Source: Candidatus Saccharimonadales bacterium
GTDB lineage: Bacteria; Patescibacteriota; Saccharimonadia; Saccharimonadales; 2-12-FULL-41-12
Assembly (NCBI GenBank): GCA_025451045.1
Contig: JANWLD010000003.1
Location: 133,690-197,689 of the forward strand
Length of the DNA stretch: 64,000 nucleotides
Direction of reading: 5' to 3'
The notes below the pieces were generated by a model. The model saw nothing but the letters and a program-made list of their open reading frames with translations, had not been told where the DNA came from and did no database searches. The first letter of the stretch is position 1, and the number at the start of each line of letters is the position of its first letter. Positions 1 to 64,000 of the stretch are shown here, piece by piece. Position numbers and translations under genes: made by a program.

Positions 1-37
1 TTTCTTTTGGAATAGCGACATTAGTGCAAGTATACCT

Positions 38-1357
38 TTATTTGCGGTCGAAGAACCAGAACTTAACAGGAGTTCCTTCAAAGCCGAACTGCACGCGAAG
101 TTCTTTTTCCATGAAGCGCTTATAGCTCCAGTGCAGGAATTTGGTATCGCTGCCGTAGATCTTGAAAGTTGGGTCCGGGTTGTCTTCTTCCTGGACCATG
201 TAGTGCAGTTTTGGCGTGCGGTTTTTTAATCCCGCTGGCGGATGCTTGGCTGATATGGCCTGAAGCCATCTGTTCAGCTCAGTAGTCCGGATTTTAGTTT
301 GCCGCTTTTGGTCAATGTCCAGCAAAAGTTCGAATATCTTGGTCACGTTATGGCCACTGATACTGCTGGTAAAAATCAGCGGCGCCCAAGGCACAAAGGC
401 AAAGTCATGGGCAATACGAGGTGCCAGCACATCGCGGGTGAAAGCGTCTTTGCCTTCAGCAATGTCCCATTTGGAAACGACTAATACCAATCCCCGGCCG
501 GCTTCTTTGACCATGCCAGCGATTTTCTGGTCTAGCTGTACATTGAGTTCATTGACATCCATTAAAAGCAGGCAAACATCAGCCTCTTCGATAGCGGACA
601 AGCTTCTAATGACGCTGAATTGTTCCACGCCTTGCTTTATCTTGCCGCTGCGGCGGATACCGGCGGTATCGAGCAATTCAATCTCTCTATTTTCGTATTT
701 GACGACCACTCGGTTAACATCGCGGGTAGTACCAGCCCTGTCAGCGACTATTGCCTGCTGTTTTTTGGCCATGGCGTTAAATAGCGCCGATTTGCCGGCG
801 TTGGGCCGTCCCAGTATTGCCAACCTCAAGCGGTCTTTTGACACCTTGATACTGGCTTTAGGGATGGACTTAGCAACGTGGTCTAGGACTTCGCTCAAGC
901 CCCTGGACTGCGAAACGCTGGTCAGGAACACTTCTTTGATACCCAGTTTTTTGTATTGTTCCGGCTCAATCTTTTTTACCCGGTCAATCTTGTTGGCTAT
1001 CAAAGCGACTGGCTTTTTAGTCCTGAGCATTTGCTTTGCCAATCTTCGGTCTTCATCGTTGATGGCGGCTCCGGCATCAATCATCATTAAAATTACATCG
1101 GCGCTGTCGGCAGCCTGAGCTATTTGTTCCTGGATGGTAAATTCAAATTCGTCTTCGGCTTCTTTGACACCTGCAGTGTCCACCAACCAAAAATCCTTGC
1201 CGCCATAGCTGGCCTTGGCCATGATGCTGTCGCGGGTGGTGCCCGGCTCATTGGCGGTTACCGCTTCGCGTTTTTTTATCGCGGCATTAAAAAAACTGGA
1301 CTTACCAACATTAGCACGCCCGACTATCGCTACTATCCCGACTTTTGTTTTACTCAC
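38..1357 (-). CDS. der: GTPase Der/EngA (two tandem GTP-binding domains)
   Basis: 439-aa ORF with two P-loops (GRANVGKSS, GRPNAGKSA), two DTAG motifs, and NKID and SKWD G4 motifs. Confidence 0.93.
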   Translation of the reverse strand: MSKTKVGIVAIVGRANVGKSSFFNAAIKKREAVTANEPGTTRDSIMAKASYGGKDFWLVDTAGVKEAEDEFEFTIQEQIAQAADSADVILMMIDAGAAINDEDRRLAKQMLRTKKPVALIANKIDRVKKIEPEQYKKLGIKEVFLTSVSQSRGLSEVLDHVAKSIPKASIKVSKDRLRLAILGRPNAGKSALFNAMAKKQQAIVADRAGTTRDVNRVVVKYENREIELLDTAGIRRSGKIKQGVEQFSVIRSLSAIEEADVCLLLMDVNELNVQLDQKIAGMVKEAGRGLVLVVSKWDIAEGKDAFTRDVLAPRIAHDFAFVPWAPLIFTSSISGHNVTKIFELLLDIDQKRQTKIRTTELNRWLQAISAKHPPAGLKNRTPKLHYMVQEEDNPDPTFKIYGSDTKFLHWSYKRFMEKELRVQFGFEGTPVKFWFFDRK

Positions 1358-1377
1358 GCGGCTTATTATACCTGTTA

Positions 1378-2031
1378 TCAGGTTATTTCTTTATATTGGC
1401 CTTTATCGACATTTAAAATGTATTTGCCGAATTGGGTTCTATGCAGGCTTTCAACTTTGTAGCCGAGGGCATTGAGAGTACGGCGGATTTGGCGGTTTTT
1501 GCCCTCACTCAGCGTTACTTCATAAATATTGTTTGAACAATCAGATAATCGAATAAATTTACTCAAGCCGTCGCTTAAGACTACTCCTGTTAAAAGCTTG
1601 TTTTTGTCGGTAGCGCTTATGTTTTTGTTCAATCGGGCGCGGTAGACCTTTTCTTTTTGGTATCTGGGGTGTGTCAGCTCGTTGGCCAGCTCGCCATCAT
1701 CGCTAAGTAGGAGTAAGCCGGATGAATCCTTATCTAGTCTACCGACTGGCTTTAATTTGTGGTACTTTTTTGGCAGCAAGTCATATATTGTTTTACTGCC
1801 TTGGCCGTCTCTACTGACAACATAGCCGGCGGGTTTGTTGAGCATGATTGTCAGGGTCTTGACAGAAGGTGTAATAGCACCGTTGTCAAGGGTCAGGGTG
1901 TCGTTTTCTTTGACTTCATCGCCCAAGACCGCTATTTGGCCGTTGAGGTTTACCCGACCGGCTTTAATAGCGGCGTCAACCGAGCGTCGCGACATACCCG
2001 TAGCTCGGGCTAAATATTTGTTAATTCTCAC
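1378..2031 (-). CDS. 16S/23S rRNA pseudouridine synthase, RsuA/RluB family
   Basis: S4-like N-terminus (MRINKYLARATGMSRRSVD) and catalytic GRLDKDSSGLLLLS motif. Confidence 0.85.
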   Translation of the reverse strand: MRINKYLARATGMSRRSVDAAIKAGRVNLNGQIAVLGDEVKENDTLTLDNGAITPSVKTLTIMLNKPAGYVVSRDGQGSKTIYDLLPKKYHKLKPVGRLDKDSSGLLLLSDDGELANELTHPRYQKEKVYRARLNKNISATDKNKLLTGVVLSDGLSKFIRLSDCSNNIYEVTLSEGKNRQIRRTLNALGYKVESLHRTQFGKYILNVDKGQYKEIT

Positions 2032-2054
2032 CTAGAAATTATAACAGTTAAATC

Positions 2055-2090
2055 CCGCCAATTTTACGACGGCCGTCGAGATTTTGGCGG
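2055..2090 (-). terminator. Nested hairpin after the response-regulator gene (weak U-run)
   Basis: CCGCCAA (2055-2061) pairs with TTGGCGG (2084-2090); these enclose the perfect palindrome CGACGGCCGTCG (2067-2078); lies just downstream of the stop at 2108. Confidence 0.4.
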
Positions 2091-2107
2091 AAGATTCAAC
2101 AAGTTAT

Positions 2108-3172
2108 TTAAAGCGAGATTTTGCTGAAATCGTCCGGATGTTCAGGTGTTTGGTTCGGCTTTTCAACCCCGCCGGGCGGCGGCGGATTACCGCCTGTTTC
2201 TTTTGCTTCTTCCTTGGCAAGGAGTGCCTGAAGATCCGGGTCTTTGGTTGGATCATGAAGCGGTTGGATAACCTTTGTATTAGGATTTTCAGAATTTGAA
2301 ACCGGGGCTGACGGGGCGGGTGTTGGTGGAGCTGGCGCCGGGGTTTCTGTAGCAGGCGCCTCTTGTGGTTTTATTACGGTCGAAGGAAGCGTGCCGCTAG
2401 GTTCGCTGGCGGGCGGATGCTTGGCATCACCGGTTTGCACCAGTGTTTTCTCTTCTTCGGCTAAGGCTTCAGCCAGATTCGGACCGATTGAAGGTTCATC
2501 GGATTTGTCATCGGCTTTATCATCAGCCTTCGGCTTTTCTTCGCCCGCACTGTCAGGCAGGGTAACTTCTATTTTTTTAGCCTCCGATTTAGGCGGTTCA
2601 GGAACGGGAGTGCTGGGCGCAGGTGCTGGTGGTGTTGGAGACGCTGCAGCTGCCGGCGCAGATGGAGCGACTGGTGGCGAGTCAGGCGGTTGGGCTTCTT
2701 TAGTACCCTCTTCCTGAGCAGGCGCTGGACTAGGCGGGGTCGGTTCGGCCGGAGCCGGTGTTTCAACCGGTTTAGCTTCCTCAGCCGCCGGCGCGGCAGT
2801 CGTTTCATTGCCCATAATCTTTTTAACTGAAGCGACAACATCCTCCAGCGTAACCTGGCTTTTTACCAGATAAAGGTCGGCCCCAAGCTTGTCGGCGCGC
2901 TCTTTGTCTTCAGCTTGCGAAAGAGCGGTCATCATAATGACTTTAGTATCTTTGGTCTCAGGGGCGTTGCGTAGGATGTCGAGCATGTCAAAGCCGCTGA
3001 TTTTCGGCATCATGACATCGGTAATAATTAAAGCCGGCTTTTCTTTGACGGCGATAGCCAGCGCTTCTTCTCCGTCCGGCGCGGAGACTATTTCGTAGCC
3101 CTCCGCAGTCAGGCGCGCTTCATAGATTTCCCTTAAATTATTGTCGTCTTCTACAAGTAGAATTTTGGCCAT
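2108..3172 (-). CDS. Response regulator, receiver domain only, with a ~230-aa Pro/Ala/Glu/Lys-rich low-complexity tail
   Basis: N-terminal CheY-like REC (LLVEDD...DVMMPKISGF...KS); the remainder is PAPA/PTPP-type low complexity with no recognisable output domain. Confidence 0.8.
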   Translation of the reverse strand: MAKILLVEDDNNLREIYEARLTAEGYEIVSAPDGEEALAIAVKEKPALIITDVMMPKISGFDMLDILRNAPETKDTKVIMMTALSQAEDKERADKLGADLYLVKSQVTLEDVVASVKKIMGNETTAAPAAEEAKPVETPAPAEPTPPSPAPAQEEGTKEAQPPDSPPVAPSAPAAAASPTPPAPAPSTPVPEPPKSEAKKIEVTLPDSAGEEKPKADDKADDKSDEPSIGPNLAEALAEEEKTLVQTGDAKHPPASEPSGTLPSTVIKPQEAPATETPAPAPPTPAPSAPVSNSENPNTKVIQPLHDPTKDPDLQALLAKEEAKETGGNPPPPGGVEKPNQTPEHPDDFSKISL

Positions 3173-3194
3173 CAGAAGCTCCCTCCGGTCGCTT

Positions 3195-3270
3195 TAGGGG
3201 TTAGGTTATAGGGGCTAGGGGTTAGAAAGTTTATCTTGGCTATAACCTGTAACCTATAACCTGTAACCTG
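3195..3270. repeat. Two opposed blocks of tandem 7-nt units
   Basis: Left block 3195-3225: TAGGGGT TAGGTTA TAGGGGC TAGGGGT TAG. Right block 3240-3270: CTATAAC CTGTAAC CTATAAC CTGTAAC CTG. AGGTTATAGG (3203-3212) is complementary to CCTATAACCT (3253-3262). Confidence 0.6.
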
Positions 3271-3304
3271 ATGTGAAATAGAATGGAACATCAAAATAAT
3301 TGTA

Positions 3305-5059
3305 TCATGTTTGTGCTTGTGCCGGTTTAATTTGGGCTTGGCTTTTGAGCTGTTGGGCTCTTTGGGCGCTCAAGCGTGGAAAGTTGATATAAAAGGTACT
3401 GCCTTCGCCCAGTTTACTTTCAGCCCAGATGTTACCGTTATAAAGCTCGACGATCTTCTTGCAGATGAACAGGCCGAGGCCGGTACCTCCGATGGCGCGG
3501 GTAGAAGAATTATCAACCCGGTAGAATTTTTGAAACAGATGCGGCACATCTTCTTCCGGTATGCCCGGGCCAGTGTCGGAAATCTTTATCTGCACTACCT
3601 GATCGTTGCCGGTAATCCCGATTATCACCTGCCCTTCAGTCGTATATTTGACGGCGTTGTCAAAAACATTAGTAATCACTTCGCGGACGCGGTCCGGATC
3701 GATATTGGTGTAGTAAAGCGGTTGTATGGTCTTCATGCCGCCGCTGGTATCGATGACGCCGGAAGAATTGGCGTTGGAGTTGATGACCAGCTCCATTTTC
3801 AGGCCTTTCTTCTCGGCGCTGAAACGCAGATCCTCAGCCAGCTGGGTGACGAAACCGCCCATCTCTATGATGTCCGGATGGCTGGTTAACCGGCCATCTT
3901 CGGCCTTGGCGCTGGTCAGTAAGTCCTGAAATAGTTTGCCCAAATGTTGAGTGCTCAGATGGGCTTTGGCCAGAAATTCCCGCGCGTTGTTGTCAATCTT
4001 GCTGACCTTGTCATTTAAGGCCAAGGCCAGGTAGCCCTCAATGGCGGCAACCGGCGTGCGCATCTCGTGGCTGGCGGTACTGATGAAGTCGGCTCGCTGT
4101 TGTTCCTCGGCTTTCTCTTTACTGACATCGCGGAAAACGGCTACAGCGCCAACCAGCTGGTTGTTCTTGGGTAAAATAACCGGCGAAATTGCCAATGAAA
4201 TGAATATATTTTTGTTCTGGCGGTTTATAAGCTGTAATGTTTCTTTAACCTGTTGCTGGCGGGTAATGACTGAATTAAACGGATGTTCACTTTCGGGGAT
4301 AACCGCACCGGATTTGGTGTCTTGTACCAGCTTCAAAACCGGCCGGACATCAAGGCCTAGCGCTTCGGCCACCGGCCAGCCAGTCAGCTGGGAGGCGGCG
4401 TTGTTTATCAGGGTTATTTTGCCTTGAGTGTCCACGGCTATTATTCCATCGGTAATTGATTGGACCAGTATTTCAGACTGCTGCTCATTGCTTTTAAGCA
4501 TTCCGGAAAGTTTGTTGACCTGCCTGGATGATTCGGTGATAAATTTATTCCGCCAGAAGAAATAAGCAATAATTAAAACGACCACTGCGCTAATTAGCAG
4601 GATGGTGTAGTGGGAGGTCAGGTTGGCGATGTCGAACTGTATCTCCATCAGCAGATAAATAAAAGTCACTAAAAGCGTACCGATAAGAATCGGTATACCG
4701 TACATCCCCTCCAAAAAGCCCACGCCAAGCCATGTAACCAAGTAGATAAGCAAGCCGCTGTTGGTCTGGTCCATTACATCAAGCAGCGGCAACACAATCA
4801 TGAACGAAGCGGCAAAGGTGGCCAAGGTCAGGCTAACGCGGGCAACGAACCAATAAACTATCAGCAGGTAAAGCAAGTTGATACCAGCCAAAACCAGCAA
4901 CGCGTCATTAAGGCCATATTTGTCTGCCAACTGGGTGTTATCAGTAAAACGGGTGAACAAATACCCGCCCAAAAGCAACGCGTTTACGGCGGTAAGGACT
5001 ATATAATGCAACCGGTACCAAAACTTCGGAACGTGCTCTAGCAACTCATCGAGAATCAT
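3305..5059 (-). CDS. Membrane sensor histidine kinase (multi-TM N-terminus, PAS-like, HisKA, HATPase_c)
   Basis: H-box SHEMRTP, N-box DNAVKYT, G-boxes DTGPGIP and GGTGLGL; hydrophobic N-terminal ~170 aa. Confidence 0.88.
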   Translation of the reverse strand: MILDELLEHVPKFWYRLHYIVLTAVNALLLGGYLFTRFTDNTQLADKYGLNDALLVLAGINLLYLLIVYWFVARVSLTLATFAASFMIVLPLLDVMDQTNSGLLIYLVTWLGVGFLEGMYGIPILIGTLLVTFIYLLMEIQFDIANLTSHYTILLISAVVVLIIAYFFWRNKFITESSRQVNKLSGMLKSNEQQSEILVQSITDGIIAVDTQGKITLINNAASQLTGWPVAEALGLDVRPVLKLVQDTKSGAVIPESEHPFNSVITRQQQVKETLQLINRQNKNIFISLAISPVILPKNNQLVGAVAVFRDVSKEKAEEQQRADFISTASHEMRTPVAAIEGYLALALNDKVSKIDNNAREFLAKAHLSTQHLGKLFQDLLTSAKAEDGRLTSHPDIIEMGGFVTQLAEDLRFSAEKKGLKMELVINSNANSSGVIDTSGGMKTIQPLYYTNIDPDRVREVITNVFDNAVKYTTEGQVIIGITGNDQVVQIKISDTGPGIPEEDVPHLFQKFYRVDNSSTRAIGGTGLGLFICKKIVELYNGNIWAESKLGEGSTFYINFPRLSAQRAQQLKSQAQIKPAQAQT

Positions 5060-5132
5060 TAAGACAAATTATACTCCAAATGCTTATGCTTGAGCCAATC
5101 TGTTATACTAAAGTCCTAAAAATAGTAGTTGT

Positions 5133-5207
5133 GGTCGCATCGTCTAACGGCTAGGACACCAGGTTCTCATCCTGGCAATCGGGGTTCGATTCCCCGTGCG
5201 ATCACCA
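5133..5207 (+). tRNA. tRNA-Glu (anticodon CUC), CCA encoded
   Basis: Manual cloverleaf: acceptor GGTCGCA/TGCGATC, D-stem GTCT/GGAC, anticodon stem CCAGG/CCTGG with loop TTCTCAT, T-arm CGGGG-TTCGATT-CCCCG, discriminator A plus CCA. Confidence 0.9.
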
Positions 5208-5260
5208 CAAATCCAACGACGCTTCGCTCGTGACTACATAAATGTCCCCCGGACATTTAT

Positions 5261-5286
5261 GGGTTCGATTCCCCGTGCGATCACCA
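5261..5286 (+). repeat. 26-nt exact duplicate of the tRNA-Glu 3' end (T-arm half, acceptor, CCA)
   Basis: GGGTTCGATTCCCCGTGCGATCACCA occurs at 5182-5207 and again at 5261-5286; no matching 5' acceptor strand upstream of the second copy. Confidence 0.85.
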
Positions 5287-5294
5287 AGCTTGAC

Positions 5295-5828
5295 CTATAT
5301 TGGGTCTTTTTTGAGTTTGAGCCTGTAGCCTATGTAGCTTGATATTAAATGCATTAAGAACCAAACAATTATAATTAAAATGTATTGCTCAAGGCTTAAA
5401 ATTATAACGATAGAACTAAAAAGTAATCCGCCAACAATATAATCCAGCTGGTCAAACGGAAACCAGCTTTTACCCGAGTCCACATTAAGTTGCCTTTTGA
5501 CAAAGCTTTTGACCAAATCGCCGAATAACGCGCCAAAGCTTAGCAATACACCAAGCCAGATTGTCAGCTCGCTATAATCTAAGCCCCCTGCCGTTCCGCC
5601 GATTTGAGTCTGAAGATAAAATACCCAACTGCCCATCAATGTTCCTGCAACGATGCCGCGGATAGTTTTGTGCGGTCCGAGCAACGGCTTGCCCCGAAAT
5701 TTGCGGCCAAAGTCCAGCGGAGCGTTTAGCTCGCGTAAAACCGGTAGCTTAGCCGTGAAAATGGGCGTCATATTGGCGATACCGGCCGGTAAGAAAAACC
5801 ACAGACTGAACAAAAGGTCAGACATCAT
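5295..5828 (-). CDS. CarS-like (DUF46) CDP-archaeol synthase family membrane cytidylyltransferase
   Basis: 177-aa multi-TM protein; LPAGIANMTP...PLDFGRKF.GKPLLGPHKTIRG matches the family signature as I recall it; size fits; ATGA overlap with the upstream gene. Confidence 0.65.
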   Translation of the reverse strand: MMSDLLFSLWFFLPAGIANMTPIFTAKLPVLRELNAPLDFGRKFRGKPLLGPHKTIRGIVAGTLMGSWVFYLQTQIGGTAGGLDYSELTIWLGVLLSFGALFGDLVKSFVKRQLNVDSGKSWFPFDQLDYIVGGLLFSSIVIILSLEQYILIIIVWFLMHLISSYIGYRLKLKKDPI

Positions 5829-6448
5829 ACCCTATCCCCGATAAAACGGATGCGCTCGAAGATGGAAATGGTCCCAAGTATCGCTACTATGGCGGAGGCG
5901 AACAAGACTTGGCCTGCGAACATGCCGACGATGATTATTAGGATGCGGATTTCAAACGGCACCAGGCCCTCGTTGTACAAGCGGTTCACTTTATGGTGGT
6001 CGTCCGGCTTGTGGTTTATGGCGTAAGCTACCTCGCCCTTAGCTTTTATATAAGTGACGGTCAGGGTGCTGCCCAGTGCGAGCATCGGCACCCAGGCCCA
6101 GGAGTAATATGCGCCTTGGGATAGATAATACGCAACACCGCTGTAAATCAGAGTTTCCTTTACTCTGTCGGTCGAAGCGTCCAGCATCATGCCGCGCGGG
6201 CTGGCAATTTTTTTATACCGGGCCAGTTCCCCATCCAAGACGTCAAACAGTCCGAAAATTATCATAAGTATGCCAGCCAGCTCCAGTTTGCCATATGCTA
6301 TCAAAAGCGCTATCGGCAAATGAGCGGCTACGCTGACCCACGTCACCATATCCGGGGTAATGCGTCCACCGCTCGCTTTGTCCAGACTTTTGGCTAATTT
6401 CGCCATGTTACGCCGGATAATCCCCCGCAAGGCATCAAGCACTTTCAT
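5825..6448 (-). CDS. CDP-alcohol phosphatidyltransferase
   Basis: DVLDGELAR-x8-G-x3-D-x3-D motif (FDVLDGELARYKKIASPRGMMLDASTDRV); start moved to the internal Met (MKVLDAL); the track ORF extends to 6523. Confidence 0.85.
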   Translation of the reverse strand: MKVLDALRGIIRRNMAKLAKSLDKASGGRITPDMVTWVSVAAHLPIALLIAYGKLELAGILMIIFGLFDVLDGELARYKKIASPRGMMLDASTDRVKETLIYSGVAYYLSQGAYYSWAWVPMLALGSTLTVTYIKAKGEVAYAINHKPDDHHKVNRLYNEGLVPFEIRILIIIVGMFAGQVLFASAIVAILGTISIFERIRFIGDRV

Positions 6449-6656
6449 CTGACAATTGTAACACTGGCTTTTTAAAAGATGATACCCTTTGAGGCCTCTT
6501 TCAAAACATCCTCTACGCCCCAAAGCTGCCCTTCCTTGCTATAACTATCCAAAATTTTCTAACCATATCTAGAGATATGCTGATAAAATTGTTAAATGGT
6601 TACATCAAGAAATCATCAGCTTTGGAATCGAAGCAGAGTCTTGAAAGAGGCCTAGC

Positions 6657-7328
6657 ATGAAATATACCCTTCATACGGCCAAGATTGCCGATTGGGAGAA
6701 GTCCACGAAAGACCCGCATAATTTCTGGCAGAAAGTTGCCATCCGGTCGCATGGCGTTCTAACGCCCGCCAACATTGCCAGTGTAATAGGCGGCCTGCTG
6801 GCGCTTTACGGGCTTTGGATAATTTTAGACGGTGAAACAGTAAAAGGACTTGGTTTTATTGCTGCTGGCCGGATAGCTGATGTCGCCGACGGGATAATCG
6901 CCGAACGGACTAAGACCAAAAGTCCGCTTGGCGAAACAATTGATGCTACGGTGGATAAAATAGTCATAGGCGCAACGCTTTTGGTGCTGGGGGCGATGGA
7001 ATTGGTACCTTGGTTAATCATCGGTATAGTAGCGCTGCAAAACATTGCTAATGTGATTATCAGCGTTGTCGCTAAGCTCAGGGATAAGACCATTCATCCC
7101 TCGCGGCTCGGTAAAGTTTCGGCGGCTTTCAGCTGGGTGACGATTATCCTCTATCCGCTCGGCCAACATTTGCAGGAACAAGCCTATTACGGCATAGGTA
7201 GATTTCTGGTTGTGTTATCGCTGGCCAGCTTTGTCATTTATGTGGTTATGGGGCTTCAGGCCAGCTTGAGTTACGGATTGGTCATATACAAAGAGCCCGC
7301 CCGCCGGCTGTATAGATTATTTAGATAA
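6657..7328 (+). CDS. CDP-alcohol phosphatidyltransferase (second, divergent paralog)
   Basis: ADVADGIIAERTKTKSPLGETIDATVDK fits DxxDGxxAR...G...D...D; multi-TM. Confidence 0.8.
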   Translation: MKYTLHTAKIADWEKSTKDPHNFWQKVAIRSHGVLTPANIASVIGGLLALYGLWIILDGETVKGLGFIAAGRIADVADGIIAERTKTKSPLGETIDATVDKIVIGATLLVLGAMELVPWLIIGIVALQNIANVIISVVAKLRDKTIHPSRLGKVSAAFSWVTIILYPLGQHLQEQAYYGIGRFLVVLSLASFVIYVVMGLQASLSYGLVIYKEPARRLYRLFR

Positions 7329-7350
7329 AAACTCCTAGAATATAAGAATT

Positions 7351-8343
7351 ATGGCAGAGAGTTTGATTGCCGGGGATAACCTATTACTTAAGTTTGATAA
7401 ATTTGTCATTTTTTATAATCCGCTCAGTACTAATTCGCGCCGTTCACGCAAGCGGATTACCGAATTAAAAGAATTGTTCCCTTCCAAAGACGTCCAGATA
7501 ATTGAGACTTCGCCGGACGGATTGGCGGCCAACAAAAAATTAGTCGCCCGCGCAGCAAAAAAGTTTGATCAGCAAACGCTTGTCTGCATTGCCGCCGGCG
7601 ACGGGACGGTCAGCGCGGTACTGGACGCTCTTTTTGCGAATGATTCCACCGTATCAGACCAAGCCAAGAAGGTTCCTATCCTGCCGCTCTGGGGCGGTAA
7701 TGCCAATGACTTGGCCTATATGATAAACGGCCGGCCAAAAGGCCTTAGCCTGAAAAATATATTCGAAAAAGGCCAAATTGTGCCTATATATCCACTAACT
7801 ATAAAATTAAGCTCAAACGAAGGCACGGACAAAAGAATCGCCGCCTGTTATGTCAGCTTCGGCGCTTCGGCTTATGTCGCCAGCCAGCTGGACCTGCCTA
7901 GGCATCGGAGGATGACAACCCGTTTATTGCCCGGCGCCCGTTTAGTTGCCGAGTTTTTAATAACTACCCGCTCACTTATAAAAGCCCCGGCGTTTACTAT
8001 AAGCACCGGACATAGTCAGGAGCCGGTTTATGAGCGGATATTCATCAATGGGTCGCGTATTGCCAAGATTGACCGCTTGCCTTCGCGCCTTAACGAAAAA
8101 GCGTTTTATGAAGCTACGCTGGAACGCAAGCATCCGAAAAGCCTGATTTCCCTGCTTTCGGCGCTGAAAATATTGCGCAACCGGACTTACGGCGAAATTA
8201 CTGAAAAGGATCGTTCTTTCAGCCTGAACGATGACACTTGGGCCCAAGTAGACGGCGAAGTAATGAAACTGCCAAAAAATATGAAGGTAGAAATAAGCCT
8301 TAGCGAGACGCCTTTTTACGTTGTCAGCACAAAATTAGGATAA
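7351..8343 (+). CDS. Diacylglycerol kinase catalytic-domain lipid kinase (YegS/BmrU-like)
   Basis: AAGDGTVSAV nucleotide-binding motif and GGNANDLA motif. Confidence 0.75.
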   Translation: MAESLIAGDNLLLKFDKFVIFYNPLSTNSRRSRKRITELKELFPSKDVQIIETSPDGLAANKKLVARAAKKFDQQTLVCIAAGDGTVSAVLDALFANDSTVSDQAKKVPILPLWGGNANDLAYMINGRPKGLSLKNIFEKGQIVPIYPLTIKLSSNEGTDKRIAACYVSFGASAYVASQLDLPRHRRMTTRLLPGARLVAEFLITTRSLIKAPAFTISTGHSQEPVYERIFINGSRIAKIDRLPSRLNEKAFYEATLERKHPKSLISLLSALKILRNRTYGEITEKDRSFSLNDDTWAQVDGEVMKLPKNMKVEISLSETPFYVVSTKLG

Positions 8344-8403
8344 ATAGTTAGCGCCTTAAATATTTTGCTATACTGTTGCTATATGAAGGAGTTAAGAGGT
8401 GGT

Positions 8404-10410
8404 ATGAGCACGGACCAGCAAGCCGCCAATGTAATCCGAATCCTCTCGGCCGCTATGGTTGAGCGAGCAGGCAGCGGCCACCCCGGCGGCGCTATGGGCG
8501 CCGCCGATTTTATTCATGTCCTGTTTTCCGAATTCATGGTCGAAGACCCGGACAATCCGAAATGGCCTTGGCGTGATAGGTTTTTCCTCGATGCCGGGCA
8601 TATGTCGCCGATGATTTACAGTATCCTCACCCTGACTGGCCGGATGCCAATGGAGGAAATAAAAAACTTCCGGCAATGGGGCAGCAAAACTCCCGGTCAC
8701 CCGGAACGGGATTTGGACCTTGGGATAGAAAATACCAGCGGGCCACTCGGCCAAGGCCATGTCTTTGGTGTCGGTGCGGCCATCGCGGCCAAATTCCTAC
8801 AGGCTCGCTTTGGCGATTGGCAGGACCACACCATCTATTGCTTCATCAGCGACGGCGGTATCCAGGAAGAAATCAGCCAAGGCGCTGGGCGTATAGCGGG
8901 CAATCTGGGTTTGTCTAATTTGGTAATGTTCTATGACAGCAACCAAATTCAATTGTCGACCGAAACCAAAGCCGCGACTAGTGAAGATACTGCCAAAAAG
9001 TACGAAGCTTGGGGCTGGCGAACAATTACCATTGAGGGTAATAATCAGGACGAAATAAGAAAGGCGCTAAAAGCCGCCAAGGCTGAAAAATCCAAACCTA
9101 CATTGATTATTGGCAACACTGTCATGGGCAAATTCGCGCTGGACGAACATGGTAAGAAATTCGAACATCAAGTCAGCATGCACGGTATGCCGATTTCCGG
9201 CGCTGGCGGCTCGTATGAGAAAACTATTAAGAATCTTGGCGGCGACGTAGCTAATCCTTTTGTAATTCCCGATTCAGTTAAAGAGCTTTACGGGCAGTCG
9301 GCTGAGCGAAAAAAACAGGATGTTGCCGCTAGCAAAAAAGCGGAGTCGGAGTGGCGCAAAAATAATCTGGACAAAGCCAAGGATTTGGATTTTTACCTGT
9401 CCGGCCAACCGCCAAAGCTTGATTGGGGAAAAATTGCAAAAGAGCAAAAAGCAGATGCCGCAACCCGCGCAACCAGCAGCTATGTGTTGAGCCAGTTTGC
9501 TGAAAATATCGGAAATATGATTGTCATGAGCGCGGACCTAGCTAACAGCGATAAAACTGACGGCTTTTTAAAGAAATCTAAACCGTTTGTTCATGGTGAT
9601 TTTTCCGGCGCTTTTTTGCACTGCGGCGTCTCTGAGTTCACCATGGGCGCTCTGTCTATTGGTATGGCATTGCATGGCGGTGTGATTCCGGTTTGCGGTA
9701 CGTTCTTTGCCTTTTCTGATTATATGAAGCCAACGCTTCGTTTGGCGGCGCTGATGGAAGTTCCGGTCAAGTTTATGTGGACGCACGATGCTTTTCGCGT
9801 CGGCGAAGACGGCCCTACCCACCAGCCGGTTGAACAGGAAGCCCAATTGCGCCTGCTAGAGAAAGTTCATAACCATAGCGGCAAGCCCGGCTTCTTGGCG
9901 CTTCGTCCGGCAGATGGCGCTGAAACGACCGTTGCCTGGAAGATGGCTCTAGAAAATACTTCCACGCCAACGGGGCTTATCTTTACCCGCCAAAATATAG
10001 TTGATGTTACGGATTACAAACTGGCTCTAAACGCCGAGAAAGGCGCATACATTGCCCATGAGCCTAAAGGAAAGCCAGAGCTGGTAATTGTAGCTAACGG
10101 CAGCGAAGTCGGCTCGGCTTACGCCGCCATAAAGATGATTAAAGGAAAAAATATCCGTCTTGTGTCTGTTCCGAGCGAAGGCTTGTTCCGTGAACAACCC
10201 AAGGCTTACCAAGATTCAATCCTGCCAAGAGATGTCCCCCGATTCGGCGTGACAGCTGGCTTGGCTGTAAACCTGCTAGGACTTGTCGGTGATATAGATA
10301 GAATCCACAGTCTTGAGCATTTCGGCTTCAGCGCGCCTTATCAAAAGCTGGACGAAGAATTCGGCTTCACCCCAAAAGCCCTCGCTAAAGAAATCAAAGA
10401 GCTGGTTTAA
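8404..10410 (+). CDS. tkt: Transketolase
   Basis: GSGHPGGAMGAAD ThDP motif and full-length family features; start placed at MSTDQQ after SD AAGAGGTGG (track ORF starts at 8365). Confidence 0.93.
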   Translation: MSTDQQAANVIRILSAAMVERAGSGHPGGAMGAADFIHVLFSEFMVEDPDNPKWPWRDRFFLDAGHMSPMIYSILTLTGRMPMEEIKNFRQWGSKTPGHPERDLDLGIENTSGPLGQGHVFGVGAAIAAKFLQARFGDWQDHTIYCFISDGGIQEEISQGAGRIAGNLGLSNLVMFYDSNQIQLSTETKAATSEDTAKKYEAWGWRTITIEGNNQDEIRKALKAAKAEKSKPTLIIGNTVMGKFALDEHGKKFEHQVSMHGMPISGAGGSYEKTIKNLGGDVANPFVIPDSVKELYGQSAERKKQDVAASKKAESEWRKNNLDKAKDLDFYLSGQPPKLDWGKIAKEQKADAATRATSSYVLSQFAENIGNMIVMSADLANSDKTDGFLKKSKPFVHGDFSGAFLHCGVSEFTMGALSIGMALHGGVIPVCGTFFAFSDYMKPTLRLAALMEVPVKFMWTHDAFRVGEDGPTHQPVEQEAQLRLLEKVHNHSGKPGFLALRPADGAETTVAWKMALENTSTPTGLIFTRQNIVDVTDYKLALNAEKGAYIAHEPKGKPELVIVANGSEVGSAYAAIKMIKGKNIRLVSVPSEGLFREQPKAYQDSILPRDVPRFGVTAGLAVNLLGLVGDIDRIHSLEHFGFSAPYQKLDEEFGFTPKALAKEIKELV

Positions 10411-11054
10411 GCTCGGCCTAATCTCAGTTGTAGTTCATGGCGCTGTGTAGAAAGAGCGCTTGCTCCAAGTTCTACCATGCTGGATTCTACAGCTTCGGCT
10501 TGAGCTTCGCTGAATTCTTTATACGCTCCGACAAACTTTTCCAAGAAAGCTATGGATTTATCCCCTATACCTTCTACGCCCATAGTTCCATCTTTTAGCT
10601 TTTCTACCAACTCTGCTATTTTCTCAGCCTTAAAACCCGAAGTGTAAAAATGGATATATCCATTTTGAGGATAAGAATCTTTCTGTACATAGCTTTCATC
10701 TGTGTCATCCGGTAGATTCCGAGCTAGTGTATTAAACGTATAAGTAGCCATTTTTACCTGCATAGACTGGTTACTATCTGCAGCGTAAGCTTCGTATAGC
10801 GCAAAACTCTTTAAACAATCTTTCGTTACAAGCTCTACAATTCCATCTTCGGCTTCAAAAGCTTCAGTAAAAGTAGGCTCTGCTGGCGGTTTAGGTGTGT
10901 CATCTTCTAGGGGAACTACCGATATATTTGCCCGAGCTGCAAGATCCATATCCGCTATTTCAGCCACCAATGTCGAAGCGTCCTTTTCAGGCAATGCAAC
11001 GCGCACTTCGGTCATATTGAGGTCCGCTTCTGTCATAAGTTTAAATAATAACAC
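10407..11054 (-). CDS. Hypothetical acidic protein, last gene of the Y-family polymerase cassette
   Basis: 215-aa ORF co-oriented 33 nt downstream of the polymerase; no motif recognised. Confidence 0.5.
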   Translation of the reverse strand: MLLFKLMTEADLNMTEVRVALPEKDASTLVAEIADMDLAARANISVVPLEDDTPKPPAEPTFTEAFEAEDGIVELVTKDCLKSFALYEAYAADSNQSMQVKMATYTFNTLARNLPDDTDESYVQKDSYPQNGYIHFYTSGFKAEKIAELVEKLKDGTMGVEGIGDKSIAFLEKFVGAYKEFSEAQAEAVESSMVELGASALSTQRHELQLRLGRA

Positions 11055-11087
11055 AAAATAACCACATTGTCTAATTTATAGGCTTAT

Positions 11088-12377
11088 CTAACTGTCTTTG
11101 AAGAGGAGGTCGAGGTATTTGGTGCCGGTGAATGGTATCTTCTGTTTGACGATATGTTTGCCTTTGAGTGTGTTGAGCGAGTGGATGACGAAGTTGCCAT
11201 AGCGTTGGTTGAGTTCGTCTACCGCTTCGGTTAGCCATTCCTGCTTATTTACCTCTTCAAACAGGCTGGGTTGATTTCTGGTAGTCGGCGTCAGGTTGTA
11301 ACATGTTATCCCCATGATGGTCAGGTTGGTATGCCGCGGACGAGCTTGGAAAAGCTTTAGCGCCCGAGCGTAAATTTCTTTGTCGGTATAAAAACTTTCT
11401 TTGTAGGTACGCTTGGCGTGCCAGCGCTCGCCGGTTGCTAATCCGGCCCAGACTACTATGCTGCGGGCATCAGCGCCGTTGTATCGTAGTTTCTTGCCGG
11501 TAGTTTCGCATAGATAGTGAAAGCGTGGCAGAAGCTCCTCGTCCTTGTTGGTTCGCTTATCCAGCGCGAATTGTCGGCCCACCTGCCCTAACCGTGTCGG
11601 TTCATCATCTACTTCATAACCGCGCAGGCGCTGATACCATTCATCACCAACGATTCCATGAAAGACTAATCTGCGCAGAGTATCGGCGCTAGCGTTTAAA
11701 AAATCCAGGGGCGTGAAGATATCGACAGAATTCAACCGGGCTTTGTAATGTCTGGCTATTCCCGGCAAGTCGGTCAGCTCCAGCGAATCATAAATTTCCA
11801 TAAGATTTGTGTGGTCGATGGTGTCCAGCCCGTCCGGTTTGTGAAGGCTGGCTGCCGTTTTGGCCAAAAAGCGATTCTGGCCGATACCGATATTGACCTT
11901 TATCCAATGCCCCAGCTCGCTTTTAAGCCGGGCTTTTATCCCCAGGGCAATTTCATGAAGCGGACGCGGATTAACTATGTTTCGAGTGCCATGAAAATCA
12001 ATTAACCCCTCATCTATACTGCGCATTTTTACGTTCGGCGAATAGCTTTTCATAATATTTGCCAGCTTTTGGTGAACATAAAGATATTTGGGCGGGTCGG
12101 TTTCAAGCAGTACCAGCTCTGGTACGAGTTGTCTGGCTTCAATAAGTCCCATGCCGACTTTCACCCCGCGGTTCTTGGCTTCGTAGCTGGCGGCGATAAT
12201 GCAGCAATTTTTGGAAATGCGGTTGGTCATGCCAAGCGGTTTTCCCCGCAAGCTCGGCCTTGCCTGCTGTTCGGTCATAGCGAACGCGCTGTTGAGATCG
12301 ATATGCATGATTTGTGCCGGCTCTCTACTAATCGGCAGATGCCCCCATTTCAAGTCTTGCGAGCGCTGGGTTTTCAT
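11088..12377 (-). CDS. Y-family (DinB/ImpB-type) translesion DNA polymerase
   Basis: IMHIDLNSAFAMTEQ and SIDEGLIDF catalytic motifs; start set at MKTQRS, which restores an ATGA overlap with the upstream ORF once the inserted element is removed (track ORF extends to 12407). Confidence 0.85.
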   Translation of the reverse strand: MKTQRSQDLKWGHLPISREPAQIMHIDLNSAFAMTEQQARPSLRGKPLGMTNRISKNCCIIAASYEAKNRGVKVGMGLIEARQLVPELVLLETDPPKYLYVHQKLANIMKSYSPNVKMRSIDEGLIDFHGTRNIVNPRPLHEIALGIKARLKSELGHWIKVNIGIGQNRFLAKTAASLHKPDGLDTIDHTNLMEIYDSLELTDLPGIARHYKARLNSVDIFTPLDFLNASADTLRRLVFHGIVGDEWYQRLRGYEVDDEPTRLGQVGRQFALDKRTNKDEELLPRFHYLCETTGKKLRYNGADARSIVVWAGLATGERWHAKRTYKESFYTDKEIYARALKLFQARPRHTNLTIMGITCYNLTPTTRNQPSLFEEVNKQEWLTEAVDELNQRYGNFVIHSLNTLKGKHIVKQKIPFTGTKYLDLLFKDS

Positions 12378-12443
12378 CCCGTAGTGAGCCTCCAAGTTGC
12401 TACGCAAAAGTCCAACGAAAGTTCTTGGAGATCTACTACGGGA
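12378..12443 (-). mobile_element. Palindromic insertion element, copy C (MITE/PATE-like)
   Basis: Minus strand reads TCCCGTAGTAGATC...GGCTCACTACGGG, flanked by 5-bp direct repeat TTCAT (12373-12377, 12444-12448). Stem is 10 bp, then an AGAU/GCUC internal loop, then 7 bp (CTCCAAG/CTTGGAG). Confidence 0.55.
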
Positions 12444-12444
12444 T

Positions 12445-12720
12445 TCATGACTCGCCCTCGATTATTGTTACCAGCTTCCAAGTAAGCATCTCGGCGTCGA
12501 ATTCCAGCCGGTAATCATTTGCCCCGTCGCTCATGTCAAAAACATGTACCATTCGCTGTCCCTTAGTCGTCGGGTGGCGCAGACCAAGCTCGGTAAAGGC
12601 TATTTCCTTTTTGCCCCACCGCATCTTAACAGGCATTATCATATAAGCCGGATCCCCGTGGGATGCGAACCGGGTTATGACTTCTACCCTGTCGTTTATC
12701 TCTATAAAATTCATATACAA
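12445..12720 (-). CDS. Hypothetical 91-aa protein, first gene of the polymerase cassette
   Basis: ORF directly upstream of and co-oriented with the polymerase; originally overlapped its start (ATGA); no motif recognised. Confidence 0.55.
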   Translation of the reverse strand: MYMNFIEINDRVEVITRFASHGDPAYMIMPVKMRWGKKEIAFTELGLRHPTTKGQRMVHVFDMSDGANDYRLEFDAEMLTWKLVTIIEGES

Positions 12721-12884
12721 ACCTTCCGGATAAGTTACTTACAAGAACGGGTTTTAGAGTGTGGGTATCAAGGTTAGAGTAAGCTTACCGTTCAAAACTT
12801 TCTCGTTACCAAGAAACCGGTTTGTATATGAGGATTCGCAGGGACCGTAGTATGCGTTCCTGTTGTCTATTATAACAAAAAGCT

Positions 12885-13271
12885 TTAGGTGGTTTTGAGG
12901 CTGTTTAGGAACTGGACGAGTTGTTTTGGCGTGATTTCGGCTTTGATGAAATAGGCGTCGGCCTGCCGTTCTATGTCTTCGCGGGCTTCGTCGCTTTCCT
13001 GCAGGTTGGTGGTTATGACGATTTTGGCTTTGAGGTCTGGCATTTCGTGCCGCAGGGTTTTGAGTACGTCAACGCCAAGAATGTCAGGAATCATCAGGTC
13101 GAGCAGGATAATGTCATAGGTGTTGGTTTTAGCCTGGGCCAATCCCTCCACCCCGCTTTTAGCGATGCGTACCTCGTAGCCTTCTTTTTCCAGCGCGCGG
13201 GAATAAAGCTCGCTGATGAAGTCTTCATCTTCGATGCATAGAACTTTGATTGGTGTATCAGATATTTGCAT
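12885..13271 (-). CDS. Single-domain (CheY-like) response regulator
   Basis: 128 aa, receiver domain only (EDEDF...LLDLMIPD...TT...K). Confidence 0.88.
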   Translation of the reverse strand: MQISDTPIKVLCIEDEDFISELYSRALEKEGYEVRIAKSGVEGLAQAKTNTYDIILLDLMIPDILGVDVLKTLRHEMPDLKAKIVITTNLQESDEAREDIERQADAYFIKAEITPKQLVQFLNSLKTT

Positions 13272-13283
13272 ATTGTTATCTTG

Positions 13284-14819
13284 TTACTGCCTCGAAAGCG
13301 AATGGTTCTTTATCCAGCCATGAGCGCTCCTGGTTATGTCACTATTATCGCCTGACTTGTCTTTGTCCGCAAGGTTGGTATAAGGCAGAATGGTAAAGCC
13401 GAAGATGGTACCCTCGTTCTCTTTAGAGCGGACCCAGATATTACCGCCGTGCGCGGCAACCAGCGCCTTGCTCAGATATAAGCCCAACCCGGTACCTGCA
13501 ATATAGGAGCGGTTGCGGTGGTTGCGCGAATATTTTTCAAACAGATGCGGCATAACGGTTTCCGGTATGCCGACGCCGAAGTCCTCTATGGTAGTCTCAA
13601 CAAGATTATCCTTGGTCATGGCTACGTTGACCTTGATTAGGGTCTTGTCGTGCGGGCTGTATTTGATGGCGTTATCCAGCAAGTTGATTACTACTTCGGC
13701 GATGCTGACTTTATCAATACCGACTGGCGGCAGGCCTTCGGGTATGGTTAGCTGAATCACTTTGCCGTGGACCTTGGCGCGCATCTGCATGGTATTAACC
13801 ACGTTGGTTAGCGTATCTTTCCAGTTTTCTTCAGTTAGCTTCAGGCTAAGCTGGTTTTGTTCAATACGCGCCACGTTTAAGATATTACCGACAAAAGCCG
13901 TCAGGTTCTCGGCCGCGGCTTGCATTTTCTGCATGAAACTTTGCATTTCCGGATTCAGGCCGGGCCCGAGCTCTTCCTCAAAAACTTCGACATAACCCTT
14001 TAAAATCGTAAGCGGCGTACGTAGTTCATGGACGGCCAGCGCGATAAAGCTCAGTTCTTGCTCTTCGCCGCTATAAGCTTCGGTTTCGTCAAACGCTACC
14101 AAGACCACTTCGGCATTATTCTGCCCGACCTGCTTGGTGTAACTGGCCGCCAAATCACAATAGCGGGCCTCTTCGCCGTAAGATGTCATGCGGACACCGT
14201 GCCAAACCTTCTGCGCGGTGACGGCACTAGCGCGGCACTGCTTTATCCAATCTTCCAGAGTTATGTCGTGTTTGAACATGATGTCAAACTGGCTATAAAG
14301 GCTTTTCCCGGCTAAGGCTTCTTTCGTCTTGGCATACTCCTGGGCTTTAGGATTGGCAAAGACAATATTCGCGTCACTGCCGATGCCAATTACGCAGACC
14401 GGTAACTGTTGAATGCTCGTAGCGGCCGGTGTGGACTGGGTCTGCAAAGTAGGATCGGCTGAATGTGAAGCATACTCATAGACTTGATGCGTAAGGTTGG
14501 TAACCAGCTCTTTGGCAAGCCCGAGTTTTTCTACCTCAGGCGCTGGAATTGGCAGCGGCGACGGCGAAACGTGCATGATGGCCTGAGCCAGCGCGGTCAA
14601 CGGCTTGGTAACCTGTTTTGCTATGAAAGTACCAACAATAAGCGACACAAGTATCCATGTACCTGCCAAAAAGCCTAGGGTTACCAAAGGTTTTTCGTCC
14701 AGCCAAGTGATACTTGCCCACCATAAACCGAGCAAAATTACGCCGCTCAGCAGCAGCCAGCCTATCAGATATAACCTGATTGCTTTTTGAGCTTTCTCTA
14801 AATATCCCGGTCCACCCAT
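13284..14819 (-). CDS. Membrane sensor histidine kinase
   Basis: Two N-terminal TM segments, H-box VHELRTP, DNAIKYS, DFGVGIP, GTGLGLYLSK. Confidence 0.88.
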   Translation of the reverse strand: MGGPGYLEKAQKAIRLYLIGWLLLSGVILLGLWWASITWLDEKPLVTLGFLAGTWILVSLIVGTFIAKQVTKPLTALAQAIMHVSPSPLPIPAPEVEKLGLAKELVTNLTHQVYEYASHSADPTLQTQSTPAATSIQQLPVCVIGIGSDANIVFANPKAQEYAKTKEALAGKSLYSQFDIMFKHDITLEDWIKQCRASAVTAQKVWHGVRMTSYGEEARYCDLAASYTKQVGQNNAEVVLVAFDETEAYSGEEQELSFIALAVHELRTPLTILKGYVEVFEEELGPGLNPEMQSFMQKMQAAAENLTAFVGNILNVARIEQNQLSLKLTEENWKDTLTNVVNTMQMRAKVHGKVIQLTIPEGLPPVGIDKVSIAEVVINLLDNAIKYSPHDKTLIKVNVAMTKDNLVETTIEDFGVGIPETVMPHLFEKYSRNHRNRSYIAGTGLGLYLSKALVAAHGGNIWVRSKENEGTIFGFTILPYTNLADKDKSGDNSDITRSAHGWIKNHSLSRQ

Positions 14820-14826
14820 ATTTTGT

Positions 14827-16038
14827 TTAGCGGCCGTACTTTACATCACTCGGACTTTTTACTAGAGTTACCCAAGTCTGGCCGGGGTCAAGCGCAAGTT
14901 TGTTGCCGTCGGCATCATAGAAAGTAAACTGTTCGTTGCTTTTACCTTTTTTCCAAGTGCCTTTTTGAACCTGTCCGTCCTGGAATACAAACATTTTGCC
15001 CGGTCCCCTGGTTCCATATACTGAGTATATGCCGTTCTGCGAATATGGCATTACCAGCGCGATTACCACTTTGGGCGTTAGCTGTTTGTGGGATTTGTAG
15101 TCGTTATGCGGCCTGCCGCCTTCGCTTCGTTTATAAACATTTGACTTCGGCGCGTAATCATAATGGACGTTATAAAGCGGCCCGGAGAGAATGAAATCTA
15201 TTTTGGTTGCTTTAGGGGTTTTTCCGGATTCTTCCGGTTTTCTCAGCCAGCTGGTGAAATTGCTGGAAGTAAAGCCTCGTTTTTTGCTGGCCGCATCAAG
15301 CCCGTTCATTGAGGTGTAGAGATTATGCGGAGCAAAACGATTGCTCACTCTGTGGTAAGCGCTAAAATTCTTGAAATAATCAAGATCTTTTACATGCAGC
15401 CTGCCTAGTTTGGCTAAGCCTGCCCCGCTGCCGCCGGCGTGGGCGATTGCGGCATCAAATGGCAGGAATAAATCGATGTAATATGGCCTGACGGATCGGA
15501 CAGGGCCGATATAATCCGGACGGGATTCTAAAAATAGCGCGTTAAATCGGGTAATTCCCCCCTCTGCTATGGCTTCGAAGACTATTCCGGCGTCTTTTAG
15601 GCCCGATTGCGGCCGGGCGTCCGGACTGTTTTCTATCATTATTGCCGTTACCGCCCGTTTATTCAGTTTTTTGGATATTTCAACACCGGTCAGTCTTGAA
15701 GGTTCGGTATCTTTTTCTTCAAATTTACCGACAATTGCCGAATTGGGGTCGGAGCTTCTGCTCAAGGCCTTGGCAAGGGCATATATTCCAGTGCCGCCGG
15801 CTATGAGCAAAACTGCCATTATCAGGCCGCCGCCAAGTTTTTGGTTCTTACTGCTGGGCCAAAGGGCCATCCCTACGCTTAAGAACTTATGGGCATGGCG
15901 TTTGATTATGCCTTTTTGGCCGGACGGTCTTATGCTGCCCGAATCGTTGGCTACTAATGAGTCAACCTGATTTTGGGTGTTTTGGTTTAAAGCGTTTTTG
16001 TTTTTGTTCTCCCAAGGAGAACCCTCGTTTTCATTCAT
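14827..16038 (-). CDS. DUF3048 (YerB-like) membrane-anchored protein
   Basis: MIENSPDARPQSGL...GGITRFNALF core resembles DUF3048; single TM after a disordered N-terminus. Confidence 0.72.
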   Translation of the reverse strand: MNENEGSPWENKNKNALNQNTQNQVDSLVANDSGSIRPSGQKGIIKRHAHKFLSVGMALWPSSKNQKLGGGLIMAVLLIAGGTGIYALAKALSRSSDPNSAIVGKFEEKDTEPSRLTGVEISKKLNKRAVTAIMIENSPDARPQSGLKDAGIVFEAIAEGGITRFNALFLESRPDYIGPVRSVRPYYIDLFLPFDAAIAHAGGSGAGLAKLGRLHVKDLDYFKNFSAYHRVSNRFAPHNLYTSMNGLDAASKKRGFTSSNFTSWLRKPEESGKTPKATKIDFILSGPLYNVHYDYAPKSNVYKRSEGGRPHNDYKSHKQLTPKVVIALVMPYSQNGIYSVYGTRGPGKMFVFQDGQVQKGTWKKGKSNEQFTFYDADGNKLALDPGQTWVTLVKSPSDVKYGR

Positions 16039-16080
16039 AAGAAGAATATACCATATTTAACAGGTCTTTAACAGATGATT

Positions 16081-17490
16081 TTACAAGTCCTGCAACTGTT
16101 TTCCAAGCCGATTCAGGCAGGTCTTTTGGCCCAGTACTTCCATTGTCTCAGCCAACCCCGGGCTTGAGGCGGCTTGCGTAGTGGCGATGCGTATCAGGCT
16201 GAAGAGCACCGCCGGCTTTTCACCGGTGGTTTGAAGCAGCCCATTCAATGTTTCCTGAAGTTTATCGGCTTTAAACCCAGCTAGCTTTTCCAGCTCGGTT
16301 TTAGTAATTTCCAGCAGTTCTTTGAGCTGGCTTTTGTCGTATTTTTTTAGTTGCTTGTGTTCGCTTATCAGCTTTGGATTTACTGGCAAATCCTCAAAGA
16401 AAAAGCCCGTCAACTCTGGCAATTCGGCAAAAAATTTAAGCCGCTGCTGGACCAATGAAAGCACTTTATTTTTATATTCTTCATCATAATTTTCGGCAGT
16501 TTTGGGCCAAAAACCACTCACCTTTTTATAAAGTTCATCAAGTTTCATGTGCCGGATATGCGCGCCATTGAGCCAGCTCAATCGCCGTTCGTCGAAATGC
16601 GCGCCGCTTTTTTGAATTCGGTTCAGGCTGAATTTTTTAATCAGTTCGTCAATGGTAAATACTTCCTGCTCTGTGCCGTCGTTCCAGCCCAGTGCGGCTA
16701 AAAAGTTTATCATCGCTTCGGGCAGATAACCTTGCTCGCGATATTCTAAAATATCCTTGGCGCCGTCGCGCTTGGACAGCTTTTTGTTGCCCTGTTCGTT
16801 TAATATATGCGGCACAGTTACAAAAGTTGGAGGGTTTTCGCCTAGGGCCTCGTGCAGGTTGCGGTAATTCGGCAAGCTAGCTAAAAACTCCTGCCCGCGG
16901 ATAACGTGGCTTATCTTCATCTCCAGATCGTCGACCACATGGGCAAAATTATAGGTTGGAAAGCCATCGGATTTTATCAGGATAAAGTCATCAATTACTT
17001 CGGGACCGGTCTTAAGCTCCCCCATTACTTCGTCATGTGTGGTGTAATCTTTGGGCTCGGATTTGAACCTTAACGGCGTCTTGCCGTCCCAAGCGGGTGG
17101 GTTTTCCGGCCGGTGGTTCCGGTACAAAAACGGCTTTTTCTCGGCTTGGGCTTGCTCGCGGAATTTTTGAACTTCCTGTGGACTGTATGGGTCGCTGTAA
17201 GCTCTGCCGGCTTCAATCAGCCTGCCGGCGTATTGTCTGTACAGTTCCAGCCTCTCACTTTGAAAGAAAGGCCCTTCGTCAGGGTTTAGATTAAGCCACT
17301 CCAGGCAATCTCTGATGTGTTGCTCTGCTCCGTCGACTTTGCGCTTCTGGTCGGTATCTTCTATCCGCAAGATAAACTGGCCGCCGGCTTGTTTTGCGAC
17401 CAGCCACGCGAACAGAGCGGTGCGCATGCCGCCGGCGTGTAAAAAGCCCGTTGGGCTCGGCGCAAACCTCGTATGAACATTTTTTGACAT
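16081..17490 (-). CDS. gltX: Glutamate--tRNA ligase
   Basis: RFAPSPTGFLHAGG (HIGH-type) and KLSKRDG (KMSKS-type) motifs; start set at MSKNVHTRF (track ORF extends to 17520). Confidence 0.93.
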   Translation of the reverse strand: MSKNVHTRFAPSPTGFLHAGGMRTALFAWLVAKQAGGQFILRIEDTDQKRKVDGAEQHIRDCLEWLNLNPDEGPFFQSERLELYRQYAGRLIEAGRAYSDPYSPQEVQKFREQAQAEKKPFLYRNHRPENPPAWDGKTPLRFKSEPKDYTTHDEVMGELKTGPEVIDDFILIKSDGFPTYNFAHVVDDLEMKISHVIRGQEFLASLPNYRNLHEALGENPPTFVTVPHILNEQGNKKLSKRDGAKDILEYREQGYLPEAMINFLAALGWNDGTEQEVFTIDELIKKFSLNRIQKSGAHFDERRLSWLNGAHIRHMKLDELYKKVSGFWPKTAENYDEEYKNKVLSLVQQRLKFFAELPELTGFFFEDLPVNPKLISEHKQLKKYDKSQLKELLEITKTELEKLAGFKADKLQETLNGLLQTTGEKPAVLFSLIRIATTQAASSPGLAETMEVLGQKTCLNRLGKQLQDL

Positions 17491-17553
17491 TAAATGTATT
17501 TTAACAGTGTTCTTTATCAAAAGAACATAAGTTTGATGATATTCTAAAGAATT

Positions 17554-18645
17554 TTATAAACTGTTGGCTAGTTTGACGAGTTGGTCGTCGCTAAGACGGG
17601 CGTTGCCTTCGACTTTGTACCATTTGCCGCTGTCCACCCAAGTCGCATCGGCGTTATTGTATGTGTAGATAGTGTGCCCGGCGCCTTCGACGGTCTGGTA
17701 ATCTTTGTTTAATGAATCCAGGAAGTTAGCGACGAGCGCTTGGCTGTTCCAGCCGCTGGGCGATTGGATTAGTTCAAAACCTTTATCGTCAGTCCGGGAT
17801 TTGTAAGACAAAGTAACTTTGCCATAATCGGCCACAATCGGGTCGGCAAGGCCGAAACCTGCCGGACTGTAGGCTGGCAGATCAGCCGAGAAACCGGCTT
17901 TGTTGCTAGCCATCTTGACTTTGGCAACCGGCAAAAAATGGTAGACTCCATAACTTGCCAAAAGTAGGATTGATAAGCAGGCCACCGAGTAAGCCAGTTT
18001 GCGGCTTTTTTTGGATTTGGCGGTCTTTTCGACAAAAGTTTCGAGATGCGAAGAGGCTTCATGCATGGCCTTTTCAAACTGGTCGATAACCGGCCAATTA
18101 TTGACTGGCGGAACAGCCTTCGGCCGATGAATCTTAGCGGATTGTTCTTTGACCTCCAGTTTGGTAAGTTTCGGCGTAATGCCTGCTTGTTTCGCGGAAT
18201 GAACCGGATGAAACTTTTTGACCTTACTGCTTTTTGGCGTATGCTTTGCCCGCCACAACCGGTTTTTGTTGACCGGTTTGACTTGTGCCGCCGACGCTAT
18301 GTGTTTTTCGGCTTGGTTATTTTGGGCAGGCTTTTTAACCGCCGGGCGCATCAATGTGGCCGACTTTTCGGGCTTGCGGGCTATATCGGCGTGGGGTTCA
18401 GCGTGTATATGTTCTTTTTTAGTTTCCGGTTCATCCGTTTTGACTTCCACCCTAACCTTAATCGGTTTAGCTTTAGGCTCAGCTGGCCGAGGCCGGCCAA
18501 TCGGTAAATTATCAAGGGCCAATATATCATTTACCAACTGGGCCGGATCCATGCTGATGGCTCCTGCTTCGTCAGATAACAGATTGCCGGTGGCCGCGTT
18601 ATACTGGCGTCCGTTTATTTCGATTACTTTTTTTGCTGGGCTCAA
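17554..18645 (-). CDS. Hypothetical single-pass membrane protein (Lys/Pro-rich cytoplasmic part, folded extracytoplasmic C-terminus)
   Basis: 363-aa ORF with one TM (LAYSVACLSILLLASYGVYHFL); no catalytic motif. Confidence 0.6.
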   Translation of the reverse strand: MSPAKKVIEINGRQYNAATGNLLSDEAGAISMDPAQLVNDILALDNLPIGRPRPAEPKAKPIKVRVEVKTDEPETKKEHIHAEPHADIARKPEKSATLMRPAVKKPAQNNQAEKHIASAAQVKPVNKNRLWRAKHTPKSSKVKKFHPVHSAKQAGITPKLTKLEVKEQSAKIHRPKAVPPVNNWPVIDQFEKAMHEASSHLETFVEKTAKSKKSRKLAYSVACLSILLLASYGVYHFLPVAKVKMASNKAGFSADLPAYSPAGFGLADPIVADYGKVTLSYKSRTDDKGFELIQSPSGWNSQALVANFLDSLNKDYQTVEGAGHTIYTYNNADATWVDSGKWYKVEGNARLSDDQLVKLANSL

Positions 18646-18745
18646 AGTTCCGCCTTTTAAAGTATTTTTGCTTTCTTTGGGATAATCCTTATGTAATTAG
18701 TGTAAAACGATGCCCTCATGCGCGTCAATAAGATAAAATAGTGAC

Positions 18746-20236
18746 ATGGATTTTCTAGATCCGAGGAAAAAGCGCTCCCGTAATATAAGATTGACCATCG
18801 GCCACAGCCTGATGGTGGTTTTAGTGCTCATAGCTACTTATATATTAGTTTTCCGGGCTTATGGCTATGATTATGACCCGAAGACCGGCCAAGTCGTCCA
18901 AGACGGGCTGGTCTATATAGATAGTGCGCCGGACGGAGCGGCTATAAAGCTCAATGGCCAGGACTACAAATCCCAGACCAATACCCGGCTAGCCCTGCCG
19001 GAAGGCAGGTACGAGATGGAAATCAGCAAAAATGGTTATCAGACCTGGAAGCGAAGCTTCGATTTGGACGGCGGCGAAGTATTGCGTTTTGCCTATCCGC
19101 TACTATTTCCGGATAAGCTGGATACTGCCCATTTGCAGGATTTTAAAACCCCTGTTAGCTTTGCCAGCCAGAGTCCAGACCGGCGGTGGATTATTCTGGA
19201 GGAAAAAGACAAGCTTAACGCGATGACGCTGCTTGATCTGGAGAAACGCAGTAATGACAAACCGACCAAAAAGACACTCAATTTTCCAACCGGCCTGTTC
19301 CACGCTGCCTCTGGAAGGCACATTATAAAATTGGTGGAGTGGTCAACCGACAACCGCCATTTACTAGTGAAACATCAGTATAAAGGCGGCTTTGAGTTTT
19401 TGGTGATGGATATCCAGCAACCGACGCTGTCTTATAATGTTGAAAACACATTCAGCCGCGAAGCAGACAGAGTTACCCTGTTTGACAAAAAATTCGACAA
19501 GCTGTTTTTATACAATGCCAAGTCAAAGTCGCTGTTAAGGGCAGATGTCAAAGGCAAGGCGGTTCAGTCGTTTGCCAACGGTGTTATTAGCTATAAATCA
19601 CACGGTGATGACACTTTGCTTTATTCGCGGCCGAATACAACCGATAAGACCAAAGCCGACGTGGTGATGCGCCAAAACAATAAGGATTACGTGATTAAGA
19701 AAATACCGCGCTCTGACGACATACCGCTGGATATCGCCAGATATAGCGGGAGTTGGTATATCGTTGTCGGCGTGCAGAGCGAGCATCGCTCATATGTATA
19801 CCGCGACCCGGTGGATTTAGTACTTAACCGGGGCGAAAGTATTGAGTCGGTTCGGGCCATAGTGCTTAGAAACATCGGTAATATAGACGAAGTTTCCTTT
19901 TCCCAGAATGCGCGATTTATTCTTAGCCATAGCGGCCAGAACTTCAGTATCTATGATGCTGAACTGCAGCAACATTTCAGCTATACGCTTAGTCAGGAGC
20001 TGGACCTTTCCCAGGAGCCATTTTGGATGGACGGCCATCGGCTTATATCAAACAGCGGCGGCAAGATGTTAATATTCGATTATGATGGTATCAATCGGCG
20101 CAGTCTGATAAAAGCCGACGCGGCCTTGCCGGTAATGTTTGACCGCGATTATAAGGAAATGTACAGCCTGAATTCTTCAAAAAAGGGTAAATCCAGCTTG
20201 CTGCTCACCCAGCTTAGATTGCCTGCTGATAGATAA
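18746..20236 (+). CDS. PEGA domain-containing membrane-anchored protein
   Basis: N-terminal TM, then a PEGA-like segment (VYIDSAPDGAAIKLNGQ...LPEGRYEMEISKNGYQ). Confidence 0.7.
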   Translation: MDFLDPRKKRSRNIRLTIGHSLMVVLVLIATYILVFRAYGYDYDPKTGQVVQDGLVYIDSAPDGAAIKLNGQDYKSQTNTRLALPEGRYEMEISKNGYQTWKRSFDLDGGEVLRFAYPLLFPDKLDTAHLQDFKTPVSFASQSPDRRWIILEEKDKLNAMTLLDLEKRSNDKPTKKTLNFPTGLFHAASGRHIIKLVEWSTDNRHLLVKHQYKGGFEFLVMDIQQPTLSYNVENTFSREADRVTLFDKKFDKLFLYNAKSKSLLRADVKGKAVQSFANGVISYKSHGDDTLLYSRPNTTDKTKADVVMRQNNKDYVIKKIPRSDDIPLDIARYSGSWYIVVGVQSEHRSYVYRDPVDLVLNRGESIESVRAIVLRNIGNIDEVSFSQNARFILSHSGQNFSIYDAELQQHFSYTLSQELDLSQEPFWMDGHRLISNSGGKMLIFDYDGINRRSLIKADAALPVMFDRDYKEMYSLNSSKKGKSSLLLTQLRLPADR

Positions 20237-20331
20237 ATAGAGGGGGTTCTTTTTCAAAGAACCAATATGTTCTTGTGGCCAAGAACCAAACCATTCCATT
20301 TTTGAGTCAGCAAAAACGGAATCCAAAAACT

Positions 20332-20471
20332 GACAGCAGGTTGCGAAACGCTGTTGTCTCCAAGTACCAGACCGGCTTGTGAAGCAAAGGACTCCCTTTG
20401 GTCGCCCAGCCCCAGTTATCTAAAGGAGGGGGGCTGGGTTTAGTTTTGCTTCAATGATTCAAACCGGTCTG
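20332..20471. ncRNA. Candidate structured RNA in a 314-bp gap between convergent genes
   Basis: Nested helices: CAGACCGG 20368-20375 with CCGGTCTG 20464-20471; GAAGCAAA 20381-20388 with TTTGCTTC 20445-20452; CCCAGCCCC 20405-20413 with GGGGCTGGG 20430-20438. Also a hairpin at 20332-20358. Confidence 0.3.
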
Positions 20472-20550
20472 ACTGCACCCAACCGGTTTCACAAATGCTG
20501 AAAACCAGAACATTTCACAATGTCCGGACGAAATAATGATAAAAGTATTT

Positions 20551-21741
20551 TTATCTAAGCCAGTCGGTGAGGCGTTGCCAGAGGCTTGGTGAATTGCCGC
20601 CCAATTCAGCCGGTTTGGTTTGGTCATAAACGTCTACGCTGCTGGCTTTGTCTTTGGCCGGGTCCGGGTATATCTGCTCTCCCTGGATTATCATGCGGTT
20701 GACTGACAATCCCGGCGGATCACAGGTAATCAATGTGACGGTAGCTGTCCGGTCAGTCGGATTGAGTACGGATAAGTCCGTCGGGCTGGTGACGTATTTG
20801 TTGAAAACTTTATAAACGTAGCGTTTGCCATTTTTTTGGACGTAGAAAAGATCGCCATTATCCAAACTTTTCAGCAGTAAAAAGGCGAATTTATAACTGC
20901 CGCTGTTGAAAATATTACTGCTGGAATGACCGACAATTACCGCGTTGCCCTTCTCGCCCGGATTTGGCGTTATCGAGTAGTGCACTACGCCTCGTTCCAA
21001 ACCCTTTTGCACCGATTCTTCGCTTAGGGCATTCGCGTCATAAACCACCGGCGCTTCGACATTAATCTTCGGTATGATGATTTTTGACTGCTTGCCGACA
21101 TTGCCGGTGCTGGTCGGGTCGGTGATTATCGAAGTGGCGCTGACATTCTGGTTGGGCCGGATAAAGGGCGTGATGAACCGTTCGTTGAAAAAACTGAACA
21201 AGATGATGAAAAGAAATAACGTGCCCACGCCAAGGCCAAACAGCAACGCGTGGGCGTGGGATTTTTTCTGGTTTTTACGGGCTTGCTCGGCTACATGTTG
21301 CAAAAGCTCCTGCTTTTTCGAAGAGACAGACCTGCCGGCTTTGTTCTCTTCTTCGCGGGCTTTTCTTTCTTTTTCTACTTTCTCAGTCTGGGCGCTTATA
21401 TCATGTTGGTGCGTGGGGCGGCGCTTCTTCGCGTTCTTTTCGTAAAACTCTTGCCAGACGGCATGCTTTTCGCCGTCAGGCAGTTTCTGGTAATAATCGT
21501 GCCAGGCGGTCTGGATTTCGGCCAAACTGCGTCCGGACTTTTCCAGCTCTTCCATGTACTGCTGGTGTTTGGACAGAGCAGACTGATTATTTTTGAGTTT
21601 TTTAATCTCGGATAGTTCTTCGGACGCGTTCGGTTCGCTTTTGTAAAGCGACTGAAGCTTGGCACGCGCTATATTAGCGGCAGCTTCTTTTTGCTGCTTG
21701 ATTTTATCTGAGTCTGATTTCCTTTTTTCGGCTGGATCCAT
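20551..21741 (-). CDS. Sortase-family transpeptidase with a long Lys/Glu-rich N-terminal region
   Basis: TM segment, then VGHSSSN (His), TLITCDPPG (TLxTC Cys) and a downstream Arg (NRMII). Confidence 0.8.
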   Translation of the reverse strand: MDPAEKRKSDSDKIKQQKEAAANIARAKLQSLYKSEPNASEELSEIKKLKNNQSALSKHQQYMEELEKSGRSLAEIQTAWHDYYQKLPDGEKHAVWQEFYEKNAKKRRPTHQHDISAQTEKVEKERKAREEENKAGRSVSSKKQELLQHVAEQARKNQKKSHAHALLFGLGVGTLFLFIILFSFFNERFITPFIRPNQNVSATSIITDPTSTGNVGKQSKIIIPKINVEAPVVYDANALSEESVQKGLERGVVHYSITPNPGEKGNAVIVGHSSSNIFNSGSYKFAFLLLKSLDNGDLFYVQKNGKRYVYKVFNKYVTSPTDLSVLNPTDRTATVTLITCDPPGLSVNRMIIQGEQIYPDPAKDKASSVDVYDQTKPAELGGNSPSLWQRLTDWLR

Positions 21742-21824
21742 AAAGCTACATGCTTAAGTATACACCTTAAGAACACGAATTTTCTCCTTTAGCTATGTTA
21801 CAATTATCTGGTTAATGTTCCTTT

Positions 21825-21911
21825 GGGCGAGTGGCGGAACTGGCAGACGCGCCGGACTCAAAATCCTGTGTCCTTTTGGACGTGTGGGTTCGACTCCCAC
21901 CTCGCCCACCA
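21825..21911 (+). tRNA. tRNA-Leu (anticodon CAA), long variable arm, CCA encoded
   Basis: Acceptor GGGCGAG/CTCGCCC, anticodon loop CTCAAAA, variable arm TGTCCTTTTGGACGT, T-arm GTGGG-TTCGACT-CCCAC. Confidence 0.9.
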
Positions 21912-21975
21912 CGTCAGACCTAATATCAACCCTGCTAGATTTTGCGGGGACCCCGATTTGTTATTATTTAAGTAA

Positions 21976-22227
21976 GTGATTGTAGATATTATTGGTTGGG
22001 TTGGGACTTTGTTGGTAGTTTTGGCTTATTTCTTAGTAAGTACGGAGAAGTTAAAGCCTGTTGAAGCGGCTTATAATTTAATGAATTTTTTCGGTGCAAT
22101 ATTTATTGGAATAAACGTATACCATAATCATGCGTGGCCGGCATTTGGGCTCCAAATTGTATGGGGAGGGGTCGCGATTATAAGCTTGCTTAAGGCAAGG
22201 AAGTTGAAAACTCAAAGCAGGCGGTAG
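21976..22227 (+). CDS. Small 3-TM membrane protein (GTG start)
   Basis: 83 aa with three hydrophobic helices; no function assigned. Confidence 0.55.
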   Translation: MIVDIIGWVGTLLVVLAYFLVSTEKLKPVEAAYNLMNFFGAIFIGINVYHNHAWPAFGLQIVWGGVAIISLLKARKLKTQSRR

Positions 22228-23005
22228 CGAGGGCCTCGAGGGGCTTGGACGAGTTCTGCATCAGCCAGACGGCAGAGGCTGCGGATAATTTAGTATTATC
22301 GATAGTTTTTGCGCGAGTGCTTACCACATTGCCCGCCACTGCTACCCAAATTTGCCCCTCATCTTGGATAACCAAATTTGCCTTGTTCCCTACTGATATT
22401 TGATGGATTATTTCTGCTAGACGAGCCGATGGCGTGGTGGATTTTATCGGTACGCTAAGCCCCAGCGCGATGCCTATTTTTTGCAGCAAAGCACGGTCGA
22501 TTACCAGAGTTAAAGGCATTTTTACCAGTTGCTCGAGATTGATACCAACGCTTAAGATAGCTTCGAGGTTGAGCGTAACTGGCCGCACGGCGCGCAACAA
22601 AAAACCATCGATAATAGTCGTGGTTTCACTGTTTTTGCCAAAATCTCCGGCCAAAAGCACATGTTCTGCCCATTCGCTGCCATTGAACCACTCAGCTAAC
22701 GCTGTGCGGGCAAAACTGCCGCTTTTGTTGCTTGGCGCAAATTCTACCTCTGGGATTATCTGGGCAAGTTTACGCAGGCTTTCCGGCAAAAGTACCCGAA
22801 TATGTCCGGCACCGGCCTTATCTGCCGCCTCGAAAGCACTGGCAACATGGGCGAACTCGCCGCTTTGCCCGCCGATTATCAGTAGCTTGCCGGCATATTT
22901 TTTATTCTCCGGCTTGCTCCAAATCAAATCCTCAAATAACGGTTTTTCACTTTGTTTCTGCCAAAATTCCATAACTGCCCTATAAGCATAGGCGATTATA
23001 GACAA
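22190..23005 (-). CDS. YjeF C-terminal-type carbohydrate kinase fold protein (NAD(P)HX dehydratase-like)
   Basis: LLIIGGQSGEFAHVASAFEAADKAGAGHIRVL resembles the YjeF_C signature; true start may be the internal Met (MEFWQ). Confidence 0.65.
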   Translation of the reverse strand: MSIIAYAYRAVMEFWQKQSEKPLFEDLIWSKPENKKYAGKLLIIGGQSGEFAHVASAFEAADKAGAGHIRVLLPESLRKLAQIIPEVEFAPSNKSGSFARTALAEWFNGSEWAEHVLLAGDFGKNSETTTIIDGFLLRAVRPVTLNLEAILSVGINLEQLVKMPLTLVIDRALLQKIGIALGLSVPIKSTTPSARLAEIIHQISVGNKANLVIQDEGQIWVAVAGNVVSTRAKTIDNTKLSAASAVWLMQNSSKPLEALATACFEFSTSLP

Positions 23006-23036
23006 AAATAGAAATTCATGCTATAATATACCCTTT

Positions 23037-24200
23037 ATGGCCTCAGAACCTAATTCACCGGAGCTTATGCACCCAGGCGAGGACTTTTCTCGTTTTGGGC
23101 ATGCTGTTATTGGCGATCATAAAAATGCTTCAGAGCCTTCCTATAGCTTTCCTCAAGAAGGGCCGGACGACGGTATATTCCCCTGGCCTGAAGGGGGCTC
23201 TGGTACTACTGCAATTCGCTACATCTTTTGGAGACATATAGAGGAAAACGGGGAGGAGCTTGCCAAAGCCATTCAAGGAGCGGATGTGGTGGCTCTTGAA
23301 GCGGTAGCAACAGCCGACCCGAATGACCCGGATTTATCTAACAAAAAAGTCGAAATTCGTACAGATAGAATAATTACAAACCATTTATTGGGAGCGGAAT
23401 TAACTCCTGATGAGGAGCATGTAATAAAAAGAGCGACTAAAAGCGGCCAAGTGCCACCAGAGGAAGAGCGCAAAGCATGGTTTGAAGATTTTGGCCACAT
23501 TGGCCCAGCATATATTAGCTTAATCGGCTCGGGGGTAAGGTGTGAATGGCTGAATGTCGAATATAGGCATTCTTCTAAGATTAGCCGGTTAGAGCAGGAG
23601 GAAGAATCTACACGGCACAAATTCTCGGATCATGTTGTTAACAGCGGTGCAAGTTTTAATAGGTTGATGAATATATCATTTGACGGTATACGGGCACAGT
23701 TTGCTCCACTGGCTTTTCGTGAAAAAATAACAGAAAAACAACTTGAAAAAATAACCCAAAGGTACGCGGGAGCTAATATCGCTGTGGTTTACGGAGCCGC
23801 TCATACTCTTATGAGCCGCATGATAACTATGCCCAATGTGCATATGCAAAGATTATTCCTGCCTGATCATGAAAAACCCAGCCCATATGAATCAATATAT
23901 AAAAATACCCATGCAATTCGTGACATAGTACGTGTTACCGATGTGGCTCCCGAAATCCCGCTTCGCTATCACGTACTCGATAGAATCGTCCTTTATGAGT
24001 TCTCTGGGCGCAGGAAACGTGCAAAAAAGGAAAAATATATCGAGCGTTATAATCGGCTAACCCCTGAAGATAAAGAGAATCTTTTAGAACAAGTCATGCA
24101 GTTATGGCAGGATGAGATTCCTGAAAATAAGCCGGGGTATTATCTAAAAATTCTCAAAAGACACAAGGCTACCAAGAAAATAATAAAAGCTACAATTTGA
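23037..24200 (+). CDS. Hypothetical protein
   Basis: 387-aa ORF; weak resemblance of ADVVALEAV and VVYGAAHTL to TraB/GumN-type motifs, which is not enough for a call. Confidence 0.55.
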   Translation: MASEPNSPELMHPGEDFSRFGHAVIGDHKNASEPSYSFPQEGPDDGIFPWPEGGSGTTAIRYIFWRHIEENGEELAKAIQGADVVALEAVATADPNDPDLSNKKVEIRTDRIITNHLLGAELTPDEEHVIKRATKSGQVPPEEERKAWFEDFGHIGPAYISLIGSGVRCEWLNVEYRHSSKISRLEQEEESTRHKFSDHVVNSGASFNRLMNISFDGIRAQFAPLAFREKITEKQLEKITQRYAGANIAVVYGAAHTLMSRMITMPNVHMQRLFLPDHEKPSPYESIYKNTHAIRDIVRVTDVAPEIPLRYHVLDRIVLYEFSGRRKRAKKEKYIERYNRLTPEDKENLLEQVMQLWQDEIPENKPGYYLKILKRHKATKKIIKATI

Positions 24201-24204
24201 TTTC

Positions 24205-25074
24205 TTAAATAAGCTGGGAAAGTAGGGCGCGGAGGGTGTCGTAGTTACCGCGGTCAGAGGTGGAATGGCCGGCGACGGTCCAGAATATCTCGCTATCCGG
24301 AAGCTTCTGGTGCAAGTCGTAAGCGGCTTTCGGCGGAGTGACAAAATCATAACGTCCTTGAACAATTTTGACTGGAACATTAATCTTGGAAGCGTTATCT
24401 AAGATGTAATTTTCCGGCAAAAACACGTCGTGCTTGAAATATTCGAATTCAATCTTAAGCGGCGTGTCATCGTATTTTTCGCGGTCTAGCGGATAATATC
24501 TGTCGTCCAGCCGATAAAACTGGATAAAAGCCGAGCTGTAAGCAAAGAAATCAATCTTGTCTTTTTTCTGTTTAAGCTGGTTGTATCTTTCCCACGCATC
24601 CGGGTAGAACATACGGTACTTTCCTTCGGTCAGCCATTCAATCTCTTCTTTACTGCACAGCCAAATACCGCCAATGACCATCGATTTGATTTGTGCAGAG
24701 TGCTTAATAGCGTAGCACAGCGCCAAAGTTGAACCCCACGAAGTACCGTGCACATGCCACTTGTCGATTTTGAGCTTGCCGCGGACAAGCTCGATATCTT
24801 CAACCAGCTTCGGCGTAGTATTTTCTTTAAGCGAGCCATATGGCGTGCTGTTGCCCGACCCGCGTTGGTCTAAGAATATTACACGGTGCTTTTTTGGGTT
24901 AAAAAAGCTTTTGAACTTATCCCTGCAGCCAACGCCCGGACCGCCGTGCAGGAATAATATGGGTATTCCATCCGGGCTGCCCCACTCCTGGACATATAGC
25001 TTGTGCAAGCCATCAGCGGTCTTTATATGATGCTCGGCAATAGTAAATTCGTCTTTACTCAGGACCTCGGCCAT
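24205..25074 (-). CDS. pip: Proline iminopeptidase (alpha/beta hydrolase)
   Basis: FLHGGPGVG, DQRGSGNS and nucleophile elbow GTSWGS; start moved to MAEVLSK, which removes the overlap with the upstream gene. Confidence 0.85.
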   Translation of the reverse strand: MAEVLSKDEFTIAEHHIKTADGLHKLYVQEWGSPDGIPILFLHGGPGVGCRDKFKSFFNPKKHRVIFLDQRGSGNSTPYGSLKENTTPKLVEDIELVRGKLKIDKWHVHGTSWGSTLALCYAIKHSAQIKSMVIGGIWLCSKEEIEWLTEGKYRMFYPDAWERYNQLKQKKDKIDFFAYSSAFIQFYRLDDRYYPLDREKYDDTPLKIEFEYFKHDVFLPENYILDNASKINVPVKIVQGRYDFVTPPKAAYDLHQKLPDSEIFWTVAGHSTSDRGNYDTLRALLSQLI

Positions 25075-25081
25075 ATGTTTA

Positions 25082-26260
25082 TTATAAAGCAATACGGGTC
25101 TTGGCGGCTTGCGCCAAAGTTTCCAGCATCCGCGCGGTGGTATCCAGCCCGACACATCCGTCGGTGACGGATTGGCCATAGACTAGTTTCTTGCCGGGTT
25201 CAAGTTTTTGAGCTCCTTCTACAAGATTGCTCTCTATCATTACGCCGCAGATATCAGGACTACCTTCGCTTACCTGACGGGCGACATTTTCAAGGACGGC
25301 TTCCTGATTACGGTAATCTTTGTTGCTGTTAGCATGCGAACAATCAATCATTATCGAAGTATTAAGGCCATTAGCGCGAAGTTTGTCCGTGGTCTCTTTG
25401 ACATGGCTTTTGTCATAATTCGCTCCTTTGCTGCTGCCACGCAGGACAATATGGCAATACGGGTTGCCTTTGGTCTTGATAGAGGCTGATTTACCCTTGA
25501 GATCTATACCTGGGAAAACATGCGATTCTTTGGAGGCGGCAATAGCATCAATGGCTATCTGTACACTGCCGCCGGTGCCGTTTTTGTATCCGACAGGGAA
25601 TGATACCCCGGAAACAAGTTCGCGGTGCAACTGGCTCTCAGTGGTACGGGCACCGATTGCGCCCCATGATACCAAATCGGAGACGTATTGCGGCGTACGG
25701 GTGCTTAACAGTTCGTAAGATACCGGCAAGCCAAGTTCGGTTATGTCGGCCAGAAGTTTTCGCGAAACCCTAAACCCCTTGTTGACATGGTAACTGCCGT
25801 CAAGGTCAGGGTCGTTAATAATTCCTTTCCAGCCGACCGTAGTACGTGGTTTTTCCAGGTATGTACGCATGACGATTTCTAACGTATCAGCGTATTTATC
25901 GCGCTGGCCTTTTAAGAAACGGGCGTATTCCATAGCCGCATCAGCGTCATGGATAGAACATGGGCCAACCACTACCAATAGCCTGCTATCTTTCCGTTCC
26001 GGTCCGACTATTTTTTCTATCGCCCGGCGGCTATTTATCACTGTTTCAGCTGATTTTTCGGATTGCGGGAATTCGCCGATGACTTGCTCAGGGCTGTCCA
26101 GCGGCAATATTTGTTCAATCCTACTATCTGTAAGTATCTGCTCTCTCATACTTTTTCTCTTAATAGATTGTACCTCATCCTCACGGATATCGTAGGGGCG
26201 ATCGGCAACCAATTCCGTTTTTGGTGCTTCTCGCGGCTTGTCTTCGGTTAAAGTTTCCAT
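25082..26260 (-). CDS. aroG: 3-deoxy-7-phosphoheptulonate (DAHP) synthase, class I
   Basis: VVVGPCSIHD, KPRTTVGWKG and IDCSHANS motifs; cannot distinguish the F/G/H isozyme type. Confidence 0.9.
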   Translation of the reverse strand: METLTEDKPREAPKTELVADRPYDIREDEVQSIKRKSMREQILTDSRIEQILPLDSPEQVIGEFPQSEKSAETVINSRRAIEKIVGPERKDSRLLVVVGPCSIHDADAAMEYARFLKGQRDKYADTLEIVMRTYLEKPRTTVGWKGIINDPDLDGSYHVNKGFRVSRKLLADITELGLPVSYELLSTRTPQYVSDLVSWGAIGARTTESQLHRELVSGVSFPVGYKNGTGGSVQIAIDAIAASKESHVFPGIDLKGKSASIKTKGNPYCHIVLRGSSKGANYDKSHVKETTDKLRANGLNTSIMIDCSHANSNKDYRNQEAVLENVARQVSEGSPDICGVMIESNLVEGAQKLEPGKKLVYGQSVTDGCVGLDTTARMLETLAQAAKTRIAL

Positions 26261-26273
26261 AAATTTCTCCTTA

Positions 26274-26306
26274 TAAAATAAAAATCGCCCGCTCTTCAGC
26301 GGACGA
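26274..26306 (-). terminator. Attenuator terminator upstream of DAHP synthase
   Basis: Minus strand: UCGUCCGCU-GAAG-AGCGGGCGA (9 bp, one G.U), then AUUUUUAUUUU; SD AAGGAG and ATG follow within ~25 nt. Confidence 0.7.
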
Positions 26307-26329
26307 GGTGCTTTTTCTTAGTAGTTTAT

Positions 26330-26410
26330 TTAAAACGCAAATTGAGCACTGTCCGCGCTAAGCGGCATAAAGTAAGTGCTAAACCAATACTGTTTTAAAT
26401 ATGTTTTCAC
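26330..26410 (-). CDS. Aromatic-rich leader peptide (V/M)KTYLKQYWFSTYFMPLSADSAQFAF
   Basis: 27-codon ORF from GTG; 8 of 26 residues are Tyr/Trp/Phe; sits between a promoter-like element and the terminator in front of DAHP synthase. Confidence 0.55.
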   Translation of the reverse strand: MKTYLKQYWFSTYFMPLSADSAQFAF

Positions 26411-26417
26411 GATTACT

Positions 26418-26447
26418 ACTATACTACATTTATTTTGCTAATGCAAA
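26418..26447 (-). promoter_or_regulatory. Putative promoter of the aromatic leader
   Basis: TTTGCA (26442-26447), 18-nt spacer, TATAGT (26418-26423), 7 nt, GTG. Confidence 0.4.
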
Positions 26448-26448
26448 C

Positions 26449-26700
26449 CTATCTTTTGAATTTGCGCTTGCCCGACCCGCGAAGTCTTCTCGCGGCTCTA
26501 GTGATCATATCCAGCTCAGGACCCTGTCTTGCCGGCGGCGTTTTCTTATCTTCTTTACGCCGTCCTTTTGGTTCTTCTGAGGCTTCCGAGGCGTCAGGTT
26601 CGGTCGAATCCTTGGCAACTATATCTTCGGCTTCGCCCGTGCTGCCTCTGACTTCAATATCATCATTCCCCAGCATTTCCATATCTATATTATAGCGCAC
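26449..26700 (-). CDS. Hypothetical disordered 83-aa protein (acidic N-terminal half, basic C-terminus)
   Basis: ORF co-oriented with the M20 peptidase gene and overlapping its end by 16 nt; low complexity, so uncertain. Confidence 0.35.
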   Translation of the reverse strand: MRYNIDMEMLGNDDIEVRGSTGEAEDIVAKDSTEPDASEASEEPKGRRKEDKKTPPARQGPELDMITRAARRLRGSGKRKFKR

Positions 26701-27767
26701 TGCTCGAGATATTTACGGAGTATAGTGGTTAGCTGAATAACTCCTTCGGCGTCCACCCACTCGCTGTCAGCATGCCGCCCGCCGCCGTTAGGCTGGATAA
26801 CGACACAAGGTATATTATGGGCACAAAAATACCGCGCGTCGGTTGAGCCGACAGAATGGCTCTTGGGGATTTTCCGGCCCAGCACTGTTTCGGCAGTCCG
26901 GATAAAGTCGATTATTTCCGGTTTTTCGGTATCTACGTTTATGCACGAGAAAAGTTCGATGTTTTTACTGTCCACGCCATGTTTTAGGCATATCTTCTCC
27001 ACTTGAGCCTTGAGACTTTCATATATTTCACTGGTTTTGAACCGGATGTCTAAAACAGCTTCGGCGTGGTCGGGAATCTGGTTCATGGCTTTGCCGGAGC
27101 TGATTTTCGTAAGCGACAGTGTCAATTCTTCGTCAGAGTAGTCTTCGCGGAGTTTGTGAAGTTCGTGTATCGTTCGGGTCAAGATTTCCGCGGCGTTTAT
27201 TCCTTTGTGAGGGACAGAGCCATGGGCGTTCTTGCCGGTTTTTGAAAGTTTGACGAACCAGGCGCCGTTGCCGGTCGACTCCAAGTGCCAGTCTTTGCCG
27301 GAATCCGGCAGAATACAAACATTGGCGCCGTAGCCTTGGTTGAGCAAGGCTTCAACGCCGTTGTGGCCGCCGATTTCTTCGTCAAAACTGAGCATAATAC
27401 CAAAATCGTATTTGGAGGTGTCTTTTCCAAGGTCATTAATTAGCTTCATATAGCTAGCGCAAGCGAATTTCATATCGAAAGTACCCCGGCCTTTCAGCTT
27501 ACCGTCTTCTCTTTTCATTTTAAAAAGCTTGTCACCCGCTGGTACGACATCCATATGGCATTGAAGCATTACTTTCGGTTTTTTGGTCTTTTGAGCGGTA
27601 GCAACGACATTAGGATAACCGTCGGACTCTATTAGCTTGGTATGCAGGCCGTGAGATTTGAAAAATTCAGCGCAATGCTCAGCGCAGGCTTTTGAGGCCT
27701 TTTTATCGGCTGTAACCGAAGCAAAGGCCACCAGTTCTTCCAGATAGTCAGCTTCACTCTTCATGCC
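26685..27767 (-). CDS. M20-family metallopeptidase/deacylase (ArgE/DapE-like)
   Basis: LQCHMDVVPAGD, GRGTFDMK and SFDEEIGG metal-ligand motifs; start placed at the internal MGMKSE (track ORF extends to 27833). Confidence 0.8.
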   Translation of the reverse strand, partial: GMKSEADYLEELVAFASVTADKKASKACAEHCAEFFKSHGLHTKLIESDGYPNVVATAQKTKKPKVMLQCHMDVVPAGDKLFKMKREDGKLKGRGTFDMKFACASYMKLINDLGKDTSKYDFGIMLSFDEEIGGHNGVEALLNQGYGANVCILPDSGKDWHLESTGNGAWFVKLSKTGKNAHGSVPHKGINAAEILTRTIHELHKLREDYSDEELTLSLTKISSGKAMNQIPDHAEAVLDIRFKTSEIYESLKAQVEKICLKHGVDSKNIELFSCINVDTEKPEIIDFIRTAETVLGRKIPKSHSVGSTDARYFCAHNIPCVVIQPNGGGRHADSEWVDAEGVIQLTTILRKYLEQCAII

Positions 27768-27801
27768 CATATTATAGGCTAAATCCGGGTAAATCGCTTC
27801 C

Positions 27802-28215
27802 TTAGGCCGCTTGCTGTATTTCGACCGGCTCAACTGTTTGAGCGGTTGATGCTCTGCCCAAGTCCTTCTCTACGTCAAGTTCGGACAGCCGATCATGCAG
27901 ATTGTGCGGAAGCTCATGGACAAGCTGGACATAATTAGTAATGGGCATGCGGATAATTGGTTTGCCTTCGGCTACCTTTATCCATGCCGCGGGCTTGCCG
28001 CGTTCCTGTTTTGCTTTGGCAAAAGTGTCGTTACGCTTGGTAAGTACCGTGCTATTCGGGTCGAAAGTGCCATCTTCGTATACATAGCGTTCAACGCCGT
28101 TTTGCATGGTCGTAACCCTCATCCTTGGCCCTTCGTATGATTCCGGATAACCCAGTAATTTCTTGCCGTCAGGATAAATTTTTCTTTGCGGCGGTTTGTA
28201 CATCTTTTTGTTCAT
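27802..28215 (-). CDS. Hypothetical 137-aa protein, first gene after the Leu/Ile/Val leader
   Basis: ORF with SD AGGAG; no recognisable motif. Confidence 0.55.
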   Translation of the reverse strand: MNKKMYKPPQRKIYPDGKKLLGYPESYEGPRMRVTTMQNGVERYVYEDGTFDPNSTVLTKRNDTFAKAKQERGKPAAWIKVAEGKPIIRMPITNYVQLVHELPHNLHDRLSELDVEKDLGRASTAQTVEPVEIQQAA

Positions 28216-28235
28216 TTCTCACTCCTCTCTAAATT

Positions 28236-28264
28236 AAAAACTCCCGCTTGGTTAGCGGGAGCTC
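28236..28264 (-). terminator. Attenuator terminator (Leu/Ile/Val leader)
   Basis: Minus strand: AGCUCCCGCU-AACCA-AGCGGGAGUU, then UUUAAUUU; the structural-gene SD lies ~15 nt downstream. Confidence 0.75.
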
Positions 28265-28287
28265 ATTTTCTTAGGTTAATTACAAGC

Positions 28288-28347
28288 TTACCCGCTGGTC
28301 TCCGGGGCCACTACTACTGCGATTGCGAGTATTAATGATTTGCTCAT
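28288..28347 (-). CDS. Leader peptide MSKSLILAIAVVVAPETSG
   Basis: 20-codon ORF; 7 of 19 residues are Leu/Ile/Val, plus 4 Ala; AGCGGG-UA-AGCU around the stop codon is complementary to the terminator 5' arm. Confidence 0.65.
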   Translation of the reverse strand: MSKSLILAIAVVVAPETSG

Positions 28348-28353
28348 AATTCC

Positions 28354-28382
28354 ACCTTACGCCTCTCTGTTAATGTTGTCAA
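28354..28382 (-). promoter_or_regulatory. Putative promoter of the Leu/Ile/Val leader, with its -35 overlapping the upstream stop codon
   Basis: TTGACA (28377-28382, contains the TGA stop of the 528-aa gene), 17-nt spacer, TAAGGT (28354-28359), 6 nt, ATG. Confidence 0.4.
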
Positions 28383-29965
28383 GCAGCTTTCTTAGCTTCA
28401 GCTTTTTGGACTCGTTCTTCGGCACGGTCAATTACATTGACAGCATGCATCAAAGCCTCAACTCCAGCTCTTTCTGAAACTTTTGATTTGGCGTGGGTGT
28501 CTATTTCGTATCCGTTATGTTTGACGGTCGCGAATATTCTGACCGCAGCATCTGAACCTTCTTCCAGATCATCAACGTGCCAGCCGCCAATATCAAACTC
28601 AAAACCTACGATAAACTGCATCACCTGCTTTGCGGCATCTACTACGCCGCCTTCTGATTTGACAGTCTTTTTCTGTCCGTTGATGGTGAGGGTTGCCTCG
28701 CAAATCCCCTCTGTGTCTCCGCTGAAAGAGAAAGTCTCAAGATTGAACTTGTCTTCCATCTTCTCCCCGGTCACTCCGCTAGCAAGTTTTTCGAGGTCAT
28801 TGTGGCCGAGATTTCTGTCTTCATTTGTTGAGAGGTCTTTAACAGCTTCCGTTACCCTCAATAGTTCATCGTCACCCACATTTACATTTAGTCTGGAAAG
28901 TTCGTATCGGACCCCGGCTTTGCCGCTTTGGTCATTTATCTTGAACTCAAAAGGCTTATCAAAACCGAATGTCGAAGAAGGAAAGTTCTTAAAGGTTCCC
29001 TCGTCTTTGATTACGCCGTCCTGATGCATGCCGGAACCGTGCACATAGCTTTTGCGGCCAATGAACGGTTGAGTTTCTGCAACACGTACGCCAAGTGCCC
29101 GCGGCGCTACGCTATGGGTCAGATTACGCAATTTCAACGGGTCGACATTTGTCCTAAGACCCAGTTCTGGCTGGACGGCTATATTACCGACCACCAGTTC
29201 TAAAGGAGTGTTGCCATTGCGCTCACCGACTCCGCCGATTGTTACCTCAACCTGTTCGGCACCGCCGAAACGCAAGGCATCCACGCTATTCATTACCGAT
29301 TGCCCCAAGTCATTGTGGCAATGGGCTGCGATGACTACATCTTTAAAGCCCTGGCTGTCCAGTTCTTCACGTACTGCCAATAGTCTTTCGGAGTATTCTC
29401 TTGGCAACATAGCCCCTACGGTATCAGGAAGCATCATAGTTGTTGCACCAGTGTTGGCTACGGCAAGAACCGTTTTTTTCAAAAACTCCAAGTCAGCCCT
29501 TGTTGAATCTTCAAACGAGAATTCTACGTCATGCGTATGTTCCTTCGCCTGTTTGGTTGATTTAACTGCGAGTTCAAGCAGGCTTTTTCTGCCCATGCCG
29601 AGACGTTCTTTTATGTGCAAATCACTGACCGGCGCGCAAACGTTAATCCGAGCCCTATCACCGGCCGGTTCCAACGCCCGGCCGGCTTGTTCTATATCTT
29701 CAGGCAGTGTTCGAGCAAAAGCGGCTATGATAGGACCGTTTACTTTATCTGCGATATTTCGAACGGTTGCAAAATTGCCGCGGCTGGATCCGGGAAAACC
29801 GGCTTCAATCACATCCGTACCGGCTTCCGCCAAGCTTTCGGCAATGTATAAGGCGTTTTCCTTATTGGCGCTTGCATCGGGTGATTGGACTCCGTCGCGA
29901 AGCGTGGTATCAAAAATTATCACATTGGTTGGTTCTTTAAGTTGTTCTCCGCCTTGCTCTCTCAT
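28379..29965 (-). CDS. LeuA/CimA-family 2-alkylmalate synthase, 528 aa (citramalate synthase inferred from its Ile leader)
   Basis: FDTTLRDGVQS, HCHNDLG, and a C-terminal LeuA-dimer-type regulatory domain. Confidence 0.88.
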   Translation of the reverse strand: MREQGGEQLKEPTNVIIFDTTLRDGVQSPDASANKENALYIAESLAEAGTDVIEAGFPGSSRGNFATVRNIADKVNGPIIAAFARTLPEDIEQAGRALEPAGDRARINVCAPVSDLHIKERLGMGRKSLLELAVKSTKQAKEHTHDVEFSFEDSTRADLEFLKKTVLAVANTGATTMMLPDTVGAMLPREYSERLLAVREELDSQGFKDVVIAAHCHNDLGQSVMNSVDALRFGGAEQVEVTIGGVGERNGNTPLELVVGNIAVQPELGLRTNVDPLKLRNLTHSVAPRALGVRVAETQPFIGRKSYVHGSGMHQDGVIKDEGTFKNFPSSTFGFDKPFEFKINDQSGKAGVRYELSRLNVNVGDDELLRVTEAVKDLSTNEDRNLGHNDLEKLASGVTGEKMEDKFNLETFSFSGDTEGICEATLTINGQKKTVKSEGGVVDAAKQVMQFIVGFEFDIGGWHVDDLEEGSDAAVRIFATVKHNGYEIDTHAKSKVSERAGVEALMHAVNVIDRAEERVQKAEAKKAA

Positions 29966-29982
29966 TCTTCTCCTTATAAATT

Positions 29983-30007
29983 AAAAACTCCCGCTTTCGC
30001 GGGAGCT
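29983..30007 (-). terminator. Attenuator terminator (Ile leader)
   Basis: Minus strand: AAGCUCCCGC-GAAA-GCGGGAGUUU, then UUAAUUU; SD AAGGAGA and ATG follow directly. Confidence 0.78.
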
Positions 30008-30032
30008 TAGCTTTCAAAAACAAAAAGTAAAC

Positions 30033-30086
30033 TTACCCGCGTGCCTCCGGGATAATAATTATTGTGTCAATAATCTGTTTACTCAT
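30033..30086 (-). CDS. Ile-rich leader peptide MSKQIIDTIIIIPEARG
   Basis: 18-codon ORF; 6 of 17 residues are Ile, including a run of four; CGCGGG-UA-AGUU around the stop codon is complementary to the terminator 5' arm. Confidence 0.7.
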   Translation of the reverse strand: MSKQIIDTIIIIPEARG

Positions 30087-30094
30087 CGTCTGAG

Positions 30095-30123
30095 ATTGTA
30101 TAACCTTGAGAATTAGTTGTCAA
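30095..30123 (-). promoter_or_regulatory. Putative promoter of the Ile leader
   Basis: TTGACA (30118-30123), 17-nt spacer, TACAAT (30095-30100), 8 nt, ATG. Confidence 0.55.
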
Positions 30124-30130
30124 CTTTTGG

Positions 30131-31981
30131 TTATTTATAATATGAACTTTGGAACATCTTTGTCATGGATCTTTTATGTATTTCTCTTTGGTGGCGCCAT
30201 TCAGCCCTTTTTATAAGGTTAACTGCTTTGATATAGGCGTGGATGGTGGCGTTGTTCAGGCTGGTGCCTTCGCTGTATGCAGTTACGGTCACGCCTTTAT
30301 AAGCCACCTTGACTATAGCTCCTGCTTCAGAATCGGAGCCGCTATGAAGGGCAAAAGGTTTCGCATCTTCAATATCCCCGCTAAAGTCAAGTATCTTACC
30401 GATGGCGATTCTGGCGGCATCTACTTCCCCCTTGTTGCTCGTGGCTTTTTCTGTTCGTCTCTTGCCGTCTATATTTAAAGTTATTTTGGCATAGTCATCA
30501 TTTTCCTTCCCGTGGGATTTTGCGTGCAGTTCACTATCTGTCATTTTTATAGCGTCGTCCTGCCCGTGGAATAACTGTTCAAGCGCGAAGGCCTCGATTT
30601 CTAGATCGGTTATGGGCTGTTTCCTTGTTTTTGAAACGGTGTTGGAGTTGATAACTATTTGTTCTATATCAAGCTTAGCTACATCAAAGGCTAGATCGGT
30701 TAATCTTTTCACGGTTTCTTCCGAATTAATTACCAATTCTGACTTGTAGATGTCCGTACCGCCAAGATTGGCCCGACCAGCTTTACCTTGGTACTTCCCA
30801 TCTTCCAATATAGCCGCGACGGGATGTCCGAAGCCTCGGTTGTCTACAGCGGCGTAGGTCGCGGCCCCTCCTTTATTAATAGCATCCGAATGAACGCCCG
30901 AGCGGTGAACTATAGTATGGAAACCGGTGACGGGGGTATCGGGGTCAAGCTCCAATCCGGCGGCGTCTAATAGGCCTTCTGCTACGGCTTTCAACTTGGT
31001 TGTATCCACCGTAATTACTACGGGCGCGGCAAACTCATCCCGATCGGTCAGAACGTTGCGTACATAAGGCGCTAAATACATATTGCCGTTGCGTTCGCCT
31101 TTGCCGGGAGCGCTGACTGACTCCACTTGAAAGTCCGGTATAGCTGAACTTCTTGCTAACGCGGCGTTTATTACCGCATGCATTGAAGATATGGTGTTTT
31201 GAACGGCTCTCTGGCCATCATCGTGGTTGTGGCTCGATATCGTAATCTCTTCCACCCTGCCTTCGTCAATCATCCAGTTTGTCGCGGCGTCGAATATTTT
31301 GGCCATGCGGATAGGACTGGCAGCTCCTAGAGTGTCGGGCAGGTTAATTACATTTATATCTTCCTGCAGTGCGGTTCTGACTGCTCTTTCTAAGAAGACC
31401 ATATCAGTTGTAGAAGCTGCTTCGCAGGAAAACTCTACCGTACCATCAGGTCCTATTGCATCTCGGGCTCTGCGTATACTGTCCACGCCCATTTCAAGTA
31501 CTTCTTCCCTGGTCATGGCAGGGTGTTTTGCGCGCATGTGTTCTTCGGCGGTGGCGATAAATACATGTATTCCGGGTCTGTCAGCTTCTTCTACGGCTCT
31601 GGCTGCTTGCTCAATTCCTGCCGGATTAGCCAGAGTAAGTCCGGTAATGACAGGCGTCCAGATTTTTGGCGGCAAGTCTACCCAGTTACCATTTTCAATA
31701 GACTTCGGTAATATCTGGTACTGGGTTTGCCCGACTGTTCTGGCTACTTCAGCTATTTCTTCTTCATCGCCCATACTGGCTGGAAAGCCAGCTTCGATTA
31801 CGTCTACTCCCTGGCTTACTATCAACTCCGCCAGCTCGACTTTTGAGCCTTCAGGGAATTGATTCTCCTGAGGCAAAGACTGCGCCCCGTCGCGTAGCGT
31901 AGTGTCGAATATCTCTATTTTCATTGCCGCCGGATCAAATTCCGGTTTAGAAGGCAGTGTTTCTACTTGGCTTTGTATCAT
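30131..31981 (-). CDS. LeuA-family 2-isopropylmalate synthase-like enzyme, 616 aa
   Basis: FDTTLRDGAQS, SSHNHDDG (HxH) and a C-terminal LeuA-dimer-type domain; preceded by a Leu-rich leader. Confidence 0.85.
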   Translation of the reverse strand: MIQSQVETLPSKPEFDPAAMKIEIFDTTLRDGAQSLPQENQFPEGSKVELAELIVSQGVDVIEAGFPASMGDEEEIAEVARTVGQTQYQILPKSIENGNWVDLPPKIWTPVITGLTLANPAGIEQAARAVEEADRPGIHVFIATAEEHMRAKHPAMTREEVLEMGVDSIRRARDAIGPDGTVEFSCEAASTTDMVFLERAVRTALQEDINVINLPDTLGAASPIRMAKIFDAATNWMIDEGRVEEITISSHNHDDGQRAVQNTISSMHAVINAALARSSAIPDFQVESVSAPGKGERNGNMYLAPYVRNVLTDRDEFAAPVVITVDTTKLKAVAEGLLDAAGLELDPDTPVTGFHTIVHRSGVHSDAINKGGAATYAAVDNRGFGHPVAAILEDGKYQGKAGRANLGGTDIYKSELVINSEETVKRLTDLAFDVAKLDIEQIVINSNTVSKTRKQPITDLEIEAFALEQLFHGQDDAIKMTDSELHAKSHGKENDDYAKITLNIDGKRRTEKATSNKGEVDAARIAIGKILDFSGDIEDAKPFALHSGSDSEAGAIVKVAYKGVTVTAYSEGTSLNNATIHAYIKAVNLIKRAEWRHQREIHKRSMTKMFQSSYYK

Positions 31982-31993
31982 TTTTTCTCCATT

Positions 31994-32024
31994 AAATTAA
32001 AAATAGGCTTCTTGGTTGAAGCCT
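31994..32024 (-). terminator. Attenuator terminator (Leu leader)
   Basis: Minus strand: AGGCUUC-AACCAA-GAAGCCU, then AUUUUUAAUUU; SD GGAGA lies ~15 nt downstream. Confidence 0.7.
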
Positions 32025-32063
32025 GATGCTTTGGGCTGTACTGTGGCTCCGATACCCTCGGAA

Positions 32064-32141
32064 CTAGGCTTCAACCATGCTGAAGCACAGCCCTTTAAGG
32101 CTGAGTAGGAGGTCCAAGTGCTTCGCTATGTATGAAACCAT
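32064..32141 (-). CDS. Leu-rich leader peptide MVSYIAKHLDLLLSLKGLCFSMVEA
   Basis: 26-codon ORF; 6 Leu, clustered as LDLLLSLKGL; its last codons GGUUGAAGCCU(AG) are an 11-nt perfect complement of the terminator 5' arm plus loop. Confidence 0.72.
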   Translation of the reverse strand: MVSYIAKHLDLLLSLKGLCFSMVEA

Positions 32142-32150
32142 ATCAAAATA

Positions 32151-32179
32151 ACGATAACCCGCTTTAGGTCTTTTGTCAA
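32151..32179 (-). promoter_or_regulatory. Putative promoter of the Leu leader
   Basis: TTGACA (32174-32179), 17-nt spacer, TATCGT (32151-32156), 9 nt, ATG. Confidence 0.5.
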
Positions 32180-32180
32180 A

Positions 32181-32273
32181 CCCCGTAGTGAGCTTTCGTG
32201 ACTCTCTCGGCCAAGTGGCCGGGAAACTTTAGCCGCCCCTTTGGGCGGCTAAACTCGAAAGTCTACTACAGGG
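32181..32273 (-). mobile_element. Palindromic insertion element, copy A
   Basis: Minus strand reads CCCTGTAGTAGAC...GCTCACTACGGGG, flanked by 5-bp direct repeat TCAAA (32176-32180, 32274-32278). Inner stem TTTCG/CGAAA; the interior carries the hairpin TTTAGCCGCCC-AAAG-GGGCGGCTAAA (32228-32253). Confidence 0.55.
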
Positions 32274-32987
32274 TCAAACCAGTTTGTATTCACCGTCTGA
32301 TTCTTCAAGATGATAAACTTGGCTTTTGCGCTCAATGATTATCGGCCACTTTTTGGCTTTTGCATGTTCAAGCAGGGTTTTGTTAGGGTTGAAGGCTATG
32401 GGTTTCTCAACCAGTTCCAACATTGGTATATCACCCTCGGTATCGCCGACTCCTATGCTTCCTTCCAGCGACAAACCTTTCGCGTCAATAATTTTTTGCA
32501 AGGTCTTGCCCTTCGCCCCTGCCGGGAAGCTGGCATAGCCGCCGAATTTATCGCCAGACTTTTTGTATTTGGTACCGGTCCATTCGTCAAAACCGTAATA
32601 TTTGGAAACTTTTTCAACTATTTCGTACTGCGAGCCGGAAATCGCTATCAGATAGTATCCTTTGTCTTTCAGCTCAGCTACCAAGTCGCGCGTGTAGGTA
32701 TAGACTTGGTCTTTATATTTTGCGAATACTTTGTCGACTGCTTTAGAAAATACGGATATATTCAGCTGGCTTACGTGCTTGTCGAATATCTCAATCGATT
32801 TATTCGCGTAGTTCTCGTAGGCTTTTTCCGAGCTGCGGGCTTTCCAGGAATCAAACAGGTTATGTACTTCCCGGTAATCTTCATTATCTATCAGTCCTTC
32901 GATTGCCAGTTCATAGAAAACGGCCATGAAAAGCTGCCAGCGGATAAGCGTTCCGTCAAAATCAAACACCGCAAACCTTTTGCTCAT
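32274..32987 (-). CDS. HAD-IB family hydrolase (phosphoserine phosphatase-like)
   Basis: FDFDGTL motif I, S/T motif II region, and GVGDTEGDIPML motif IV. Confidence 0.78.
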   Translation of the reverse strand: MSKRFAVFDFDGTLIRWQLFMAVFYELAIEGLIDNEDYREVHNLFDSWKARSSEKAYENYANKSIEIFDKHVSQLNISVFSKAVDKVFAKYKDQVYTYTRDLVAELKDKGYYLIAISGSQYEIVEKVSKYYGFDEWTGTKYKKSGDKFGGYASFPAGAKGKTLQKIIDAKGLSLEGSIGVGDTEGDIPMLELVEKPIAFNPNKTLLEHAKAKKWPIIIERKSQVYHLEESDGEYKLV

Positions 32988-33781
32988 AGGACTAACTCTA
33001 TGCTTACCGGGCAGTGGTCGGAGCCCATGACGTCGGCGTGGATTTCAGCCAATTTGACCTTGTCTTTTAACGAGTCGGAAACCAGGAAATAATCAATCCG
33101 CCAGCCGACGTTGCGTGCTCGGGCATTAGCCCAATGCGTCCACCAGGTGTAATGGCCGTTGCCACTAGTAAACATTCTAAAAGTATCAACAAAACCGGCG
33201 TCTAAAAAGTTCTGGAAGCCTTCGCGCTCCTCGTCGGTAAAGCCCTTTTTGCCGATGTTCGGTTTTGGCCGTGCCAGGTCTTCCTCTGTATGTGCAACAT
33301 TTAGATCCCCACAAAAAATAACCGGTTTTTTCTGTTCCAACTCTTTGCAATAGGCCAAAAAGGCCGGATCCCACTGCTTGTGGCGCAGAGGTACGCGGGA
33401 TAAATCATCCTTGGCGTTCGGAGTATAGACAGTAACGACATAGAATTTATCGAATTCGGCGGCGATTACCCTGCCTTCTTTGCTCGGGTCGCCGTAATTG
33501 TCGGCTACCAAGCCGTATTTATTGGCGATATGTACGGGTAATCCGTTGATAACGGCTTTGGGCTTTATCTTAGTAAAAATCGCAGTGCCGGAGTAGCCCT
33601 TTTTTTCGGCAGAGTTCCAGTATTCTTCATAGTCTGGCAAATCTACTTCCGATTGTCCCTGTTGGGCCTTGGTTTCCTGCAGACACAGAATATCCGGTTT
33701 ATGTTTTTCGGCAAACGGCATAAATAACTTCTTATTATGGACGGCTCTTATACCATTCACATTCCAGCTATATATTTTCAT
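32984..33781 (-). CDS. xth: Exodeoxyribonuclease III
   Basis: MKIYSWNVNGIRA, LQETK, and SDHCPV at the C-terminus. Confidence 0.92.
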   Translation of the reverse strand: MKIYSWNVNGIRAVHNKKLFMPFAEKHKPDILCLQETKAQQGQSEVDLPDYEEYWNSAEKKGYSGTAIFTKIKPKAVINGLPVHIANKYGLVADNYGDPSKEGRVIAAEFDKFYVVTVYTPNAKDDLSRVPLRHKQWDPAFLAYCKELEQKKPVIFCGDLNVAHTEEDLARPKPNIGKKGFTDEEREGFQNFLDAGFVDTFRMFTSGNGHYTWWTHWANARARNVGWRIDYFLVSDSLKDKVKLAEIHADVMGSDHCPVSIELVL

Positions 33782-33789
33782 AAACTCAC

Positions 33790-34050
33790 TTAGGCGGGTT
33801 TAGCTTCGAGCCGGTTGATTCGTTTTTCGTGATTTTGAACTTGATGATTTGTATCGGTAACTGCTGCTTTGACAGTTTTCATATCCGTTTTAAGTTCCGA
33901 TATATCATCAGCCACTGGAGCCAGTTTTTTATCAATCAACACACCATTGTTTTCTAAAAAGATTGCAAACTTGCGGTCTAGTTCTTCTAATATTAACGCA
34001 GTTTTGTCCTCAAAAGCCCGCAATATTGCCTGTTTATCGTCTTCACTCAT
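33790..34050 (-). CDS. Hypothetical coiled-coil protein
   Basis: 86-aa ORF co-oriented immediately upstream of xth. Confidence 0.45.
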   Translation of the reverse strand: MSEDDKQAILRAFEDKTALILEELDRKFAIFLENNGVLIDKKLAPVADDISELKTDMKTVKAAVTDTNHQVQNHEKRINRLEAKPA

Positions 34051-34087
34051 AGCTTTTAGTTTAGCATTTTTGATATACTAGGCGTCA

Positions 34088-34795
34088 ATGGCTTACAAAA
34101 GAGTATTACTCAAAATCTCAGGTGAACAGCTGGCCGGCAAATATGACAGTGGTTTTGATACCGAACATGCCGAATGGCTGGCTCGTGAAGTCAAAAAAGT
34201 AGTAGAAAAAGGACAGCAAGTCGCCATTATGGTGGGCGGCGGCAATATTGTCCGCGGCGCGCAGATTGCCGGACACGGTATACACCGAGTCACGGCTGAC
34301 CATATGGGGATGCTCGCGACCATGATAAACGCTCTTGCTCTGACAGATGTTTTTGAGAACGAGGGACTCAAAACCCGCTGTCTGAGCAATATCTTTTCCG
34401 ACCAGGTAGCTGAAAAATTCATCCACCGGCTGGCTAACAAGCACTTCCAAAAAGACCGTGTAGTTATCTTGGCCGGCGGTACTGGGCGGCCATATGTGAC
34501 GACAGATACTGCCGCAGTCAATCTGGCGTTGGAGCTGGACTGCGATATTGTGCTCAAAGCAACCAAGGTAGACGGTGTTTATGATGCCGACCCGGCTAAA
34601 AATTCCGGCGCAAAGAAATTCGAAAGCCTTACCTTCCAGCAAGCTGTTGAGAATCCATCAATAAAAGTTATGGACAAGGCCGCGTTGGCTCTGGCAATGG
34701 AGCATGGCATACCGATACTTATCTTTGATGCATTAAAGCAAGGCAATATCGAAGCCGCCATCAAAGGCGAGTCTGTTGGTACGAAAATAAGTTAA
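34088..34795 (+). CDS. pyrH: UMP kinase
   Basis: YKRVLLKISGEQL, GGGNIVRG and TKVDGVYDADP motifs. Confidence 0.93.
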   Translation: MAYKRVLLKISGEQLAGKYDSGFDTEHAEWLAREVKKVVEKGQQVAIMVGGGNIVRGAQIAGHGIHRVTADHMGMLATMINALALTDVFENEGLKTRCLSNIFSDQVAEKFIHRLANKHFQKDRVVILAGGTGRPYVTTDTAAVNLALELDCDIVLKATKVDGVYDADPAKNSGAKKFESLTFQQAVENPSIKVMDKAALALAMEHGIPILIFDALKQGNIEAAIKGESVGTKIS

Positions 34796-34805
34796 GGAGC
34801 TACTT

Positions 34806-35531
34806 ATGGCCAAAGAATATGACTTTACGGGGCTCAAAGCCCTTTTTATAAACTGCACGCTTAAAAAATCGCCGGAAAAAAGCCATACCCAACTTCTTGT
34901 AGATATCAGCCAAAAAATTATGGAAAAGCACGGGGTTAAAACTGATGTTATCAGGGCGCTTGACCACGATATTGCCATTGGTGTCTATCCTGATATGCGC
35001 GAGCACGGCTGGAAAAAAGATGAATGGCCGGTTTTGTTTAAAAAAGTCGCAGAGGCTGACATCCTGGTTATTGCGGGCCCGATTTGGCTGGGCGATAACA
35101 GCTCGGTAACCAAAATGATTATCGAACGATTATATGCTCATTCCGGCGATTTTAACGACAAAGGCCAATATGTTTATTACGGCAAAGCCGGCGGCGCGCT
35201 GATAACCGGCAATGAGGACGGCATTAAACACTGCGCGATGAATATTCTCTATTCTCTCCAGCACATTGGTTATTCTATCCCGCCAGCAGCCGATGCTGGA
35301 TGGATTGGCGAAGCCGGTCCCGGACCGAGCTATGGCGACAAGCTCGATGATGGCACCATTGTTGGCAAAGACAATGATTTTACCAATCGAAACACAACCT
35401 TTATGACCTGGAACTTGATGCACTTGGCTAAGATGCTAAAAGATAACGGCGGCTTTCCAGCTTATGGGAATTTACGCAAAGAATGGGACGCCGGTACGCA
35501 CTTCGACTTCGAAAACCCGGAATACAGGTAG
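34806..35531 (+). CDS. Flavodoxin-like fold NAD(P)H-dependent FMN reductase family protein
   Basis: Family-typical LFINCTLKKSPEKSHT and ADILVIAGPIWLG segments. Confidence 0.7.
   Translation: MAKEYDFTGLKALFINCTLKKSPEKSHTQLLVDISQKIMEKHGVKTDVIRALDHDIAIGVYPDMREHGWKKDEWPVLFKKVAEADILVIAGPIWLGDNSSVTKMIIERLYAHSGDFNDKGQYVYYGKAGGALITGNEDGIKHCAMNILYSLQHIGYSIPPAADAGWIGEAGPGPSYGDKLDDGTIVGKDNDFTNRNTTFMTWNLMHLAKMLKDNGGFPAYGNLRKEWDAGTHFDFENPEYR
35512..35531 (+). repeat. Left copy of a 20-bp direct repeat (3' end of the reductase gene)
   Basis: AAAACCCGGAATACAGGTAG; the second copy at 36632-36651 differs at one position (C/T). Confidence 0.85.
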
Positions 35532-35545
35532 GATAATAAATTACT

Positions 35546-36517
35546 ATGACATTGATTATTTCAAAAGACGGGAAAGATGCTCGACGCCTAAATCCAACCC
35601 AGATAGACAAAGAAGATTATCTTCAACAATATATTTATGACAACCCTGATGCGGTGCCAGTCTATGAAATTGATGAGGACATCCGTTTACTTATTCTGGC
35701 CCGGGAATTTGGCACGGCCAGCGGGCCGATTGATGCACTTGGTATAGACCAGCATGGCGATATTTACTTGATTGAAACAAAGCTATACAAGAATCCTGAT
35801 AAACGCACTGTCGTTGCTCAAGTACTTGATTACGGAGCCTCGCTTTGGCGGAGTTCTATAGATTTTAATGACTTCACGTTGCAACTGGATAAGCATGTTG
35901 CAAAACAGTTTAACGCAAGCCTGATTGAAAAACTTCAAGAATTTTTCGACCTTGATGATAATGCTACTGATTCACTGCTGGACAATATGAAATCAAATCT
36001 TGCTGGTGGCACCTTCAAGTTTGTGGTGTTGATGGATAACCTGGAGCGTCGGCTCAAAGACCTGATCCTGTTTGTTAATCGCAATAGCCAGTTTGATGTC
36101 TACGCGGTTGAACTTGAATATTATAAACATCAGGATTTTGAAATTATTATTCCGAAGCTGTACGGAGCTGAGATTAAAAAAGAGGTGACCGGGACTAGGA
36201 TTTCTCAGCGGACGCTAACTGTGGAAGAATTCTGGGGTGGGCTGGCTGGTAATGTTCCTGCAGAGCAATTCGATGCATTAAAATCGCTGATAGAAAATCT
36301 CATCTCAAAAGCAGATGAGGTAAGGACGGGCACTAAAAGCATTGGATTGGTTTTTAATAAGTTTACTGATAACAAACCTCTGTTCGGTTTTTACACTGCC
36401 GGAAGTGTATCGCTAAATTTTGGACATATAATCCAACAGGAAAAGAAAGAGTTGCTTCAATCACTGCTTAAAAAGTACCTGCCTGAGGTCTGGAAAATAC
36501 CGAAGTTTCAAAGATAA
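35546..36517 (+). CDS. PD-(D/E)xK (NucS/DUF91-like) nuclease-fold protein with an uncharacterised C-terminal domain
   Basis: N-terminal pattern E..L...I.....REF....GPIDALGID..GDIYLIETK gives D...E.K catalytic-type spacing; no match recognised for the C-terminal 220 aa. Confidence 0.55.
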   Translation: MTLIISKDGKDARRLNPTQIDKEDYLQQYIYDNPDAVPVYEIDEDIRLLILAREFGTASGPIDALGIDQHGDIYLIETKLYKNPDKRTVVAQVLDYGASLWRSSIDFNDFTLQLDKHVAKQFNASLIEKLQEFFDLDDNATDSLLDNMKSNLAGGTFKFVVLMDNLERRLKDLILFVNRNSQFDVYAVELEYYKHQDFEIIIPKLYGAEIKKEVTGTRISQRTLTVEEFWGGLAGNVPAEQFDALKSLIENLISKADEVRTGTKSIGLVFNKFTDNKPLFGFYTAGSVSLNFGHIIQQEKKELLQSLLKKYLPEVWKIPKFQR

Positions 36518-36631
36518 GACTTATTTAAAACGTTTCCAGGGCTTTCAGCAAACGAAAATGTTGAAGGATTACAAAAAGTATTCGATGAATTATTAAAATG
36601 AGCCAATCTCAAATAATAAATATTAACCACA

Positions 36632-36651
36632 AAAACCCGGAATATAGGTAG
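36632..36651 (+). repeat. Right copy of the 20-bp direct repeat, abutting the TauE start codon
   Basis: AAAACCCGGAATATAGGTAG followed directly by ATG at 36652. Confidence 0.85.
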
Positions 36652-37389
36652 ATGCTCGAAGTTATCGGTGCGGTTATTGCCGGATTTTGCGGAGGCTTGA
36701 TCGGTACGATAAGCGGCGGAGGCGGTCTGATAACCATACCCTATTTACTCTTTACTGGTCTGCCTATTGATGTTGCGATAGCTACTTCGCGATTATCGGC
36801 GTTTGGAATTGGCGCCGGCTCATTCCGAAATTTTTATGTTAATAAAAAGATAAAATGGAAATTTGTACCCTATTTTGTAGTTGTTGCTATCATTGGAGCA
36901 ATCATAGGCGCGCTACTGGTGGTACATCTTGACAATGAGATTTTAGAGAAAATTGCCGGCGCGGTATTACTGCTGCTGTTACCGACACTGTTTGTAAATA
37001 AAGACTTCGGGCTAAAAGAGCTAAAAACCGGCAGGATTAAAAAAGTCTCGGGAATGTTCGTTTATCTCGCAGCGATGATTTATGGCGGGTTTTTTGGTCC
37101 CGGTGCCGGAGTATTTTTAGTGTATATTTTGGCTTATTTTTTTGGATTAACTTTTATCCGTGCAATGGCAACTAATTTAGTAGCTTGGATGGCTTTGACC
37201 GTCGTAGCTTTTACCATCTTTGCTGTCCATGGCCTAATAGATTACCGTTTGGGACTAGCTATGTTAGTAGGGGTTACATTGGGTGGCTATGTAGGCTCAA
37301 AATTGGCCATTGAAAAAGGCGAAGGGTTTGTAAAGTTGGTACTTACCATAGTTATTTTAGCTACCAGTGCCAAACTGCTCTTGTTTTAA
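36652..37389 (+). CDS. TauE/SafE family sulfite/anion exporter-like membrane protein
   Basis: 245 aa, ~8 TM, Gly-rich N-terminal helix (GFCGGLIGTISGGGGLITIP) typical of the family. Confidence 0.82.
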   Translation: MLEVIGAVIAGFCGGLIGTISGGGGLITIPYLLFTGLPIDVAIATSRLSAFGIGAGSFRNFYVNKKIKWKFVPYFVVVAIIGAIIGALLVVHLDNEILEKIAGAVLLLLLPTLFVNKDFGLKELKTGRIKKVSGMFVYLAAMIYGGFFGPGAGVFLVYILAYFFGLTFIRAMATNLVAWMALTVVAFTIFAVHGLIDYRLGLAMLVGVTLGGYVGSKLAIEKGEGFVKLVLTIVILATSAKLLLF

Positions 37390-37748
37390 TTACCAGGCAA
37401 ACGTTCGACTGGTATATCAAAACCCGCAGTGTCGCACTGTACTACGACTAAGTCGCTGCTTATGTAGGGGATGCTCTTGGTCGGCACAAGGTCTTCGCCA
37501 AGCTTGATTACCACCTTCCCGCAAGATACAGCATTGACATCTTCCGGTGGCACTTGAAAGGCCTTTAAGCTGGCGGCTTTGTCGCTGGCTTCACGGGCGG
37601 TGGCCGGGATTTTGATAGGCTCTACCTCGTCTACAGCGCCTATCTGAGCATTTATGCCAACGAGAGCACCGCCTCCAAGCAGAACAAGTAGTGCTGCCGC
37701 TGCCTTTCCTTTAAGGCCTATTTTTTCACCAAAGGTTTCATTACCCAT
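37386..37748 (-). CDS. Hypothetical secreted/anchored protein
   Basis: 120 aa with an N-terminal signal-anchor (AAAALLVLLGGGALVG). Confidence 0.5.
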   Translation of the reverse strand: MGNETFGEKIGLKGKAAAALLVLLGGGALVGINAQIGAVDEVEPIKIPATAREASDKAASLKAFQVPPEDVNAVSCGKVVIKLGEDLVPTKSIPYISSDLVVVQCDTAGFDIPVERLPGN

Positions 37749-37793
37749 TCAACAGATGATAACAGAGATAATCTGACTAACCACGAGCATTTA

Positions 37794-38255
37794 TTAAAAA
37801 TCCTGGCTTTTGCGGCCACCCTTTAGGTAGTCCTGCCGGAATTTTTTGACCATTTCTATGTAGTCGGTTAAATAATTTTCCCCGAAACCGTCACGGTCCC
37901 ATTCCTCAGTCGTCGTAAATTTTAGGTTTTCTTCGGGAACAATGTAAACAAGAGCCTGTATTTTGTTGCCATTTTCTAACTTGATTTCAGTTTTAAATTT
38001 TTTATAAAAATCATCTTCAAAAGTGTCCAAAAGTTCTAATTCTTCAGGTGTAATATCTGTGTGGACCATGCCGGATACGGACGATTCGCTGTTAGTAACG
38101 ACAAGACCCGGGTAGCGTTTATCTTTAATTCTTATTCTTTTGAAGCCGGTTATCGTACCTGAAATACCCTCAAGAGGTCGGCCAAGTAATGCAGATACTA
38201 TCTCGCCAAAACTAAGTGTGCCATAAACAAAAATTGTGCTGAGTGATGTATTCAT
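37794..38255 (-). CDS. Gamma-glutamylcyclotransferase-like (AIG2/GGACT fold) protein
   Basis: IFVYGTLSFGEIV N-terminal signature; start moved to MNTSL because the longer track ORF runs into the tRNA-Ser gene. Confidence 0.68.
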   Translation of the reverse strand: MNTSLSTIFVYGTLSFGEIVSALLGRPLEGISGTITGFKRIRIKDKRYPGLVVTNSESSVSGMVHTDITPEELELLDTFEDDFYKKFKTEIKLENGNKIQALVYIVPEENLKFTTTEEWDRDGFGENYLTDYIEMVKKFRQDYLKGGRKSQDF

Positions 38256-38266
38256 AATTCTGAATC

Positions 38267-38356
38267 TGGCGGAGAGAACAGGATTTGAACCTGCGAGAGA
38301 CTTGCGCCTCAACACGCTTTCCAAGCGTGCGCCTTAAACCACTCGGCCACCTCTCC
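38267..38356 (-). tRNA. tRNA-Ser (anticodon GGA), long variable arm, CCA encoded
   Basis: Reverse complement: GGAGAGG...CACGC-TTGGAAA-GCGTG...GCAGG-TTCAAAT-CCTGT-TCTCTCC-G-CCA. Confidence 0.9.
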
Positions 38357-38414
38357 TTAGTGTGAATGTCAGATAAATAAATTATAGCGAAAAAAGGTGT
38401 AAAAAACACCTTGC

Positions 38415-38486
38415 CCCGTAGTAGACTTTTCATTGGTCAAACCGGTAATTTTGAGGCCAAAATTATATGAAAAGCTCACTACGGGG
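38415..38486 (+). mobile_element. Palindromic insertion element, copy B
   Basis: Plus strand reads CCCGTAGTAGAC...GCTCACTACGGGG, flanked by 5-bp direct repeat CTTGC (38410-38414, 38487-38491). Inner stem TTTTCAT/ATGAAAA. Confidence 0.55.
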
Positions 38487-38603
38487 CTTGCAAGCAGTAG
38501 ACAGAACAACGTAAAATATTATTTAACTGGCCTCACCCTCTCGCGCTTTAACGCTTGCGTTTGCCGTCGGGCTGGTTTTAGACAACCTTAATAAACAAAA
38601 CCC

Positions 38604-39476
38604 ATGTCACTAATAAAGCTCAAAGACGTTAGCAAACTCTATGGCCTTGGAGAAGCTACTACGGTAGCCCTCGAAGACGTTGAGTTAGTTATCGAAAAGG
38701 GCGAATTCGTCGCTATTATGGGCCCGAGCGGTTCGGGGAAAACGACACTGCTCAATGTTATCGGGTTACTTGACCGCCCCAGCCATGGCCTATATCAACT
38801 CGATACTCGCTCTGTCGAACGGCTTAAGCCTAATGCCCGAGCCAAAGTCCGCAGGGATAAAATCGGTTTCGTCTTCCAATCATCCAACCTATTGCCGCGT
38901 ATGACGGTGCTGGATAACGTTGCCCTGCCCTTGGTTTACAAAGGCCGGTTGGCCACCCGGCGGGTTAAGATAGCCGAGAAAATGCTGGATCGGGTCGGTT
39001 TGACCGACCGGCAGTACTTTTATCCGCATCAACTTAGCGGCGGCCAGATCCAGCGGGTGGCAATTGCCCGCGCCCTTATAAATGACCCGGCCATTATCAT
39101 CGCGGATGAGCCGACGGGCAACCTTGACAGCATAGCTTCACGGGTAGTTATGGAGCTGCTAAGGGATATTAACAAGCTGGGCAATACCGTACTGATGGTT
39201 ACCCATAATCCGGAGCTGACCAGATACGCCAGCCGGGTGCTTTATATGCATGACGGGGCTATTCGCCATGACGTGCAAAAAGAGGTCGGTGTGGCCGCGA
39301 CTACCCGGGAAACCAAACTATTCGCGCCGGAAGGCTCGGTTGAGGATGATCTTCAGAGCGTGTCTGCCAAGATGGCGCTGGAAGAAGAAAAGGAGTCCAA
39401 GAAACCAGCCAAGAAGCAAAAGAGCCGCAAACCGAAACTAAAAACCAAGCCGAGGAAGAAAAATGCTAAGCGATAA
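38604..39476 (+). CDS. ABC transporter ATP-binding protein (MacB/LolD type) with a Lys-rich C-terminal tail
   Basis: Walker A GPSGSGKTT, signature LSGGQIQR, Walker B IIIADEPT; tail KKPAKKQKSRKPKLKTKPRKKNAKR. Confidence 0.9.
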   Translation: MSLIKLKDVSKLYGLGEATTVALEDVELVIEKGEFVAIMGPSGSGKTTLLNVIGLLDRPSHGLYQLDTRSVERLKPNARAKVRRDKIGFVFQSSNLLPRMTVLDNVALPLVYKGRLATRRVKIAEKMLDRVGLTDRQYFYPHQLSGGQIQRVAIARALINDPAIIIADEPTGNLDSIASRVVMELLRDINKLGNTVLMVTHNPELTRYASRVLYMHDGAIRHDVQKEVGVAATTRETKLFAPEGSVEDDLQSVSAKMALEEEKESKKPAKKQKSRKPKLKTKPRKKNAKR

Positions 39477-40695
39477 CTTGCGCATGGCCATCACCTCGAT
39501 ACGCTCCAATCGCCTAAGGAGCTTCCTGACTTCGCTGGGCATCATTATCGGTGTATTTTGCGTAGTGACCAGCATAAGTCTGGCCGACGGCGTGAAAAAC
39601 CAAGTCATCAGTGAGACTAGCAAGCTGGGCAACGATGTTCTGACTATCCGACCGGGGAAGCCTCTTCATAGCGGTGAAAAAGGAATTATTTCTGAAGTTA
39701 ATATCTTAGGTACGGCCTCTACCGGCGCGGTGTTAAGCGAAAAAGATTTGGTAATCGTACGTGATAATAGTGAGCTCAGGGAGATTGCGCCGCTTAACCT
39801 TGTCTCAGCCGAACCGGTATTTAGTAACAAAACCTTAAAAGAAGCAGTCATTATCGGTACTACTCCGGAACTGCCGGACATATTTAGTCAGGAAATAGAG
39901 TTTGGCTCGTTCTTCGGGGCCGCTGATAAAGACAGGAATGTAGCTGTTGTAGGAGCCGGCGTAGCCGAAAAACTGTTTGGTGAAAATGTACCGATAGGCC
40001 AGCACTTCACTATCCGCGGCCAGACTTTCGCCGTACAAGGTGTTTTTGAACGGTATAAGACCGCTTCTGTTTCCCAGGGGATTGATTTCAATAACGCAAT
40101 TTTCGTCCCTTATCATCCGGCAAAAGCAGTAAACGGCGACTCAGCCAATTCTTATGAAATACTGGCTAAAGTTAATGACGTAAACCGGATTGATGAGGCC
40201 GAAACCTCAATCAAAAACGACCTATTGCAGGCTCACGGCGGCTTGGAAGATTTTACAATATTTCAGTCCGGCGATACCCAGTCGGTTACCGGCAGTGTGC
40301 TCGATCTTATTACTACCATGGTACTGGGCATAGCAATTATCGCGATACTGGTTGGCGGTATAGGCATCATGGATATTATGCTGGTTTCGGTGTCTGAGCG
40401 GACCCGCGAAATCGGCATCCGAAAAGCCGTCGGCGCGACTAATCACCAGATAAGAAAACAGTTCCTCCTGGAAGCGATAGTCTTGAGCGCTTGGGGTGCT
40501 ATAATCGGCGTAATAATATCAATAATCTTTAACGTCGTTATTCGAGTTACAACCAATCTGCAGCCGTCTATCCCGTGGCCGGTAGTACTTTTTTCGGTAG
40601 TAGCTTCAATCATCTTTGGGGTAATATTCGGTACCGCGCCAGCTGTCAAGGCATCACAAAAAGACCCGATAGACGCTCTGCGCAGCGGCTTTTAG
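39463..40695 (+). CDS. ABC transporter permease (MacB/FtsX family)
   Basis: N-terminal TM, large periplasmic domain, C-terminal FtsX-type 3-TM bundle; overlaps the ATPase gene by 14 nt. Confidence 0.88.
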   Translation: MLSDNLRMAITSIRSNRLRSFLTSLGIIIGVFCVVTSISLADGVKNQVISETSKLGNDVLTIRPGKPLHSGEKGIISEVNILGTASTGAVLSEKDLVIVRDNSELREIAPLNLVSAEPVFSNKTLKEAVIIGTTPELPDIFSQEIEFGSFFGAADKDRNVAVVGAGVAEKLFGENVPIGQHFTIRGQTFAVQGVFERYKTASVSQGIDFNNAIFVPYHPAKAVNGDSANSYEILAKVNDVNRIDEAETSIKNDLLQAHGGLEDFTIFQSGDTQSVTGSVLDLITTMVLGIAIIAILVGGIGIMDIMLVSVSERTREIGIRKAVGATNHQIRKQFLLEAIVLSAWGAIIGVIISIIFNVVIRVTTNLQPSIPWPVVLFSVVASIIFGVIFGTAPAVKASQKDPIDALRSGF

Positions 40696-40696
40696 C

Positions 40697-41464
40697 CTAA
40701 AGTTCTTGTCCTATAGCGCTTACCAACTGGTCCATTGTCGGTCGGTTCTGTGGATGGGGGTTAAGGGCTGACTGGATGACAATCCGCATACCTGTTGGCG
40801 TAAAACTGGGAAAATCTCCTGTTAGCTCGGGCGGTGCCGCGGGGTCTAGTCGACCCATAAATTCCTCGTATTCAACTGTTGGTCCCAAGTCCGTTCCGCG
40901 CAGCGCATACAGCAAAGTACGGGCAGCCTCGTAAACGTCGCTTTTGCTGTTGGGACTGGAGCCATTTATTACTTCCGGCGCAGTGAAAGCCGGTTCAACG
41001 TGAGGTCTATGGGCCTCTCCAGCCTGCGCTCCGATTAAAACAGCTTTCAGGCTTGGTATGGCAAGGGCTTTTTCGTCAATTACCGTGTTATAAAAACCGG
41101 AAACCGCGCCGGTTTCATGAGTTCTGTCGATAAATATCGTTTTCGGGTTAATATCGCCATGGGCCTCTATTTCCTTGTCCTCATGCATTTCGCTGACCAG
41201 TCTCAATGCGTCCAGAGTTACTTGGGTAGCCTCTATCCAATCTATTGCTCCGGCTTCTATAGCCTTTTCAAGCGAGCCGTCGGTTAGCTCTGTATTTACC
41301 CTATAAATAGCCAGTCCGGATTGGGTTATAGTGATTTCGTCTACCGGTACTATGCCGTGGCGCTCCAGTCCGGCGTCTATTATTTCCAACCCATTATCGA
41401 ACTCCCCAGTGGCTTCGGGGCTTTCGGATACTTTTAATTGTGGTTGTGTGAGGTCAGTTTTCAT
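40697..41464 (-). CDS. Degenerate Ser/Thr protein kinase-like protein (C-lobe motifs only)
   Basis: HGDINPKTIF (HRD-type loop variant), FTAPEV (APE), SDVYEAARTLLYAL and RPT near the end; no glycine-rich loop, VAIK Lys or DFG recognisable. Confidence 0.5.
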   Translation of the reverse strand: MKTDLTQPQLKVSESPEATGEFDNGLEIIDAGLERHGIVPVDEITITQSGLAIYRVNTELTDGSLEKAIEAGAIDWIEATQVTLDALRLVSEMHEDKEIEAHGDINPKTIFIDRTHETGAVSGFYNTVIDEKALAIPSLKAVLIGAQAGEAHRPHVEPAFTAPEVINGSSPNSKSDVYEAARTLLYALRGTDLGPTVEYEEFMGRLDPAAPPELTGDFPSFTPTGMRIVIQSALNPHPQNRPTMDQLVSAIGQEL

Positions 41465-41616
41465 CGTTAAATTGTTAAATACTTACATCTACACCGTAAC
41501 ACCTTAAATTTGTGTTTTTTGCTAATTTACAGTTTTAGTCATATGAATTTTTGAAAATATGTCAAATATATCATATGTGATAACTTTATGCTTATGTTTA
41601 GCTGAAAATCGTTGTA

Positions 41617-44316
41617 CTATTTACGCCTGATTTTTCGGTAAACTTTGCGGCTGGTCAAACGCAGGTACTCTCCGCCGAGGTAATAGTATGGAAAGACGGT
41701 AACTACAAGGAAGGTGCTGGACAGCAGGCCAAAGATAAGTACCACGGTCAAGCCTTCCCAGAACGGGCTGGTTATGGCTAGCGGAATCAGCGAGACTACG
41801 GCAGTCAGGCTGGTGGCTATCAGCGGGCGGAACCGTTCGGCTAACGCCTCATGGATAGCATCTACCGGCCGGCTACCCCGCCGCCGCGCTTGGTTGGCAT
41901 AATCCGTCAGTAGAATCGTATTTTTCAGGCTCAGGCCGATTAACGCGAAGAAGCCGAGCATCGCGAAGAAGCTAAAGGCGTTATCGGTGATGTAAAGTCC
42001 AAGAGTGATGCCAAAAAGACTGAATGGTATCGCCATAAAGATGAGAAGCGGCTGAAGCAGGCTTTTGAACTGCACGGCCAACAATATGTAGATTGCCAGC
42101 AGCACTAGCGGAAATGCGATGGCCAGGGTTTTGAAGCTGTCCTGGTTTTCGTCTTCTTGGCCAAAGTTAAAGCTCAGGCTGTTGCTAGCCAGGCCATAGG
42201 AAGCGACTTTCGACGGCGGGAATTCTTTTTCGACGGCATCTTTAGCCAGCGTAACCAGCGTAGTAGTGTCGTTGTCGACAAAATCGGCTGAGACCTCGAC
42301 GTATTGTTTGTTATCCTCACGGTTATAAATGTCGCTGTTACTGCCAAGTACTGACTTTATCTTGGCCGTGCTACCGTCTATTCGTTTGAGCTCGGCGTGT
42401 TCTAGGTAAGTTTTGATGTCATCGCGCAGTTTCAGCGCGGCTTCGCGGTTCTTGCTGGAATCAACCCGGGCCGCAAAGGCCGAAGCCGGCGGTCCAGCAT
42501 CAACCTGGGCTACATTCACTTGGGCGTCATTAAAACCGACAAACTTTTGATTCAGCTGATCTACCAGTTCAGGCGCTTTTACTTCCCTGTTTTTATAGTC
42601 GGTTATGTCTAAGCTAAGCATGGCTGTTTTTATGTCAGCCGCTCCATAGTAAGACGCTTTTTCAAAATTTTGGCCAATCGTGCCGCCGATAATTTTGTCG
42701 GCATTATCGGCTACGGCTTCCGCTTTTGTAATGTTGGTTCCCGGAGGGAAATTGAGCGTTACGCCCAGCTGGTTGGAATCTTTGCTAGGCGGGAAGATGT
42801 TAAAGGTTACCTTTTGGAAAAGAAAGCCGCTAGCACCGATAAAAAGAAAGCCGATGAGCACCGCTATCAACCCTACGCCGAAGAGCTTCTTTTTAGAATT
42901 TTTAGCAAGCAACATCGGTTTGGCCACAAGTTCGGCCAGTTTGTGCTCAAAGTTAAAGGCTCCGGATGCCGATTTTTTACCAAGCTGGTTTTTGCCTAGT
43001 AGCAGGAACCGGGCAAAAAGCGGAATAAAAACGAAAGCGATAATCAGGCTTACCATCAGCGCCGAGATGATGGTTATAGGAATTGCGCGAATAAACTTAC
43101 CGAGAATTCCGCCGACAAAAATAAGCGGCGAGAAGCTTAATGCCGCCGTCAGCGTCGCGGCTACCATTGCCCGGCTGACTTTGCCAACGGCCACTTCCAC
43201 GGCTTTGGACGCGGATTTCACCCGCCGGCGCTGGGCATCAAGCGCTTCGACCATGATTATCGTATCGTCAATAATCAATGACAAAGCAAGAATCAAAGAA
43301 AACAGAGTGATGGTATTGAGCGTGTAGCCTATCAAATACAGCAGCCCGTTGACGATTGCCAGCACCGTAATCATTGAAATAACGGTTAAAAGTGAAGCCC
43401 GGATGGCAATAACAATCGAGCCGATAACCAGTACTGCCAACAGCCCTTCCAGAAGTACATGCTGCAATTCGTTTATCTGGGCTTTTATCTGCGGGGCATA
43501 ACTGCCGCTGATTTTGGCCTGATAACCAGAGAACTCTGCGTTGTGGTTCAGGTCGTTGACCGCCGATTGTATCTGCGCGTCCAGTTCAAGGCTGTCCACG
43601 TCTTTATTGGCCTTAAACCCTATAATTACGGAGTTATAAAAATTATTCTCGCTATCTTCGCGCTGGCCAAAGCGGTCAAAAAGTTGTTGGGTCGGCTCAG
43701 ACTTGCCGGTTTGGGTGTTGGTGGCGGCTTTGTAAGGGTCAATTATTGAAACGCTGTTTACCAGCGAAAGGTTTTTCGACTTAAAGTACTCGGCCGCGCC
43801 TTTGGCTTTGGCGGTCAGCTCGGCAGTCGGAACTGCTTTGGCCGAATAAAAAGATACTACGAGGTCATCACCGCGGGAAGTAAAACCAAATTTATAAGGG
43901 TCAAATTGCAGCGATGCTTGGCTAGGCAGCAGTTTTTTCGAATCGATATCGGTTTTTAATTTGGCAGATTCGCTGTCGGCATTAACGCCGTCATTGTAGG
44001 AAACTATAACTGAATAAAAATTATCCTGGGACTGGGATTGGATGGTTTTGACTTCCGGTTGCTTGAGGAGGTATTCGCTTAGCGGCGCGGCTATTTGCTT
44101 ATCAACTTTAGCCGGGTTGTTTACCAGGTATGTTCCCTGCGCTACGGCAAACGGCGTTTCAATCGCCGGGAAACCTTCGCGGTTGAGTAAAGTGGTGTAG
44201 CAGGTAGCGCCGAACAGCGTTAGAACCAGCCAAAGCAACGCTGTTTTTCGCGGATGGCTAAAGAACAGCATTGTCAATTTCTGCAACGGTTTAAGCGAAT
44301 TTGTTTTCTTTTTCAA
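41617..44316 (-). CDS. RND-superfamily efflux transporter permease (short AcrB-like)
   Basis: 899 aa, two 6-TM bundles and two large loops, LSLIIDDTIIMVEA motif. Confidence 0.85.
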   Translation of the reverse strand: MKKKTNSLKPLQKLTMLFFSHPRKTALLWLVLTLFGATCYTTLLNREGFPAIETPFAVAQGTYLVNNPAKVDKQIAAPLSEYLLKQPEVKTIQSQSQDNFYSVIVSYNDGVNADSESAKLKTDIDSKKLLPSQASLQFDPYKFGFTSRGDDLVVSFYSAKAVPTAELTAKAKGAAEYFKSKNLSLVNSVSIIDPYKAATNTQTGKSEPTQQLFDRFGQREDSENNFYNSVIIGFKANKDVDSLELDAQIQSAVNDLNHNAEFSGYQAKISGSYAPQIKAQINELQHVLLEGLLAVLVIGSIVIAIRASLLTVISMITVLAIVNGLLYLIGYTLNTITLFSLILALSLIIDDTIIMVEALDAQRRRVKSASKAVEVAVGKVSRAMVAATLTAALSFSPLIFVGGILGKFIRAIPITIISALMVSLIIAFVFIPLFARFLLLGKNQLGKKSASGAFNFEHKLAELVAKPMLLAKNSKKKLFGVGLIAVLIGFLFIGASGFLFQKVTFNIFPPSKDSNQLGVTLNFPPGTNITKAEAVADNADKIIGGTIGQNFEKASYYGAADIKTAMLSLDITDYKNREVKAPELVDQLNQKFVGFNDAQVNVAQVDAGPPASAFAARVDSSKNREAALKLRDDIKTYLEHAELKRIDGSTAKIKSVLGSNSDIYNREDNKQYVEVSADFVDNDTTTLVTLAKDAVEKEFPPSKVASYGLASNSLSFNFGQEDENQDSFKTLAIAFPLVLLAIYILLAVQFKSLLQPLLIFMAIPFSLFGITLGLYITDNAFSFFAMLGFFALIGLSLKNTILLTDYANQARRRGSRPVDAIHEALAERFRPLIATSLTAVVSLIPLAITSPFWEGLTVVLIFGLLSSTFLVVTVFPYYYLGGEYLRLTSRKVYRKIRRK

Positions 44317-44439
44317 CTGTATTTTCCCCCTAGTTTGTTTTTATTAGTTTAACGGCATTTTTGTCGCGGGTAAAATAAAAACCCTTAACAACCGATAGGA
44401 ATTTAACCGCTTAAGAGGTATAATACTCTTTTAATAAAG

Positions 44440-45468
44440 ATGACTGACAAGACTTCCGACTACAAAATTGCGACTCTTGGGAGCCATTCCGCGCTTCAGA
44501 TACTAAAAGGCGCGCGCGACGAAGGCTTTAAAACAATGATAATCGCCCTCAAGGGACGGACTCAGCCGTATGAGTCTTTCAAAGTTGCCGATGAGATAAT
44601 TGAGCTGGAATCATTCAAGGACCTCCCCGGTTTGGAACAGCGGCTGATTGATGAGAATGTGATTTTAGTACCGCACGGCTCATTTTTTAGCGCCTATACC
44701 GATTTGGAGGCATTAAACCAATCCGACGCGCTTTACTTCGGTAATAAAAAGATTTTGCCATGGGAACAAAGCCGGACTAAACAGCGTGAATGGCTGAAAA
44801 AAGCCGGACTGACCCTGCCGAAGATTTATGATAAGCCCGAAGATATCGACGGCCCTTGCATCATCAAGTTTTATGGTGCTGGCGGCGGCAAAGGATACTT
44901 TTTGGCCAAGACCGCCGAAGAGTTTTATGAAAAAATCAAACCTCATAAAGACAAGAGATACATAATCCAGCAATACATCGTCGGAGCGCCGCTGTATGTA
45001 CATTACTTCTACTCGCCGCTAACAGGCGAGCTCGAAGTGATGAGCATGGACAAGCGTTACGAGACCAACGTCGATTCCATCGGGCGTATAAGCGCCAAAG
45101 ACCAACTGGATTTGAATATCGAAAGCTCTTACAACATCATGGGCAACCTGCCGGTGGTAGTACGCGAATCGATGTTGCCGCAGATATTTTCTATGGGTGA
45201 AGAGGTCGTTAAGGTTTCCAAGAAACTGGAGCCGGGCGGACTCACCGGACCGTTTTGCCTGGAAACAATAGTCACGCCGGAACTGGAATTTTATGTATTT
45301 GAAATTTCCGCCCGCATCGTCGCGGGGACTAATCCGTACATCAACGGCTCGCCCTATACTGATCTTCGTTACAAAGAACCAATGAGTACCGGTCGCCGCG
45401 TAGCACGAGAGATAAAGCTAGCATTAGAAAGTGATGAAATAGAAAAGGTTTTGATAAATGGCAATTGA
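44440..45468 (+). CDS. purP: Archaeal-type 5-formaminoimidazole-4-carboxamide ribonucleotide (FAICAR) synthetase, PurP family
   Basis: IATLGSHSALQILKGARDEGFKT N-terminal signature, then an ATP-grasp region. Confidence 0.78.
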   Translation: MTDKTSDYKIATLGSHSALQILKGARDEGFKTMIIALKGRTQPYESFKVADEIIELESFKDLPGLEQRLIDENVILVPHGSFFSAYTDLEALNQSDALYFGNKKILPWEQSRTKQREWLKKAGLTLPKIYDKPEDIDGPCIIKFYGAGGGKGYFLAKTAEEFYEKIKPHKDKRYIIQQYIVGAPLYVHYFYSPLTGELEVMSMDKRYETNVDSIGRISAKDQLDLNIESSYNIMGNLPVVVRESMLPQIFSMGEEVVKVSKKLEPGGLTGPFCLETIVTPELEFYVFEISARIVAGTNPYINGSPYTDLRYKEPMSTGRRVAREIKLALESDEIEKVLINGN

Positions 45469-46579
45469 CAGCAGCAAACTACTAGACGGTTATGACTTGA
45501 ATAACATTCGCATTGCTACGCTCGGCGGACATAGCGCGCTGGACGTATGCCGCGGCGCGAAGAGCGAAGGGTTCGAAACGGTCGTTGTAGCCCAAAAAGA
45601 CCGCGCCAAGACTTTTACCGATTATTACAAAACCCGCGGTAACAAAGGCTGTGTCGACCATGTCATCTTGGTAGATGATTTCGCGGACGTAGCCAAGCCG
45701 GAAATCCAGAAACAACTACGCGAATTAAACGCGGTATTCGTACATAGCCGTTACTTTTGGGTTTACTGCGATATCAACCAGATTGAAAATGATTTTAACG
45801 TGCCGATTATCGGCAACCGGGTGCTGGTGCGCAAAGAAGAGCGCGACGAAGAAAAAAACCAGTACTTCCTACTCAAAGAAGCCGGTATAAATATCCCGAA
45901 ACAGTTTGCTGATCCAAAAGACATTGACCGTCAGGTTATCGTCAAGGCTGCCGAAGCGAACCGTAAGTATGAGCGGGCCTTTTTCTTGGTGCATAGCTAT
46001 GAAGACTATCTGGCCGAGTCCAAGAAACGTTTGGACAGCGGCGCTATAGATAAGCAGTCTTTAGACAATGCGATTATCGAAGAATTTGTTCTTGGTCCGC
46101 AATTGAACTTGAATTTCTTTTATTCGCCAGTTACGGATGAGCTGGAGCTACTGGGAACTGACACTCGCCGCCAGACTAATATAGATGGTCTCTTGCGCCT
46201 GACCGCAACTGAGCAGACTGAAGTATTGAAGCACGTCCGGCCGCAATATATCGAGAACGGACATATAGCCGTCACTATAAAAGAATCTTTGCTGGAAAAG
46301 GCATATGAAGCCGGCGAGAAGTTTGTTGAGTCGGTTGCCAAGCATTATCCGCCCGGTATGATTGGCCCGTTTGCCCTCCAAGGCGCGATTACCCCCGGCC
46401 CGCCAAAAGAAAAATTGTTTGTTTTTGACGTGAGCATGCGCATTCCCGGCAGTCCCGGTACAATGTTTACGCCCTACTCCGGCTATATGTACGGTGAAAA
46501 TATGAGCGTTGGCAAGCGCCTGGCCATGGAAGTCAAACAAGCCATAGCCGAAAATAAATTAGATCTATTAATTACTTAA
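45458..46579 (+). CDS. PurP-family paralog (second ATP-grasp formate-dependent ligase-like gene)
   Basis: IATLGGHSALDVCRGAKSEGFET; overlaps the first purP by 11 nt. Confidence 0.72.
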   Translation: MAIDSSKLLDGYDLNNIRIATLGGHSALDVCRGAKSEGFETVVVAQKDRAKTFTDYYKTRGNKGCVDHVILVDDFADVAKPEIQKQLRELNAVFVHSRYFWVYCDINQIENDFNVPIIGNRVLVRKEERDEEKNQYFLLKEAGINIPKQFADPKDIDRQVIVKAAEANRKYERAFFLVHSYEDYLAESKKRLDSGAIDKQSLDNAIIEEFVLGPQLNLNFFYSPVTDELELLGTDTRRQTNIDGLLRLTATEQTEVLKHVRPQYIENGHIAVTIKESLLEKAYEAGEKFVESVAKHYPPGMIGPFALQGAITPGPPKEKLFVFDVSMRIPGSPGTMFTPYSGYMYGENMSVGKRLAMEVKQAIAENKLDLLIT

Positions 46580-47028
46580 CTAATAAATGTAGCAGCTTCA
46601 CCGGGCTCCAGGCTCTGTATGGTGTCAGCTAGTTTACTGGCCTGCTCGCTTCTTTCCCCGCGATGATACTCCCTTGCAAATAGATCATGATCCAATGGCT
46701 GTGTTCTAAGCTGTTCGCAAACATCTTCAAGTTCGTCTTCTCTTATTACTAGCAGTGGTATGCGGTGAGCGCCTCTTACAAAGCGTCCAATTCTTTCTTC
46801 TAGAGACAAGGCTTTAATTGCCGACAAATCTTCTGCGTTTGGCAGTGCTCCGGCATCTATCATTGCCTTGGCTTGTTTGTTAGCATCGGGCTGTCTCTTC
46901 CCAGCGTTAGGGGGATCTATAAAGCTGCCTGAAGCTTTATCAAGAGCGGAATTAATTAAATACACACTCCCAGGGTCACCTAGAGTCTTATTGTCAAAAA
47001 TTAAGTTCCCAAACCTGTCTTTTTCCAT
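46576..47028 (-). CDS. Hypothetical protein, paralog of the adjacent 175-aa ORF
   Basis: Shares DAGALPNAEDLSAIKALSLEERI and PLLVIREDELEDVCEQL blocks with the neighbour. Confidence 0.55.
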   Translation of the reverse strand: MEKDRFGNLIFDNKTLGDPGSVYLINSALDKASGSFIDPPNAGKRQPDANKQAKAMIDAGALPNAEDLSAIKALSLEERIGRFVRGAHRIPLLVIREDELEDVCEQLRTQPLDHDLFAREYHRGERSEQASKLADTIQSLEPGEAATFIS

Positions 47029-47030
47029 AA

Positions 47031-47558
47031 TTATTCTACCGGTACTACTTCTGCCTGAAGAGCGTTTATTTCGCCTAAAAGTTCTGTGAATCGCGTAGGA
47101 CGAGCTTCAGGTACAAATCTTTCATCGCTTTTTTCAAGCGCCTTTTTAACTTCTTCCAGTTCGTCAGGCCTTATTGCGACAACAGGATCTAATTCTCCTG
47201 AGGAAGGTACCATATAAGCGCGGTTAAACTCTGAGTAATGACCTTCTTTATCATGGTACAGATTCATTGATTTTAGTCTATTTGTATAGTCATGAAGCCT
47301 ATCACGAAGAGGGATAGCTCTTATTTCACCTATATCGATTTGACGGATGTCAGCACCAGCAACACCAGCTTCTAATAATGCGGCGGCGGCAAGCAAGGCT
47401 TGGCGATTATCCCTCGTATCCTCTGCGGTATGTTCAAAAGCACCTGGCTCAACTTCAAAAAGTTGAGGTGAATCCTCATATTCTATGGACAAATCTATAA
47501 CCTCGACTTTTTCATGGTCGCTTTGATCCAAAATTAAATACTCGCCTTGTAAATGCAT
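47031..47558 (-). CDS. Hypothetical protein, paralog of the adjacent 150-aa ORF
   Basis: Shares EAGVAGADIRQIDIGEIRAIPLRDRL and PVVAIRPDELEEVKKAL blocks with the neighbour; 2-nt gap to it. Confidence 0.55.
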   Translation of the reverse strand: MHLQGEYLILDQSDHEKVEVIDLSIEYEDSPQLFEVEPGAFEHTAEDTRDNRQALLAAAALLEAGVAGADIRQIDIGEIRAIPLRDRLHDYTNRLKSMNLYHDKEGHYSEFNRAYMVPSSGELDPVVAIRPDELEEVKKALEKSDERFVPEARPTRFTELLGEINALQAEVVPVE

Positions 47559-47603
47559 AACTACCTATAATACCATACTTTGTATTTTATTGCAAAGATT
47601 TTA

Positions 47604-48371
47604 TTAACGGTATTGGTTGATTTGGGTTTTTAGGTCTTCAGCGGCTTGAGCCGGATTTTCGGCGTAAATTATGCCGCGGGAAGAATTAATAATCAGGCCT
47701 TTGCTCTCAGAAGTTAGTCCGGCTTTAAGCATTGGCTCAAGTTCGCCGCCCTGAGCGCCGATGCCAGGCACTAGTATGGGTGTATCATCCCCGGCTATTT
47801 CCCGGATTCTTTTCAACTCTTCAGGGTATGTAGCCCCGACAATAAACATTACGTTCCCTATTTTAAGCGCGGTTTCAGCGACAATCTCATAAAGCGGCTT
47901 TCCATCTACTTTCAGGTTTTGAAATTCCTCGGAGCCTTTGTTTGAGCCTTTTACCCAAATAAAAATACCTTTGTCTTTATATTCAAAATATGGCTCAAGC
48001 TCTTGGATGCCTTGATAAGGCTGAAGCGTAACTGCATCAGCACCTAAATATTCAAAGGCGAACTCGGCGTATTTATTGTTCGTATTGCCTATGTCGCCCC
48101 GCTTGAAGTCCAAGATTATTGGAATATCCGGGCAGGTTGATTTGATATAATCACAAGTCTCTTTAAGCTGAGCGATGCCATCCGCGCCCAACGCTTCATA
48201 AAAAGCCGAATTGGGCTTGTAAGCACAAACCAGATTATGTGTTGAATCAATTATCGATTTATTAAACTCAAACAATGTCTTGCTGGATTTATCCGTATCC
48301 GGATCCAGCCCAACGCAGACAAGCGAATTATTTTTGGCTGCTGCTATGTTTAATTTCTCGGTAAAACTCAT
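47604..48371 (-). CDS. pyrF: Orotidine 5'-phosphate decarboxylase
   Basis: LVCVGLDPD and ILDFKRGDIGNT motifs. Confidence 0.88.
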   Translation of the reverse strand: MSFTEKLNIAAAKNNSLVCVGLDPDTDKSSKTLFEFNKSIIDSTHNLVCAYKPNSAFYEALGADGIAQLKETCDYIKSTCPDIPIILDFKRGDIGNTNNKYAEFAFEYLGADAVTLQPYQGIQELEPYFEYKDKGIFIWVKGSNKGSEEFQNLKVDGKPLYEIVAETALKIGNVMFIVGATYPEELKRIREIAGDDTPILVPGIGAQGGELEPMLKAGLTSESKGLIINSSRGIIYAENPAQAAEDLKTQINQYR

Positions 48372-49564
48372 TTTATTATCAAATCCTCACGATTAGGGCC
48401 AATACCAATCATTGTAACGGGTATGTTTAAATAGTTTTCGATGAATTTCAGATAATTTTCGGCTTCAGCTGAGCTGTCGTCCTGCCAAGTGGGTAATTCT
48501 TTATATACCGGTTCGCATTGTACTAGCTCCTCGGCAGAACTGGGCGGACTGGATATTTCTTGCCCGCTTAATTTATAAGCCACAGCTAGTTTAGTAGTTT
48601 CGCCGTGGCGGTTGATACAGTCAAATTTAGTTAAAGCTATTTCATCTATGCCATTGACTTCGACCGCGCGTTTTAAAGCGACCAAATCCAGATAGCCGAC
48701 TTCACGTTCACGCCCGGTAGTCGCTCCGAATTCGCTGTCGACCTTGCCTTTTTCGCCGCGCGTTTGGGCGGCGATTTGCTCATCTGTAATTTTGCTTACA
48801 AATGGTCCGCCGCCGACTTTTGACGGTGTAGCCTTGGCAACTCCTATTACTCTGCCGACTTGTTTGTAGTTGATGCCGCTGCCGCTCATTAGGCCGGCAA
48901 CAGTGGTGTCGGAAGATGTTACAAACGGATATTTGCCATGGTTGATATCCAGCCCAAAAGCTTGAGCGCCTTCAACCAATACGTTTTTACCCGAACTTAT
49001 AGACTCTTGGATTAATGCGACGCTATCGCACAGATAGTCCTTTAGCTGGGCAGAGGCTTCAGTAAACTGTTTATCGCCGATTTTGGCAAGCTCATCTTGG
49101 TTTTCGATTATTTCCGCCCTTACCCCCTCGCGCAAAGCTTTATCGGCGGCGGTAAAAGCAATGCCTGCTTTGGTGCTGCCCTGCCCTTTATTACCGCTCT
49201 CGCGCTGTTCGTCTTTTTGTTTATGAATCGGCAATACTAGATGGACTGTTTTACTGATAAATAAATTCTTTGGAGATATTTCTACGCCTTTGGACTTGGC
49301 ATTTTCAATTTCTTCAACTAGTTTCACCGGGTCCAGAAAACAGCCGTTGCCGATTATGTTCACAATATTTTTATAAGTTATGCCGGAGGGTATCTGGTGC
49401 AGGGCTAAAGTTTCACCGTTTTGGAGTACTATCGTATGTCCGGCATTGGCGCCGCCGTTACCGCGGATGACAACATCGGACTTTTCGGCAAGATAATCGA
49501 CAATCTTTCCCTTGCCTTCGTCGCCGTATTGCAGGCCGACCACGAAAGTAGCTTTAGTTTGCAT
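48368..49564 (-). CDS. purA: Adenylosuccinate synthase
   Basis: GLQYGDEGKGKIVDYL, GNGGANAGHT and GTTGREREVG motifs. Confidence 0.93.
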   Translation of the reverse strand: MQTKATFVVGLQYGDEGKGKIVDYLAEKSDVVIRGNGGANAGHTIVLQNGETLALHQIPSGITYKNIVNIIGNGCFLDPVKLVEEIENAKSKGVEISPKNLFISKTVHLVLPIHKQKDEQRESGNKGQGSTKAGIAFTAADKALREGVRAEIIENQDELAKIGDKQFTEASAQLKDYLCDSVALIQESISSGKNVLVEGAQAFGLDINHGKYPFVTSSDTTVAGLMSGSGINYKQVGRVIGVAKATPSKVGGGPFVSKITDEQIAAQTRGEKGKVDSEFGATTGREREVGYLDLVALKRAVEVNGIDEIALTKFDCINRHGETTKLAVAYKLSGQEISSPPSSAEELVQCEPVYKELPTWQDDSSAEAENYLKFIENYLNIPVTMIGIGPNREDLIIK

Positions 49565-49614
49565 TTCTACCTTAAGCTTACGCTAACAGGGGCAAAATCG
49601 CAAACTTAAACCTT

Positions 49615-49962
49615 TTAAACGACGAATTCTATTTCGACAACACGTACTTGCTCGAGAAATTCAGGGAATGCATCCGGAGGTCCAGCTACACGGAACGGGG
49701 TTTTGCCATCCACGCGAGCTTTCAAGGCGTCACTATATAGCTTTTTTCTGTATCCTCGAGCCGCATGGCTATTAGAGGATAATCCTATACTTTCGGCTTT
49801 CGTCCCTCCGGCGCCCATGCTCCATTGGCTATCTTCTCTTTTCCCAAATACCTTAAGGTTTAATCTAGCCGAAGCCGCCGGTTCTTCCAGTTGCCCGGCT
49901 TGCTCTTGGTCAACAAAACCGTAACGTATTAAAGTTTTTATTTCTGGTGAATCTGGCATCAT
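49615..49962 (-). CDS. Hypothetical protein
   Basis: 115-aa ORF between guaA and purA, co-oriented. Confidence 0.45.
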   Translation of the reverse strand: MMPDSPEIKTLIRYGFVDQEQAGQLEEPAASARLNLKVFGKREDSQWSMGAGGTKAESIGLSSNSHAARGYRKKLYSDALKARVDGKTPFRVAGPPDAFPEFLEQVRVVEIEFVV

Positions 49963-49971
49963 AATTTTCCT

Positions 49972-50274
49972 TTAAAGCTCTATACGGCTGAAACGCATAA
50001 GATTAGCGAAGTCATGCATCTCGTCTATAAGTTTTCCTGTTTCCGAAAAAGTCGATGCTGCGAGTGCTATTGCTGGCAATACAACAATTTTTTTATCAGG
50101 ATTTTCAAATAATTTCTTAGACGCTAACGCTGTTCCAGCAGCCAGTCCGCCTATTAGCGCGGCTTTACCGGTTAGTTCGGCTAGGGTTGGCTGAGATGGG
50201 TCGGAGCTTCGATTATAGCCCCAGACAACAGCTCTGTGGACTTCGCGCAAATCACTTCTTAATCCATTTAACAT
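49972..50274 (-). CDS. Hypothetical protein with two short hydrophobic segments
   Basis: 100-aa ORF between guaA and purA, co-oriented. Confidence 0.45.
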   Translation of the reverse strand: MLNGLRSDLREVHRAVVWGYNRSSDPSQPTLAELTGKAALIGGLAAGTALASKKLFENPDKKIVVLPAIALAASTFSETGKLIDEMHDFANLMRFSRIEL

Positions 50275-50313
50275 AGCTAAAAATATTAACCTAAATTGTA
50301 TATTTTGTCAAAA

Positions 50314-51840
50314 TCATTCCCATTCGATGGTGCCGGGCGGTTTGGACGTAATGTCATAAACCACTCGGTTGACGCCGCGGACTTCGCTGACTATCCGGCT
50401 GCTGATCTTGTCCAGTAGCTCATAGGGCAGTTTTGCCCAATCGGCAGTCATACCGTCGGTAGACTCAACGGCACGAATAGCTATGACTTGTTCGTGTGTC
50501 CGGCCATCGCCCATTACTCCGACGGTCTTTACGGGCAGTAGCACCGCAAAATACTGCCACAGAGGATTATTGGCCTTAGCATTTATGACTTCTTCACGGA
50601 CTATGGCGTCGGCTTCCTGCAAGACACCGATTGCTTCAGGGGTAATTTTGTCTATTATCCGCACGGCCAGTCCCGGTCCGGGGAACGGCTGCCTTTGGGT
50701 AACTTTATCTGGCAGACCCAACTTGGCGCCTATTTCGCGGACTTCATCCTTGAACAGTTCCCTTAAAGGTTCTATCAGCTTGAGGTTCATTTTCTCCGGC
50801 AGGCCGCCAACGTTATGGTGTGATTTGATGGTTACTGAAGGGCCGTTGACCGAAACGGATTCAATTACATCGGGGTAAAGCGTACCTTGCACCAGATACT
50901 CGACATTTGCTATCTTTGAAGCTTCTTCCTCGAATATTGCAATAAATTCATTGCCGATTATCTTGCGTTTTTCTTCAGGGTCGCTGATGTCTTTCAGCTT
51001 TGAAAAGAATCTTTCGCCTGCCTGAATAGGAACTATGTTTAGCCCTTGGCCTTTGTATATATCCAGCACTTCCTCATATTCATCTTTTCGAAGCAGGCCG
51101 GTGTCTACGAATATACAAGTCTGCTTGTCGCCGACGGCTTTGTTCACTAGCGTTGCCGCTACGGATGAATCCACTCCGCCAGACAGCGCGCAGATGACGT
51201 TAGTATCACCAACTGCCTCTTTGATTTTTTGGACTTGTTCGTCGATTATCGAGCTGGCCGACCAATCTTTTGAAAAATCGCAAATGCTCACAAATGCTTC
51301 CAGTATTTCGCGGCCGTGCTCGCTATGCGCGACTTCCGGGTGGAACTGCAAGCCGTATATTTTCTTTTCTGAATTCTCAATTTCGGCTATGGTATCGCCG
51401 CTCGTCGCAGTGACGCTAAAGCCCTTCGGCGGTTTGCTGACATGGGTGCCGTGGCTCATCCAGACCGTACTTTTATCAAATGTTTTGTCAATTAGTTCGC
51501 TGTTAGATTTGAGCGTAATAGTAGCTTTACCATATTCGCGGGTTTTGGATTCTTCCACTTCACCGCCGAATTTCTGGGCTATCAACTGCATACCGTAGCA
51601 AACACCTAGAACTGGTATGTCTTGCTCCAAAATACCTTCTGTCAATGCCGGCGCGCCTTTGTCGAATACAGAATTTGGGCCGCCGGAAAGGACTATGCCT
51701 TTTGGATTGTATTTTTTTATATCATCTAAACTAGCGCTAAACGGCAGGATAATACTGTAAACGCCCAGTTCGCGTCCTCTGCGGGCAATTAACTGAGTAT
51801 ATTGAGAACCATAGTCCAAAATCACAAGAGCTTCATGCAT
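50314..51840 (-). CDS. guaA: GMP synthase (glutamine-hydrolysing)
   Basis: GATase CYGMQL, PP-loop SGGVDSSV, C-terminal GTIEWE. Confidence 0.95.
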   Translation of the reverse strand: MHEALVILDYGSQYTQLIARRGRELGVYSIILPFSASLDDIKKYNPKGIVLSGGPNSVFDKGAPALTEGILEQDIPVLGVCYGMQLIAQKFGGEVEESKTREYGKATITLKSNSELIDKTFDKSTVWMSHGTHVSKPPKGFSVTATSGDTIAEIENSEKKIYGLQFHPEVAHSEHGREILEAFVSICDFSKDWSASSIIDEQVQKIKEAVGDTNVICALSGGVDSSVAATLVNKAVGDKQTCIFVDTGLLRKDEYEEVLDIYKGQGLNIVPIQAGERFFSKLKDISDPEEKRKIIGNEFIAIFEEEASKIANVEYLVQGTLYPDVIESVSVNGPSVTIKSHHNVGGLPEKMNLKLIEPLRELFKDEVREIGAKLGLPDKVTQRQPFPGPGLAVRIIDKITPEAIGVLQEADAIVREEVINAKANNPLWQYFAVLLPVKTVGVMGDGRTHEQVIAIRAVESTDGMTADWAKLPYELLDKISSRIVSEVRGVNRVVYDITSKPPGTIEWE

Positions 51841-51873
51841 TTACATATATTTTAACAGAGCGGTAGGAGGTTT

Positions 51874-52347
51874 ATGAAATATAGGAGTACTATGTTCTTG
51901 ACATTGAGTAAATTTAAAAGTAAATTAATCAAACATATGTTTTACGGATTAGCCGAAAAAAGTATAGAGCTACGCGAAGGAGAAAAACTTTTTAGCACTA
52001 GGATGCAAAAAGCTTTTTTTGATAATCTCGGCCATCGCCCGTTCAGAGGAAGTCAGCACATAAATGGCGCCGGGTATCTGCTTGAGCCGGATACTGGTTG
52101 CGTTCGTATTGTCGTTGATGTGGCTACGACATACGGAAGCGGCAAAACCATCAATAAATCTATTGGAACAGCTCGTGCGGCCGACATTAATGATGCCGAA
52201 AAACTTGTCGAGGCGATGAATGAGCCGCCGACACTTCAAAGGGCCAATCGTGCCATAGAGGCTGTCCATCCGGTGGCGGCTAATGCTGGCAATATTGCCG
52301 TCTATGCCACTGCGGCGGGATGTGCCCTGGCTGCAGTGATAATGTAG
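51874..52347 (+). CDS. Hypothetical protein with a hydrophobic C-terminus
   Basis: 157-aa ORF; no motif recognised. Confidence 0.4.
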   Translation: MKYRSTMFLTLSKFKSKLIKHMFYGLAEKSIELREGEKLFSTRMQKAFFDNLGHRPFRGSQHINGAGYLLEPDTGCVRIVVDVATTYGSGKTINKSIGTARAADINDAEKLVEAMNEPPTLQRANRAIEAVHPVAANAGNIAVYATAAGCALAAVIM

Positions 52348-53706
52348 TTATTTAGCGGTGAAAGCGAAGCGTTCGGTAAAGATGTGTTCTTTCGGTACGC
52401 CGAGCTCTATCAGCGCCTGCTCGACAGCGCTCATCATTCCCGGCGGGCCGCAGAGCGCAACTTTGCGTTTTTTTACGTCCTTGACTAATTTCGCCACTAA
52501 CTGCTTGTCAATAATACCTTTATAGCCGCTTTTAGGCGCGTTTTCGCTGAAGATATAGTGTATTTTGGCGCCTGTCCGCTTCGATATTTCCTCCAGTTCG
52601 CTTGATAATGCCAAATCCCCAGGGCTTCTGACGCTATATAAGACAATGGCGTCTTTTGCTTTATCTCCCAGCCCTTCCAGCATGGCCCGGATAGGCGTGA
52701 TGCCGATGCCGCCGGCTATAAATAACGGCTTGGCGCCTTCCAGCCGCTCAGTCGTAAAAACACCGTGCGGCCCGTCAAAGAACAGTTTCGTCCCCGGTTT
52801 TATCTTTTGCAGATCCGTCGTGTAATCCCCCACCGCTTTTGGCGTAAGCCTCAAACCATTCTTCGGACTGCCGGTCGAAATGGTGAAAGGATGCGTCTGC
52901 CACCAGAGTTTCTTGGCAAAAAACCGCCAAATGCCAAACTGCCCCGGTATGAAAAAATCATCCGGCAATGGTTTTTTGGACGAGATATAGATAGAAACTA
53001 CGCCTCCGGCGGCTTTTTCGACCTTTGATACAGTGAAATCATAGATGAAATAGCGCATGACCAACCGTCCGAACCGGTACCAACCGATAGTTCCCAAAAC
53101 TACTATATAAAGCGCGTACCAGTAGGCTCTGAACACATCATTGCTAAGCAGGTCCAAGCCGTTATTTATCTGGTGCCAGAACGCTGAAAGAACTGCGATA
53201 TAAACCGACAAATGGATAAGATACCAATATTCATAGCGCAGTTTAGAACGAACCATGGTTATCGACATCGCTATCACACCGATAAGTATTACTGCGGCAA
53301 TGTAGGCCAGCCAGACCCATGGGTAATGCTCGAACTGGCTAACGGTCTGGTCGATGAAGTTGAGATTGTGCAGATGCTGGTGCCCGAAAGTCACGAAAAA
53401 GATATGCGCCAGCAGTAGATAAAAGATTAAATATCCATTAAGTCGATGCAATCTTTGTTGTAATACCGTACCAACATAACGCTCCATGACTGGCAGGCGG
53501 CTTTGCAGGACGAACTGGTGCAGTACGGACAAGGCTAGAAACAGACCAAGCAAATCGCCGATAGAAACCAGCCTTAAGTCCGCTGGCGCATTCTGCCAAT
53601 TGTTAGTGAGCCAGAACAAGAATATCCCAAAGGCGTTAAGAAAAATGACAGAGAAAAATAATGTCCGAATAGTTTCCTGTTTTTTATCCGCCCATGTTTT
53701 AGCCAT
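52348..53706 (-). CDS. Ferric reductase/NOX-family membrane flavocytochrome (6-TM domain plus FNR-like FAD/NAD(P)H domain)
   Basis: N-terminal TM domain with paired His residues, HPFTIS FAD-binding motif, GGIGITP NAD(P)H motif, C-terminal CGPPGM. Confidence 0.8.
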   Translation of the reverse strand: MAKTWADKKQETIRTLFFSVIFLNAFGIFLFWLTNNWQNAPADLRLVSIGDLLGLFLALSVLHQFVLQSRLPVMERYVGTVLQQRLHRLNGYLIFYLLLAHIFFVTFGHQHLHNLNFIDQTVSQFEHYPWVWLAYIAAVILIGVIAMSITMVRSKLRYEYWYLIHLSVYIAVLSAFWHQINNGLDLLSNDVFRAYWYALYIVVLGTIGWYRFGRLVMRYFIYDFTVSKVEKAAGGVVSIYISSKKPLPDDFFIPGQFGIWRFFAKKLWWQTHPFTISTGSPKNGLRLTPKAVGDYTTDLQKIKPGTKLFFDGPHGVFTTERLEGAKPLFIAGGIGITPIRAMLEGLGDKAKDAIVLYSVRSPGDLALSSELEEISKRTGAKIHYIFSENAPKSGYKGIIDKQLVAKLVKDVKKRKVALCGPPGMMSAVEQALIELGVPKEHIFTERFAFTAK

Positions 53707-53765
53707 TAAGAAAATTATATCTTAATAAACGAATAGTATAATCCGATAAATTAATTAAAAACGCA

Positions 53766-54482
53766 TTGAAAGAAAAAAGACGCCGAACCATAGCAGTGAT
53801 TCTCTTAGCTGTTTTATCAGCGGTGTTTATTTTTAATATTAATTCTGCGCAAGCGCCCCCGGTAGCATACAAGCAAACCGTAGAACAACCCCAATCAGGC
53901 GCGATAAACGTACTTGCGGCGCTGGAGCGCGTTGAAGTCAAAGGCCGGGCGCCCAAGACTGGATATACCCGCGCCCAGTTTTTGAGCGATTGGGGCGAGG
54001 CCGGCGGCTGTGACCTGCGAAACCTGATTTTGCAGAGGGATTTGTCGGATACTTTTGTTGACCCTGTCGGCAAATGCGTGGTTATCAGAGGCAGGTTGGA
54101 TGATCCGTACACCGGCAAAGTCATTGAATTCAAACGAGGCCAAGGCACGTCAGATGCTGTTCAGATAGACCATGTGGTCGCGTTGTCCGATGCTTGGCAA
54201 AAAGGCGCGCAACAGCTTGGTTTTGACGTGCGAAACCGGTTCGGCAACGATCCGCTTAATCTGCTGGCAGTCGACGGGCCGGCTAACCAAAACAAAAGCG
54301 ACGCTGACGCGGCTACCTGGTTGCCAGCGAACAAAGGCTATCGCTGCCGTTACGTTGCACGGCAAACCGCTGTTAAGCTTAAATATCATCTCTGGATGAC
54401 AGCCGCGGAAAAAGACGCGATCAAACTTCAGTTGCGCCGCTGCCCTGACCAAGTACTGCCAATAGAAGGCGGCAAACCGTGA
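53766..54482 (+). CDS. Secreted DUF1524/His-Me-finger (HNH-like) nuclease, TTG start
   Basis: Signal-anchor (TIAVILLAVLSAVFIF); QIDHVVALSDAW...NLLAVDGPANQNKSDADAATWLP motif block. Confidence 0.7.
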   Translation: MKEKRRRTIAVILLAVLSAVFIFNINSAQAPPVAYKQTVEQPQSGAINVLAALERVEVKGRAPKTGYTRAQFLSDWGEAGGCDLRNLILQRDLSDTFVDPVGKCVVIRGRLDDPYTGKVIEFKRGQGTSDAVQIDHVVALSDAWQKGAQQLGFDVRNRFGNDPLNLLAVDGPANQNKSDADAATWLPANKGYRCRYVARQTAVKLKYHLWMTAAEKDAIKLQLRRCPDQVLPIEGGKP

Positions 54483-55918
54483 AGAAAAAATTCCACGTTT
54501 CATGGCTGGTGGCTTGGGCCAGTCTGGGGGTTTTGTGCGGTGTGCTGCTGTCTTTCTCCACCAAGGACTATTTCATCGGCTCGACATGGCTGCTTACAGG
54601 CTTGAGCCTGCTTTTCATTTCATTGCTGAATCGCAAGCCGGCTATGATACTTCTGGCCGTTTGCGCTGGTCTTTTGGTAGGGCTATGGCGCGGCAGCCAG
54701 ATTTATCCTTCGCAAGTTGTTTACTCTCAATTCATAAGCAAACAAGTCGCTATATCCGGAACGGTCAGCGAGGATATAGCTTATGCTCAAGACGGCGCTA
54801 TGCAAATCAAACTCAAAAACATAAGACTTTATGACCAGCCTATAGCCGGACAAATCTGGCTGAGTTCACAGCAAAACCTGCCGATAAAACGTAGCGACAG
54901 GCTTGCGATAAGTGGTAAATTGAGCAAGGGTTTCGGTAACTTTTCAGCCGCTATTTATCGGGCAGGAATTGTCAAGGCCGGTCGTATCAAGCATGGCGAC
55001 GTAGCGCTGGAAGCGCGAGATTGGTTTTCTGATTCGATCCGACGGGCCATTAAAGAGCCGGAGGCCAGTTTGGGCATCGGCTTTTTGACCGGACAGCATT
55101 CTACTTTGCCAGAGAGCTTGGTTAATAACCTGCGGCTGTTGGGACTGACTCATATCATTGTTGCCAGCGGCTATAATTTGACCATACTTGTCCGATTTGC
55201 CCGGCGCGGGCTGGCCGGTATATCGAAATACTCTGCCATGCTCGGCTCGTCGCTGCTGATAATCGGTTTTATTATGGTGACTGGTGCCAGTCCGTCGATG
55301 GTCCGGGCTGGTTTGATAACCGGGCTTAGTTTGGCGGCTTGGTACTGGGGCCGGAAAATCCATCCATTGGTGTTGATTTTATTTTCGGCGGCAGTGACAG
55401 TGCTTTTTAACCCGTCATATCTGCATGGTGATTTGGGCTGGTATCTATCGTTCGCGGCTTTTTGCGGAGTTATCATCCTTTCGCCATTGCTACTTAATTA
55501 TTTTTGGGGTAAGAATGAACCGAATGCCTTGCTTCGAGTAGTGGTTGAGACTTTGTCCGCCCAGATTCTGACCGCACCGATAATCGCTTTTTCTTTTGGC
55601 CAGTATGCACCGTTGGCGCTTATTGCCAACGTATTGATACTGCCGTTGATACCTCTGGCGATGGTGTTTACTTTCACTGCCGGTATCGGTGGATTTTTAT
55701 CCGCCATCCTTGTCGGCATACTTGCTTTTCCGGGCCAGCTAATTTTAAGCTATATGACATTTACCGTAACAAGGCTTGCCGGTTTGCCGATGGCTCACGG
55801 CGAGATCAAATTCCCTGCTGCTTACCTGGCAATTTCTTATATGCTTATCCTAGTTTTGTGCCTGTGGTTGTGGCGGCGGACCGGACATGATTTTGCCGAA
55901 GATTCGATAATTGAATAG
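54479..55918 (+). CDS. comEC: ComEC/Rec2-family DNA internalisation channel (no metallo-beta-lactamase domain)
   Basis: Multi-TM; competence-domain motif LLGLTHIIVASGYNLTIL; GTGA overlap with the nuclease gene. Confidence 0.85.
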   Translation: MKKKFHVSWLVAWASLGVLCGVLLSFSTKDYFIGSTWLLTGLSLLFISLLNRKPAMILLAVCAGLLVGLWRGSQIYPSQVVYSQFISKQVAISGTVSEDIAYAQDGAMQIKLKNIRLYDQPIAGQIWLSSQQNLPIKRSDRLAISGKLSKGFGNFSAAIYRAGIVKAGRIKHGDVALEARDWFSDSIRRAIKEPEASLGIGFLTGQHSTLPESLVNNLRLLGLTHIIVASGYNLTILVRFARRGLAGISKYSAMLGSSLLIIGFIMVTGASPSMVRAGLITGLSLAAWYWGRKIHPLVLILFSAAVTVLFNPSYLHGDLGWYLSFAAFCGVIILSPLLLNYFWGKNEPNALLRVVVETLSAQILTAPIIAFSFGQYAPLALIANVLILPLIPLAMVFTFTAGIGGFLSAILVGILAFPGQLILSYMTFTVTRLAGLPMAHGEIKFPAAYLAISYMLILVLCLWLWRRTGHDFAEDSIIE

Positions 55919-55951
55919 TGCGTTATACTGGTCTTATAAAACGAGGTTATT

Positions 55952-56905
55952 TTGAAAACTTTACCCCATTATTTATTAGCGCATCTGGAGGGCAATGAGC
56001 GCCAGATTGAGCTGAACTTGATAATCGCCGATATTGCTGACGCTGGAAAGAAGATAGCGCATGAAGTCCAGCGCTCAGGATTGCTTGATTTACACGGTGC
56101 GGCCGGCGGCCAAAATGTCCATGACGATGAAGTGCAAAAACTGGATGAACACAGCAATAGCATTATGAAGGACATCTTATCGGCGAATGAACATATAATT
56201 GGCTTAGCAAGTGAAGAGGAAGAAGACGTCGTGGATGTTTCAAACGGCAAAGACCACGGCTATCTGGTAGCTTTTGACCCGCTGGATGGTTCCAGCAATA
56301 TAGATATCAACATGCCCGTAGGAACTATTTTTTCTGTCTTGCCTTCCGCGGGCGATATTAAAGAGGATTTTCTCCAGCCAGCCGGTAAGCAAGTGGCGGC
56401 CGGGTATGTTCTCTATGGTTCAAGCACGGTAATGGTGTTTAGTCTCGGCAACGGTGTCCATGAGTTTACTCTTGACCCGGATAACGGCGAATTCGTCCTG
56501 ACCACCGAGAATATAAAAATGCTGGAAAACACCGGCTACATTGCCTATAACCCCTATGTCTTGCCAAATATGGATCCGAAAAAAGCCGAGGCTTATCGAC
56601 AACTATGCGACCAGACAGCTCGCTCGATGCGTTGGATAGGCGCGATGGTCGCCGATGTGCACCGCACATTGTTTAAGGGCGGCTTTTTTGCCTACCCGTC
56701 AGTCGGAAAAGGTGGAAATTATAAAGGCAAGCTACGGATGCAGTACGAGGCCAAGCCGCTTGGATGGCTGGTTGAACAAGCTGGCGGCAAAGCAATCTTA
56801 GATGACAAGCCCATCAATGATTTGACATCAAGTGACCTACACCAAAAAGTATCAGTCGAGCTCGGCGACGCCGGCACAATGAGGTTGTTTGAAAGCTTCC
56901 TATGA
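55952..56905 (+). CDS. fbp: Fructose-1,6-bisphosphatase class I (TTG start)
   Basis: FDPLDGSSNID metal-binding motif and GKLRMQYEAKPL region. Confidence 0.9.
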   Translation: MKTLPHYLLAHLEGNERQIELNLIIADIADAGKKIAHEVQRSGLLDLHGAAGGQNVHDDEVQKLDEHSNSIMKDILSANEHIIGLASEEEEDVVDVSNGKDHGYLVAFDPLDGSSNIDINMPVGTIFSVLPSAGDIKEDFLQPAGKQVAAGYVLYGSSTVMVFSLGNGVHEFTLDPDNGEFVLTTENIKMLENTGYIAYNPYVLPNMDPKKAEAYRQLCDQTARSMRWIGAMVADVHRTLFKGGFFAYPSVGKGGNYKGKLRMQYEAKPLGWLVEQAGGKAILDDKPINDLTSSDLHQKVSVELGDAGTMRLFESFL

Positions 56906-56920
56906 GATTAACTTTGATAC

Positions 56921-57116
56921 GGCTTTAGTTTTTTGTCTCGGGAAGAGCTCTCTACAGGTTTCGCTCTGCTCAAGCCTGTGGCGTTTGCGACTCTCCCGAT
57001 ACAAGCTAAAGCCAGACAGGTTGTCTTGCCAGGTGAGTCTGTGAAGGCCAAGTGCAGCACGTGATATGATTTTTTATCACGTGCGAAACGCTCACCTGGA
57101 AGATAATTTGTCTGGC
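56921..57116. ncRNA. Candidate structured RNA between convergent fbp and fda
   Basis: Helices: GGCTTTAG 56921-56928 with CTAAAGCC 57006-57013; GCCAGACA 57011-57018 with TGTCTGGC 57109-57116; CCAGGTGAG 57029-57037 with CTCACCTGG 57091-57099; GCACGTGATA 57057-57066 with TATCACGTGC 57075-57084. Confidence 0.3.
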
Positions 57117-57118
57117 TC

Positions 57119-58006
57119 TTACTTAACGGAGGCGTCGCAGATACTTTGGATTGAAGTATCTAAAGTTTGGTTGAACTGCTCATCGCTTTGCTGTGCGCTT
57201 AAACCTTCAGTCAGAGCGCGCGAGAAACTGGCGATAACCCCGGGGTTCTTGGCCAGCTCGGCATTTGCCTTTTCTCGGCTATAACCTCCGGAAAGCGCGA
57301 CTACTCGGACTACTTTTGGATTATCAACGAATTCCTGATAAAAACCGGGTACGTCCGGCAAAGTCAGCTTCAGCATTATCAGCTGGTCGTCGCTTAAGCT
57401 ATTTATTTGAGATAACATTTCGGCCTTAACCAATTCTTCGGCTTGGGCTTTCTCGGGACTGTTAATATCGACTTCCGGCTCGATAATCGGTACTAGGCCT
57501 TTGGCTATAATCTGCTTGGAAGTTTCAAACTGCTGGGCTACAACTGCTTTTATACCTTCGGGGTTAGCCAACTTGATGACGCTGCGCATCTTGGTGCCGA
57601 AGATACCGGCGGCTTTGGCTTTATCCAGAAACTCGTCCAAGCCCGGATTTGGCTTCATAACTTGCACGCCGTTTTCTTCGTCTGCTAGCCCTTTGTCTAT
57701 TTTAAGAAATGGCACTATTTGTTTCTTTTCCCAGAGATACTGAGCAGTCGGCATATCTTCTACCTGCCGGTCCATGGTCATCTCAAATAAGATTGCCCCC
57801 AAAATCCGTTCGCCGGTAAAAACCGGACTGGCGATAATCCTACTGCGCATGGTGTGGACTAAGTCAAACATCTCAGCTTCACTGCTATAAACGTTTTCTT
57901 CAATGCCATACAGTTTCAAAGCTTTCGGCGTAGAGCCGCCGCTTTGGTCCAGGGCCGCTACGAAACCGTTGCCACTTTTCATTTTTGCTAACTGATCTGT
58001 GTCCAT
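57119..58006 (-). CDS. fda: Fructose-bisphosphate aldolase class I
   Basis: Near full-length similarity, as I recall it, to staphylococcal Fda ([46 protein letters not shown]). Confidence 0.92.
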
Positions 58007-58150
58007 AAACCCTCCAAATTATGGGTAGAATTGTAGACAAAATCGAATAATGTCGCAAGCTTTGATTAACAGATTATTAAAAACTGAACTAGATTGATTT
58101 GACCAAGAGTCGTTGCTTGGGCTAATTTGGAGTAGTTACCCAAAATATAA

Positions 58151-59716
58151 ATGCTAAAACTACAAAGAATACTGCTGCTAATACTCAGCGCGACTTTATT
58201 TTTACCTATTTTTCAGCTTAGCGTTGGTGCTGTTGCGCCATCGGCCAAAGTAATAATTACTGAGGTTAAGCTGGGCGGCGGCGATGACGTGATTTTTGCT
58301 GACAGTAGCAAGGCCAAGGATTTCGTTACGCTTTATAATCAAAGCTCCGAACCCGTTTCTCTTGATGGCTGGTCGCTTCAATACGCAAAAGCCGGCGCAG
58401 GTTTCGCGGATTGTAATGCCCAGTTTGCCGCTGGCAATATCACTCAGCTGAGCGGTACGTTGCTACCGGGCACTATTAGTCTGCCGATTAAACGTTCTAT
58501 GAACGACGCGACTGATGGCGCTCTTCGGCTGATTGACACTGGCGGCGTGATTAACGACTTAATTGGCTGGGGCGTAACGACAAAATGCTATGATGGTTCG
58601 CCCAGCTCTACTCCTGCCAATGGTAAAAGCTTGCAAAGATATCTAGATTGCGATACGAACCTACCGGTGGATACTGACAATAATTCAGCCGATTTTGCCC
58701 TTAGCGATATACCAAGCCCGGGAGTTTTGGCTGGCCCGCTGACGGCTGATTGCGCGCCTCCACCACCTCCAGAAGATCCGGGCGATGATGATAATCCTGG
58801 CTCAGAAGATACTACCAGCGGGCAAGGAACGGGTCCAGCCTCAAGCTGCGGAGGAGTAATAATCAGCGAACTTTTGCCAAATCCGGCCGGATCTGACGCA
58901 GGACATGAGCTTATTGAACTTTTCAATCCGACTGGTCATGACATTTCCCTTGCCGGTTGCAAACTGCAAACCACGGCCAATTCCAAGCTATTTGCCTTTA
59001 CGGATGAAGAAATGGCGGCCGGCCAATACAAAGCTTTTTATAATGATACAACTGGATTGACACTGGCAAATTCCGGCGGCGGCTCGGTCTTTTTGATAGA
59101 TACGGACAATAGTGAAATTGACCAGGCGGATTACGCGGCAGATTTGGATGACGATGTGTCGTGGTCACTGATTAACGGCGATTGGCGGCAAACTTTCACT
59201 ATTACCCCGGAGACAGCCAATGAACTGTTAGAGCTAAAGCCTTGTCCTGCGGGGCAAATGCGCAACCCTGACACTAACAGGTGTATAAATATTGTTACCG
59301 CGGCTGTTGGATTGGGTCCATGCGCCCCGGGTAAAGAACGCAATCCTGATACTCATCGCTGTCGTAACATCGCTTCGCTGGCCTCAGTACTTAAAGCCTG
59401 CGCTGCTGACCAGTTCCGCAATCCGGCAACAAACCGCTGTAAAAAAGTTTCAAGCAGCTCTTTAGCACCCTGCAAGGCGGGTCAGGAGAGGAATCCGGCT
59501 ACCAACCGCTGCAAGAAAACTCTTGCAGGTTCATCTTATGCTGACGGTAATATAAATGACGTTAAAGATGTATTGTCATCTTCATCGCCGGTCGATAGAT
59601 CCAGCTGGGCTATGGCCGGTATCAGCGTGTTGGGCGCTATGCTATATGCCGCTTGGGAGTGGCGCAGTGAAATAACCCAGCAACTGGGTATTTTAAGGAG
59701 TAAATTTTCTGTCTGA
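58151..59716 (+). CDS. Surface protein with two lamin-tail (LTD) domains, four Cys-pair repeats and a C-terminal TM anchor
   Basis: Signal peptide; VIITEVKLGG... and VIISELLPNPAGSDAGHELIELFNP LTD signatures; PPPPPEDPGDDD linker; C-terminal hydrophobic WAMAGISVLGAMLYAAW. Confidence 0.75.
   Translation: MLKLQRILLLILSATLFLPIFQLSVGAVAPSAKVIITEVKLGGGDDVIFADSSKAKDFVTLYNQSSEPVSLDGWSLQYAKAGAGFADCNAQFAAGNITQLSGTLLPGTISLPIKRSMNDATDGALRLIDTGGVINDLIGWGVTTKCYDGSPSSTPANGKSLQRYLDCDTNLPVDTDNNSADFALSDIPSPGVLAGPLTADCAPPPPPEDPGDDDNPGSEDTTSGQGTGPASSCGGVIISELLPNPAGSDAGHELIELFNPTGHDISLAGCKLQTTANSKLFAFTDEEMAAGQYKAFYNDTTGLTLANSGGGSVFLIDTDNSEIDQADYAADLDDDVSWSLINGDWRQTFTITPETANELLELKPCPAGQMRNPDTNRCINIVTAAVGLGPCAPGKERNPDTHRCRNIASLASVLKACAADQFRNPATNRCKKVSSSSLAPCKAGQERNPATNRCKKTLAGSSYADGNINDVKDVLSSSSPVDRSSWAMAGISVLGAMLYAAWEWRSEITQQLGILRSKFSV
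59243..59512 (+). repeat. Four tandem coding repeats C-x2-[GD]-[QK]-x-RNP-[DA]-T-[NH]-RC
   Basis: CPAGQMRNPDTNRC, CAPGKERNPDTHRC, CAADQFRNPATNRC, CKAGQERNPATNRC, spaced ~23-25 aa apart. Confidence 0.85.
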
Positions 59717-59721
59717 AAAGC

Positions 59722-59747
59722 GAAAACAGGTCCGCAGACCTGTTTTC
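59722..59747. terminator. Bidirectional intrinsic terminator
   Basis: GAAAACAGGTC-CGCA-GACCTGTTTTC, with A-run/T-run arms, 6 nt after the LTD gene stop. Confidence 0.7.
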
Positions 59748-59898
59748 TGAGAAAAGCATTTTGGATTGACCTCACACTTTTCCTGTACATAAATTTACTC
59801 TCATACAATGAGCGTGTCAACAATAATTTTCTTTTGTGTGGACAACATGTTCACAAACCTGTGGATATAAGAGGAGTATGTAGTCAGAGCAAGTAAAT

Positions 59899-60591
59899 TT
59901 ACCTGCTTGAAGTAGCGTTGTTTTGTGGCGATCTAAGATCTGTCACTAACTCCCCTGCTTCTTCTATCATAAGTCCGGCTCGGGCAAGAAGGTATCTAGC
60001 CTGCTTGACTCTAACATCCGGAAAGTCAAATACCCTTGTTTCGTATGCCCGGCGCACCAAATGAGGACGATTGTTGGCCTCAAGCTTATCTTTAGCAGTC
60101 TCTACATGGTTGGTTACAGTGTTCTTATGAACTTTGAGTCTCTTTGATATCTTTTGGTTTGTTATCCCCTGCGCAATTAAGGATAGGATTTTAAAAGTTC
60201 TTGGCTTTATATGGGGGACCGGTTCTTCCTGGCCTATTAACTTTATCGGCAGAATGCCCTCGACTATGACTATGTTGACAGCATGCGACATGGATTTAGC
60301 ACCTAATTTATCAAGTATGTCCGAACGATGCCTTACAACTGTCATGTGATGGCGGTTAGTATCGGCGGCTTGTACTTTTGCCAGCTTGCCAAGAGAAGCC
60401 TTTTCCAGCTCCTGGAACTGTACAGGTGTTAAATCTGGAATTTCTAATCTTGGCCGGTCTAAGACAGCTTCCACATCGCTGGCTGCTTTTTCCATATCTT
60501 TATGGGCATCATAAATCTCCTGACCAGCTTGCACAGATAGAATTTCTGCACCGGACTCAATTGATGTGGTTGGCGGGGTTGTTTTATCCAT
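59899..60591 (-). CDS. LuxR/GerE-type HTH transcription regulator with an uncharacterised N-terminal domain
   Basis: C-terminal ILSLIAQGITNQKISKRLKVHKNTVTNHV helix-turn-helix. Confidence 0.75.
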   Translation of the reverse strand: MDKTTPPTTSIESGAEILSVQAGQEIYDAHKDMEKAASDVEAVLDRPRLEIPDLTPVQFQELEKASLGKLAKVQAADTNRHHMTVVRHRSDILDKLGAKSMSHAVNIVIVEGILPIKLIGQEEPVPHIKPRTFKILSLIAQGITNQKISKRLKVHKNTVTNHVETAKDKLEANNRPHLVRRAYETRVFDFPDVRVKQARYLLARAGLMIEEAGELVTDLRSPQNNATSSR

Positions 60592-60701
60592 TTATTTACC
60601 TATAATACTATAAAAATGCAAATATGTCTAGTTTTTGAGACCTGACCGATTTAATCTATAATCTAACTAACCTTATAAAAATAAGAGGAAATAACCGGTA
60701 A

Positions 60702-61925
60702 ATGGCCAGGATTAATGAGAATTATAAGAAGCTTCAGGAAGGGTACCTTTTTCCCGAGATATATAAGCGTACGGTCGCGTTCCAAAAGAATAACCCCGGC
60801 GTTGAGCTGATTAAACTTGGTATTGGCGATACGACCCGGCCGCTAACGATGGCAGTGGTCAAGCATTTGCACGAAGTAGCTGATGAAATGGCCGACGAAA
60901 GTACTTATCGGGGGTATGATGCCGAACAAGGCATTATGGAACTGAGAGAAGCCCTGGCAAAACATTACAAAAAATACGGTGTAAATCTAAAAGCAGACGA
61001 AGTGTTTATAAATGACGGGGCGAAGCCTGATCTTGCCAACCTGCAGTCAATCTTCGCAGGCAATAGCGTAGTAGCAGTACAGGACCCGGTCTATCCGGCA
61101 TATGTAGACAGTACGGTTATCAGCGGTAAGACCACCGGCTATAAGGATGGAAAATATGAGGGCATAGTTTATATGGATTGCACCGAGGAGAACGGCTTTT
61201 TCCCTGACTTGCCTAAACAAAACGTAGACTTGATATATCTTTGCAGCCCGAACAACCCGACCGGCGCGGTGGCAACACACGAGCAGTTGAAAAAATTCGT
61301 CGACTACGCCCAAGAAAAAAAGGCGGTTATTATCTTTGACGCGGCTTATAGCGCATTTATATCCGACGTGGGCCTGCCTCGTTCGATTTATGAAGTCGAT
61401 GGCGCGAAAACCTGCGCGATTGAGGTAAACAGTTTCTCCAAGCTCGCCGGCTTTACCGGTGTGCGTCTGGGGTGGACAGTTGTACCGCATGAACTCTGCG
61501 CAGAAGGTACAAAGCCCGGTGAAGTCCAAGCGCTCTGGGACCGGCGCCAAACAACGATGTTTAACGGCGCGTCCAATATAGCCCAGCTGGCCGGAATTGC
61601 CGTGCTTTCAGAAGAGGGCCAGGAGGAAGTCCGCGAAGTAATTGATTACTATATGCACAACGCCAAGATTATCCGTGACGGATTAGCTGAAGTTGGCCTT
61701 GAAGTTTCGGGCGGCACGAACGCGCCGTATATCTGGGCGAAGACGCCAAATGGCCTTGATTCTTGGGAATTTTTTGACAAAGCTTTGAATGAAGCCCATG
61801 TGGTGGTAACGCCCGGCGCCGGTTTTGGACAGCGCGGCGAAGGCCATTTCCGTCTCAGTGCTTTCGGCAAACGGGAAAATATTGAAAAAGCGGTAGATAA
61901 TATAAAAAAGAATTTGAAGATATGA
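60702..61925 (+). CDS. dapL: LL-diaminopimelate aminotransferase
   Basis: INENYKKLQEGYLFPEI N-terminal signature; SFSKLAGFTGVRLG PLP-lysine region. Confidence 0.86.
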   Translation: MARINENYKKLQEGYLFPEIYKRTVAFQKNNPGVELIKLGIGDTTRPLTMAVVKHLHEVADEMADESTYRGYDAEQGIMELREALAKHYKKYGVNLKADEVFINDGAKPDLANLQSIFAGNSVVAVQDPVYPAYVDSTVISGKTTGYKDGKYEGIVYMDCTEENGFFPDLPKQNVDLIYLCSPNNPTGAVATHEQLKKFVDYAQEKKAVIIFDAAYSAFISDVGLPRSIYEVDGAKTCAIEVNSFSKLAGFTGVRLGWTVVPHELCAEGTKPGEVQALWDRRQTTMFNGASNIAQLAGIAVLSEEGQEEVREVIDYYMHNAKIIRDGLAEVGLEVSGGTNAPYIWAKTPNGLDSWEFFDKALNEAHVVVTPGAGFGQRGEGHFRLSAFGKRENIEKAVDNIKKNLKI

Positions 61926-63193
61926 GCAAAAACCTGCCCTTTGACGAGAAAAAACTACGGGAAATCGCCGGTAAATACCCTACACCGTTCCATATTTATG
62001 ACGAGGCCGGTATCAGGAAGACCGCGAAAGCCCTGAATGCCTGTTTTGATTGGTCGGAAAACTATATTAATTATTTCGCGGTCAAGGCTACGCCGAACCC
62101 ATATATTATGTCTATTCTTAAAGAAGAAGGTATGGGTGCCGACGCCAGCTCCCTGCCCGAACTGCTTTTATCCGAAGCCGCGGGCCTTTCCGGCGAGCAG
62201 ATTATGTTCACTTCCAATAACACCCCGCCTGAGGAGTACAAGAAGGCTTATGAACTCGGCGCGGTCATCAATCTGGATGATATCAGCCAGATAGAAGTGC
62301 TTCACCAAACTCTCGGTGGTAAATTCCCTGAGCTCATTAGTTTTCGCTACAATCCCGGGCCGGATAGGGTGACGGATAAAGGCAATGTCATAGGTAATCC
62401 GCAGGATGCCAAATACGGGGTGACGACCGAACAGCTGCCGGAAGCTTATGCCAAAGCGCGCAGTCTTGGCGCTAAACGCTTTGGTTTGCACACAATGGTA
62501 ATTTCCAATGAGCGCAAAGAAGAGGGCCATATCCAAACCGCTGAGATGTTATTTGAAATGGCTGTGAAATTAAAGCAGGAAAAAGATATACGGATAGAAA
62601 CGGTAAATTTTGGCGGAGGACTAGGTATTCCCTACAAGCCGGATGAACAGCCGATTGACCTTGATAAGCTCAAAGAAGGCATAAAAAACAAATACGAAGA
62701 AATCGTAGTAAAAAACGGCCTAGAGCCTATACGGATAGTTACTGAAAATGGCCGGTTCGTGACCGGACCGAACGGCTATCTGGTAACGACCGTCAGAAGC
62801 TTGAAGCATACCTACCATGATTTCGCGGGGGTTGATGCGACGATGGCCGATCTTATGCGGCCGGGTATGTACAGCGCCTACCATCATCTAACGGTTCCCG
62901 GAAAAGAAGGTACCCCTACCAAGCCGCAGCGGGTTACCGGCAGTTTGTGTGAAAATAACGATATCTTTACCGGTCCGAGCGACCGGCTGCTACCGGAGCT
63001 TGCCGTCGGTGATTTGGTTGTGATTCACGACACCGGAGCGCACGGCCATGCCATGGGTTTTAACTACAATGGCAAACTAAGGCACTCGGAACTTCTGCTC
63101 AAAGAAGACGGTTCTATCCAGCAGATCCGCCGTAGCGAGACTGTCGCTGATTACTTCAAAACGTTAGATTTTCCCGGCTTGAATTCCGCTTAA
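61922..63193 (+). CDS. lysA: Diaminopimelate decarboxylase (group IV PLP decarboxylase)
   Basis: Alanine-racemase-fold decarboxylase features (YFAVKATPNP, GGGLGIPY, GSLCENNDIF); ATGA overlap with dapL supports the lysA assignment. Confidence 0.82.
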   Translation: MSKNLPFDEKKLREIAGKYPTPFHIYDEAGIRKTAKALNACFDWSENYINYFAVKATPNPYIMSILKEEGMGADASSLPELLLSEAAGLSGEQIMFTSNNTPPEEYKKAYELGAVINLDDISQIEVLHQTLGGKFPELISFRYNPGPDRVTDKGNVIGNPQDAKYGVTTEQLPEAYAKARSLGAKRFGLHTMVISNERKEEGHIQTAEMLFEMAVKLKQEKDIRIETVNFGGGLGIPYKPDEQPIDLDKLKEGIKNKYEEIVVKNGLEPIRIVTENGRFVTGPNGYLVTTVRSLKHTYHDFAGVDATMADLMRPGMYSAYHHLTVPGKEGTPTKPQRVTGSLCENNDIFTGPSDRLLPELAVGDLVVIHDTGAHGHAMGFNYNGKLRHSELLLKEDGSIQQIRRSETVADYFKTLDFPGLNSA

Positions 63194-63262
63194 ATTTAAC
63201 AACAGATTCGCGCAAAGTTAGTTGTTATACTGCAATTGTAACGTTGGGAAAACAAGACAAAT

Positions 63263-64000
63263 ATGAGGGTATATAACTTCAGCGCCGGTCCGGCAATGCT
63301 TGCGGAAGAGGTACTCCAGCAAGCGGCCGATGAGATATTGGACTTTGAAGGCCATGGCATGAGCGTAATGGAGATGAGCCATCGCAGCACTGAATTTATC
63401 CGTATTGCTGAGGAAACCGAAGCGGACCTGCGCGAGCTGATGAAGATACCAAAAAATTATAAAGTGCTGTTTTTACAGGGCGGCGCGACCGGACAATTCG
63501 CGGCGATTCCGATGAACCTATCAAAAAAGACTGACACGGCAGATTACATCCTTACCGGACTTTGGGGCAAAAAGGCCATCAAGGAAGCCGAGAAATACTT
63601 AAGCGTCAACATAGCGGCTAAAACTGAACCGTTCACGACTATACCGGAATTAACGGCATGGAATCTCTCAAAAAATGCGGCTTATGTGCATATAACCCAG
63701 AACGAGACGATAAACGGCGTGGCTTTTAACTACACGCCAAAAACCGATGCGCCGCTGGTGGCCGACATTAGCTCAATGATTTTGTCCGAACCTATTGATG
63801 TATCTAAATACGGCGTGCTTTATGCCGGCGCGCAGAAGAATATCGGGCCGGCTGGCCTGACAATTGTTATTGTTCGCGATGATCTTATGGGCAAAGCCCG
63901 GTCGTACACGCCGATGGTCTGGAACTGGTCGGAAAAATCAGTTTCCGGCTCAATGCTTAACACCCCGCCAACCTACAGCTGGTACCTGGCCGGGTTGGTC
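63263..64000 (+). CDS. serC: Phosphoserine aminotransferase (5' part; runs off the window)
   Basis: Manual translation MRVYNFSAGPAMLAEEVL...MEMSHRSTEF...FLQGGAT; open to the window end; absent from the ORF track because it has no stop in the window. Confidence 0.9.
   Translation, partial: MRVYNFSAGPAMLAEEVLQQAADEILDFEGHGMSVMEMSHRSTEFIRIAEETEADLRELMKIPKNYKVLFLQGGATGQFAAIPMNLSKKTDTADYILTGLWGKKAIKEAEKYLSVNIAAKTEPFTTIPELTAWNLSKNAAYVHITQNETINGVAFNYTPKTDAPLVADISSMILSEPIDVSKYGVLYAGAQKNIGPAGLTIVIVRDDLMGKARSYTPMVWNWSEKSVSGSMLNTPPTYSWYLAGLV

Follow-up and report, generated by a model that had tools for sequence, protein, structure and literature searches.

Known leader-peptide attenuators and the aroG element

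In Corynebacterium glutamicum, aroF is controlled by aroR, a Phe-Tyr-Phe leader (Mentz et al. 2013, PMC4046766; Neshat et al. 2014 as summarised in PMC11802643), and according to the summary in PMC11802643 an effect is seen with Phe limitation only. The ilvB leader peptide of the same bacterium is reported, in the account given in PMC4046766, to be synthesised without a ribosome-binding site (Morbach 2000, cited there). In Acholeplasma a predicted uORF with Phe codons, uORFC-13-1, is placed before aroF with its own −35 and −10 elements and an adjoining intrinsic terminator (Brewer et al. 2021, PMC8632094). The classical plan is that of the E. coli trpL and pheL leaders, in which the regulatory codons are located in segment 1 and the RNA can form a 1:2 anti-antiterminator, a 2:3 antiterminator and a 3:4 terminator. 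For Saccharibacteria, Patescibacteria or the candidate phyla radiation, a literature search for leader peptides or attenuators returned no relevant report.

Here we describe an element located on the minus strand of a 64,000-nucleotide stretch of DNA from a Candidatus Saccharimonadales bacterium (the window, meaning the whole stretch that was analysed), directly in front of a gene for DAHP synthase (aroG). The element is real and conserved. From the comparison of 18 loci it is very probably a ribosome-mediated (leader-peptide) transcription attenuator of the trpL/pheL kind, which would control a DAHP synthase-peptidase operon and sense aromatic tRNA. Control of DAHP synthase by the supply of charged aromatic tRNA had been proposed in an earlier sequence-only reading of the window, and the comparison supports it.

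The closest precedent is aroR-aroF of C. glutamicum. Both systems have a mixed-aromatic leader and an attenuator directly before the DAHP synthase gene, both would use ribosome-stalling attenuation (a prediction in our case), and corynebacterial leader peptides are translatable without a ribosome-binding site. However, aroR belongs to the Actinobacteria and is experimentally supported, whereas the window element belongs to the candidate phyla radiation and is predicted; moreover, to the extent that aroR can be compared by its published Phe-Tyr-Phe motif, it contains no Trp codon, while Trp is the sole invariant residue here. The resemblance to uORFC-13-1 consists in a predicted uORF with Phe codons and its own −35 and −10 elements, adjoined by a terminator; uORFC-13-1 occurs exclusively before a DAHP synthase gene. 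That element has been reported in Acholeplasma and environmental sequences only, and it has a ribosome-binding site, unlike the window leader; by its description, its U-run codes for at least one Phe and there is no Trp-Phe...Tyr-Phe block. With the E. coli leaders the element shares the three alternative pairings and the position of the regulatory codons. It differs from them in four respects: three amino acids are represented in the leader instead of one; the leader is apparently leaderless, whereas the E. coli leaders are preceded by a Shine-Dalgarno (SD) sequence; segment 2 is located inside the ORF and not past its stop codon; and the target is the entry enzyme of the common pathway, not an enzyme of a terminal branch.

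The mixing of Tyr, Trp and Phe in one leader had been considered unusual. This holds against E. coli pheL and trpL only, since aroR, the Acholeplasma element and several proteobacterial loci are comparable. Mini-ORFs of mixed F/Y/W composition with terminators were found before aroG-type genes in several more distant loci, namely those of Desulfobacterales (L024) and Halopseudomonas (L025) and further metagenome contigs, with peptides such as ..NFYFYFYWRG.., ..FFYFWYFYYG.. and ..FYFGYWFSHRRA. Their recurrence indicates that a three-residue leader is a natural solution for a common-pathway enzyme and no oddity. Rfam searches at the gathering threshold, covering the window and the 17 homologous loci, returned only tRNAs and no leader family. 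Membership in the Trp_leader family (RF00513) was rejected, as the score in a 601-nt search was 20.7 bits against a gathering threshold of 41 (E = 0.12), and this weak score stems mainly from hairpin stems, above all that of the terminator.

Organisation of the leader region and its probable operon

The elements of the locus are the following.

26447..26418, minus strand: promoter-like P1, sigma-70-like by consensus scan, with TTTGCA (26447..26442), an 18-nt spacer and TATAGT (26423..26418)
26410..26330, minus strand: GTG-initiated leader ORF (GTG + 25 codons + TAA), from ORF translation, with an equivalent ORF in 17 other loci
26369..26389, minus strand: regulatory codon block Tyr8-Trp9-Phe10-Ser11-Thr12-Tyr13-Phe14, TAT TGG TTT AGC ACT TAC TTT, with TGG TT(T/C) kept in 18 loci
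26306..26285 (hairpin) and 26284..26275 (U-run), minus strand: intrinsic terminator, 9-bp stem UCGUCCGCU-GAAG-AGCGGGCGA and U-run UUUUUAUUUU, from the sequence and a terminator scan
26272..26258, minus strand: SD sequence AAGGAG (26272..26267) and DAHP synthase ATG (26260..26258), from the sequence
25082..26260, minus strand: class-I DAHP synthase (aroG), 392 aa, PF00793, E = 7.6e-87
24205..25074, minus strand: alpha/beta hydrolase, S33 prolyl aminopeptidase-like, probable second gene of the operon, its ATG 5 nt past the aroG stop codon

The succession of promoter, SD-less ORF, terminator, SD and aroG fits an attenuator, and the whole is contained within 190 nt. The 26-codon GTG-initiated ORF recognised in the earlier reading is present at 26330-26410, and its translation is (fM)KTYLKQYWFSTYFMPLSADSAQFAF, with the GTG-encoded first residue written (V/M). 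Hairpin and U-run of the terminator are present as well, the only deviation being one extra A before the U-run in the earlier transcription, which is trivial. The identification of the downstream gene as DAHP synthase agrees with its PF00793 match. The enzyme has a 37-residue N-terminal extension ahead of the canonical Met38.

Aromatic codons occupy four of the six positions of the W-F-S-T-Y-F block, or five of seven with Tyr8 included. The aromatic density of the leader ORF is matched by 18 of the 741 small ORFs in the window, which makes it weak evidence at a single locus. The region shows no enrichment of terminator-like sites (9 against an expected 7.1) or of promoter-like sites. The significance of the element comes, hence, from its conservation in 17 other loci and not from the statistics of the window locus.

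The closest DAHP synthases, with 57-78% identity, come from Candidatus Saccharimonadales / Saccharibacteria MAGs and metagenome contigs. The relatives have in common the gene order M20 peptidase, small ORF, DAHP synthase and peptidase-like gene, and in every gene-called locus retrieved the gene after aroG is peptidase-like (S33, but S51 in L060 and L062). These closest relatives, together with the synteny shared with Saccharimonadales MAGs, point to a Saccharimonadales-like bacterium. A Pfam search at E ≤ 1 with the neighbouring 137-aa and 83-aa proteins gave no match. Other genes of the window resemble CarS and PurP.

Conservation of the leader peptide

The comparison comprised 17 further loci, all of Saccharimonadales type, obtained from genomes (L001, L003-L007), from metagenomes (L030, L031, L045) and by exact-protein look-up (L054, L057-L063). 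Each of them contains, in this order, an ORF of 21-31 codons, a terminator, an SD sequence and the aroG start, and the DAHP synthases of the loci with a leader are 56-77% identical to that of the window. The earlier reading had taken conserved aromatic codons in homologues as one of the points on which its case depended, and they are found throughout: the Trp codon is at index 7-9 in 18 of 18 loci, Phe comes directly after TGG in all of them except L045, which has an in-frame CCG (Pro) insertion, and a Tyr/Phe-Phe pair follows 2-3 codons past the Trp-Phe pair. The consensus of the 18 leaders is Q-x-W-F-x-x-[Y/F]-F, and each locus has 3-6 aromatic codons in a block of 5-7 codons. From the longer pattern YxxxYWFxxYF plus a C-terminal FAF that had been put forward, the Trp-Phe...Tyr-Phe block is the conserved part; Tyr4 and the FAF are not conserved, and both were rejected as parts of the sensor.

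The changes that did occur are those expected of a coding sequence. Substitutions inside the block are synonymous or aromatic-to-aromatic (Phe is encoded 40 times by TTT and 6 times by TTC, Tyr 11 times by TAC and 7 times by TAT, over the 18 loci), and length differences inside it amount to whole codons only (L001, L005, L045). The Gln two codons before Trp is kept through CAG/CAA changes. Frame 0 is open in 18 of 18 loci, frame +1 in none and frame +2 in one. At the position equivalent to the GTG there is an ATG in 13 loci and a GTG in 5, in favour of the GTG as the start. The internal ATG (Met15), which would have weakened the case, was rejected as a start codon, as only 5 of the 18 loci have it there. 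Past the aromatic block conservation of the peptide ceases and Pro, Arg and Ala abound, a composition due in most loci to a GC-rich mini-hairpin at the same place in the RNA. A pattern of conservation confined to the aromatic block typically marks a leader peptide and not a small protein with a function of its own. The mini-ORF bears, therefore, the signature expected of a translated leader peptide whose aromatic codons would be its only selected property. The leader is absent from three relatives (L032, L055 and L056), which makes it dispensable; the aroG of L055 and L056 is 76-78% identical to that of the window.

Alternative pairings of the leader RNA

The segments of the leader RNA, in addition to the terminator, are the following.

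26375..26401, minus strand: segment 1, 5′ arm of a long hairpin inside the ORF (anti-antiterminator), from MFE folds
26353..26365, minus strand: small GC hairpin CCGC-UUAGC-GCGG directly past the aromatic block, from folds, its 3′ half belonging to segment 2
26345..26356, minus strand: segment 2, GCGGAC-A-GUGCU, which pairs with segment 1 or with segment 3 (antiterminator)
26298..26312, minus strand: segment 3, AGCAC-CUC-GUCCGCU, 5′ flank and 5′ arm of the terminator, which pairs with segment 2 or with segment 4

Folding of the leader RNA is more favourable than that of its shuffled versions (z = −2.95). The terminator hairpin of the window has −15 to −16 kcal/mol, and a terminator with a U-run is present in 18 of 18 loci, at −8 to −16 kcal/mol. 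The pairing that had been proposed for the window, GCGGAC (26356..26351) with GUCCGC (26304..26299) and GUGCU (26349..26345) with AGCAC (26312..26308), is precisely the duplex that RNAduplex returns as optimal between the 3′ half of the ORF and the 5′ side of the terminator, at −18.7 kcal/mol (z = −3.1 against shuffles). It engages six of the nine bases of the terminator 5′ arm. An antiterminator is found in all 18 loci, with energies of −12.6 to −24.3 kcal/mol and 6-10 bases of the terminator 5′ arm engaged, and segment 2 begins 3-12 nt past the last aromatic codon.

The sequences of the helix vary by lineage while their complementarity is kept, as in GCGGAC/GUCCGC, GCGAGCGGUU/AAUCGUUCGC, CGGGGU/ACCCCG, GAGCGGG/CCCGCUU and GGCGAUG/CAUCGCC. 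The pairing between 26299-26304 and 26351-26356, for which a covariation analysis had been suggested, is thus represented by different sequence with preserved complementarity in every locus. Native antiterminator pairs have a mean energy of −19.6 kcal/mol against −14.2 kcal/mol for cross-locus pairs, none of 200,000 permutations being as good, and the advantage persists after removal of close relatives or near-duplicates. In the 10 loci tested, native antiterminator duplexes gave z = −3 to −5 against shuffles.

Segment 1, which contains the Trp-Phe codons, also contains AGCACU, and this motif pairs with AGUGCU. In folds of the ORF alone over the 18 loci, 77% of the segment-2 antiterminator bases are paired, and 70% have a partner that the stalled ribosome would cover. 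The 1:2 pairing co-varies too, since native duplex energies beat the cross-locus ones (10 loci, permutation p < 1e-4).

RNAalifold, applied to 10 leaders aligned with MAFFT, yielded no base pairs; past the aromatic block this alignment loses its register. Duplex energies that need no alignment were used in its place, together with a permutation of partners across loci; hence, the covariation evidence is energy-based and alignment-free and differs from a standard R-scape result. Folding at equilibrium with the ribosome footprints masked, carried out with the full leader and with RNA truncated before the terminator 3′ arm, gave no clean on/off contrast: the terminator is still favoured in many loci with the stalled ribosome, and in the truncated RNA the 5′ arm is paired with the ribosome at the stop codon as well. 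The model rests, for this reason, on the kinetics of folding, as it does for E. coli trpL, and the order in which the segments fold is presumed. With this reading of the duplex energies, the predicted four-segment logic of classical attenuation is present and co-evolving.

Putative promoter and initiation of the leader

The −10 hexamer of P1 ends 7 nt before the GTG, so that the transcript should start at or beside the start codon. A −10-like hexamer, in many cases with TG ahead of it, precedes the leader start codon by 5-9 nt in most of the 18 loci. An SD-like motif was found upstream of the leader ORF in none of the 18 loci and before the aroG start, past the terminator, in all of them. From this arrangement we infer that the ribosome reads the leaders from mRNAs that are leaderless or nearly so. 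Initiation at a leaderless GUG works efficiently in Actinobacteria and poorly in E. coli, and the GUG as a leaderless start (5 of 18 loci) is the weakest link of the initiation model.

Proposed mechanism

We propose that transcription starts about 7 nt past TATAGT, at or beside the GTG, and that the 26-codon leader, with the GTG as its putative start, is read from a leaderless or nearly leaderless mRNA. With the aromatic tRNAs well charged, the ribosome would pass Tyr-Trp-Phe-x-x-Tyr-Phe and reach the stop codon, and segment 2 would be either covered by it or taken back by segment 1. With its 5′ arm then free, the terminator hairpin would form and RNA polymerase would halt at the U-run, which is 15 nt short of the aroG start. 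Poor charging of Trp, Phe or Tyr tRNA, the presumed signals, would cause the ribosome to stall in the aromatic block, covering segment 1. Segment 2 would in this case pair with AGCAC..GUCCGC, the terminator 5′ arm would be sequestered and the polymerase would read into aroG and the peptidase gene. Without translation the terminator would be left to form, as under unimpeded translation. Given the short distance between the last aromatic codon and segment 2, a ribosome on the last Phe would partly cover the latter, so that the upstream Trp/Phe codons would be better placed.

Predicted sister attenuators in the window

A mechanical scan for sites with a mini-ORF, then a terminator, then an SD sequence and a gene start found exactly four in the window, all of them on the minus strand. 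Three are sister attenuators with Leu-rich, Ile-rich and Val-rich peptides, placed before LeuA-like genes and a peptidase operon, and together the Leu, Ile, Val-type and aromatic attenuators are located in one 6-kb stretch. The sister promoters consist of a perfect TTGACA, 17 nt, a −10 box and 6-9 nt up to the ATG, and the leaders of all four attenuators appear to be translated from leaderless mRNAs. The Ile-rich leader marks its LeuA-like gene as a probable citramalate synthase, and the Val-rich leader would mark a protein of unknown function as related to branched-chain amino acids.

Alternative explanations

The mini-ORF might be an independent small gene or small RNA, with transcripts from P1 always ending at the terminator and the DAHP synthase produced in its short Met38 form from an internal promoter (TACAAT, 26172..26167). 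In favour of this, 17-18 of 18 loci have the motif TA(C/T)AATC(A/T)AT in the N-terminal extension. The motif looks like a −10 box, is located 17-45 nt before the internal ATG and is kept in two different reading frames among the loci, which points to a DNA- or RNA-level signal. Moreover, the DAHP synthase of the relatives without leader begins at the equivalent of Met38. A second promoter could, however, coexist with attenuation, and an independent small gene leaves without explanation the strong SD and start codon past the terminator in 18 of 18 loci. In the gene-called loci aroG is called long, in frame through the extension, which is sensible only with read-through of the terminator. In addition, a co-varying antiterminator would be purposeless beside a constitutive terminator, and the peptide is conserved in its aromatic codons only. 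We consider a separate gene or small RNA decidedly unlikely.

The lack of an SD before the leader ORF and the location of the conserved bases in a hairpin arm would agree with the UGGUUU...UACUUU block acting as an RNA motif, that is, as part of a translation-independent riboswitch, a T-box-like tRNA sensor or a TRAP-/PyrR-like protein-binding attenuator. This is very unlikely, because the block accepts whole-codon insertions and synonymous or aromatic-to-aromatic changes in a single open frame. Neither the T-box (RF00230) nor any other riboswitch was among the Rfam families at gathering in the window and the 17 homologous loci, and none was found in a permissive scan of the region; the leader, of about 100 nt, is too short for a T-box, and the GAG/UAG repeat arrays are absent. 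The sister elements bear on the same question, since their Leu, Ile or Val runs match their genes, and such a match is explained by a codon-reading mechanism only. A reading of codons could still be replaced by a TnaC-like nascent arrest peptide that senses a free aromatic amino acid in the exit tunnel and not tRNA charging. The invariant Trp at a fixed distance from the N-terminus fits such a peptide, as does the conserved Gln two codons before it, which a pure hungry-codon sensor does not require. But stalling would here lead to antitermination and more DAHP synthase, and an abundant amino acid would induce the gene when it is least needed. The peptide past the block is unconserved, and TnaC works via Rho and a stop-codon stall instead of an intrinsic terminator, which leaves an arrest peptide extremely unlikely. 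Ribosome-mediated attenuation by the reading of aromatic codons is, hence, the explanation we adopt.

Implications for Saccharimonadales

The mechanism proposed is the classical, textbook one of the trpL type, apparently undescribed in the Saccharimonadales lineage. Corynebacterium is already known to have an aromatic leader before DAHP synthase, and Acholeplasma is predicted to have one; the lineage, the apparently leaderless design and the clustering of four attenuators that would also control peptidases are what is worth recording. To our knowledge, almost no regulation has been described in Saccharimonadales, of which very few members are cultivated, and the element provides them with a high-confidence, sequence-defined regulatory element. 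The leader family is currently missed by RNA and uORF annotation resources and is a candidate addition to them. Leader peptides could, furthermore, be used for inferring the function of the genes downstream.

Saccharimonadales are usually described as devoid of amino acid biosynthesis. Some of them retain the entry step of aromatic synthesis and, as predicted here, would regulate it by tRNA charging. The placement of promoters and start codons suggests, in addition, that leaderless translation operates in this Saccharimonadales-like group. Whether leaderless leader-peptide attenuation constitutes a general amino-acid-sensing strategy of soil and groundwater Saccharimonadales is a more tentative matter, which we regard as a real possibility while stopping somewhat short of favouring it. 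If so, such switches would govern entry enzymes (LeuA-like, citramalate-synthase-like and DAHP synthase) together with M20 and S33/S51 peptidase genes and a conserved unknown protein, and, as far as the literature was searched, amino acid metabolism in the candidate phyla radiation would thereby gain its first described cis-regulatory system. Starvation for a given amino acid would then turn on its synthesis and the scavenging of peptides together.

The aroG leader and N-terminal extension

Three close relatives among the comparison loci with aroG-type genes (L032, L055 and L056) carry neither the leader and terminator nor the N-terminal extension of aroG, and in all three the preceding gene directly abuts aroG; the aroG of L055 and L056 is 76-78% identical to that of the window. 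The leader/terminator and the extension were therefore gained or lost together.

Within the extension, the DNA motif TA(C/T)AATC(A/T)AT (window 26172..26167, minus strand) is kept in 17-18 of the 18 leader-bearing loci and is read in two different frames among them, giving V/L-Q-S-I in one and T-I-I or S-T-I in the other. It lies 17-45 nt upstream of the internal Met38, which matches the canonical AroG start, and may be either an operator or an additional promoter that acts independently of the attenuator.

In the leader peptide itself, a Gln is located two codons 5' of the invariant Trp (CAG, Gln7, window 26392..26390), with an equivalent codon in 15 of the 18 loci, and the residue is retained although its codon alternates between CAG and CAA. 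Its conservation is not accounted for by hungry-codon sensing and could derive from the 1:2 pairing (the anti-antiterminator helix within the leader ORF) or from a nascent-peptide effect.

Aromatic leaders elsewhere

Upstream of other aroG-type DAHP synthases, unrelated mixed F/Y/W mini-ORFs are followed by intrinsic terminators, and aromatic leaders ahead of DAHP synthase appear to be widespread and of independent origins.

Mixed F/Y/W mini-ORFs (comparison locus:positions)
L024:2585-2671, Desulfobacterales
L025:2552-2680, Halopseudomonas
L036:337-450; L040/L041:1123-1200; L042:1356-1433; L044:448-519; L034:1306-1401, metagenome contigs

Other leaders and genes of the window

Three further leaders were found in the window, all on the minus strand.

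32141..31985, minus, Leu-type leader-peptide attenuator 5' of the LeuA-like gene 30131..31981: promoter TTGACA-17-TATCGT, 9 nt to the ATG; peptide MVSYIAKHLDLLLSLKGLCFSMVEA; terminator AGGCUUC-AACCAA-GAAGCCU plus UUUUUAAUUUA, with GGAG and ATG next
30086..29968, minus, Ile-type leader (peptide MSKQIIDTIIIIPEARG) and terminator ahead of a second LeuA/HMGL-like gene, 28379..29965
28347..28222, minus, Val/branched-chain-type leader (peptide MSKSLILAIAVVVAPETSG) and terminator ahead of a gene for a 137-aa protein

An antiterminator alternative of the Leu-type attenuator is predicted in the MFE fold. The Ile-type leader and terminator suggest that the gene behind them encodes a citramalate synthase of the Ile pathway, not a second isopropylmalate synthase. 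The Val-type leader belongs to a paralogous 'MSK...(V/I)n...PE.SG' family present also in other Saccharimonadales loci (L001:607; L004:615; L006:90 and 2136; L059:125). The 137-aa protein has no Pfam match and shares with its L059 counterpart only the short motif RY(V/M)Y(E/K)DGT(F/I)DP..STV; an M20 peptidase gene comes next in the window.

Two tandem PurP-like genes (DUF1246/DUF1297; 44440..46579) and a gene of the CarS-like CDP-archaeol synthase family (5295..5828) are archaeal-type features within this bacterial window.

Peptidase genes around aroG

In the window and in loci L054-L063, a peptidase-like gene is always located 3' of aroG, encoding an S33 alpha/beta hydrolase, or Peptidase_S51 instead in L060 and L062, and an M20 peptidase is usually found 5' of aroG; the peptidase-type neighbours in the window are 24205..25074 and 26685..27833. 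This arrangement suggests common regulation of peptide scavenging and the synthesis of amino acids.

What the first reader, a model, noticed from the sequence alone, without database searches (positions are those of the whole stretch)
26685..28215. Unknown 137-aa protein and an M20 peptidase are the cargo of a branched-chain amino-acid attenuator
Leader-peptide attenuators normally control biosynthetic operons. Here the Leu/Ile/Val leader is followed by an uncharacterised 137-aa protein and an ArgE/DapE-like M20 metallopeptidase/deacylase, possibly with an 83-aa disordered ORF as well. That suggests a starvation-induced salvage function: releasing branched-chain amino acids from peptides or N-acyl amino acids. 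It also gives a functional context to the unknown 137-aa family.
Basis: inference. Interest (0 to 1): 0.55.

Follow-up and report, generated by a model that had tools for sequence, protein, structure and literature searches.

The report
Valine/leucine attenuator controlling an orphan small protein
In this Saccharimonadales (candidate phyla radiation) genome a real, conserved leader-peptide switch sensing valine, leucine and isoleucine sits in front of a fast-evolving 137-residue protein of unknown function, while the neighbouring M20 peptidase is a faithful neighbour that appears to have its own promoter.

Summary
On the minus strand there is a 19-codon leader (MSKSLILAIAVVVAPETSG, 28347-28288), an intrinsic terminator (28264-28238), a Shine-Dalgarno (SD)-led 137-aa ORF (28215-27802) and an M20 gene.

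The leader belongs to one attenuator family with 27 distinct copies in related Saccharimonadales loci. A covariance model gives about 39 hits. No Rfam family reaches its threshold.

The last leader codons are always NGC GGG stop. That GCGGG copies the terminator's 3' arm and can pair with its 5' arm, forming an antiterminator. A ribosome at the stop codon would mask it.

The 137-aa ORF is coding and belongs to a 16-member orphan family. Members are poor in Leu/Ile/Val, mostly disordered by AlphaFold, and nearly all end in -Ala-Ala.

The M20 claim is only partly supported. M20 follows such leaders in about 12 loci and is not a canonical ArgE or DapE. However, it lacks an SD, and in all 9 distinct loci aligned at the M20 N-terminus it starts 6-9 nt after a -10 hexamer, the leaderless layout. 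In distant relatives it lies upstream of the attenuator. Its true start is 27764.

The salvage function is untested. The window holds four amino-acid-specific attenuators in a row.

The parts
28354..28382 (-). Promoter of the leader transcript: TTGACA (28382-28377), 17-nt spacer, TAAGGT (28359-28354), then 6 nt to the leader ATG. The leader mRNA is therefore leaderless or nearly so, with no SD. The TGA stop of the upstream LeuA-like gene lies inside the -35 box.
   Evidence: Sequence. TTGACA is invariant, and TTGACA-17-TAnnnT-6..12-ATG recurs in about 20 copies.
28288..28347 (-). Leader ORF, 19 codons plus TAA: MSKSLILAIAVVVAPETSG. The regulatory run is codons 5-13 (28335-28309): 2 Leu, 2 Ile, 3 Val.
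   Evidence: Orthologous leaders include MSKSLVLSVVVVIPETSG (L005), MSRSLVLSVVVVIPEVSG (L003), MSKSLVLNVAVIIPDSSG (L004), MSKQLVLVAVVLPPSG (L001) and MSKLSVLSVVVVLPNPSG (L023).
28303..28306 (-). Region 1: CCCG in the Ala-Pro codons. It can pair with CGGG at 28294-28291 to form a local hairpin (-6.7 kcal/mol) that sequesters region 2.
   Evidence: The helix is 88.8% paired over 23 sequences.
28285..28296 (-). Region 2: AGCGGG-UA-AGCU, made of the last two sense codons, the stop codon and 3 nt beyond. It duplicates the terminator's 3' arm and pairs with region 3 as an antiterminator (-14.6 kcal/mol).
   Evidence: GCGGG is invariant in 23 of 23 aligned copies while the encoded residue varies (S/R/C/G), which indicates RNA-level selection. 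The antiterminator is 96.6% paired.
28238..28264 (-). Intrinsic terminator. The 5' arm GAGCUCCCGCU (28264-28254) is region 3 and the 3' arm AGCGGGAGUUU (28248-28238) is region 4. The U-tract runs to about 28233. Hairpin energy is -17.7 kcal/mol.
   Evidence: The helix is 99.5% paired over 23 copies, with one compensatory U-A to C-G change in L004 and L018.
28222..28226 (-). Shine-Dalgarno AGGAG, 6 nt before the ATG of the 137-aa ORF.
   Evidence: Every first ORF after these terminators has a strong SD.
27802..28215 (-). orf137, the direct cargo. It belongs to an orphan 'small A' family with a core like KRYVYxDGTxDxxSxV. It is poor in Leu/Ile/Val, mostly predicted disordered, and ends in -QQAA.
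   Evidence: 16 members. Codon-position differences are 35/31/75. pLDDT is 47-51. There is no Pfam, NCBIfam or PDB match.
27771..27776 (-). TATAAT hexamer 6 nt upstream of the M20 ATG, the predicted -10 of an M20-specific leaderless transcript. There is no SD.
26685..27764 (-). M20 metallohydrolase, 359 aa from the ATG at 27764. Metal-ligand motifs are intact (HMDVV, GRGTFDMK, FDEEIGG, ILPDSG, GRHADSEW). The closest solved structure is the uncharacterised 2rb7.
26449..26682 (-). Small acidic/basic, low-complexity ORF ('small C', 77 aa from the ATG at 26682). It is preceded by a TATAAT (26694-26689) formed by the M20 C-terminal codons ...A-I-I-stop.
   Evidence: Positional homologues occur in L004, L005, L007, L022 and L023, but at only 19-31% identity.

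Best explanation
The locus is a ribosome-mediated (leader-peptide) transcription attenuator of the ilv/ivb type, in a Candidatus Saccharimonadales genome.

How it most likely works:
1. A TTGACA-17-TAAGGT promoter makes an mRNA that begins at or next to the leader AUG.
2. A ribosome translates MSKSLILAIAVVVAPETSG.
3. If charged Leu, Ile and Val tRNAs are plentiful, the ribosome reaches the UAA. This stop directly follows GCGGG, so the ribosome covers region 2. The terminator (CUCCCGCU/AGCGGGAG plus U-tract) forms and transcription stops at about 28233.
4. If the ribosome stalls in the L-I-L-A-I-A-V-V-V run, it covers the upstream CCCG but leaves AGCGGG-UA-AGCU free. That segment pairs with the terminator's 5' arm as an antiterminator, and RNA polymerase reads on.

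Cargo: the translated cargo is the SD-led 137-aa ORF. It is a rapidly evolving, branched-chain-poor, largely disordered protein with a C-terminal Ala-Ala tail. My best guess is that it is a short-lived starvation-induced regulator or adaptor, possibly degraded through an ssrA-like C-terminal tag.

M20 and the small ORF after it are each preceded by their own TATAAT 6 nt before the ATG and lack an SD. They are therefore primarily independent leaderless transcription units. No terminator separates them from orf137, so read-through can add M20-containing transcript under starvation. Whether that longer RNA is translated at the M20 AUG is unknown.

Shown here: the sequence elements, their conservation, alternative pairings, the coding signature and synteny. 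Inferred: the switching mechanism, leaderless transcription, the role of the small protein and any salvage role of M20.
For: - Leader, terminator and SD are present. The fold z-score is -4.9.
- There are 27 distinct copies of the same element, in two classes (Ile-run and Val/Leu-run), all with TTGACA-17-(-10)-short spacer-ATG. Model R1 finds about 39 hits with E < 1e-4 and exactly two in the window.
- The terminator is 99.5% paired with one compensatory pair. The antiterminator is 96.6% paired.
- Leader C-termini are always NGC GGG stop although the amino acid varies.
- Energies are -17.7 (terminator), -14.6 (antiterminator) and -6.7 kcal/mol (region 1:2 hairpin). Masking a ribosome footprint at Leu5 to Val13 leaves the antiterminator. 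Masking at the stop abolishes it.
- orf137 is coding: third-position differences are about twice those at positions 1 and 2. It has homologues behind the same leader.
- Leu+Ile+Val content is 0.15-0.21 in the family against 0.237 +/- 0.042 for window proteins.
- 14 of 16 family members end in -AA, against 2 of 58 window proteins.
- A -10 hexamer lies 6-9 nt before the M20 ATG in all 9 distinct loci, with no SD.
- 9 of 49 TATAAT hexamers precede a long-ORF start by 5-9 nt, against 3.1% for permuted hexamers. The other such promoters also lack a -35 box.
- In L024 and L025 the M20 gene is upstream of the attenuator. In L025 it has TATAAT-8-ATG behind a divergently oriented gene.
Against: - There are no expression data; everything is comparative and thermodynamic.
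- Covariation is thin because the helices are almost invariant. Only one compensatory pair was seen, and for the antiterminator the shuffle control is uninformative (238 of 500 shuffles reach the observed value).
- The region 1:2 hairpin is weak. The unmasked nascent RNA already prefers the antiterminator. Termination would then depend wholly on a ribosome sitting on the stop codon, which is a departure from the classical trp scheme and is unproven.
- M20 is downstream of such leaders in about 12 of 15 informative loci with no intervening terminator, so it may after all be regulated cargo.
- An A/T-rich hexamer before an internal AUG could also aid translation rather than act as a promoter.
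- The proposed degron and regulator role of the small protein have no direct support, and structure prediction failed (pLDDT 47-51).
Confidence: 0.62

Rival explanations
1. orf137, M20 and perhaps the 83-aa ORF form one attenuator-controlled operon. Under Leu/Ile/Val starvation, M20 releases these amino acids from peptides or N-acyl amino acids (salvage).
For: - No terminator is predicted between 28238 and 26306 on the minus strand.
- Small ORF plus M20 follows the Val/Leu leader in the window, L003, L004, L005, L013, L015, L019, L020, L022 and L023. L006 and L010 have leader-(small ORF)-ridA-ilvA-M20.
- M20 is not a canonical ArgE or DapE.
- A prolyl aminopeptidase is also in the island.
- Saccharibacteria are generally described as amino-acid auxotrophs (my own knowledge).
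Against: - M20 lacks an SD although all genes directly behind the terminators have strong ones.
- A conserved -10 hexamer lies at leaderless distance in every lineage, even where M20 follows ilvA by 12 nt.
- M20 lies upstream of the attenuator in L024 and L025.
- L001 has the small ORF followed by the aminopeptidase, not M20.
- There is no evidence on substrate.
Confidence: 0.25
2. The small ORF has no protein function of its own. It is a translated spacer whose translation keeps the read-through transcript protected or coupled, for example against Rho, so that downstream genes (M20, ridA-ilvA) are expressed. The real cargo is whatever follows.
For: - The ORF at this position diverges extremely fast. 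In L005, L013, L023 and L010 it is replaced by sequences with no detectable similarity.
- AlphaFold finds almost no confident structure.
- In L010, L014 and L018 the small ORF abuts ridA as if translationally coupled.
Against: - The codon-position pattern indicates purifying selection on the protein.
- A 16-member family has an invariant G..VY.DG core and a conserved -AA C-terminus.
- The size range of 90-190 aa is maintained.
Confidence: 0.1
3. The 'leader' is a chance short ORF. The hairpin is merely the terminator of the upstream LeuA-like gene.
For: - The terminator does lie 115 nt after the stop of the 528-aa gene, and would also end its transcript.
- The only Rfam leader match is sub-threshold (Trp_leader, E = 1.2).
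Against: - The same promoter, ORF with a hydrophobic-codon run, NGC-GGG-stop and terminator recur in 27 distinct copies. These include loci with a different upstream gene or none on that strand.
- Codon runs match the cargo: Ile runs precede CimA/IlvA-like genes, and Leu and aromatic leaders precede LeuA and DAHP synthase.
Confidence: 0.03

Closest known systems
E. coli / Salmonella ilvGMEDA (ilvL) and ilvBN (ivbL) leader-peptide attenuators
   Same: A short leader ORF with a mixed Leu/Ile/Val (or Val/Leu) codon run. An intrinsic terminator lies just before the first structural gene. An antiterminator shares the terminator's 5' arm. Sensing is multivalent, through ribosome stalling (established textbook mechanism; my own knowledge).
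   Different: - No sequence or Rfam relationship.
- The leader is translated from a leaderless or near-leaderless mRNA.
- The design is more compact. The stop codon abuts region 2, so the terminating ribosome itself appears to act as the anti-antiterminator, and the 1:2 hairpin is weak.
- The cargo is an orphan small protein rather than acetohydroxyacid synthase or an ilv operon.
Leader-peptide attenuators of Gram-positive and actinobacterial ilv-leu genes (e.g. the leucine-rich attenuator peptide of Staphylococcus aureus ilv-leu, PMC5794164; Corynebacterium ilvB/leuA leaders, my own knowledge)
   Same: Leader peptides with branched-chain codon runs outside the Proteobacteria. In actinobacteria, short or absent 5' UTRs before the leader ORF.
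   Different: - A different phylum (Patescibacteria / candidate phyla radiation).
- The leader family is conserved at the nucleotide level: MSK start, P-x-x-[SR]-G end, GCGGG/CCCGC core.
- It is deployed in multiple paralogous copies per genome, in front of isolated first-step enzymes and small orphan ORFs.
M20 family ArgE/DapE deacylases; structural-genomics protein 2rb7
   Same: The Peptidase_M20 catalytic and dimerisation domains are both present, and the metal-binding and catalytic motifs are conserved.
   Different: - It scores well below all ArgE, DapE, PepT, PepV and aminoacylase equivalog cut-offs.
- The third metal-ligand position is Asp (ILPDSG), as in 2rb7, rather than the Glu of DapE.
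- The clade is essentially restricted to Saccharibacteria/Patescibacteria in the search.
- The substrate is unknown.

Membership tests
Ribosome-mediated (leader-peptide) transcription attenuator | A short upstream ORF containing a run of codons for the regulating amino acid(s). | tested here: met
   The 19-codon ORF has L-I-L-A-I-A-V-V-V at codons 5-13. Orthologues keep a Val/Leu/Ile run.
Ribosome-mediated (leader-peptide) transcription attenuator | A Rho-independent terminator between the leader ORF and the first structural gene. | tested here: met
   11-bp G+C-rich stem plus U-tract at 28264-28233, -17.7 kcal/mol. 99.5% paired in 23 copies.
Ribosome-mediated (leader-peptide) transcription attenuator | A mutually exclusive antiterminator that uses the terminator's 5' arm. 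Its upstream strand is exposed by a ribosome stalled in the run and hidden by a ribosome that completes the leader. | tested here: met
   AGCGGG-UA-AGCU pairs with AGCUCCCGCU (-14.6 kcal/mol) and is 96.6% paired in 23 copies. Footprint masking at codons 5-13 keeps it, and masking at the stop removes it. This is computational only, and covariation is weak.
Ribosome-mediated (leader-peptide) transcription attenuator | Read-through increases when the cognate aminoacyl-tRNA is limiting. | not testable with these tools
   Needs expression experiments.
Curated Rfam leader families (Leu_leader, Trp_leader, Thr_leader, His_leader, Phe_leader and others) | A covariance-model score at or above the family's gathering threshold. 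| tested here: not met
   There are no leader hits at gathering thresholds. The best is Trp_leader at 20.7 bits against a cut-off of 41, E = 1.2.
M20 metallopeptidase/deacylase family | Peptidase_M20 catalytic domain plus M20 dimerisation domain, with the metal ligands present. | tested here: met
   PF01546 at 80.3 bits and PF07687 at 71.3 bits. The H, D, EE, D and H motifs are aligned to solved M20 enzymes.
ArgE (acetylornithine deacetylase) or DapE (succinyl-diaminopimelate desuccinylase) equivalogs | A score above the NCBIfam equivalog cut-off. | tested here: not met
   PRK13009 127.7 against 284. TIGR01246 109.9 against 361.8. TIGR01892 94 against 297.7. The TIGR01910 subfamily model gives 149.8 against 217.6.
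Leaderless (5'-UTR-less) gene architecture, applied to M20, orf83 and the leader ORF itself | A -10 hexamer about 6-9 nt upstream of the start codon and no Shine-Dalgarno sequence. | tested here: met
   TATAAT-6-ATG for M20 and orf83. The layout is conserved in 9 distinct loci. It is about six-fold enriched in the window.
Leaderless (5'-UTR-less) gene architecture, applied to M20, orf83 and the leader ORF itself | A mapped primary transcript 5' end at the start codon. | not testable with these tools
   Needs dRNA-seq or Cappable-seq.
ssrA-like C-terminal degron (for orf137) | A C-terminal ...Ala-Ala-COOH that is recognised by ClpXP. | tested here: inconclusive
   -AA is present in 14 of 16 family members and in unrelated small ORFs at the same position, against 2 of 58 window proteins. 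Proteolysis was not tested.

The most novel reading that the evidence does not exclude
Saccharimonadales, obligate epibionts usually regarded as amino-acid auxotrophs, carry a lineage-wide regulon of paralogous, leaderless leader-peptide attenuators. Each is tuned to Leu, Ile, Val/Leu/Ile or aromatic amino acids. They switch on two kinds of gene: isolated feedback-type first-step enzymes (LeuA/CimA-like, IlvA, DAHP synthase) and families of fast-evolving, short-lived small proteins such as orf137. In this reading the small proteins are the real starvation output: signalling or effector proteins that adjust the epibiont or its host when a specific amino acid runs short. The M20 and prolyl peptidases would be constitutively expressed helpers.
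Probability: 0.25. Interest if true: 0.8.

Novelty: new variant of a known kind. Interest (0 to 1): 0.6.

Why it matters
Leader-peptide attenuation is a classic mechanism. I found no description of it in Saccharibacteria or the candidate phyla radiation (literature searches), and no Rfam family covers these elements.

Here a single, easily recognisable attenuator family is reused many times per genome. Its codon runs match the cargo, which gives a direct read-out of which amino acids these uncultivated epibionts monitor.

It also shows that they regulate isolated first-step biosynthetic enzymes. That is puzzling for presumed auxotrophs.

The direct cargo of the Val/Leu/Ile copy is an orphan small protein family with a possible degradation tag. 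This gives the family a regulatory context (induced by branched-chain limitation) and makes its function testable.

It also corrects annotation: the M20 start, the leaderless gene starts and the unannotated leader ORFs.

Tried and rejected
- Function of orf137 by homology. There was no hit in Pfam, NCBIfam or the PDB profile search. An HMM search of 1.84 billion representatives added only P0003 plus three weak multi-stretch hits that I regard as spurious.
- Structure prediction of orf137. It was run twice, with 3 and then 16 sequences, giving pLDDT 47 and 51. No fold search was run because the result would be meaningless.
- Protein-pattern scans for orf137 relatives in genome contigs and metagenome contigs found nothing. 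The family was instead extended through the DNA pattern of the attenuator and a profile search.
- A long-range helix between the 5' end of the leader ORF and the sequence after its stop (P1). It is strong in L006, L010, L014 and L018 (-12 to -14.7 kcal/mol). In the window copy it is only -5.5 kcal/mol, no better than shuffles (mean -4.6, sd 2.4). Cognate and non-cognate partners barely differ (-7.6 against -6.8). I do not rely on it.
- Classical 1:2 anti-antiterminator logic. The CCCG/CGGG hairpin is too weak to beat the antiterminator in the unmasked nascent RNA. I therefore favour ribosome occupancy of the stop codon as the termination-promoting state.
- LysW/LysK-type amino-group carrier pathway (LeuA-like homocitrate synthase plus ArgE-like M20). 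I considered it and dropped it, because none of the other pathway genes is in the window.
- Canonical DapE or ArgE. Rejected on HMM cut-offs.
- Literature searches for attenuation or leaderless promoters in Saccharibacteria/Patescibacteria returned nothing relevant.
Full report
**What is there.** All relevant genes lie on the minus strand. Reading 5' to 3':
- a HAD hydrolase (32987-32274);
- a 616-aa LeuA-like gene (31981-30131);
- a 528-aa LeuA/CimA-like gene (29965-28379);
- a 163-nt spacer;
- the 137-aa ORF (28215-27802);
- the M20 ORF (maximal 27833-26685);
- an 83-aa ORF (26700-26449);
- DAHP synthase (26260-25082);
- a prolyl aminopeptidase (25179-24205).

The spacer contains ATG AGC AAA TCA TTA ATA CTC GCA ATC GCA GTA GTA GTG GCC CCG GAG ACC AGC GGG TAA, which encodes MSKSLILAIAVVVAPETSG (28347-28288). 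It is followed by GAGCTCCCGCT-AACCA-AGCGGGAGTTTTT (28264-28233) and an AGGAG Shine-Dalgarno (SD) sequence 6 nt before the 137-aa ORF. The RNA folds much better than shuffles (z = -4.9).

**Organism.** The closest M20 relatives in species-representative genomes are Candidatus Saccharimonadales metagenome-assembled genomes (65%, 63% and 57% identity) and one labelled Parcubacteria (53%). The window's gene content fits a small Patescibacteria genome.

**The attenuator is a conserved family.**
- The 137-aa protein has only two close relatives in 5.8 billion proteins. Both carry the same leader and terminator upstream: MSKQLVLVAVVLPPSG in L001 and MSRSLVLSVVVVIPEVSG in L003.
- The M20-anchored loci L004 and L005 also have it (MSKSLVLNVAVIIPDSSG and MSKSLVLSVVVVIPETSG).
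- A DNA-pattern scan of metagenomes and further contexts brought the total to 27 distinct copies. A covariance model built from 23 of them gives about 39 hits with E < 1e-4 in 222 kb. Exactly two are in the window, at 28347-28230 and 30086-29977.
- All copies share TTGACA-17-(TAnnnT)-6..12 nt-ATG, usually an MSK start, a hydrophobic codon run, a Pro codon, and the ending NGC GGG TAA/TAG. The leader ORF has no SD and starts about 7 nt after the -10 box, so it is probably translated from a leaderless mRNA.
- No Rfam family reaches threshold. Only chance-level Trp_leader matches (E = 1.2) fall on the terminators.

**Mechanism inferred from the anatomy.**
- The terminator helix is 99.5% paired across 23 copies, with one compensatory U-A to C-G change.
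- The last two leader codons always spell GCGGG although the encoded residue varies (Ser, Arg, Cys, Gly). This is an RNA-level constraint. GCGGG duplicates the core of the terminator's 3' arm.
- Together with UA-AGCU, it pairs with the 5' arm AGCUCCCGC. This pairing is 96.6% paired across copies and has -14.6 kcal/mol, against -17.7 for the terminator.
- Masking a ribosome footprint at Leu5, Ile9, Val11 or Val13 leaves this antiterminator as the fold of the nascent RNA. Masking at the stop codon removes it and leaves only the terminator.
- A local CCCG/CGGG hairpin (-6.7 kcal/mol, 89% paired) could hold region 2 transiently. It is too weak to win on its own.
- I therefore favour a compact scheme. 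A ribosome that finishes the leader sits on GCGGG-UAA and permits termination. A ribosome stalled in the Leu/Ile/Val run frees region 2 and causes read-through. This is inference, and covariation support is thin because the helices hardly vary.

**The 137-aa ORF is the direct cargo.**
- It is coding. Differences from its two homologues fall 35/31/75, 45/41/79 and 48/49/98 at codon positions 1/2/3.
- A profile search enlarged the family to 16 proteins. They share a core of GRPVIIDxxGxKRYVYxDGTIDxGSxVSPEVExRAFEIG. The window protein belongs to a divergent subgroup with an insertion.
- Members have no Pfam, NCBIfam or PDB relatives. AlphaFold confidence is low (pLDDT 47-51), with only a beta-hairpin around RVTTMQNGVERYVY reaching about 60-70.
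- They are poor in Leu+Ile+Val (0.15-0.21 against 0.237 +/- 0.042).
- 14 of 16 end in -Ala-Ala, as do unrelated small ORFs in the same position in L005, L013 and L023. Only 2 of 58 window proteins do. That tail resembles the ssrA-type C-terminal degron. This is a lead from memory and was not tested.
- The slot behind the terminator is always an SD-led ORF of about 90-190 aa, but its sequence turns over quickly. L004 keeps only RYVYxxGTxDxxSTV. L005 has nothing recognisable except a shared C-terminal YGLxGxxLDEFxAG...AA module, seen via L023.

**M20 is a faithful neighbour with probably its own promoter.**

- Small ORF plus M20 follows the Val/Leu leader in about 10 loci.
- L006 and L010 have leader-(small ORF)-ridA-ilvA-M20.
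- No terminator intervenes.
- M20 is not a canonical ArgE or DapE.

Against it:
- M20 has no SD.
- In all 9 distinct loci aligned at the M20 N-terminus, the ATG lies 6-9 nt after TATAAT, TAATAT or TACAAT, even when M20 follows ilvA by 12 nt.
- This is the standard start of independent genes in this genome. 9 of 49 TATAAT hexamers precede a long-ORF start by 5-9 nt, against 3.1% for permuted hexamers. These include M20, orf83 and the aminopeptidase, and they too lack -35 boxes.
- In contrast, every gene directly behind an attenuator has a strong SD.
- In more distant relatives (41-44% identity) M20 is upstream of the attenuator. In L025 it has TATAAT-8-ATG next to a divergently oriented gene.
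- In L001 the small ORF is followed by the aminopeptidase.

The comparison also fixes the M20 start at 27764.

My reading is that M20 has a basal leaderless transcript. Starvation-induced read-through may add longer transcripts whose translation at the M20 AUG is uncertain. The salvage idea remains plausible but untested.

**Context.** The window carries four leader-peptide attenuators in series:
- a Leu leader (MVSYIAKHLDLLLSLKGLCFSMVEA, 32141-64) before the 616-aa LeuA-like gene, conserved in five loci;
- an Ile leader (MSKQIIDTIIIIPEARG, 30086-33) before the 528-aa LeuA/CimA-like gene;
- the Val/Leu/Ile leader discussed here;
- an aromatic leader (MKTYLKQYWFSTYFMPLSADSAQFAF, 26410-26330) before DAHP synthase, with xWFYNYF conserved in six loci.

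Across loci, Ile-run leaders precede CimA-like, HMGL-like or IlvA-like genes, often via a second family of small ORFs. The island xth-HAD-LeuA-...-small ORF-M20-small ORF-DAHP synthase-aminopeptidase is conserved, including on an 896-kb contig. The ORFs I scanned with Pfam, covering roughly the first 47 kb of the window, include no other branched-chain or aromatic pathway gene. The ORFs from about 46.6 to 63.2 kb were not scanned.

**Verdict.** This is a real, conserved, previously uncurated attenuator family in a candidate-phyla-radiation lineage. The direct cargo of this copy is an orphan small protein. M20 is linked by synteny but is probably not dependent on the switch. It is a new variant of a known kind and is moderately interesting.

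Noticed in passing
window 32141-32005 (minus): A leucine leader peptide, MVSYIAKHLDLLLSLKGLCFSMVEA, plus a terminator (32024-32005) lie upstream of the 616-aa LeuA-like gene, behind a TTGACA-17-TATCGT promoter (32179-32151). The leader (..LLLSLKGLCF.VVEA) and terminator are conserved in L004, L012, L016 and L023. This is a different RNA family from the Ile and Val leaders.
   Followed up: partly
window 30123-29977 (minus): An isoleucine leader, MSKQIIDTIIIIPEARG, with an 11/12 consensus promoter and a terminator lies before the 528-aa LeuA/CimA-like gene. It is a paralogue of the leader in the finding. The Ile-specific control suggests that the 528-aa enzyme is a citramalate synthase rather than an isopropylmalate synthase.
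   Followed up: partly
window 26447-26285 (minus): An aromatic leader, MKTYLKQYWFSTYFMPLSADSAQFAF (GTG start 7 nt after TATAGT), plus a terminator lie before DAHP synthase. The xWFYNYF core is conserved in L005, L006, L007, L022 and L023.
   Followed up: partly
window 1-47000 (the part scanned), with the island at 24205-33781: The LeuA-like (two copies) and DAHP synthase genes appear as isolated first-step enzymes. In relatives the same is true of IlvA/RidA. No leuBCD, ilvBCDE or aro genes were seen among the ORFs scanned, which is odd for a lineage regarded as auxotrophic. Completeness of the pathways elsewhere in the genome was not checked.
   Followed up: no
window-wide, e.g. 1370, 2043, 5073, 23022, 25086, 26694, 27776, 53719: Many genes start 5-9 nt after a TATAAT-like hexamer with no SD and no -35 box. 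This implies widespread leaderless transcripts. Genes inside operons or behind attenuators use strong SD sequences instead.
   Followed up: partly
L004 3275-3709; L009 3383-3883; L018 1059-1496; L019 3239-3739; L022 2752-3258: A second orphan small-protein family ('small B', 144-168 aa, motif like LLAGLWxxGF) follows Ile-type leaders. In L019 and L022 its C-terminus (...EIIPGGADG-stop) runs directly into a GCGGG plus terminator module, as if a full-length ORF had taken over the leader role.
   Followed up: no
window 26449-26682 (minus); L004, L005, L007, L022, L023: A low-complexity acidic-then-basic small ORF always follows M20. Its TATAAT is built from the conserved M20 C-terminal codons Ala-Ile-Ile-stop. 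Identity between loci is only 19-31%.
   Followed up: partly
window 28379-28382: The TGA stop of the 528-aa LeuA-like gene is embedded in the TTGACA -35 box of the next leader's promoter. The Val-leader terminator would therefore also end the upstream transcript.
   Followed up: no
L014 894-1455; L018 899-1608; L009 3268-4003: Some loci carry two attenuators of this family in tandem, separated only by a small ORF of 90-170 aa.
   Followed up: no
window 44440-46579: Two adjacent paralogous genes carry DUF1246 plus DUF1297 (the PurP-like ATP-grasp family, mostly archaeal as far as I recall). This is unusual in a bacterial genome.
   Followed up: no

Follow-up and report, generated by a model that had tools for sequence, protein, structure and literature searches.

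We conclude that a small element on the minus strand (28382..28236) of the 64,000-nucleotide stretch of Candidatus Saccharimonadales DNA analyzed here (the window) is very probably a ribosome-mediated leader-peptide transcription attenuator, which would report the charging of Val-, Leu- and Ile-tRNA and control an operon made up of a 137-aa ORF and an M20 metallohydrolase gene. The leader ORF, the promoter geometry, two mutually exclusive RNA helices, the conservation of these features in relatives, and the way in which leader composition follows the function of the downstream gene were all computed. The most likely role of the element would be to let a small-genome bacterium turn on the next operon only when valine, leucine or isoleucine is short.

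Layout of the element

The positions of all features are given in Table 1. As the original prediction had proposed, a mixed Leu/Ile/Val leader lies directly after the gene for a 528-aa synthase, and both are on the minus strand. This gene ends in GCT GCT TGA, and its product has the Pfam domains HMGL-like, HCS_D2 and LeuA_dimer and is LeuA/CimA-like. The sequence also confirms that the -35 hexamer TTGACA contains the TGA of the upstream gene, and the same overlap with the synthase stop codon is found in the related contigs L001, L048, L052, L053 and L076. Leu, Ile or Val codons occupy 7 of the 9 leader positions from 5 to 13, and the distance from the start codon to the U tract is only ~112 nt.

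Table 1. Coordinates of the features discussed in the text (positions are those of the window)
Feature	Coordinates	Strand	Remarks
-35 hexamer TTGACA	28377..28382	-	Contains TGA stop (28381..28379) of the 528-aa synthase gene
-10 hexamer TAAGGT	28354..28359	-	17-nt spacer from -35; ATG 6 nt further
Leader ORF MSKSLILAIAVVVAPETSG	28288..28347	-	19 codons + TAA; ATG at 28347, TAA at 28290..28288
Regulatory codons 5 to 13	28309..28335	-	TTA ATA CTC GCA ATC GCA GTA GTA GTG (L I L A I A V V V)
CCCG in Ala-Pro codons (region 1)	28303..28306	-	Can pair with CGGG 28294..28291 (tentative)
Antiterminator 5' strand AGCGGG-UA-AGCUUGU (region 2)	28282..28296	-	Last two codons, stop codon and next 6 nt
AUGAGCU-CCCGCU (region 3)	28254..28266	-	Antiterminator 3' strand and terminator 5' arm
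Terminator 3' arm AGCGGGAG and U5 tract (region 4)	28236..28248	-	From terminator scan
Whole terminator GAGCUCCCGCU-AACCA-AGCGGGAGUUU	28264..28238	-	U5 ends at 28236
SD GAGGAG	28227..28222	-	Precedes the 137-aa ORF
137-aa orphan ORF	28215..27802	-	First gene of predicted regulated operon
M20 metallohydrolase gene, ArgE/DapE-like	26685..27833	-	Pfam Peptidase_M20 and M20_dimer; predicted second regulated gene
528-aa synthase gene	29965..28379	-	
Paralogous Ile attenuator	29983..30123	-	Between 616-aa and 528-aa LeuA-family genes
Promoter of Ile copy, TTGACA-17-TACAAT	30123..30095	-	
Ile leader MSKQIIDTIIIIPEARG	30086..30033	-	Terminator 30008..29985
Leu-rich leader MVSYIAKHLDLLLSLKGLCFSMVEA			Terminator 32024..32005; before 616-aa LeuA-like gene
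Aromatic-rich leader MKTYLKQYWFSTYFMPLSADSAQFAF			Terminator 26306..26285; before DAHP synthase gene

The terminator scan gives the hairpin 11 pairs, 6 of them G-C, and a 5-nt loop (GC-rich stem, 8 to 11 bp), and between the 528-aa synthase gene and the leader it finds no terminator-like site. There are two occurrences of the motif CTCCCGC-N3-9-GCGGGAGTTTT in the window (0 expected), and the second belongs to the Ile leader.

The window contains further leaders. Sequence identity between the Val/Leu/Ile element and the Ile element is 68%, compared with 49% for shuffles (maximum, 56%). The Leu-rich and aromatic-rich leaders have the same layout but different stems from those of the cassette, and both are conserved in relatives. 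The terminator scan likewise finds no terminator-like site on the way from the 616-aa gene to the Ile element, or from the M20 gene to the aromatic element. Because no such site intervenes, the architecture suggests that the terminator of each attenuator probably also ends the preceding unit. The proposal that the site acts as a read-through checkpoint is plausible, since the attenuator terminator is the first that a synthase transcript would meet, but it is drawn from architecture only.

Promoter geometry and probable leaderless start

The promoter upstream of the leader is conserved in sequence and in spacing. TTGAC is present in 32/32 family copies, and a spacer of 17 nt then leads to a -10 hexamer that resembles TANNNT; its second base is A in 27/32 copies, and its sixth is T in 25/32. 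Counted from the first T of the -35 hexamer, the start codon is 35 to 36 nt away in 22/32 copies (35 nt here), and it lies 6 to 7 nt past the -10 hexamer in 22/32 (6 nt here), which leaves no room for an SD sequence. The internal promoter that had been postulated at this position is supported by the family, in which even the distance to the start codon is nearly fixed. Based on the conserved spacing of -35, -10 and start codon, the first transcribed base is expected to be the A of the ATG or a neighboring base, and this promoter geometry indicates that the leader is probably translated from a leaderless mRNA.

A generic promoter scan overlooked TTGACA/TAAGGT because TAAGGT agrees with the consensus -10 at only 3/6 positions. 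The promoter that the scan returned, TTAACA-16-AATTAT (28373..28346), was rejected, since its -10 runs into the ATG and orthologues do not conserve it. The TAAGGT hexamer doubles as an SD-like AAGGTGG on a read-through transcript, and this could permit translation of the leader on transcripts that come from the synthase gene.

Two exclusive helices and a predicted kinetic switch

The original prediction included a pairing that spans the stop codon and reaches the 5' arm of the terminator. This pairing is real, but it is longer than the 6 + 4 bp that had been claimed: the antiterminator consists of 6 + 7 bp with a UA bulge. The antiterminator and the terminator are mutually exclusive, since CUCCCGCU is common to both helices. 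In the Ile copy, CGCGGG-UA-AGUU... is set against ...AGCU-CCCGCG, and the folding energies are -17.4 kcal/mol for the antiterminator and -17.2 kcal/mol for the terminator.

When the full transcript of the Val/Leu/Ile copy is folded to equilibrium with a ribosome footprint, the result is always the terminator (-17.8 kcal/mol, versus -14.3 kcal/mol for the antiterminator), so the switch has to be kinetic. The two states were separated only by folding the nascent RNA up to the terminator loop, that is, with the 3' arm absent, and imposing the footprint of the ribosome. With the ribosomal A-site at codons 9 to 13, the antiterminator is the minimum-energy fold of the nascent RNA, at about -15 to -16 kcal/mol. 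In contrast, with the A-site on the stop codon, the entire antiterminator 5' strand is covered, the helix cannot form, and the terminator is left. With no ribosome, the predicted fold of the nascent RNA is the antiterminator.

A hairpin of the trp-like 1:2 type, CCCG:CGGG, folds at about -6 kcal/mol. At least 4 of the 5 GCGGG bases are paired in 30/33 copies, which barely beats shuffles (mean z, -0.56), and we tentatively regard this hairpin as a weak possible anti-antiterminator. Given the weakness of this 1:2-type hairpin and the antiterminator as the default fold with no ribosome, untranslated transcripts would read through. The element modeled in this way would best be described as a compact switch with two main states, in which termination would need a ribosome at the stop codon.

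A family of leaders in related contigs

Contigs encoding relatives of the synthase, together with those encoding two homologues of the 137-aa ORF, were found via their proteins, a route that is unbiased in that it ignores the RNA. Each of the nine related contigs with the orthologous element (L001, L048, L050, L051, L052, L053, L054, L074, and L076) has the leader, the promoter and both hairpins at the same site, either behind the synthase gene or in front of the orphan ORF. In contigs of sufficient length, the gene order is ExoEndoPhos, unknown ORF, HAD, LeuA-like 1, LeuA-like 2, small ORF, and M20, and in the relatives M20 is followed by a small ORF, DAHP synthase and a hydrolase. The orthologous leaders are MSKSLVLSMVVVIPETSG, MSKLSVLSVVVVLPNPSG, MSKSLTLSVVVFVPGVSG, MSKRIILNVVILPDYSG, MSKSLTLNVVVVIPEVSG, MSKSLSLIAAVVIIPEISG, MSKSLVLNVVVVIPETSG, MSRSLVLSVVVVIPEVSG, and MSKQLVLVAVVLPPSG. 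They are dominated by Val, usually in a VVV(V) run flanked by two Leu and at least one Ile, and the window copy is among the more mixed Val/Leu/Ile leaders of the set.

Scanning metagenomes with the core pattern yielded a further 18 usable loci; another pattern match (L067) was rejected as a chance occurrence in GC-rich DNA that has no leader. A covariance model built from 14 close copies has exactly two matches in the window; related contigs supply about 30 others, some of which the pattern had missed, and the cassette family comes to about 35 copies in total. It had been suggested that the Ile and Val/Leu/Ile leaders are duplicates whose regulatory codons diverged. This agrees with what we find: every related contig that reaches the two positions has both leaders there, the two matches of the covariance model in the window are these two elements, and their composition tracks the downstream gene.

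All 35 leader ORFs are intact and in register, with 15 to 21 codons, and 41% of their residues are Leu, Ile or Val. The Val codons vary synonymously (GTA, 28; GTG, 32; GTC, 15; GTT, 2), and the Ile and Leu codons vary too. The original prediction had also pointed to an MSK start and a P-E-x-x-G-stop end common to the two leaders in the window. Both are indeed shared, but the end is set by the RNA and not by the peptide, because the last two codons are NGC-GGG in 33/35 leaders (the other two end 2 nt earlier, at a TAG) and because CCGGAG is kept at the nucleotide level despite a shift of the reading frame (P-E-x versus P-G-G).

For the glutamyl-tRNA synthetase of the window, a housekeeping protein, more than 7,600 relatives were found at E <= 1e-120; the matches listed have 65 to 77% identity, and nearly all of the named ones are Candidatus Saccharimonadales, Saccharibacteria or Patescibacteria (one is labeled Candidatus Parcubacteria). 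The gene content that was scanned includes sortase, PEGA and DUF3048 proteins, which, like an 896-kb related contig, are in keeping with membership of the group. In contrast, among 5.8 billion proteins only 8 relatives of the synthase were found at E <= 1e-100, which indicates that few members of the group have the gene cluster. Among genomes, the synthase gene has its closest relative, at 67% identity, in a Candidatus Saccharimonadales MAG, and a scan of a genome collection with the synthase protein found one close relative, the others being distant LeuA-family genes without a leader.

Conservation and covariation of the helices

In the 14 close copies, 92.5% of antiterminator cells are paired, compared with 31 to 50% in slid controls, and there are no pairs changed on both sides; for the terminator, 98.5% of cells are paired, with one both-sided change. 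The original prediction had drawn attention to a compensatory difference in the outermost antiterminator pair, which is A-U here and C-G in the Ile copy. This is true within the window, but the pair is formed in only 10/14 orthologous and paralogous copies, with a permutation p of about 0.10, so that it makes a weak argument.

When the alignment is widened to 31 copies, 89.8% of antiterminator cells are paired (43 to 68% when slid) and there are 19 both-sided cell changes versus 7.9 +/- 2.1 in shuffles, a value reached by 0/500 shuffles, although these statistics lean toward the model because the alignment was fitted to the structure by the model, the copies are related, and 19 of the loci were selected by the fixed-core pattern. 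The five core pairs GCGGG:CCCGC are invariant across the family and, since they never vary, give no covariation signal. Outside this core, the helix is rebuilt from differing sequences across the wider family. Judging from this comparison of sequences, the outer extension of the antiterminator covaries across the family, and it is there that the true covariation sits. In addition, the segment from the stop codon to the terminator folds better than versions with a shuffled interior in 26/27 nonredundant copies (mean z, -1.42).

Downstream genes and the match between leader and pathway

The ATG of the 137-aa ORF is 20 nt past the U tract, which leaves no room for a promoter of its own. This ORF has no Pfam or NCBIfam match, and its only 2 homologues among 5.8 billion proteins are both behind the same leader; the equivalent small ORFs behind other copies of the cassette are barely alignable. 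The listed TTG start of the M20 gene overlaps the 137-aa ORF, and the true start may be further downstream. All NCBIfam matches of the M20 protein are below the (equivalog) cutoffs, and the nearest solved structure is 2rb7, an uncharacterized M20 protein. Neither gene is recognizable as a branched-chain amino-acid gene.

Other copies of the cassette precede a variety of genes. A small ORF and M20 follow the cassette in L048, L050, L063 and L066. In L058, the cassette is followed by a small ORF, RidA, biosynthetic IlvA and M20, with RidA and IlvA above the NCBIfam cutoffs; in L072, it precedes the gene for the large subunit of acetolactate synthase (ilvB); and in L069, an Ile-rich leader precedes a threonine-dehydratase-like gene. 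Ile-rich leaders thus stand before cimA/leuA-like and threonine-dehydratase-like genes, and mixed Val/Ile/Leu leaders stand before ilvB, before ridA-ilvA-M20, or, as in the window, before an orphan small ORF and M20. Across the copies compared, the dominant amino acid of the leader tracks the function of the downstream gene. This match between composition and pathway is our strongest argument that the elements would sense amino-acid supply, and it suggests that the M20 operon may be part of a branched-chain amino-acid regulon.

Proposed mechanism and alternatives

In the mechanism that we propose, the start site of transcription, the stalling of the ribosome, the efficiency of termination and the physiological signal are all predictions made from sequence. 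Transcription would start from TTGACA-17-TAAGGT, no more than a few bases away from the A of the ATG. A ribosome would then be able to load on the 5' end of the transcript without delay. Under a plentiful supply of branched-chain amino acids, the ribosome would reach the TAA and cover AGCGGG-UAA-GCUUGU, so that the free 5' arm of the terminator would pair with AGCGGGAG and RNA polymerase would halt on the U5 tract (about 28236). Under scarcity of these amino acids, it is within codons 5 to 13 that the ribosome would stall, with AGCGGG-UA-AGCUUGU just past its leading edge. This segment would pair with AUGAGCU-CCCGCU once the latter is made, the terminator would be blocked, and the polymerase would enter the operon. 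The same hairpin probably has a second role in ending the transcripts of the synthase gene, as no terminator separates gene and element.

A reading in which the hairpin is nothing but the intrinsic terminator of the 528-aa synthase gene, and the small ORF and the upstream complementary segment arose by chance, has in its favor that the hairpin is the first terminator-like site past that gene and that a GC-rich core could be kept simply for termination. However, it would not account for an intact ORF at a fixed distance from a conserved -35, with a Val/Leu/Ile run kept through synonymous changes in every relative, nor for a stop-to-terminator segment whose fold onto the 5' arm of the terminator beats that of shuffles in 26/27 copies. 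The cassette also occurs without the synthase gene upstream (L074, L058, and L072), and the next gene, 20 nt past the U tract, has no promoter of its own. We therefore give this reading hardly any credence. The short hydrophobic peptides with their conserved MSK start and P..G end might instead be functional micropeptides, acting at the membrane or as SHP-like signals, with a hairpin that ends the transcript or couples the next gene. By eye, Ile-rich leaders do look like streptococcal SHP pheromones, a resemblance in favor of this view. Against it, the C terminus is fixed at the level of nucleotides (NGC-GGG, and CCGGAG kept across a frame shift), the hydrophobic core switches between Ile, Val/Leu/Ile, Leu and aromatic residues in step with the downstream pathway, and no Rgg-type regulator was found among 29 neighboring proteins scanned with Pfam, all of which make a micropeptide very unlikely. 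A variant in which the peptide has a role in trans in addition to attenuation is conceivable.

The element could also be a translation-coupled terminator switch with no specificity for branched-chain amino acids, which would be opened by anything that slows translation or removes ribosomes (general starvation, stress, or antibiotics). This is consistent with the antiterminator as the predicted default without a ribosome, with the lack of a strong anti-antiterminator in the design, and with regulated genes that are not known biosynthetic genes here. The bias of the leaders is nevertheless strong and specific, with the 41% Leu/Ile/Val arranged in runs, and paralogues that precede matching pathways are dominated by different amino acids, which would be unnecessary for a generic sensor. 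We consider such a generic switch unlikely, and we retain an attenuator that would respond to Val-, Leu- and Ile-tRNA charging.

A broader scheme can be put forward only tentatively, and we think it somewhat doubtful. In a subgroup of the Saccharimonadales, one compact leaderless cassette may have been copied, recoded (Ile, or Val/Leu/Ile) and set before both biosynthetic genes and nonbiosynthetic ones, the latter being those for fast-evolving orphan small proteins, the M20 hydrolase, and small acidic ORFs next to rplJ, so that branched-chain amino-acid starvation would serve as a general signal for scavenging or host-interaction functions in an episymbiont, with chained attenuators doubling as terminators of the preceding units.

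Comparison with known systems

At gathering thresholds, only three tRNAs in the whole window match Rfam, and no leader family does. In a permissive search, Trp_leader (RF00513) scores 20.7 bits on the Val/Leu/Ile copy against a threshold of 41 (E = 1.2), and Phe_leader (RF01859) scores 20.1 bits on the Ile copy against a threshold of 55 (E = 8.9), so that neither copy is a member of these families; both subthreshold matches cover the terminator region. The permissive search gave no T-box match on the element. The leaders also do not fit Rgg/SHP systems, given the lack of an Rgg-type regulator in the 29 neighbors and a C terminus that is conserved as nucleotides. Literature searches for attenuation, leader peptides and leaderless transcripts in Saccharibacteria and Patescibacteria found no relevant description. 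The element is real, conserved and uncatalogued, and its proposed mechanism is classical and ordinary.

The added interest lies in the phylum, in the reuse of one cassette before several operons, and in the uncharacterized genes that it would control. Amino-acid biosynthesis is usually said to be absent from Saccharibacteria and other Patescibacteria, whose gene regulation is almost unexplored. The cassette would tie rare branched-chain and aromatic genes, an uncharacterized hydrolase and orphan proteins to amino-acid supply, and would offer a testable handle on the nutrients that Saccharibacteria sense. It is conserved and easily searched, and the sequence model can be used for annotating genomes of the phylum.

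The ilvGMEDA and ilvBN operons of E. coli have leader-peptide attenuators with multivalent control by Val, Leu and Ile. The window element shares with them a short ORF with Val/Leu/Ile runs, an intrinsic terminator before the first structural gene and, as predicted here, an antiterminator 5' strand that is covered by a ribosome completing the ORF. Unlike them, it is much smaller (19 codons), has neither room for an SD sequence nor a stable 1:2 pause/anti-antiterminator hairpin, has an antiterminator strand that spans the stop codon itself, and precedes an orphan ORF and an M20 hydrolase gene. Branched-chain leader-peptide attenuation outside the Proteobacteria would be common to this element and to Corynebacterium glutamicum ilvBNC, for which a three-hairpin model has been described (PMC11857589), and Mycobacterium tuberculosis ilvB1NC, which has a 166-nt leader (PMC13236596). 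In those two cases long leaders precede ilvB, whereas the cassette in the window is compact and duplicated before several operons.

The closest precedents for the predicted start are leaderless. In Deinococcus deserti, 14 leaderless leader-peptide attenuators have been predicted (PMC4007540), and in mycobacteria polycysteine leaderless short ORFs have been proposed (bioRxiv 10.1101/834739). As in these cases, the start codon would coincide with the transcription start, and the ORF is enriched in the amino acid that would be sensed. The present element differs in that its leaderless start is deduced from promoter geometry, in that it belongs to the Patescibacteria/Saccharibacteria, and in that Val, Leu and Ile would be sensed. 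It would represent a compact natural attenuator that, in place of the longer four-segment design, makes do with a leaderless start and an antiterminator containing the stop codon.

Four predicted attenuators lie in series

Four predicted leader-peptide attenuators (Leu, Ile, Val/Leu/Ile, and aromatic) lie in series within 6 kb of the minus strand of the window (see the table). No further terminator-like site was found between the units of this chain, and therefore each attenuator terminator may double as the end of the preceding transcription unit. The Leu-rich leader, MVSYIAKHLDLLLSLKGLCFSMVEA, follows a TTGACA-17-TATCGT promoter and ends in GGUUGAAGCCU-UAG, to which the 5' arm of its terminator is complementary. 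This leader is kept in the related loci L048, L051, L001, and L069 (LLLSLKGLCF). The aromatic-rich leader, MKTYLKQYWFSTYFMPLSADSAQFAF, begins with a GTG 7 nt downstream of a TTTGCA-18-TATAGT promoter, and its orthologue in L048 is MKTHNGQIWFYNYFTARRAVRAGFMFV. In Rfam, the Trp_leader match was only sub-threshold (20.7 bits).

Features of the window and of related contigs (L numbers)
Feature	Position	Strand	Basis or context
Attenuator chain	32179..26285	minus	
Leu-rich leader element, promoter to terminator	32179..32005	minus	sequence
Leu-rich leader ORF	32141..32064	minus	sequence
Terminator AGGCUUC-AACCAA-GAAGCCU	32024..32005	minus	directly 5' of 616-aa LeuA-like gene
616-aa LeuA-like gene	30131..31981	minus	
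528-aa synthase gene	28379..29965	minus	
137-aa small ORF	28215..27802		
Aromatic-rich leader element, promoter to terminator	26447..26285	minus	sequence
Aromatic-rich leader ORF	26410..26330	minus	sequence
Terminator of aromatic-rich leader	26306..26285	minus	5' of AroFGH-type DAHP synthase gene
GltX gene	16081..17520		
DUF1246 + DUF1297 protein	44440..45468	plus	domain matches
Other small ORFs	L048 11797-12270; L050 2264-2560; L066 523-984; L058; L063		
Cassettes, mixed Ile/Val/Leu leader	L056 666-773; L057 681-788; L061 1700-1809		
Phe/Tyr-rich small ORF and hairpin	L074 ~393-515		

Small ORFs and further cassettes

The first gene after every Val/Leu/Ile-type copy, ahead of any enzyme gene, is a small ORF (67 to 166 aa) that is charged and very fast-evolving and has a strong SD; the 137-aa ORF of the window has only 2 homologues among 5.8 billion proteins. 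Copies of this attenuator cassette in L056, L057, and L061, with mixed Ile/Val/Leu leaders, sit before small acidic ORFs directly 5' of the ribosomal protein genes rplJ-rplL, which were identified by eye from N-terminal sequences. In L074, the Val/Leu leader is preceded by a small ORF rich in Phe and Tyr, MFRFSGFYFAGGEAG, and a terminator-like hairpin with a T-run comes after this ORF; the arrangement is possibly a further type of attenuator.

Unusual genes of the window

For the synthase, 8 relatives reach E <= 1e-100, compared with >7,600 at E <= 1e-120, most of them Saccharimonadales, for the glutamyl-tRNA synthetase GltX. Based on this difference, we conclude that the amino acid gene cluster is rare in this Saccharimonadales lineage and may be an acquired one. 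The 616-aa LeuA-like protein is ~70 to 80 aa longer than its orthologues in L048, L001, L051, and L069 (530 to 550 aa). Its HMGL-like domain match spends 314 residues on 257 profile positions, which suggests a putative insertion. Elsewhere in the window, a single protein combines DUF1246 and DUF1297. These two domains make up PurP of the archaeal type (FAICAR synthetase), whose presence would be atypical for a bacterium with a genome like this one.
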